Assembly: GCA_041739675.1 (NCBI GenBank)
Contig: JBGSNL010000088.1
Coordinates: forward strand, 1 to 21,105
Source: a bacterium
Lineage (GTDB): Bacteria; UBA10199; 2-02-FULL-44-16; DYJF01
Length of the DNA: 21,105 bases
Direction of reading: 5' to 3'
The notes under the pieces are model-generated. The model was given only the letters and a program-made list of their open reading frames with translations, ran no database searches and had not been told where the DNA came from. Of the stretch, positions 1-21,105 are shown in pieces; the first letter of the stretch is position 1, and each line of letters starts with the position of its first letter. Made by a program: the position numbers and the translations under genes.

Positions 1-1
1 G

Positions 2-601
2 TGTTACATTGTCGGTGGTTCGATAATGGAAAAGCAAAAGAAGGGACTGCCGCGAAATACGACATTTTTTATCGGCCGCAAAGGCGAGATTGTCTGCAAA
101 TATTCAAAGCTCCACCTCTTCGATCTCTATATCCCCGGACAGCTCAGCTACTTCGAATCCAAAGCTATGGTTCCGGGAAAATGTCTTTGTGTTGCGAAGA
201 CGTCTTTTGGAAAAGTGGGCTTTGCGATATGCCATGACCTCCGTTACCCGGAGGTCTTTCGTAAGCAAATGCTGGGGGGCTGCATCATTATATTCAATTC
301 ATCCGCGTTCACCGAAAAGACCGGCAAAGAACATTGGCACGCGCTCAACAAGGTGCGCGCGGTCGAGAATCAGATCTATCTGGTTTCTACGAATCAGAGC
401 GGCCGAAACGCGGACGGCGTCAAATTCTACGGCCACAGTATTGTTGTCGATCCATGGGGAAAAATTATAACAGAAGGCCCGCCTGACGGAGATATCATTC
501 TATATGCGGAGATTGATTTAGGCAAAGTAGGTGAAATCAGAAAACAACTCCACACGCTGAAAAAAATCCGCAAAACGTACAATGTGTCATACTCTATTTA
601 A
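2..601 (+). CDS. Carbon-nitrogen hydrolase (nitrilase superfamily, Nit1-like amidase), 5'-truncated by the window edge
   Basis: Motifs YSKLHLFD (catalytic Lys), ICHDLRYPE (catalytic Cys), RAVENQ and GHSIVVDPWG. The frame is open upstream of the ATG at 26 (CYIVGGSI..., typical nitrilase sequence), so the gene starts before base 1. Confidence 0.9.
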   Translation, partial: CYIVGGSIMEKQKKGLPRNTTFFIGRKGEIVCKYSKLHLFDLYIPGQLSYFESKAMVPGKCLCVAKTSFGKVGFAICHDLRYPEVFRKQMLGGCIIIFNSSAFTEKTGKEHWHALNKVRAVENQIYLVSTNQSGRNADGVKFYGHSIVVDPWGKIITEGPPDGDIILYAEIDLGKVGEIRKQLHTLKKIRKTYNVSYSI

Positions 602-791
602 GGAGTTTTTGGAGGGTTTTTTCGGGCATTTCTTCGTAGCGGGTTCGGACACAATTAATGTGGCCGTTTGGGGAGGTCCTGCAGATCTCGTCTTGAGCAG
701 GCAGCTCCCCTTCGTCATAGTCGGTTCTCACGCAATAAGTCTCGCCGTCTGAAGCGTTGACGCAGATAAGGTCCCGATTGACGTCTGTCAT
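594..791 (-). CDS. Small hypothetical protein (65 aa) with two CX9C repeats
   Basis: ATG at 791 preceded by GGAG (TTGGGAGCAACTATG). Internal repeat DLICVNASDGETYCVRTDYDE / DEICRTSPNGHINCVRTRYEE. Overlaps the nitrilase stop by 8 bp. Confidence 0.6.
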   Translation of the reverse strand: MTDVNRDLICVNASDGETYCVRTDYDEGELPAQDEICRTSPNGHINCVRTRYEEMPEKTLQKLLK

Positions 792-853
792 AGTTGCTCC
801 CAATTGGCCGGTTACATCAATCTTATCGGACCACAGGCGGAAAAGTTGCTAAC

Positions 854-885
854 AAAAAGGGCATGGTCTTTTGAACCATGCCCTT
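854..885 (-). terminator. Probable intrinsic terminator downstream of hppA
   Basis: 11-bp stem AAGGGCATGGT (857-867) / ACCATGCCCTT (875-885), 7-nt loop. The A-run at 854-858 reads as a U-tract on the minus strand. Confidence 0.65.
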
Positions 886-900
886 ATCATTATATACTTG

Positions 901-944
901 GGATTCTTCGCTACGCTCAGAATGACAATAGGCTCAGAATGACA
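901..944. repeat. Half of a REP-like element (GATTCTTCGCTACGCTCAGAATGACA) with a duplicated 13-bp end
   Basis: GCTCAGAATGACA occurs at 915-927 and 932-944. It resembles one arm of a widespread extragenic palindromic repeat family (recalled, not searched); the complementary arm is absent. Confidence 0.55.
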
Positions 945-3215
945 TCATTTTGCCTTTTTGCTCGCAAGGCCGCCGCGTTTGGAGAAGGCGATTGCGATGC
1001 CTAGCGCAATCACGCAGCAAAGCGAGATGATTCCTCTCGTCTGCCAGGTGAGATCACGGATCGCAAATGGCGCAACCAGAATCGCCACAAGGTTCATGAC
1101 CTTGATGAGCGGGTTGAGCGCTGGGCCCGCAGTATCCTTGAACGGATCGCCTACCGTATCGCCGACAACTGCCGCCTTATGTTCCGGCGTTCCTTTTCCG
1201 CCTAAAAATCCGTCTTCGATCTTTTTCTTAGCGTTATCCCAGATCGCACCCGTGTTGGCCATGAAGACCGCCATCAACTGACCGGTCAAGATTGCGCCCG
1301 CAAGATATCCGCCCAGTGCCGATGCGCCAAGTGAGAATGCGACGAGGATCGGTGTTGCTATCGCCAAAATTCCCGGCCCCAGAAGTTCCTTCTGTGCGGC
1401 TTCAGTCACGATTGTGACGCAATGACCGTATTCGGGTTTTTCTTTGCCGTCCATGATGCCAGGATGTTCGCGAAACTGGCGCCTGACTTCTTCAACTACT
1501 TTGAACGCCGCGCGCCCGACCGCCTTGATTGCAAAAGATGAGAAGAGGAACGGAACCGCGCCGCCTATCAAGAGTCCCACAAAAACCATCGGCAGATTTA
1601 CCTGAATACCGATTTCACTAAGATGGGCCTCATCGATGAACGATCTGAAAAGTGAAATTGCAGCGAGAACCGCAGTGGCAATTGCCAGGCCTTTTGTCAG
1701 GGCCTTTGTCGTGTTGCCGATAGCATCGAGCCACGACAAATTCCTGCCCGCCTCGCCTGTCTTGGCTTCGGTCAAGCCGCTCATCTCAAAGATGCCGTGC
1801 GCGTTGTCCGTAATCGGGCCGTACGTGTCCATTGCCAGAATAAAGCCTGTGGTCGTTAAAAGTCCCAACCCAGCAAGTGCGATGCCGTATGCCGCAAGCG
1901 CGATCGATCCGTGGAAGATGAGGAACGATCCGACGATTGTGATTGCGATTGCAAGGACCGCCCATACTGACGACTCCAACCCTATACCCATGCCGGTGAG
2001 AAGCATTGTGGCGGGTCCGGTCTTTGTCGCAAGTGCCGTCTCCGTCGCGGACGCCTTGTCCGGATGCGTGAAATGGTTCGTGATCCAGAGGATGACGATA
2101 GCCAGAACTATTCCCATCGTCGTTGCCCAGAAGAATCTCCAGTCGGGCAGGCCTGTGTTGGGATCGCGGACATAATAGTAATTGACGATCGCAAAGCCGA
2201 CGATTGAAGCCAGCCCCGATATCCAATATCCGCGTGAGATGGGGCGCATCGGATCTTTTAAGGTTTTTTCATTTGCGCGGACGCAAAGCGTTCCGATGAT
2301 AGATGAGAAAACGCCGACCGCACGAACAAGAAGTGGATATATGATCATCTTCAATGCAAACGCTGAAGCCGCAGCGCCGTAGATGGCCTGGAAATTCGGA
2401 TCCAGAAGCGCGCCGACGGCCAAGATGATTGCAGCAACTAATGTGACTTCGTAGCTCTCGAAAACGTCCGCCGCCATACCTGCGCAGTCTCCGACGTTGT
2501 CGCCTACGTTGTCCGCAATCGTCGCCGCGTTTCGAGGATCGTCTTCGGGGATTCCAGCCTCGATTTTTCCCACGAGGTCCGCTCCGACGTCAGCAGCCTT
2601 GGTATAGATACCGCCGCCGATACGCATAAAGAGTGCCGCAAGGCATCCGCCGAATCCGAAGCCCACGAGAACCTTCATCGCCTGCTCCTGGAAGAGAAGG
2701 AAGATGATAGTTGCGCCAGTGAGACCGAATCCGATCGTGAACATTCCTGAAACCGTTCCTGCGCGGAACGCAAGTTCAAGGGCGTTTTTAAAACTCTTCA
2801 AAGCGGCGGCCGCGGTGCGCACGTTTCCTTTCACCGCAAGCCACATGCCCACATAACCCGCGCCGTATGAGGCCATCACACCCATCAAAAACGCGATGGC
2901 GATGCCGTAATCGAGCGGGATGTATTTATAAGGAATGCCGGCGTAGATCGGGCGATACATGAAAAACAGTCCGACCGCGATCGCGATGACAAACCAGATC
3001 ATCGTCTTGAATTGCTGTCCCAGATAGGACATCGCACCTTCGTCGATGGCCTTGGAGACCTCCAGCATTTTCGCCGTTCCCGTATCTTCTTTGATCACCC
3101 TGAAAACGAGAAAGACGCCGTAAAGGAGTGCGATGACCGCACATCCCAAAACCGACCACAGAAGTGTGAGTTCCAAACTGCCCAGTGCCGGTAACACAAT
3201 TTGCGCTTCGCCCAT
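945..3215 (-). CDS. hppA: Membrane-integral H+-translocating pyrophosphatase, K+-independent type
   Basis: Signature motifs GGGIYTKAADVGADLVGKIEAGIPEDDPRN, DNVGDNVGD, DTYGPITDNA and GDTVGDPFKD; many TM segments. GNTTKALTKG carries the Lys determinant of K+ independence. Start set at ATG 3215 (AAGGAG upstream). Confidence 0.95.
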   Translation of the reverse strand: MGEAQIVLPALGSLELTLLWSVLGCAVIALLYGVFLVFRVIKEDTGTAKMLEVSKAIDEGAMSYLGQQFKTMIWFVIAIAVGLFFMYRPIYAGIPYKYIPLDYGIAIAFLMGVMASYGAGYVGMWLAVKGNVRTAAAALKSFKNALELAFRAGTVSGMFTIGFGLTGATIIFLLFQEQAMKVLVGFGFGGCLAALFMRIGGGIYTKAADVGADLVGKIEAGIPEDDPRNAATIADNVGDNVGDCAGMAADVFESYEVTLVAAIILAVGALLDPNFQAIYGAAASAFALKMIIYPLLVRAVGVFSSIIGTLCVRANEKTLKDPMRPISRGYWISGLASIVGFAIVNYYYVRDPNTGLPDWRFFWATTMGIVLAIVILWITNHFTHPDKASATETALATKTGPATMLLTGMGIGLESSVWAVLAIAITIVGSFLIFHGSIALAAYGIALAGLGLLTTTGFILAMDTYGPITDNAHGIFEMSGLTEAKTGEAGRNLSWLDAIGNTTKALTKGLAIATAVLAAISLFRSFIDEAHLSEIGIQVNLPMVFVGLLIGGAVPFLFSSFAIKAVGRAAFKVVEEVRRQFREHPGIMDGKEKPEYGHCVTIVTEAAQKELLGPGILAIATPILVAFSLGASALGGYLAGAILTGQLMAVFMANTGAIWDNAKKKIEDGFLGGKGTPEHKAAVVGDTVGDPFKDTAGPALNPLIKVMNLVAILVAPFAIRDLTWQTRGIISLCCVIALGIAIAFSKRGGLASKKAK

Positions 3216-3343
3216 AGTTTTGCTCCTTTTTGAAGTTTTAGGGATCGTTTTTGTAACAGCCAATTTTCATGAATGCAAGGGATTCACAAAACAGGCAACT
3301 TTTCCGGATTTCTGCCGATAATAATAATGGAGGGAGATTCGAT

Positions 3344-3517
3344 ATGGCGAAATGGATAACGCCAGAAGTAATTGAAAAGATTAGGAAAAAAGAAGAACAG
3401 GTCCATCGGGACAACCGCATCCCCCTCTATCTGCCCGACGAAATACCTACCCAAAAGGACCAAAACCGCGAACAGGAGGAGTCGTCCTCCATCATTATTA
3501 TAGATCTTGTAGACTAG
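3344..3517 (+). CDS. Small hypothetical protein (57 aa)
   Basis: Strong SD (GGAGGGAG) before ATG 3344. Sequence MAKWITPEVIEKIRKKEEQ...RIPLYLP...SSIIIIDLVD fills the gap between hppA and atpC and overlaps the atpC 3' end by 20 bp. Confidence 0.6.
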   Translation: MAKWITPEVIEKIRKKEEQVHRDNRIPLYLPDEIPTQKDQNREQEESSSIIIIDLVD

Positions 3518-3761
3518 TCGTCAGGATCACCACGTTATCTTTTTGAACTTCCACAAAACCAGGGCCTATCGCGCGTGATGTCGTCACCACGTTACCGTCC
3601 TTGTCCGGTTTTTTGTAATACATTTTGCCGGCGACAAGTTCGGAGACGAGCATTGCGTGGCCGGGCAAGATCGTCAGCTCGCCGATTTTTCCCGGGAGGG
3701 TGACGGAGTCGACCCGTTCGTCGAACATTAACCGTTCAGGTGTTGTGATTCTTAAACGCAT
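3498..3761 (-). CDS. atpC: F1 ATP synthase epsilon subunit (87 aa, N-terminal beta-sandwich only)
   Basis: MRLRITTPER...LPGKIGELTILPGHA...GFVEV motifs. ATG at 3761 lies just after the atpD stop. Confidence 0.92.
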   Translation of the reverse strand: MRLRITTPERLMFDERVDSVTLPGKIGELTILPGHAMLVSELVAGKMYYKKPDKDGNVVTTSRAIGPGFVEVQKDNVVILTTSLQDL

Positions 3762-3762
3762 A

Positions 3763-6058
<2,296 letters not shown>

Positions 6059-6060
6059 TT

Positions 6061-7566
6061 TTAAGTAAGCTGCTTTTTCACATCTTCGATGGCTGCGTTT
6101 AATTTATTTTTAAGAGATTCGCTCAATTCGCCCTTCTCTTTGATTTCTTTCAAAATATCAGCGTGACGAAGCATCATGGCGTTGCCCAGCTCTTCTAAAA
6201 ACTTTGGCACGTTTTCGACTTCCATATCGTCCATGAAGCCGCCTACACCCGCGTAAATTTCAACAACCTGTCTTTCGACGGGCATGGGAGAGTACTGTCG
6301 CTGTTTCAAAATTTCCACGAGACGTTCGCCTCGGTGTATCTGCTTTCTCGTTGCGGCGTCCAGCTCGGCCCCAAACTGCGCAAAAGCGGCCATTTCGCGG
6401 TACTGCGCAAGATCGATGCGTAGCGTTCCGGCGACCTGCTTCATCGCCTTGATCTGCGCCGAACCCCCAACGCGTGAGACAGAAAGCCCCACGTTGATAG
6501 CGGGTCTGACACCGGCGTAAAAGAGATCGCCTTCAAGATATATCTGCCCGTCCGTAATCGAGATCACGTTTGTGGGTATATAAGATGATATGTCGCCGGC
6601 CTGAGTTTCGATTATGGGAAGGGCGGTCAGCGATCCGCCGCCGTGCTCTTCGGAGAGTTTTGCGGCGCGCTCAAGAAGGCGCGAGTGAAGATAAAAAATG
6701 TCGCCGGGATATGCCTCGCGTCCGGGAGGTCGTTTCAGGAGAAGAGAGAGCTGCCGGTACGCGACGGCGTGTTTGGACAGATCATCATAGATGACGAGGG
6801 CGTGTTTTCCGGAATCTCTGAAATATTCCCCCATCGTGACGCCGCAATAAGGCGCAAGATATTGCAGCGGCGCGGGGTCGGATGCGCACGCGGCGACGAC
6901 CGTTGTGTATTCCATCGCGCCCTGGCTCTTGAGTTTTTCGACGACGCGCGCGACGGTAGACATTTTCTGGCCGATGGCGACATAAACGCAAAATACGTCT
7001 CCGCCCTTCTGATTGATTATGGTGTCGATGGCGATTGCGGTCTTGCCCGTTTGGCGGTCTCCGATGATTAGCTCGCGCTGGCCGCGGCCGATGGGGGTCA
7101 TGGCGTCGATCGCCTTGAGGCCGGTCATGAGCGGCTGATGCACGGGCCTTCGGTAGACGATTCCCGGCGCCTTGGTCTCGACTTTTCTCGTCTGGCTTGA
7201 CTCAACGGGCCCAAGGCCGTCGATCGGAAGACCCACCGGATTGACCACGCGCCCTATGACTTTCGGCCCCACCGGGACTTCCGCGATGCGTCCCGTACGT
7301 TTGACCTCATCGCCCTCTTTTATGTCGATATCCTCGCCCATGATGGCAACACCTACCGAGTCCTCTTCAAGGTTCAAGACGATCCCTGAAATTCCGCGCG
7401 AAAAGTTGACCAACTCGCCGGCCATCACGTTCCCAAGGCCGTAGATGCGCGCGATTCCGTCGCCGACGGAAATGACCTCGCCCACCTCTTCCGCGCCGAC
7501 GGCCGTACCGTAATCTTTGATCTGCTCCTTGATTATTCTGCTGATCTCTTCCGTTCTGATTTCCAT
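6061..7566 (-). CDS. atpA: F1 ATP synthase alpha subunit
   Basis: [37 protein letters not shown]. Confidence 0.99.
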
Positions 7567-7578
7567 AATTGGGTCCCT

Positions 7579-8127
7579 TTACAAAAGTTCCTGCCTCATT
7601 TTTTCCAGACGGCCCGAAATTGACGCGTCAATTGAGATATCCCCCACCTTCACGACCGCTCCGCCGATGAGGGAGGGGTCGACGACCGTTTCGCACACCG
7701 TTTTTTTCCTCAATACATCGGAGAGGATCTTTTCTATCTTATCCTTGAAAATGGCTGCAAGGTTCTTATCCGCCACCCTTGCCTCTGCGCGCGCTATTCG
7801 CTCAAACGCATCCGCCATATCTTTATAATACGACAAAACGGCGTCGAAGATTCCGATACGCCTCTTTTCCACGAGAAGGTGTATTGAGTTGACCGAAAGT
7901 TTTGAAAGCGAAAGTGATGACGCTATTTTATCGATGAGGAGTTTTTTTGTATTGATAGCGATCTCATCATCTTCAAGGATGGAGGGTAGCATCGGAATTT
8001 TGGAGAAAGCTTCGCCGAAGAGATTCAGCTCGTCTTGCACTTTTCCCACGCTCCCCTCATCCATGGCGAGATCGAAAATTGCGGTTGCGTATCTGCGGGC
8101 AAGCGTTCTGAATTTGAAATGTTTCAC
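7579..8127 (-). CDS. atpH: F1 ATP synthase delta subunit
   Basis: ARRYATAIF N-terminus, VDPSLIGGAVVKVGD...IDAS C-terminus; position between atpF and atpA. Confidence 0.93.
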   Translation of the reverse strand: MKHFKFRTLARRYATAIFDLAMDEGSVGKVQDELNLFGEAFSKIPMLPSILEDDEIAINTKKLLIDKIASSLSLSKLSVNSIHLLVEKRRIGIFDAVLSYYKDMADAFERIARAEARVADKNLAAIFKDKIEKILSDVLRKKTVCETVVDPSLIGGAVVKVGDISIDASISGRLEKMRQELL

Positions 8128-8130
8128 GTC

Positions 8131-8613
8131 TTAAATTCTCCCGGCCAATGAGAGCGAATCGTCCAAAATGCGGATCTGATCTTCCCGCGGAATCCCATGC
8201 GACAGAGCTTCGCGGGCCTCGTCGAACGCAAGCGACAGGGCCTCTCTTGAAAGGGTGGTCCGCGCGCGCGAATTTTCCTGCACCGCCATGAGCTTTGTTT
8301 CTCTGTCGATACGCTCCGCGGTCTCCCGTGCGCGCTTTATTATCGCCTCCCGCCCGAAATTTCCCGTTTCGACGAGGGACTTCTTTAACGCCAGGGCGTC
8401 GGCGCTTGCGTGTGTAAGCCGTTCACGCGCTTCTTTATATCGCGCAAGAGCCGCTTCATGCTGATTGCGCATCTTGACTATTTGAGCCCTAAATTTTTCC
8501 CTGCGCCCGGAGAGGAATTCCTTGAGCGGGCGCCTCAAAAGATAGGCAAGGACGCCTATGAGTATGAAAAAATTGACCAATTGAAAAATGAAATGTTCAA
8601 CCATTTTTGCCAA
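8131..8613 (-). CDS. atpF: Fo ATP synthase subunit b
   Basis: N-terminal TM segment (FQLVNFFILIGVLAYLLRRPLKEFL) followed by a charged coiled coil; operon position. Confidence 0.88.
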   Translation of the reverse strand: MAKMVEHFIFQLVNFFILIGVLAYLLRRPLKEFLSGRREKFRAQIVKMRNQHEAALARYKEARERLTHASADALALKKSLVETGNFGREAIIKRARETAERIDRETKLMAVQENSRARTTLSREALSLAFDEAREALSHGIPREDQIRILDDSLSLAGRI

Positions 8614-9052
8614 GCACCTTTGACACTATCATCCGCGAAAAATCACCCACGTTTTTTGAGAGTTCTTGTTTTGACTGTGCGGTCACGGAGGTAATCTCAT
8701 CCCGGACTTTTTCTATCTCGCCCTTCTGTTTTTCTTTGGCCTCACCAACGATCTTTCTCGCCTCTTCTTCGCCTAGATTCAGAAGATTACGCTCCGCTTC
8801 ATGACCTTCGCGTCTGGCCGCGAATATTTGTTCGTTATATTCGTCCTCAAGACTATCGGCATCCGCCATGAACTTGTCGGTTTCCTGCTGTAATACGACC
8901 GTGTTTCTGCGGCGTTCGTCCAGCAATTTGAGGGTCGGCTTGAATACGAAAAATGACAGTACGGCAACGACCGCCAGAAAAATTGCAAGCTGCCAGATCA
9001 CGGTTTTGTCGGGGATAAGATTTACCGTTTGTCCCAGAAGCAGAATCATCAC
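8597..9052 (-). CDS. Fo ATP synthase subunit b' (second b-type subunit)
   Basis: PDKTVIWQLAIFL...FVFKPTLKLLDERR TM segment plus coiled coil; overlaps atpF. The start is GTG 9052 or ATG 9049, overlapping the antiporter stop. Confidence 0.87.
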   Translation of the reverse strand: MMILLLGQTVNLIPDKTVIWQLAIFLAVVAVLSFFVFKPTLKLLDERRRNTVVLQQETDKFMADADSLEDEYNEQIFAARREGHEAERNLLNLGEEEARKIVGEAKEKQKGEIEKVRDEITSVTAQSKQELSKNVGDFSRMIVSKVLGKNG

Positions 9053-10416
9053 TTATTCCCCTTTTTTAGTATTCTGTCGCTGTCATAACCAAAGTCATCC
9101 GCTCTTTTCTCCACAAGCTTCCGGATACCGTCCTGCGTCGTTTTGGGAAACTTTCGTACGCCGGGTTTGCCGTTTTTGAACGCCGGGGCAAGGCCCAGCG
9201 GCGCGAAAAGTGTCGTCACAAATGCCATGAGTATCGCGACACCGTAGATACCCTGATCGATGATTCCCTTTGCGATTCCCACCTGCGCCACGATGAGGGC
9301 CACCTCTCCGCGCGGTATCATGCCGATGCCGATCCTGTTGGCGCCGGTTTTGTTAAACCCCATCATAAGAGCTGTTGAAGAGCAGCCCAACCATTTGGAT
9401 GCAATTGCGGCAACTGTGATGACCGTTGCAAAAACGGGAAGCGCGCCTATTGCATTCAAGTTGACCATCATTCCTGTCACGACGAAAAAGACCGGCACGA
9501 GAAAGTGATAGACCGGCTCGATCGATTCGATCAACTCCTTGGCAATGGGCCTTGAAGAAAGGGAAAGCCCTATTGCGTACGCGCCGATGATCATCGCAAG
9601 CCCTGCCCACTCCGCCAAAAATGATGCGATGAAGCAAACTGCAAGTGCGATGGGAACCATCGATCCGCGCGTTTTGAACCAATGGAGCAGTTTTTCAAAG
9701 AGCGGCGCGCCCAAGATTCCAACTATCATTAAGCCCACCCAGAAGCCGATCGCTTTGATGCCCAAAAATCCTATCTCCTTGAAATTGACGGGAACCCCGC
9801 TCATCTCGGCGACGCCTATTGCGATGACGATGGACAGGATAATAATTCCAACCACGTCGTCGACAACCGCGGCTCCAAGAATTGTGACTCCTTCGGGTGT
9901 GTCGAGTTTCCCTATGTCGCCCAGGACGCGCGCTGTTATTCCAACCGATGTTGCGGTGAGTATCGAGCCGACAAAGAGAGCGTTGGGATCGTAGAAATGC
10001 TGGGCAAGTCCGAAGGCAACCGTCAGATATGCGCCGGCAAAAAACGGGACAAGCACTCCGCCAAGCGCGACGAGCGTGGCGGCCAGTGCGTATCTCAAAA
10101 ATTGTTTGAGGTCCGTCTCAAGGCCGGCAAGGAAAAGAAGGATGACGGCCGCAATTTGTGCGACCGCAAAGAGCGGTGCCTGAATGGGTATGCCCACAGC
10201 ACTTGCGGGCGCAGGAAAGAGCGGGCCGCCTTCAAAGAAAGGAATGTGGCCGCCAAATAGAAACGGGCTCAAGAAAACGCCGGCGATCAATTCACCTAAT
10301 ACTGCCGGCTGTTTGAGATAGCGCTCGCAAAGTTCCGCGCCGATCTTGGCCGCGATGAGTATCACGGCAAGCTGCGCGGTCAGGCGCACTGCCTGCTGTA
10401 TGAGATCTCCCCCCAT
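9049..10416 (-). CDS. CPA2-family cation:proton antiporter (NapA/Kef-like Na+/H+ antiporter)
   Basis: QPAVLGELIAG, LLFLAGLETD, ATSVGITARVL, AAVVDDV (DD motif), GMIPRGEVALIV; about 12-13 hydrophobic segments. Confidence 0.93.
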   Translation of the reverse strand: MGGDLIQQAVRLTAQLAVILIAAKIGAELCERYLKQPAVLGELIAGVFLSPFLFGGHIPFFEGGPLFPAPASAVGIPIQAPLFAVAQIAAVILLFLAGLETDLKQFLRYALAATLVALGGVLVPFFAGAYLTVAFGLAQHFYDPNALFVGSILTATSVGITARVLGDIGKLDTPEGVTILGAAVVDDVVGIIILSIVIAIGVAEMSGVPVNFKEIGFLGIKAIGFWVGLMIVGILGAPLFEKLLHWFKTRGSMVPIALAVCFIASFLAEWAGLAMIIGAYAIGLSLSSRPIAKELIESIEPVYHFLVPVFFVVTGMMVNLNAIGALPVFATVITVAAIASKWLGCSSTALMMGFNKTGANRIGIGMIPRGEVALIVAQVGIAKGIIDQGIYGVAILMAFVTTLFAPLGLAPAFKNGKPGVRKFPKTTQDGIRKLVEKRADDFGYDSDRILKKGNK

Positions 10417-10429
10417 ATGGTCCCCGCTT

Positions 10430-10852
10430 TTACATCACCAAGGAATCGTCGTTGCTCTGAACGAAAAATTCGTCGTCTTTTGCCGTTCTGCGCGTTGTGG
10501 CATCGCCCGTATGCTGCATCTGGCAACGTCCCTGAAGGATGCCGCCGTCCTCGATTACAAGGCCTGGCGTTAAAATATCTCCGAAGAGCTGCGCGGCCGT
10601 GCGAATTTCGATCTTGTTTTTCGCCTCTACGACCCCTTCAACCTTGCCGTTCACGATGAGCGTGTTAACCATGATCTTGGCATTCACGTGTGCGTCGGGT
10701 CCCACGACTAACGTCCCGTCGGAAAAAATATCGCCGTTGAAATTACCGTTTATCTGCACCGTGCCGTCGAAGGTGAGCTTTCCCTCGAACGTGCATCCCT
10801 TATCCAGCAAGCCGTTGATCTGATTTTCCTCTTTGAAAAATTTCTTCGACAT
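10430..10852 (-). CDS. Bactofilin (polymer-forming cytoskeletal protein)
   Basis: Beta-helix repeats GCTFEGKLTF, INGNFNGDI, LVVGPDAHVNAKI, IVNGKVEG, LVIEDGGILQGRC. Confidence 0.93.
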   Translation of the reverse strand: MSKKFFKEENQINGLLDKGCTFEGKLTFDGTVQINGNFNGDIFSDGTLVVGPDAHVNAKIMVNTLIVNGKVEGVVEAKNKIEIRTAAQLFGDILTPGLVIEDGGILQGRCQMQHTGDATTRRTAKDDEFFVQSNDDSLVM

Positions 10853-10865
10853 CGTTCCTCCTTGG

Positions 10866-11732
10866 TTAACCGTTTGTTATTTGTCTGAAGAGGCGGTCCA
10901 AATCCTGCCACGAATAATAATCGATGGAGATTTTTCCGCCGCCTTTTTTATCCTGTGTGATTGAAACCTTCGTGCCAAGCGATTCGCGCATTTTCTGCGC
11001 GATTTGTGAAGTTTGAGCTGGCAACGCCGTATCCGCAGTTTTTGTTTTTGCGGGAACATTTCTGAGGCCGCCAACTTTGCGCTCCACATGGCGGACGGTG
11101 GGAGTCGTTCTCACGATCCACTCGCGGAGCTTCAATTGTTCATGGATGCTATCGACCGCCAAGATCGCACGCGCGTGGCCTGCAGAGTATTTGCCGGAGG
11201 CCACATCGTCCTGCACGACCCGCGGCAACCTCAAAAGACGCAAGCTGTTAGCAACGGCGACGCGCGATCTTCCGACGCGTTTTGCAACACTATCTTGTGT
11301 CAAGCCAAACTGATCGATGAGCTCCTGAAATGCGCGCGATTCTTCAAGAGGATTCAAATCCTCGCGCTGAATATTTTCAATGATGGAGAGAGCCAGGACG
11401 CCGGCCTGATCGACATTTTTTATGACGACGGGAACTTCGGTAAGGCCCGCGATGCGCGACGCTCTGAGCCTTCTCTCGCCCGCGATGAGTTCATATCTTC
11501 CGTCGGGAAGAGGAGTGACTATGAGCGGCTGAATGATTCCGTCTTCCTTTATTGAATCTGCAAGCTCCCGGATTTTTTCATCGTCGAACGTTGTGCGCGG
11601 TTGCAGACGATTTGGAATAATGTTGTCCACGGGGATCGTCTGCAGACCCTTTGGTTTTGTTTCGGGGAGCGCCACGGCCGGCGGAGGGATGAGAGATTCA
11701 AGCCCCCTTCCAAGACCTCTTTTCTGTTGCAT
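10866..11732 (-). CDS. parB: Chromosome partitioning protein ParB
   Basis: GLGRGLESLI, PNRLQPR, GIIQP, LIAGERRLRA (CTP-binding), ENIQREDLNPLEE, HTH region RSRVAVANSLRLL. Confidence 0.97.
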   Translation of the reverse strand: MQQKRGLGRGLESLIPPPAVALPETKPKGLQTIPVDNIIPNRLQPRTTFDDEKIRELADSIKEDGIIQPLIVTPLPDGRYELIAGERRLRASRIAGLTEVPVVIKNVDQAGVLALSIIENIQREDLNPLEESRAFQELIDQFGLTQDSVAKRVGRSRVAVANSLRLLRLPRVVQDDVASGKYSAGHARAILAVDSIHEQLKLREWIVRTTPTVRHVERKVGGLRNVPAKTKTADTALPAQTSQIAQKMRESLGTKVSITQDKKGGGKISIDYYSWQDLDRLFRQITNG

Positions 11733-11742
11733 GTACTTCCTC

Positions 11743-12501
11743 CTATTTTGCCAAAAGTTCGCGGGCGAGGTTAATGTAGCTCAAGGCACCCTTCGACCCT
11801 ACGTCATATAAGATTATGGGTTTGCCGTGACTTGGGGCCTCGCTCAAGCGGACGTTTCTGGGAATAATTGCTTCAAATACTGAATTATTAAAGTGTTTTT
11901 TGATTTCGTCTGAGACCTGGAAAGAAAGATTATTCCTTCCATCAAACATGGTCAGAACAATACCCCGAATCTTCAAATCGGCGTTGAGGCGATCACGAAC
12001 AAAAGAGATCGTCCTTTGAAGATCGGCCAGCCCTTCCATCGCATAGTACTCGCACTGGACAGGGATGAGAACGGAGTTGGCGGCGGTGAGGGCGTTGACC
12101 GTCAGAAGACCAAGAGAAGGGGGGCAATCTATGATCATGAAATCGAACCGGTCGGAGATAGCGGCAAGGCGATTTCGCAAAATTGTTTCACGTGAAACAA
12201 TTTCAACAAGTTCAATCTCGGCGCCGATCATGGCCGAACTGGCTGGCATGAGTTTGAGGTGTGGTATCTCGGTATCGACGTAAAGCGAGGGCAGATCTAC
12301 ATCAGAGAGGAGCGTATCATATATGCCGCGCTGAACGGAATATTTGTCGAATCCGATGCCGGTGGTTGAATTTCCTTGGGGATCAAGATCAATGAGAAGG
12401 GTTCTCTTCTCTGCCGCTGCAAGACACGCCGAAAGATTGATGGCCGTTGTCGTCTTTCCAACACCGCCCTTTTGATTACAAAGTGCAATGATTTCAGCCA
12501 T
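11743..12501 (-). CDS. parA: Chromosome partitioning ATPase ParA/Soj
   Basis: NQKGGVGKTTT, IDLDPQGN, IIDCPPSLG, PVQCEYYAMEG, IPRNVRLSEAPSHG. Confidence 0.97.
   Translation of the reverse strand: MAEIIALCNQKGGVGKTTTAINLSACLAAAEKRTLLIDLDPQGNSTTGIGFDKYSVQRGIYDTLLSDVDLPSLYVDTEIPHLKLMPASSAMIGAEIELVEIVSRETILRNRLAAISDRFDFMIIDCPPSLGLLTVNALTAANSVLIPVQCEYYAMEGLADLQRTISFVRDRLNADLKIRGIVLTMFDGRNNLSFQVSDEIKKHFNNSVFEAIIPRNVRLSEAPSHGKPIILYDVGSKGALSYINLARELLAK
12184..12199. promoter_or_regulatory. parS site (inside parA)
   Basis: Exact TGTTTCACGTGAAACA consensus; the palindrome extends to 24 bp (12180-12203). Confidence 0.9.
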
Positions 12502-12545
12502 GGCGAGTAATTATTCCCAAGGGGGGAGAAAAGCAAGCGGGAAAA

Positions 12546-12561
12546 TGTTTCACGTGAAACA
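12546..12561. promoter_or_regulatory. parS site (upstream of parA)
   Basis: Exact TGTTTCACGTGAAACA consensus about 45 bp upstream of the parA start. Confidence 0.92.
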
Positions 12562-12562
12562 A

Positions 12563-12757
12563 TTCGAACCTAAACCTAAGTGAGGTGGCTTTCGGGACTG
12601 TGGGGTTGGGAGTACGGTGTCGCCCCAACCTTACGGGGATTGGGGCGCACCTCGTCTCTCGGCGATCGTGTTATCATAACCATGGATACGATCGCCTCCG
12701 AGACGCCTCCCAACCCCACAGTCCCTACGCCACCTTAACTTCGATATAGGATTCTCA
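12563..12757. other. Structured element copy 1 (candidate ncRNA or ssDNA motif)
   Basis: Perfect 19-bp stem 12594-12612/12707-12725 closing a 3-way junction with two branch hairpins; same architecture and linkers as copy 2. Confidence 0.75.
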
Positions 12758-12779
12758 CGGGGATTAAACACCCCTGGTT

Positions 12780-12822
12780 GGCGGAAGTGGGCGACAAATT
12801 AGAGATGTCGGCCACTTTCGCC
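12780..12822. repeat. 17-bp imperfect inverted repeat
   Basis: GGCGGAAGTGGGCGACA (12780-12796) / TGTCGGCCACTTTCGCC (12806-12822), with one G-T pair and one G-G mismatch. Confidence 0.6.
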
Positions 12823-12850
12823 CTTATACGACGTGCGAGTGATCTCCCGT

Positions 12851-12917
12851 TCTCCCTCTCCCTTGCTTGCCCGCCGACGCTCTGATGGCGGGATGGGAGA
12901 GGGTGGGGGTGAGGGTG
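12851..12917. repeat. REP-like CCCTCTCCC...GGGAGAGGGTGGGGGTGAGGG element with an inserted mini-hairpin
   Basis: Stem CCCTCTCCC (12854-12862) / GGGAGAGGG (12895-12903) enclosing CCCGCC (12870-12875) / GGCGGG (12887-12892). Confidence 0.6.
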
Positions 12918-13020
12918 GTCAAGCGGGGGACACTTCTCCTGTTCACGAGGAGTTCATGCGAAAATGAGAAGCGCCCCCCCCATGGGTGAGACGAGAAGGT
13001 AACTATGCGATATCATTGCC

Positions 13021-13098
13021 TTATTGTTCGAGCAAGGTCGAGAACAATAAGCGTGCTTTTGACTCCCCCGCCGAATGGCGGGATCGCTCGAAGAATAA
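13021..13098. repeat. REP-like TTCGAGC...GTCGAGAA / TTTTGAC...GCTCGAA element with an inserted mini-hairpin
   Basis: TTATTGTTCGAGC pairs with GCTCGAAGAATAA (one mismatch); internal CCCGCC-GAAT-GGCGGG hairpin at 13067-13082. Confidence 0.5.
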
Positions 13099-13106
13099 AA
13101 TTTAAG

Positions 13107-13140
13107 ACCCGGCACTGCCATATCGGTGCCGGGTTTTTTT
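13107..13140 (+). terminator. Intrinsic terminator-like hairpin
   Basis: ACCCGGCAC (13107-13115) / GTGCCGGGT (13126-13134) running into a 7-T run (13134-13140). Confidence 0.65.
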
Positions 13141-13321
13141 CGATCCAAATCGTAGTCGGCTTTCGGAGCATGGGATTCATGGGTACGGCATCGTTTGCGC
13201 TTTACGGAGCGCAAACGTGCCTCGTGTCTCGACGGCCGCGCTATCATAGCCATAGATGCGGCCGTCTCCGACACGCCCCCTGAACCCCATGCGCCTACGC
13301 CGACTTCGACATGGGTTCTCA
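13139..13321. other. Structured element copy 2 (candidate ncRNA or ssDNA motif)
   Basis: 19-nt arms 13165-13183/13277-13295 (16 Watson-Crick pairs); same junction, branch hairpins and linkers as copy 1 but different stem sequences. Confidence 0.75.
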
Positions 13322-13413
13322 ATAAGCCAATAAATACAACGAATTAGGCGGTGATAATTTCACGCAACTATTTCGTGGCAGGGCCGATAACTATAATGAG
13401 GGAGGCACCTTCG

Positions 13414-14154
13414 ATGACTATCTCAATGCGGAACCTATTTTTGCCATTTATTCTCGCACTGACGATTGCTGCGCTTTGTGCGTGCAGCGAGTCGGGGCGT
13501 TCAGGATCTGGAATTCCCGGACCCAACCAGCTCATCTCGGAAGCTCAAGTTGAGAGAAACACGATCGTAAAAGACGTGTTAGGCGGGGCGCTAACAACTT
13601 CAATCGATCCGGTCGCGTTTTCATTTGATGATGTCGCCGTCCGCGCGATGACGGTCAACGTGGAATTTTCGACGACGATCAGCACGATCAATGAGTACTA
13701 TACGTTTAAGGGATCTGACGGTGCGGATTCGCTGACGATTAACGCGTCGGGAAATGTGGAAGAGATAGAAACGTCCGAGACGGGGTCCTCGATTCTGAAA
13801 TTTGTGCCACTCAACTTACTCATCCATTTTGAAAATTTCTTCTTCACAAATTCGTGCGGTGTTCAAGCAGTTCTCACCGGCGATATGGAATGCCGCGTGA
13901 AGGGTGATTTTATAAGAGAAACCGAAAATTTCAAGGGAACGGCGATGTGCACAAGCGGAACCTTTATTGCGCCCTCGGATATCATTTATTTCTTCGGCGA
14001 CATCGAACATAAGATACATCTTACCGTGAATGTGACCGCGGACGGAAACGCCTTCAATCTTGACAGTTATAACTTCTCGGGTTCCTTCTTCCTAGATAAC
14101 AGGATCGTGGCGATCGGCACCATCGACGAGGTGTTCACCTGTAACGTCGAATGA
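13414..14154 (+). CDS. Putative lipoprotein of unknown function
   Basis: GGAGG SD before ATG 13414; signal peptide MRNLFLPFILALTIAALCA-C with a lipobox-like Cys, Ser/Gly linker and beta-rich acidic body. Confidence 0.75.
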   Translation: MTISMRNLFLPFILALTIAALCACSESGRSGSGIPGPNQLISEAQVERNTIVKDVLGGALTTSIDPVAFSFDDVAVRAMTVNVEFSTTISTINEYYTFKGSDGADSLTINASGNVEEIETSETGSSILKFVPLNLLIHFENFFFTNSCGVQAVLTGDMECRVKGDFIRETENFKGTAMCTSGTFIAPSDIIYFFGDIEHKIHLTVNVTADGNAFNLDSYNFSGSFFLDNRIVAIGTIDEVFTCNVE

Positions 14155-14169
14155 GGAAATAAAATCAAT

Positions 14170-15105
14170 TCAGGAGATGACGAATTTTAAACGCGGGCCC
14201 GCGGATATCTCCACACGTGCGGCCGGTTCCGGAACGTCGCCGTCGATTGTATAGATAGTTGGTTCTCCAAAGTCCAAAACCGCCTTGCTTCCCACAACAT
14301 CGACGTAGTCTTCAGATCGGGACCGTTTTCCGAAAAAGGCCTGCGGGAAGGTGCAGAGAAGGTGTCTCGGCGTCGTTGAGATCGCCACAAGCTGAAACAT
14401 GCCGGCGGTCTCTCGCGCGCGGTAGAGCGGCCTGAAATGGAAGCCCAAATTGTCCATAGTGCCGGCGAAAATCATCATGTAATTTTTGAACGGCGCCTTT
14501 ATACCGTCAACAGTTACTGTGGCGTCGAATCTCTGGCAGAGATCAAGGGCGTGCTTTCCGTTGATCGCGGCCGATACCATCGCACGGGAGAGCATGCTGA
14601 ATGCGCGCCAGGGCGTCGGATCGCCGTTGCTGTGTCCGTTGTATTCATCGACGAAGCGGCTCACCAGCCCCATGCCGAATAAAAATCCGTAATCGTTGTT
14701 GATCTTGAGGATATCCATATCCGTTTCAGCAAACGGGATGTCCTCGTGATATTTCAAAATCAGGTTCGAGAGGATCTTTTCAGGCGCGCCCCGCACGGAA
14801 AGGCAGTTCGAAAGGTTGTTCATCGTTCCGCCGCGGAGCAATGCGATCTTTGGGAGCGCCGTCTTCCCATAGACGTTTATAAATGTAGTGAGCGTTTTGT
14901 GGATCGTGCCGTCACCGCCCGATATTCCAAGAATTTCTATGTTTCTCTGCTTGAATTCTGCCGCAAGTGTTTCAACGTCTGAAAGATCGTTCGTGGTGTG
15001 GCACGATCCCTTGTCGCCGACGATAAAGCCCAACCTCTCCGCTTTCGCAGGATCCTTGCGGTGACTTCTCGAATATGGGTTGATGACGATTCCTATGCCA
15101 GCCAT
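14170..15105 (-). CDS. Diacylglycerol/sphingosine kinase catalytic-family lipid kinase
   Basis: VINPYS, SGGDGT, LRGGTMNN and YTIDGD motifs of the DAGK_cat (YegS/DgkB) family. Confidence 0.88.
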   Translation of the reverse strand: MAGIGIVINPYSRSHRKDPAKAERLGFIVGDKGSCHTTNDLSDVETLAAEFKQRNIEILGISGGDGTIHKTLTTFINVYGKTALPKIALLRGGTMNNLSNCLSVRGAPEKILSNLILKYHEDIPFAETDMDILKINNDYGFLFGMGLVSRFVDEYNGHSNGDPTPWRAFSMLSRAMVSAAINGKHALDLCQRFDATVTVDGIKAPFKNYMMIFAGTMDNLGFHFRPLYRARETAGMFQLVAISTTPRHLLCTFPQAFFGKRSRSEDYVDVVGSKAVLDFGEPTIYTIDGDVPEPAARVEISAGPRLKFVIS

Positions 15106-15108
15106 AAA

Positions 15109-16692
15109 TTACGAAGGTTTCCTTTCCGGCGCAGGGCCCTTAAACCTGCGATGCCTGCGCCTTCTGTGCCCGCGAAAACCTTGAGGTTTCGGCTCGGAAG
15201 GATGCGCATGCGCTTGCTCGGCTGGCCTTATAACCGGCTCCTCCTCCTCTACGCAATAGGTTTCTTGGGGGCCCTTTTGCATGAGAATCTCCACAGGATT
15301 GAAGTAGTCACGCTCTTTTTGAAAGACGCCTTCGAGCCCCGCGCCGCTTTTTTCATCGACCGACTTGTCGGCTATTGCCCCCTTGGCCATCGATTCCAGA
15401 AGGCCCGTGAATTCAATTTTCTTGAGCATCTTTGAGGTGTTTTCAAGAATCGTTGCCGCGCGTCTTGCGATCTTGCTGTTGGGTGAAAACTGAATTTCGT
15501 CTCCAAGCGTTCTTGAGTTTTTCAAAACAATTGCCGCGGCCTGAAGCATTTCAAATTTATTTTTGAAAAGCGGGCTTACGACGATTGACTGTTCCGTGAT
15601 GGAGGCTGCAATCTCGAATAGGGCGTTTAATTCCGTGCAGGAAAGGGGTTTATCAAGACAGAATTTCGAAGGAGGAAGATATACCAGGAGATTTCTAGGA
15701 TAGAGCTCGCGCATGAGAGACGCGCGGGCAAGCTCATGCAAGAAACCTTCATCCATCAGCGGATCGATATCGAAGGCGTGGCCGACGGCTAAAAGTTCGG
15801 GCGTAACCGACGCATGCTCGCAAAAGGCCTCTTCGATGAATTGGGACGCGACCAATTCGTGCGCGTCGCGGTAGGCGTCAAGATGGCGCACGTGCGCACC
15901 CTCGGAATACAAGACTGCGCAGAAGCGGGCGCACATCCTTCTGGCGAAGTGTGCGTCAACGAAGGCCCTCTTTGCGTTGATATCGTGGAGGAAGATATCG
16001 GAGAGGGTGTCCTTGGCGATGATGTCGGCGCCGGCGGAAAGTGAATAGAGAACGTGCTTGGGTGTTTCAAGCCCGGAAAGGCCGACGCCGAAACGCTTGA
16101 TCCCGCAGCTTTTTGTTCGCTGTTCGTCCAAATGGAGCCCGAACCTTCTGATGTCGTCGAAGAGGATTATGCCCGTATGCTCGTCGGAGAGAAACTGTTT
16201 GAGCTCGTGCGAGTTTTCGGGGGAGGCCATGAGAAGGGGGGCCGGGTGCGAAAAATTCGAAAACTGGGCGCTGCAGGCCTTTCTCGCACCGGAAATATCA
16301 TCCATTTTTTTGCATTCTTCGCGCGCAAGCTTTGTCACGGCCTCGCGGGCCTGGTCGGCCGGAATATCGGGAATCGATTCGAAAGTGATTCTTCCGTCCG
16401 CGATCTTGTGGCCCAGATCCTTGGCAGAGAGCTTTGTGTGGACAAGTGCGCGCCCGAACCAATAGGCAACGCCGCGCCGCATGCGGTCGCGGTCCAGCTT
16501 TGTGACGATCAGGTCGGCGACCGGTTTTCTGTCATTTAAGTTTTCCACGCCCAAAAAAGACAATGTTGCGCTCTCTATGGAGAGGGTGGAGTGGCGGTCG
16601 ATATATTTCTGAACGGGTTTGACCACCCTTCGTGCTGAGTCGCGGCAGTGGTTGATGCGATCGCGGTCGAGATTTAATTTTCTATATGCCAT
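15109..16692 (-). CDS. Divergent lysine 5,6-aminomutase alpha-subunit (KamD) homolog, probably degenerate
   Basis: KLNLD...HSTLSIE...LGV N-terminus, DINAKR, AHELVASQFI, GHAFDIDP...GFLHELARA, YLPPSKF and GAGLEGVFQKERDYFNPVEILM all match KamD as recalled; the central PLP-binding segment is not recognisable. Confidence 0.8.
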   Translation of the reverse strand: MAYRKLNLDRDRINHCRDSARRVVKPVQKYIDRHSTLSIESATLSFLGVENLNDRKPVADLIVTKLDRDRMRRGVAYWFGRALVHTKLSAKDLGHKIADGRITFESIPDIPADQAREAVTKLAREECKKMDDISGARKACSAQFSNFSHPAPLLMASPENSHELKQFLSDEHTGIILFDDIRRFGLHLDEQRTKSCGIKRFGVGLSGLETPKHVLYSLSAGADIIAKDTLSDIFLHDINAKRAFVDAHFARRMCARFCAVLYSEGAHVRHLDAYRDAHELVASQFIEEAFCEHASVTPELLAVGHAFDIDPLMDEGFLHELARASLMRELYPRNLLVYLPPSKFCLDKPLSCTELNALFEIAASITEQSIVVSPLFKNKFEMLQAAAIVLKNSRTLGDEIQFSPNSKIARRAATILENTSKMLKKIEFTGLLESMAKGAIADKSVDEKSGAGLEGVFQKERDYFNPVEILMQKGPQETYCVEEEEPVIRPAEQAHAHPSEPKPQGFRGHRRRRHRRFKGPAPERKPS

Positions 16693-18240
16693 TTAGCACA
16701 CCGATTCGCTTTTCGTTGGGCCGAACTCAATCCCCTGCGCAAGCGGCAATTCCTTTCCGTAGTTGATGGTCACCGTCTGGCGGCGCATGTAGGCCTTCCA
16801 GGCGTCGGAGCCGGCCTCGCGGCCTCCGCCGGTCGCTTTTTCGCCTCCGAATGCTCCGCCGATTTCAGCGCCGGAGGTGCCGATGTTCACATTGGCGATT
16901 CCGCAGTCGCTTCCCGCGGGCGAAAGAAACGCCTCTTCGGAAAGCAAGTTCTGCGTGAAGATGGCAGAGGAGAGCCCCTGCGGCACATCATTTTGTATCG
17001 CTATCGCTTCACCCACATCTTTCGCCGTGAAGAGATAAAGGATCGGCGCGAACGTTTCGTCTTTCACGATCTCCATCTTGGGATGCGCCTTCACGATGGC
17101 GGGGGTCACGTAACAGCCGCCGGCGTACTGGGGCCCTTCAAGGATCTCACCGCCGGACAGAATTTCGCCCCCTTCTTTTTTGGCAATTTTTAAAGCGTGC
17201 ATCATCGTTTCGACGGCGTCTCTGTCGATTAAAGGACCCATAAGCGTTTTGGGATCGAGCGGATCGCCTATGCGAACCTGTTTGTAAGAAGTGACGAGCT
17301 CGTTTGTGAGCTTTTGCGAAATACCGTCCTGCATGATGAGGCGGCGAGTTGTCGTGCAGCGCTGGCCGGCCGTTCCAACCGCGCCGAAGAGAATACCGCG
17401 CGTGGCCAGATCGACGTTGGCGTCGTTCATGACGATGATCGCGTTGTTTCCGCCAAGCTCCAAAAGTGTGCGCCCAAGTCTCTTTCCAACGACCTCTCCG
17501 ATTCTTTTTCCCATACGGCACGAACCGGTAGCCGAGATGAGAGAGAGCCTGGGATCTGCGATCATCTTTTCGCCCACACTCTTTGACGAACCGATGCAGA
17601 GATTAAAGACACCCTCAAGGCCGTGCGACTTCATGACATCGTTTGCAATTCTCTGGACCGCCACGGCGGTCAATGGGGTTTTAGAAGAAGGTTTCCAGAT
17701 CATCGTATCGCCGCAGACGGCTGCAACCATCGCGTTCCACGACCAGACCGCAACTGGAAAGTTGAAGGCGGTCACGATGCCTATCGGCCCCAAAGGATGC
17801 CACTGCTCCATCATCCTGTGGGATGGGCGCTCGGTAGCGATCGTCAGGCCGTAGATCTGGCGGGAGAGGCCCACCGAAAAATCGGCCATGTCTATCATCT
17901 CCTGCACCTCGCCCTCGCCCTCGGCGACAATCTTTCCCATTTCAAGCGTGACAAGCTGTCCAAGAAGTTTTTTCTTCTCGCGAAGTTTCCCACCTATTTC
18001 GCGGACGATTTCGCCGCGTTTCGGCGCCGGCATGAGCCGCCAGGATTTGAATGCGGCTTGAGCCTTATCCACAATGAGATCGTAGTCGGTTTCGGACGCG
18101 GTTCTTACGCGTGCGATAGGTTGCCCGTCGATGGGGGAATAGGAGACAAGCTCGGGCCCCTTGGGCTTTTCCACCCAGCCTCCGAAACTTACGCCGGAGT
18201 TGACCTCGCCTATTCCAAGTTCAGACACAAAATCACGCAT
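16693..18240 (-). CDS. ALDH7 (antiquitin)-type alpha-aminoadipate-semialdehyde / P6C dehydrogenase
   Basis: PAPKRGEIVR, GLSRQIYGLTIATERP, AFNFPVAVWSWN, LELGGNN, GTAGQRCTT, SDCGIANVNIGTSGAEIGGAFGGEK, LPLAQGIEF. Confidence 0.95.
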   Translation of the reverse strand: MRDFVSELGIGEVNSGVSFGGWVEKPKGPELVSYSPIDGQPIARVRTASETDYDLIVDKAQAAFKSWRLMPAPKRGEIVREIGGKLREKKKLLGQLVTLEMGKIVAEGEGEVQEMIDMADFSVGLSRQIYGLTIATERPSHRMMEQWHPLGPIGIVTAFNFPVAVWSWNAMVAAVCGDTMIWKPSSKTPLTAVAVQRIANDVMKSHGLEGVFNLCIGSSKSVGEKMIADPRLSLISATGSCRMGKRIGEVVGKRLGRTLLELGGNNAIIVMNDANVDLATRGILFGAVGTAGQRCTTTRRLIMQDGISQKLTNELVTSYKQVRIGDPLDPKTLMGPLIDRDAVETMMHALKIAKKEGGEILSGGEILEGPQYAGGCYVTPAIVKAHPKMEIVKDETFAPILYLFTAKDVGEAIAIQNDVPQGLSSAIFTQNLLSEEAFLSPAGSDCGIANVNIGTSGAEIGGAFGGEKATGGGREAGSDAWKAYMRRQTVTINYGKELPLAQGIEFGPTKSESVC

Positions 18241-18249
18241 AAGGGCCTC

Positions 18250-19575
18250 CTATTTCATTTTCTCTGTCTTCTCAGTGAACTTGATTCCGTGTTGCTCAAG
18301 CTCGTCCAGAACCGGTTCATATATTTCAGGAAGCACGGGGATATGAACACCTGTCAGATTGATGCGATTTTGCAGAATCATCCGCGATCCGATCGCGGCA
18401 GGCAACCCAACGGTTCTTGACATTGCGCTGTCGCCGTTCGGGATGCCGTAGTCGACGAGCGTCGATGTGATTTTTTCCCTCTTTTCGGGATATTTCGCCA
18501 CGAATTCGTGGCGAAGGACGATCATGTCACGCTCCCCTTTTTCGTACTGGAGTTTTTCAAGGAGAACCGCCACGAGAAGATCCAGCGCCGACCCTTCTTT
18601 TACGGAAGGGGTCTTGTCTTCAAGGAGGCCCAGCCATTCGATTCTTCCGACGACGTCGGAGGTGGCATCAAGTTTCAGATGGGCCGCGAGCTCTGATCTT
18701 AAGTCGGCCCCCTTGCTGCCGATGAGCCCCGCCACGAACTTTTTGTACGTGAGTTTTTGGAAATCGTATTTCTTCGCATCGTCCAAAAAACCCATGTCCG
18801 CGATCTTCTTCCACGTCCTGCACCAGCCCTTATTTCGAAGTGTTCCGCGGAACATCGTCGAAATTCCCTTGAGGCCGTAGATATCTATGTAGCCCAGAGA
18901 GTCGCGGTTGGGATAGGCCTCGAACTCGCCCAACCCCTCGACCGGGAGCTTCCAGTAGTGATCGAAAAGATCCTTGCCCGGGATATCGACTACTTTTCCG
19001 TCTTTCAAATATTTTGCGTTGTTTCTTCCCGCGAGAACTACTCCGCGCGGGCTCCACGAGAATTTGTAGCCGTAGGGGTTCGTATTGGCCTCGGGTGCGG
19101 GAAGCCCTCCGCAATATGAATAGAAGCTCTCGACCTTTCCGCCGCCATTTTGAACGTTGTGGATGATGCGCATGGCGGACATGTGATCGATCCCCGGATC
19201 CAGCCCGATCTCGTTGAGTATTATGATGCCGGATTTTTTAGCGGCGCCGTCAAGTGCGCGCATCGGTTCGCTGACGTAAGAGGTGGTCACCATGTGCTTT
19301 TTATATTCGATGCAAACGTTGGCAACCGTGACGTGATGCGTGTAGGGGACAAGGCTGACAGCCAGGTCACAATCCGGGATCAGGGTTGCCAGCGCCTTTG
19401 CGTCGGTGACGTCTAACCCGAGCGCCTTGCCCCGCGGATGACTGCCAACAAGCTCTTTTGCCTTCGCCGCGGTTCTAGAAGCGACGGTCACATTGAAGTC
19501 GTTCTGATCCAGAAGATATTGGACCAGAGGTTTTGCGACGAGGCCGGCACCCAGAACAAGCACGTTTTTCGACAT
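18250..19575 (-). CDS. Saccharopine dehydrogenase (glutamate-forming; Lys9/AASS-SDH-like)
   Basis: VLVLGAGLVA, NEIGLDPGIDHM, SYCGGLPAPE, YKFSWSPRG, EAYPNRDS, RGTLR, SAMSRTVG. Confidence 0.93.
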   Translation of the reverse strand: MSKNVLVLGAGLVAKPLVQYLLDQNDFNVTVASRTAAKAKELVGSHPRGKALGLDVTDAKALATLIPDCDLAVSLVPYTHHVTVANVCIEYKKHMVTTSYVSEPMRALDGAAKKSGIIILNEIGLDPGIDHMSAMRIIHNVQNGGGKVESFYSYCGGLPAPEANTNPYGYKFSWSPRGVVLAGRNNAKYLKDGKVVDIPGKDLFDHYWKLPVEGLGEFEAYPNRDSLGYIDIYGLKGISTMFRGTLRNKGWCRTWKKIADMGFLDDAKKYDFQKLTYKKFVAGLIGSKGADLRSELAAHLKLDATSDVVGRIEWLGLLEDKTPSVKEGSALDLLVAVLLEKLQYEKGERDMIVLRHEFVAKYPEKREKITSTLVDYGIPNGDSAMSRTVGLPAAIGSRMILQNRINLTGVHIPVLPEIYEPVLDELEQHGIKFTEKTEKMK

Positions 19576-19590
19576 ATGGAATCTCCCCAG

Positions 19591-20913
19591 TTATTTTTTT
19601 AAAAATTTCTCCAAATATTCGTAATCCGGCGTCAATTTTCCGCGATAGACGATCACCGCCTTTTTGACCTCTGAAGGCAGCTCGAGTTTTTCAAAATCGG
19701 CGTCAAAGTCCGCCATGGCGATCGACGGTACGAACCTCTTCAGGACGTGCGAAAAGTCGTTTGACGATTCCCTGGGAAGCTCGCACGGGAGGTTGTCCAC
19801 CGCCAAAACGACCGGCCCGTTACCGATGATCCCGTCCGCCGCTTTGCCGGTTAACGCGTCGAAGACAAAGACCGGCTCCGCGGGGTTCGTGGCTTTTACC
19901 GTGAATTCGATCCCGCCGTCGATATCGCACGAAATATCGCCCACAACCCGCAACCGCGGATGTTTTTGCGTTTCAAACAAAGTTTTCAATTCCGTCTTTG
20001 TGACGAGCCTGGGATATCTCTTGTCCCAGTAGATGCAGTTCACGAGAATCGAGAGATATGGGAGATAATTAAAAAACTTGGATTTGCAATTTTCAGGATG
20101 ATCATAAAAATCGTTCAGATGAAACTTTGTGAGCTCCGAGACCGGCTCGACTGTATGTTCTTCGTGGAAGACGACTTTATACAAGGTTTTGCGGTTGGCT
20201 TTTTTCTTTTTGTCAAAGAGGGCTTCCAGCTCGTCTGGTGCGATCTCTGTCACCGGTAGATAAGTGAGAATCTTCTGCGCGCCGCGGGAGACATTTCCGT
20301 AACCGGTAACGCCTATGACCAGAGGCGCAAGCGAGCTTTCGATCCCTTTGGTTTCTATCTTTTCGCCGACGTTGGAGATCGCCTCTTCAGCTGCGTCCAG
20401 ATCATCGTATCTATATGCCTGAACGATTTCGGAAAACGGGTTCTTGATCTTTTCGTGTTCGAGCCTCTGGCCGAAGGCCCAAAGTGAATCTATCATGCCG
20501 GCAAGCCCCGCGTGTTCTCCGAAAAAGATGAGGCGCCTGTTATGTTCGTCCACGATGCGTTCGTAATCGATCAGTGTGGAACCCGTCTCCATTATCTTTT
20601 GGAGCATCGGCATATTGTGCGTCTGCCCCTTGATCGTGTGGGAGAAGAAGACGTACGTCTTATCCCTCATTATGAAATGAAGCGGAATCTCTTTGATCGC
20701 GAAGATGAGCCCGCATTTTGAAAGATCTTCCTCCGCCTTTGCGCCGACCTCGACGTACTCATGCTCCTTGAAGACGCGGATAGGGGAGGGTTGCACGGTG
20801 AATTTGAGCCCCTCATTTTTGATGAGCGCCCCCACGTCGTGGGGGGTCAGAGGGGTCCTGCGCTCCCATTCGTTTTTGTCTTCGCGTCTGATGCCGATGC
20901 AGGTTTTCGTCAT
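19591..20913 (-). CDS. Lysine-2-oxoglutarate reductase (LKR, AASS N-terminal-domain-like)
   Basis: IGIRREDKNEWERRTPLTP, IKEIP, FFSHTIKGQTHNMPML, LIDYE, GYGNVSRGA, IYWDKRYPRL, DISCDIDGGIE, VDNLPCELPRESS. ATG 20913 lies just after the upstream stop. Confidence 0.9.
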   Translation of the reverse strand: MTKTCIGIRREDKNEWERRTPLTPHDVGALIKNEGLKFTVQPSPIRVFKEHEYVEVGAKAEEDLSKCGLIFAIKEIPLHFIMRDKTYVFFSHTIKGQTHNMPMLQKIMETGSTLIDYERIVDEHNRRLIFFGEHAGLAGMIDSLWAFGQRLEHEKIKNPFSEIVQAYRYDDLDAAEEAISNVGEKIETKGIESSLAPLVIGVTGYGNVSRGAQKILTYLPVTEIAPDELEALFDKKKKANRKTLYKVVFHEEHTVEPVSELTKFHLNDFYDHPENCKSKFFNYLPYLSILVNCIYWDKRYPRLVTKTELKTLFETQKHPRLRVVGDISCDIDGGIEFTVKATNPAEPVFVFDALTGKAADGIIGNGPVVLAVDNLPCELPRESSNDFSHVLKRFVPSIAMADFDADFEKLELPSEVKKAVIVYRGKLTPDYEYLEKFLKK

Positions 20914-20914
20914 G

Positions 20915-21105
20915 TTATTTCTTTTTATCTTCGCCCACGCGGTACGCCTCAAAGCCCGTTATATCCGCGCCGATGATGAGCGTGTGCATGTCGTGCGTTC
21001 CTTCATATGTGTAGACGCTTTCGATATTCATCATGTGGCGCATGATGGGGTAGTCGCCGGTGATGCCCATGCCGCCGAGGACCTGACGGGCCTCTCTGGC
21101 TACCT
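20915..21105 (-). CDS. gcdH: Acyl-CoA dehydrogenase C-terminus, most likely glutaryl-CoA dehydrogenase (partial)
   Basis: Manual translation (not in the ORF track): VAREARQVLGGMGITGDYPIMRHMMNIESVYTYEGTHDMHTLIIGADITGFEAYRVGEDKKK*. The TYEGTHD..H.LI.G..ITG pattern is typical of GCDH. Confidence 0.82.
   Translation of the reverse strand, partial: VAREARQVLGGMGITGDYPIMRHMMNIESVYTYEGTHDMHTLIIGADITGFEAYRVGEDKKK

Follow-up and report, generated by a model that had tools for sequence, protein, structure and literature searches.

Several classes of short repeats dispersed through bacterial genomes have been described, and the features outlined here are those given in the consulted parts of the cited sources. 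The bcr1 repeats of the Bacillus cereus group are approximately 155 bp long, are dispersed at positions which vary between strains, and adopt a cruciform-like fold in which compensatory changes maintain two stem-loops (PMC3184786); they are also accompanied by 5-bp direct repeats and are transcribed. REP sequences, tagged with GTAG or CGTC, are hairpins of 20-40 bp, and like BIMEs and REPINs they are palindromic, occur both between and within genes and form inverted heterodimers (PMC3733652, PMC6006769); in REPIN systems the RAYT gene is flanked by the repeat. The RPEs of Rickettsia are palindromes of about 150 bp that lie in frame in unrelated genes, and the parts of the two sources consulted name no mobilising enzyme for them (PMC10969869, PMC3733652). 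MITEs such as Chunjie of Geobacter uraniireducens are small, non-coding units with a stable fold which are found in operons (PMC3184786, PMC10969869).

The window, i.e., the whole stretch of 21,105 nucleotides analysed here, carries two members of a family, apparently uncatalogued, whose mobile palindromic elements are Y-shaped and have a tertiary contact under selection (Table 1). The fold consists of a long stem, a three-way junction, two arms whose loops pair with each other and a near-invariant GA-rich internal loop; the branched unit measures 146 nt and the repeat unit about 150 bases. Both copies occupy the divergent gap between parA on the minus strand and a 267-aa ORF on the plus strand. 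In the following, G000 denotes the genome from which the window derives, G001 that of a sister species, and C-numbers the contigs or copies therein.

Table 1. Features in and around the gap between parA and the 267-aa ORF, with positions given in the window
Feature	Position	Strand	Basis or remark
parA (AAA_31), left neighbour	11743..12501	-	oriented away from the elements
16-bp parS-type palindrome	12546..12561	.	abuts copy 1; context, outside the element
Copy 1 including outer arms	12563..12757	-	folding, repeat search, comparison with G001
Copy 1 core	12587..12731	-	P0, basal GTA/GAAA loop, P1, three-way junction, P3 and P2 arms
Copy 1 P0	12587-12589/12729-12731	-	3 bp
Copy 1 P1	12594-12612/12707-12725	-	19 bp, 19/19 Watson-Crick
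Copy 1 L2 kissing strand CCGT	12633..12636	-	loop-loop covariation
Copy 1 internal loop, C-GSA-G (12700-12696) against C-GA-G (12661-12658)	12658..12700	-	near-invariant
Copy 1 L3 kissing strand ATGG	12680..12683	-	loop-loop covariation
Member of a different palindromic repeat family (21 genomic segments)	12919..12985	.	between the two copies
Hairpin with T run, terminator-like by eye	13106..13140	+	none called here by the terminator scan; present in G001 too
Copy 2 including outer arms	13139..13321	-	directly after the terminator-like hairpin; site empty in G001
Copy 2 core	13158..13301	-	architecture as in copy 1
Copy 2 kissing strands	ATGG 13253-13250; CCGT 13207-13204	-	read from sequence
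267-aa ORF, right neighbour	13351..14154	+	no Pfam family; orthologue in the same place in G001

An earlier note made from the DNA of the window alone had reported two structured copies in this gap, and both were borne out by a sequence check and by folding, with 0/200 shuffled sequences equally stable in each test (z of -13.3 and -10.1 for copies 1 and 2 as plus-strand RNA, -13.5 and -9.7 as minus-strand RNA, and -11.7 and -9.3 as minus-strand DNA). Its description of helices that keep their length and are paired throughout holds for most stems: a base-by-base check finds P2a (4/4), P3a (6/6) and P3b (9/9) of copy 1 paired, and P2a, P2b, P3a and P3b of copy 2 perfect, whereas P2b of copy 1 has one extra bulged base (10 versus 11 nt) and P1 of copy 2 forms 16/19 Watson-Crick pairs, with two mismatches and one A.C that is a G.T on the minus strand. 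Read on the minus strand, the P3 arm comprises 6 bp, the internal loop, 9 bp and the 18-nt loop L3, the P2 arm comprises 4 bp, a bulged A, 10 bp and the loop L2 (CCGTAA in copy 1), and the junction strands measure 1, 1 and 3 nt. A further 4-bp helix (P3c), drawn in the earlier note as a GTTA/TAAC hairpin, was rejected; it is not family-wide, being 74.7% paired with one pair unpaired in 15/19 rows, and the region is instead the 18-nt loop which pairs with the loop of the other hairpin. The arms presumably keep fixed lengths because these two loops must meet.

A second parS-type palindrome lies at 12184-12199, inside parA, and the two are the only ones within two mismatches genome-wide. Between the copies, the gap at 12835-13140 is a stack of palindromes, namely a hairpin skipped by one contig of sequencing run X4, the 21-member repeat family (12919-12985) and a palindrome-hairpin-terminator block with about 90% identity to G001. 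A single sequencing run, guessed to be of RNA, showed no coverage of the copies, which bears on expression in neither direction.

In the genome of origin (1.9 Mb), an iterated nhmmer search with a cut-off of E ≤ 0.01 recovered at least 26 copies, some of them cut by contig ends, so that the pair in the window, while real, is a small sample of the family. The ends TTCGAWCC and GGRTTCTCA, which the earlier note gave for both copies, are indeed present in both; among the copies, however, they occur together only there, the outer arms varying from copy to copy, and the corresponding regex has three genome matches, i.e., the two window copies and a third (C4) outside the 26. A covariance model built from 19 copies of this genome (R1) matched 19/41 relatives and 22/73 genomes of the phylum, and one built from 98 matches (R2) matched 33/73 genomes of the phylum, with 0 to 39 matches per genome and none in 40/73, as well as 10/101 sampled genomes of the Nitrospiria class. 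One Nitrospiria genome (G041) has 13-15 copies, and was the only one of 101 matched by R1 in a sample of its phylum. Further, a pattern scan of a genome collection yielded eight stretches, five of them confirmed by the model and three not, under the record titles Bdellovibrio sp., Myxococcales and Nitrospiria. In metagenomes R1 matched 32 of 80 loci taken from at least 119 pattern stretches, and 30/80 were kept after two plain hairpins had been dropped. The family is found in several bacterial groups. Two patterns gave no match in viral contigs, and blastn gave none in plasmids and phages. The earlier note did not recognise a known RNA in the element, and Rfam returned no match on either window copy at E ≤ 5 and nothing on the elements at ten further loci at E ≤ 0.5, and a tRNA/tmRNA scan of the window found none. 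A literature search with coverage of few subscription journals and no supplements found no published description of the family.

The genome of origin also contains branched elements with other interiors, here termed types II, IV and V, which often abut the element described above (type I) or are fused to its remnants. Type IV measures about 220 bp (C43:10520-10740 and seven other sites) and type V about 190 bp (C7:179-365, C81, C87, C33), the latter with a GTA/GAAA foot as in type I; both lie directly against the 5' end of type I, and in one case (C35) a type IV copy occupies the middle of another REP-like palindrome.

Comparison with the sister species shows how the copies behave at orthologous sites. 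Seven of the 26 have syntenic flanks in 885 kb of G001, and the search for empty sites proposed in the earlier note found two among these seven (window copy 2 and C80); of the others, one is shared, one is a remnant, one holds a different copy in the opposite orientation and two hold unrelated repeats. At the site of window copy 1, the outer arm ends are shared by G001, where a type II element lies between them. A number of sites (C6, C43, C48 and the one upstream of parA) are conserved among relatives. In the genome of origin three genes contain in-frame copies, on either strand, namely a pseudopilin gene (in its leader, +135 bp relative to G001), mutL and a radical-SAM gene, and the pseudopilin ORFs of G023 carry an in-frame insertion too. 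Between co-directional genes, sense and antisense orientations are balanced, at 6 versus 6 in the genome of origin (7/26 unclassified) and 22 versus 25 in other genomes (36/120 unclassified), by automatic, ORF-based calls that are rough and misclass window copy 1. The neighbouring genes have no common function. Doublets are head to head (minus then plus) in 16/17 cases, mostly as pairs of subtypes and several from the same two genomes; same-strand neighbours account for 1/17 doublets, and two occur in Nitrospiria-class genomes. What is seen here is a mobile repeat rather than a single-locus RNA gene, because its copies are gained, lost and replaced between orthologous positions in a dispersed, multi-copy and lineage-patchy family, because it shows no sense bias and needs no coding capacity, because copies lie in frame within genes, and because its doublets, in its own phylum, stand head to head. 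The suggestion of the earlier note that this might be a 'non-autonomous mobile element recognised by structure' finds support in its multi-copy and patchy occurrence, the gain and loss of sites, the in-frame insertions and the lack of an Rfam match; its other suggestion, an undescribed ncRNA, is unsupported in the form of a single-locus RNA or riboswitch.

Two loci deserve separate mention. The mutL region carries this element in G000 (C64) and an unrelated palindromic repeat in G001 (L343). A G001 copy at first taken to lie in frame within a thiE-thiD fusion was rejected as such, as it lies between the two genes, where its GTAG foot can provide a stop codon for thiE.

The purine riboswitch, the SRP Alu domain and natural hammerheads likewise have a three-way junction with two arms joined by a kissing pair. 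The element shares the junction and the kiss between L2 and L3 with purine-type riboswitches, and this architecture, together with the sites kept between relatives, would fit a host regulatory or structural RNA, such as a riboswitch-like leader or an mRNA stabiliser, duplicated before many genes. However, its arms are far longer (14-17 bp) than in those RNAs, its short junction strands form no long conserved pocket, it is dispersed and without an Rfam match, and it does not take a sense leader position before related genes. Further, its neighbours are functionally unrelated, its orientations are equal, copies lie inside coding frames on either strand, more than half of the phylum genomes have no match, and in the sister species the sites are frequently vacant or filled by different repeats. 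A host RNA of this kind is hence quite improbable.

Against the background of the described repeats, again as far as the consulted parts of the sources go, the element is closest in its workings to the REP/BIME, RPE and bcr1 repeats, and lacks features that define MITEs and REPs or REPINs. With bcr1 it shares size, dispersal, non-conserved positions and a compensated fold; in contrast to bcr1, no duplication is seen beside it, and it has a loop-loop pair, of which the part of the bcr1 description compared makes no mention. With REP/BIME/REPIN sequences it shares the palindromic form, the occurrence between and within genes, the inverted doublets and the insertion within other palindromes. GTAG stands at the 5' foot in 12/19 copies of the genome of origin; across the family it is not fixed, with counts of G61, T41, A45 and G67 of 97. 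It differs from a REP in being a branched, pseudoknotted unit rather than a simple hairpin, and from REPINs in that no RAYT gene is flanked by it and the tested Y1 subfamily does not co-occur with it. The likeness to RPEs extends to length, palindromic form and in-frame positions in unrelated genes; by comparison with their description, the element occurs in free-living lineages of several groups, is mostly intergenic and shows tertiary covariation.

Its small size, comparable to that of MITEs (PMC3184786, in the part consulted), its non-coding nature, stable fold and occurrence in operons, as well as one subfamily of G000 with common short termini (CAAAAC/GTTTTG), could be read as those of an ordinary MITE, mobilised via terminal inverted repeats by a DDE transposase. 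Yet it has no family-wide terminal inverted repeat or direct repeat and is GC-rich, not AT-rich as in Chunjie-type MITEs. The outer arms pair but differ in sequence among copies, and the conserved part is the interior and not the ends. No target-site duplication was seen, by eye, in six two-ended copies or at filled and empty sites, where comparison with relatives diverged by about 29% could miss old ones; no transposase flanked by such ends was found, nor a DDE_Tnp_1 match in G000. These differences make the MITE reading extremely improbable.

The counts of wobble pairs place the fold on the minus strand, the earlier note having written it out on the plus strand. In the minus-strand reading, the stem cells of the genome of origin contain 19 G.T against 4 A.C, and family-wide there are 100 G.T against 29 A.C among 4430 cells, a 3.4-fold excess with G.T making up 2.3%. 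Additionally, the minus strand folds lower in 19/22 copies, and its loops are purine-rich. Over the 97 distinct rows of an alignment fitted to the model, 91.6% of stem cells are paired, as compared with 36-48% in slid controls, and all 61 pairs vary on both sides. The outer stem is variable; constancy is highest in the internal loop and at the junction A and the bulged A (88-97/97 members).

The two arms are linked by bases 5-8 of L3 (ATGG), which are complementary to bases 1-4 of L2 (CCGT) and include a T.G pair possible only on the minus strand. Among 54 distinct loop pairs, two of them misparsed, L3 position 8 and L2 position 1 are GC in 44, CG in 7 and AT in 1, and L3 position 6 and L2 position 3 are TG in 47 and TA in 3; with corrected parsing the former pair holds in 49/49 rows (GC 41, CG 7, AT 1). 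The seven rows with C-G are spread over five places of a tree, and their union in a single clade is rejected (p-AU 0.0026), on a tree of 77 columns with long branches and mosaic copies. Across all 97 rows, poorly aligning subtypes included, the L2-L3 positions are 84.3% paired, and their covariation of 0.217 exceeds that of shuffles (0.147±0.012; 0/500) and of slid controls (at most 0.104); two count measures of the same covariation were equalled by 30/500 shuffles. An independent regex re-extraction was noisier, with C-G in 3/63 rows, several of them misparsed, and among its 10 held-out rows seven have ATGG with CCGT or CCAT and none has the C-G variant. By eye, loop-loop complementarity is kept with other letters in type II (GCC with GGC) and in subtype Ib (CGG with TCG, CCG with TGG). 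The kissing pair and the GA loop point to selection on a tertiary fold. As this fold is kept by matching base changes, something would therefore recognise the folded strand.

The argument of the earlier note that stem covariation is in itself the mark of selection stands only in part: the GA loop, the strand asymmetry and the kiss indicate that the fold is selected, but the double changes in the stems fit copying of one arm onto the other. On a minimum spanning tree linking 19 copies, there are 124 double changes between different Watson-Crick pairs, 52 of them of transversion type, beside 39 one-sided changes (15 G.T, 4 A.C and 20 other) and 14 other changes. The 5' outer arm of C80 is an exact inverted copy of host G-F-T-L codons; in C48 both outer arms have changed in step between species though the G001 copy has lost its cap; and two strains show one-sided differences in P1, the expected intermediate of arm copying. 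Template switching can generate compensatory changes, according to the part consulted of PMC8794818, and much of the stem covariation is probably DNA copying of this kind. Since nested stems can covary by such copying alone, only asymmetric loops and pseudoknot pairs are counted here as signs of selection. The basal loop is erased in a few copies (C72, C78, C25), whereas the internal GA loop is not.

Carried to its limit, the same process would leave neutral palindromes, whose covariation is all arm copying, which spread by ectopic recombination and whose fold goes unrecognised. This would account for the excess of double changes, transversion doubles among them, for the C48 remnant with compensation in situ and for the high homoplasy among copies (four-gamete incompatibility at 35/87 site pairs within modules and 170/348 between them), and template switching provides a precedent. 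However, arm copying should erase the asymmetric loops, the junction A and the bulged A, which persist in nearly all members, and it leaves the covariation of the two loops, the wobble bias of one strand and the head-to-head doublets unexplained; neutral palindromes are thus highly improbable.

Recombination appears in a different form at C6, where G000 and G001 are up to 97-98% identical over a 600-bp island that surrounds the copy and includes coding DNA on both sides, while four-fold sites in the same two flanking genes differ at 99/184 and 83/156. In 674 kb of alignment (mean identity 70.9%), three islands reach ≥92% over 300 bp; this is one of them, and the other two carry no such element. 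Among 12 orthologous-flank pairs, no case of co-conversion other than C6 was found. As a single case, the island is suggestive of homing, and DNA uptake by a competent host would explain it equally well. Further, in two of three near-identical orthologous pairs the differences cluster in the 18-nt L3 (4/5 and 4/6), none of them in the kissing bases. On the strength of the covarying kiss, the C6 island and this clustering outside the kissing bases, one might envisage small selfish elements spread across phyla, in which a pseudoknotted strand, be it a catalytic or guide-like RNA or ssDNA, cuts or invades DNA and spreads through gene conversion of a homing-like kind, without its own transposase, a reading we consider unlikely.

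The earlier note had also proposed a search for co-occurring HUH/Y1, reverse transcriptase and nuclease genes, and no mobilising gene was found. Of 193 neighbouring ORFs, 53 were excluded as likely spurious or already recognised, and the 140 scanned contained no transposase, RT, HUH or integrase domain; at 131 element loci there was no Y1 match and no recurring neighbour ORF of unassigned family. Approached from the Y1 side, 0/32 loci carried a copy, and 1/12 further loci had one about 1.1 kb away. The Y1 family as a whole is uninformative, as it occurs in 35/41 relatives, and the subfamily of the genome of origin is found in 12/22 element-positive and 29/51 element-negative genomes, with no match in the copy-rich G070, G053, G032 and G069. 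In the genome of origin, which is 94.6% complete, there is no IS110, RVT_1, DDE_Tnp_1 or DUF559 match, no gene is enclosed by element-like arms, and neither of two tyrosine recombinases lies beside copies. No cognate IS with shared ends was found in G000 or beside copies, metagenome-assembled genomes often losing IS elements. GIY-YIG genes, present in 68/73 phylum genomes, are likewise uninformative.

Small stand-alone GIY-YIG genes do occur beside palindromic repeats at C33:38540-38900 (L364), C29 (L365) and C85 (L366), the C33 gene having CGTC-type REP-like hairpins on both sides. CGTC REPs are described, in the part consulted of PMC3733652, as lacking a transposase, and the C33 gene is a possible partner of these.

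On balance we lean towards a mobile palindromic element, non-autonomous and active as a folded single strand, with structure-recognised ssDNA mobility provided by a putative enzyme in trans. Such an enzyme, most plausibly an HUH-like cutter and joiner of ssDNA as on REPs, would read a shape, made up of the junction, the GA loop and the kissing loops, rather than a terminal sequence, and the unit would be copied into tolerated places such as gaps between genes, protein linkers, the prepilin leader and other palindromes, with new copies often landing just 5' of an oppositely oriented one. The stems would stay perfect mainly through correction of mismatches from the opposite arm, by template switching or hairpin repair, and the same correction could extend the outer arms into host DNA. 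Copies would exchange parts by recombination, and at least one may have passed from one species to another together with about 600 bp of flanking DNA. Against this reading stand the searches for a mobilising gene, empty-handed among the neighbours, at the Y1 loci and for IS110, RVT_1, DDE_Tnp_1 and DUF559, the weakness of the GTAG foot family-wide, and a replication-strand bias that is not significant (9/26 copies on the G-rich strand and 17 on the other, by a weak proxy with weak local skew). So do the same-strand neighbours and a search for near-identical filled and empty alleles which found no such pair.

As regards ssDNA in particular, the kissing loops, the T.G wobble and the GA-rich loops are equally typical of RNA. 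The active molecule could thus be a small, pseudoknotted, possibly catalytic, selfish RNA, with an RNA stage in which it is produced by read-through transcription and processes itself, followed by re-insertion by an enzyme in trans. The three-way junction with an L2-L3 kiss that has undergone repeated compensatory switches, the fixed T.G in that kiss, the excess of G.T over A.C on one strand, the purine-rich asymmetric loops and the complementarity kept by eye with other letters in other subfamilies all accord with this. Yet G.T makes up a very small share of stem cells, sense bias is lacking, no promoter or terminator was called by a scan of 12400-13500, no RVT_1 was found in G000, no Rfam family matches, and the junction strands are unlike the hammerhead core; an RNA form is therefore a tentative and somewhat unlikely alternative to the folded ssDNA element favoured here.

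Under either form of the strand, the family offers a testable handle, having a defined fold, a near-invariant GA loop and a kiss that arm copying leaves unexplained, and its natural compensatory variants provide controls for assays by probing, cleavage and pull-down. A new kind of mobile element would be at hand if the active form proved to be a catalytic RNA or a homing ssDNA. For the reading of covariation in repeats more generally, covariation of nested stems may be DNA copying, and asymmetric loops and pseudoknots are the informative parts.

Some further observations concern the window and its counterpart in the sister species. Positions 593-931 of the window include about 230-340 bp whose identity to G001 is as high as 99%, the species average being 71%, and this island, which spans a 69-aa minus-strand ORF (594-803) and a hairpin, is either a recent transfer or a strongly constrained element. 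A second stretch of G000, C79:45554-46023, comprises a candidate HU-like gene, assigned by eye, with its upstream region and is 94-96% identical to G001. The G001 site orthologous to the window (L154:1448-2400, G001:C79) holds two small ORFs between two copies of one terminator-like hairpin, and by eye these resemble a candidate nucleotidyltransferase/HEPN toxin-antitoxin pair.
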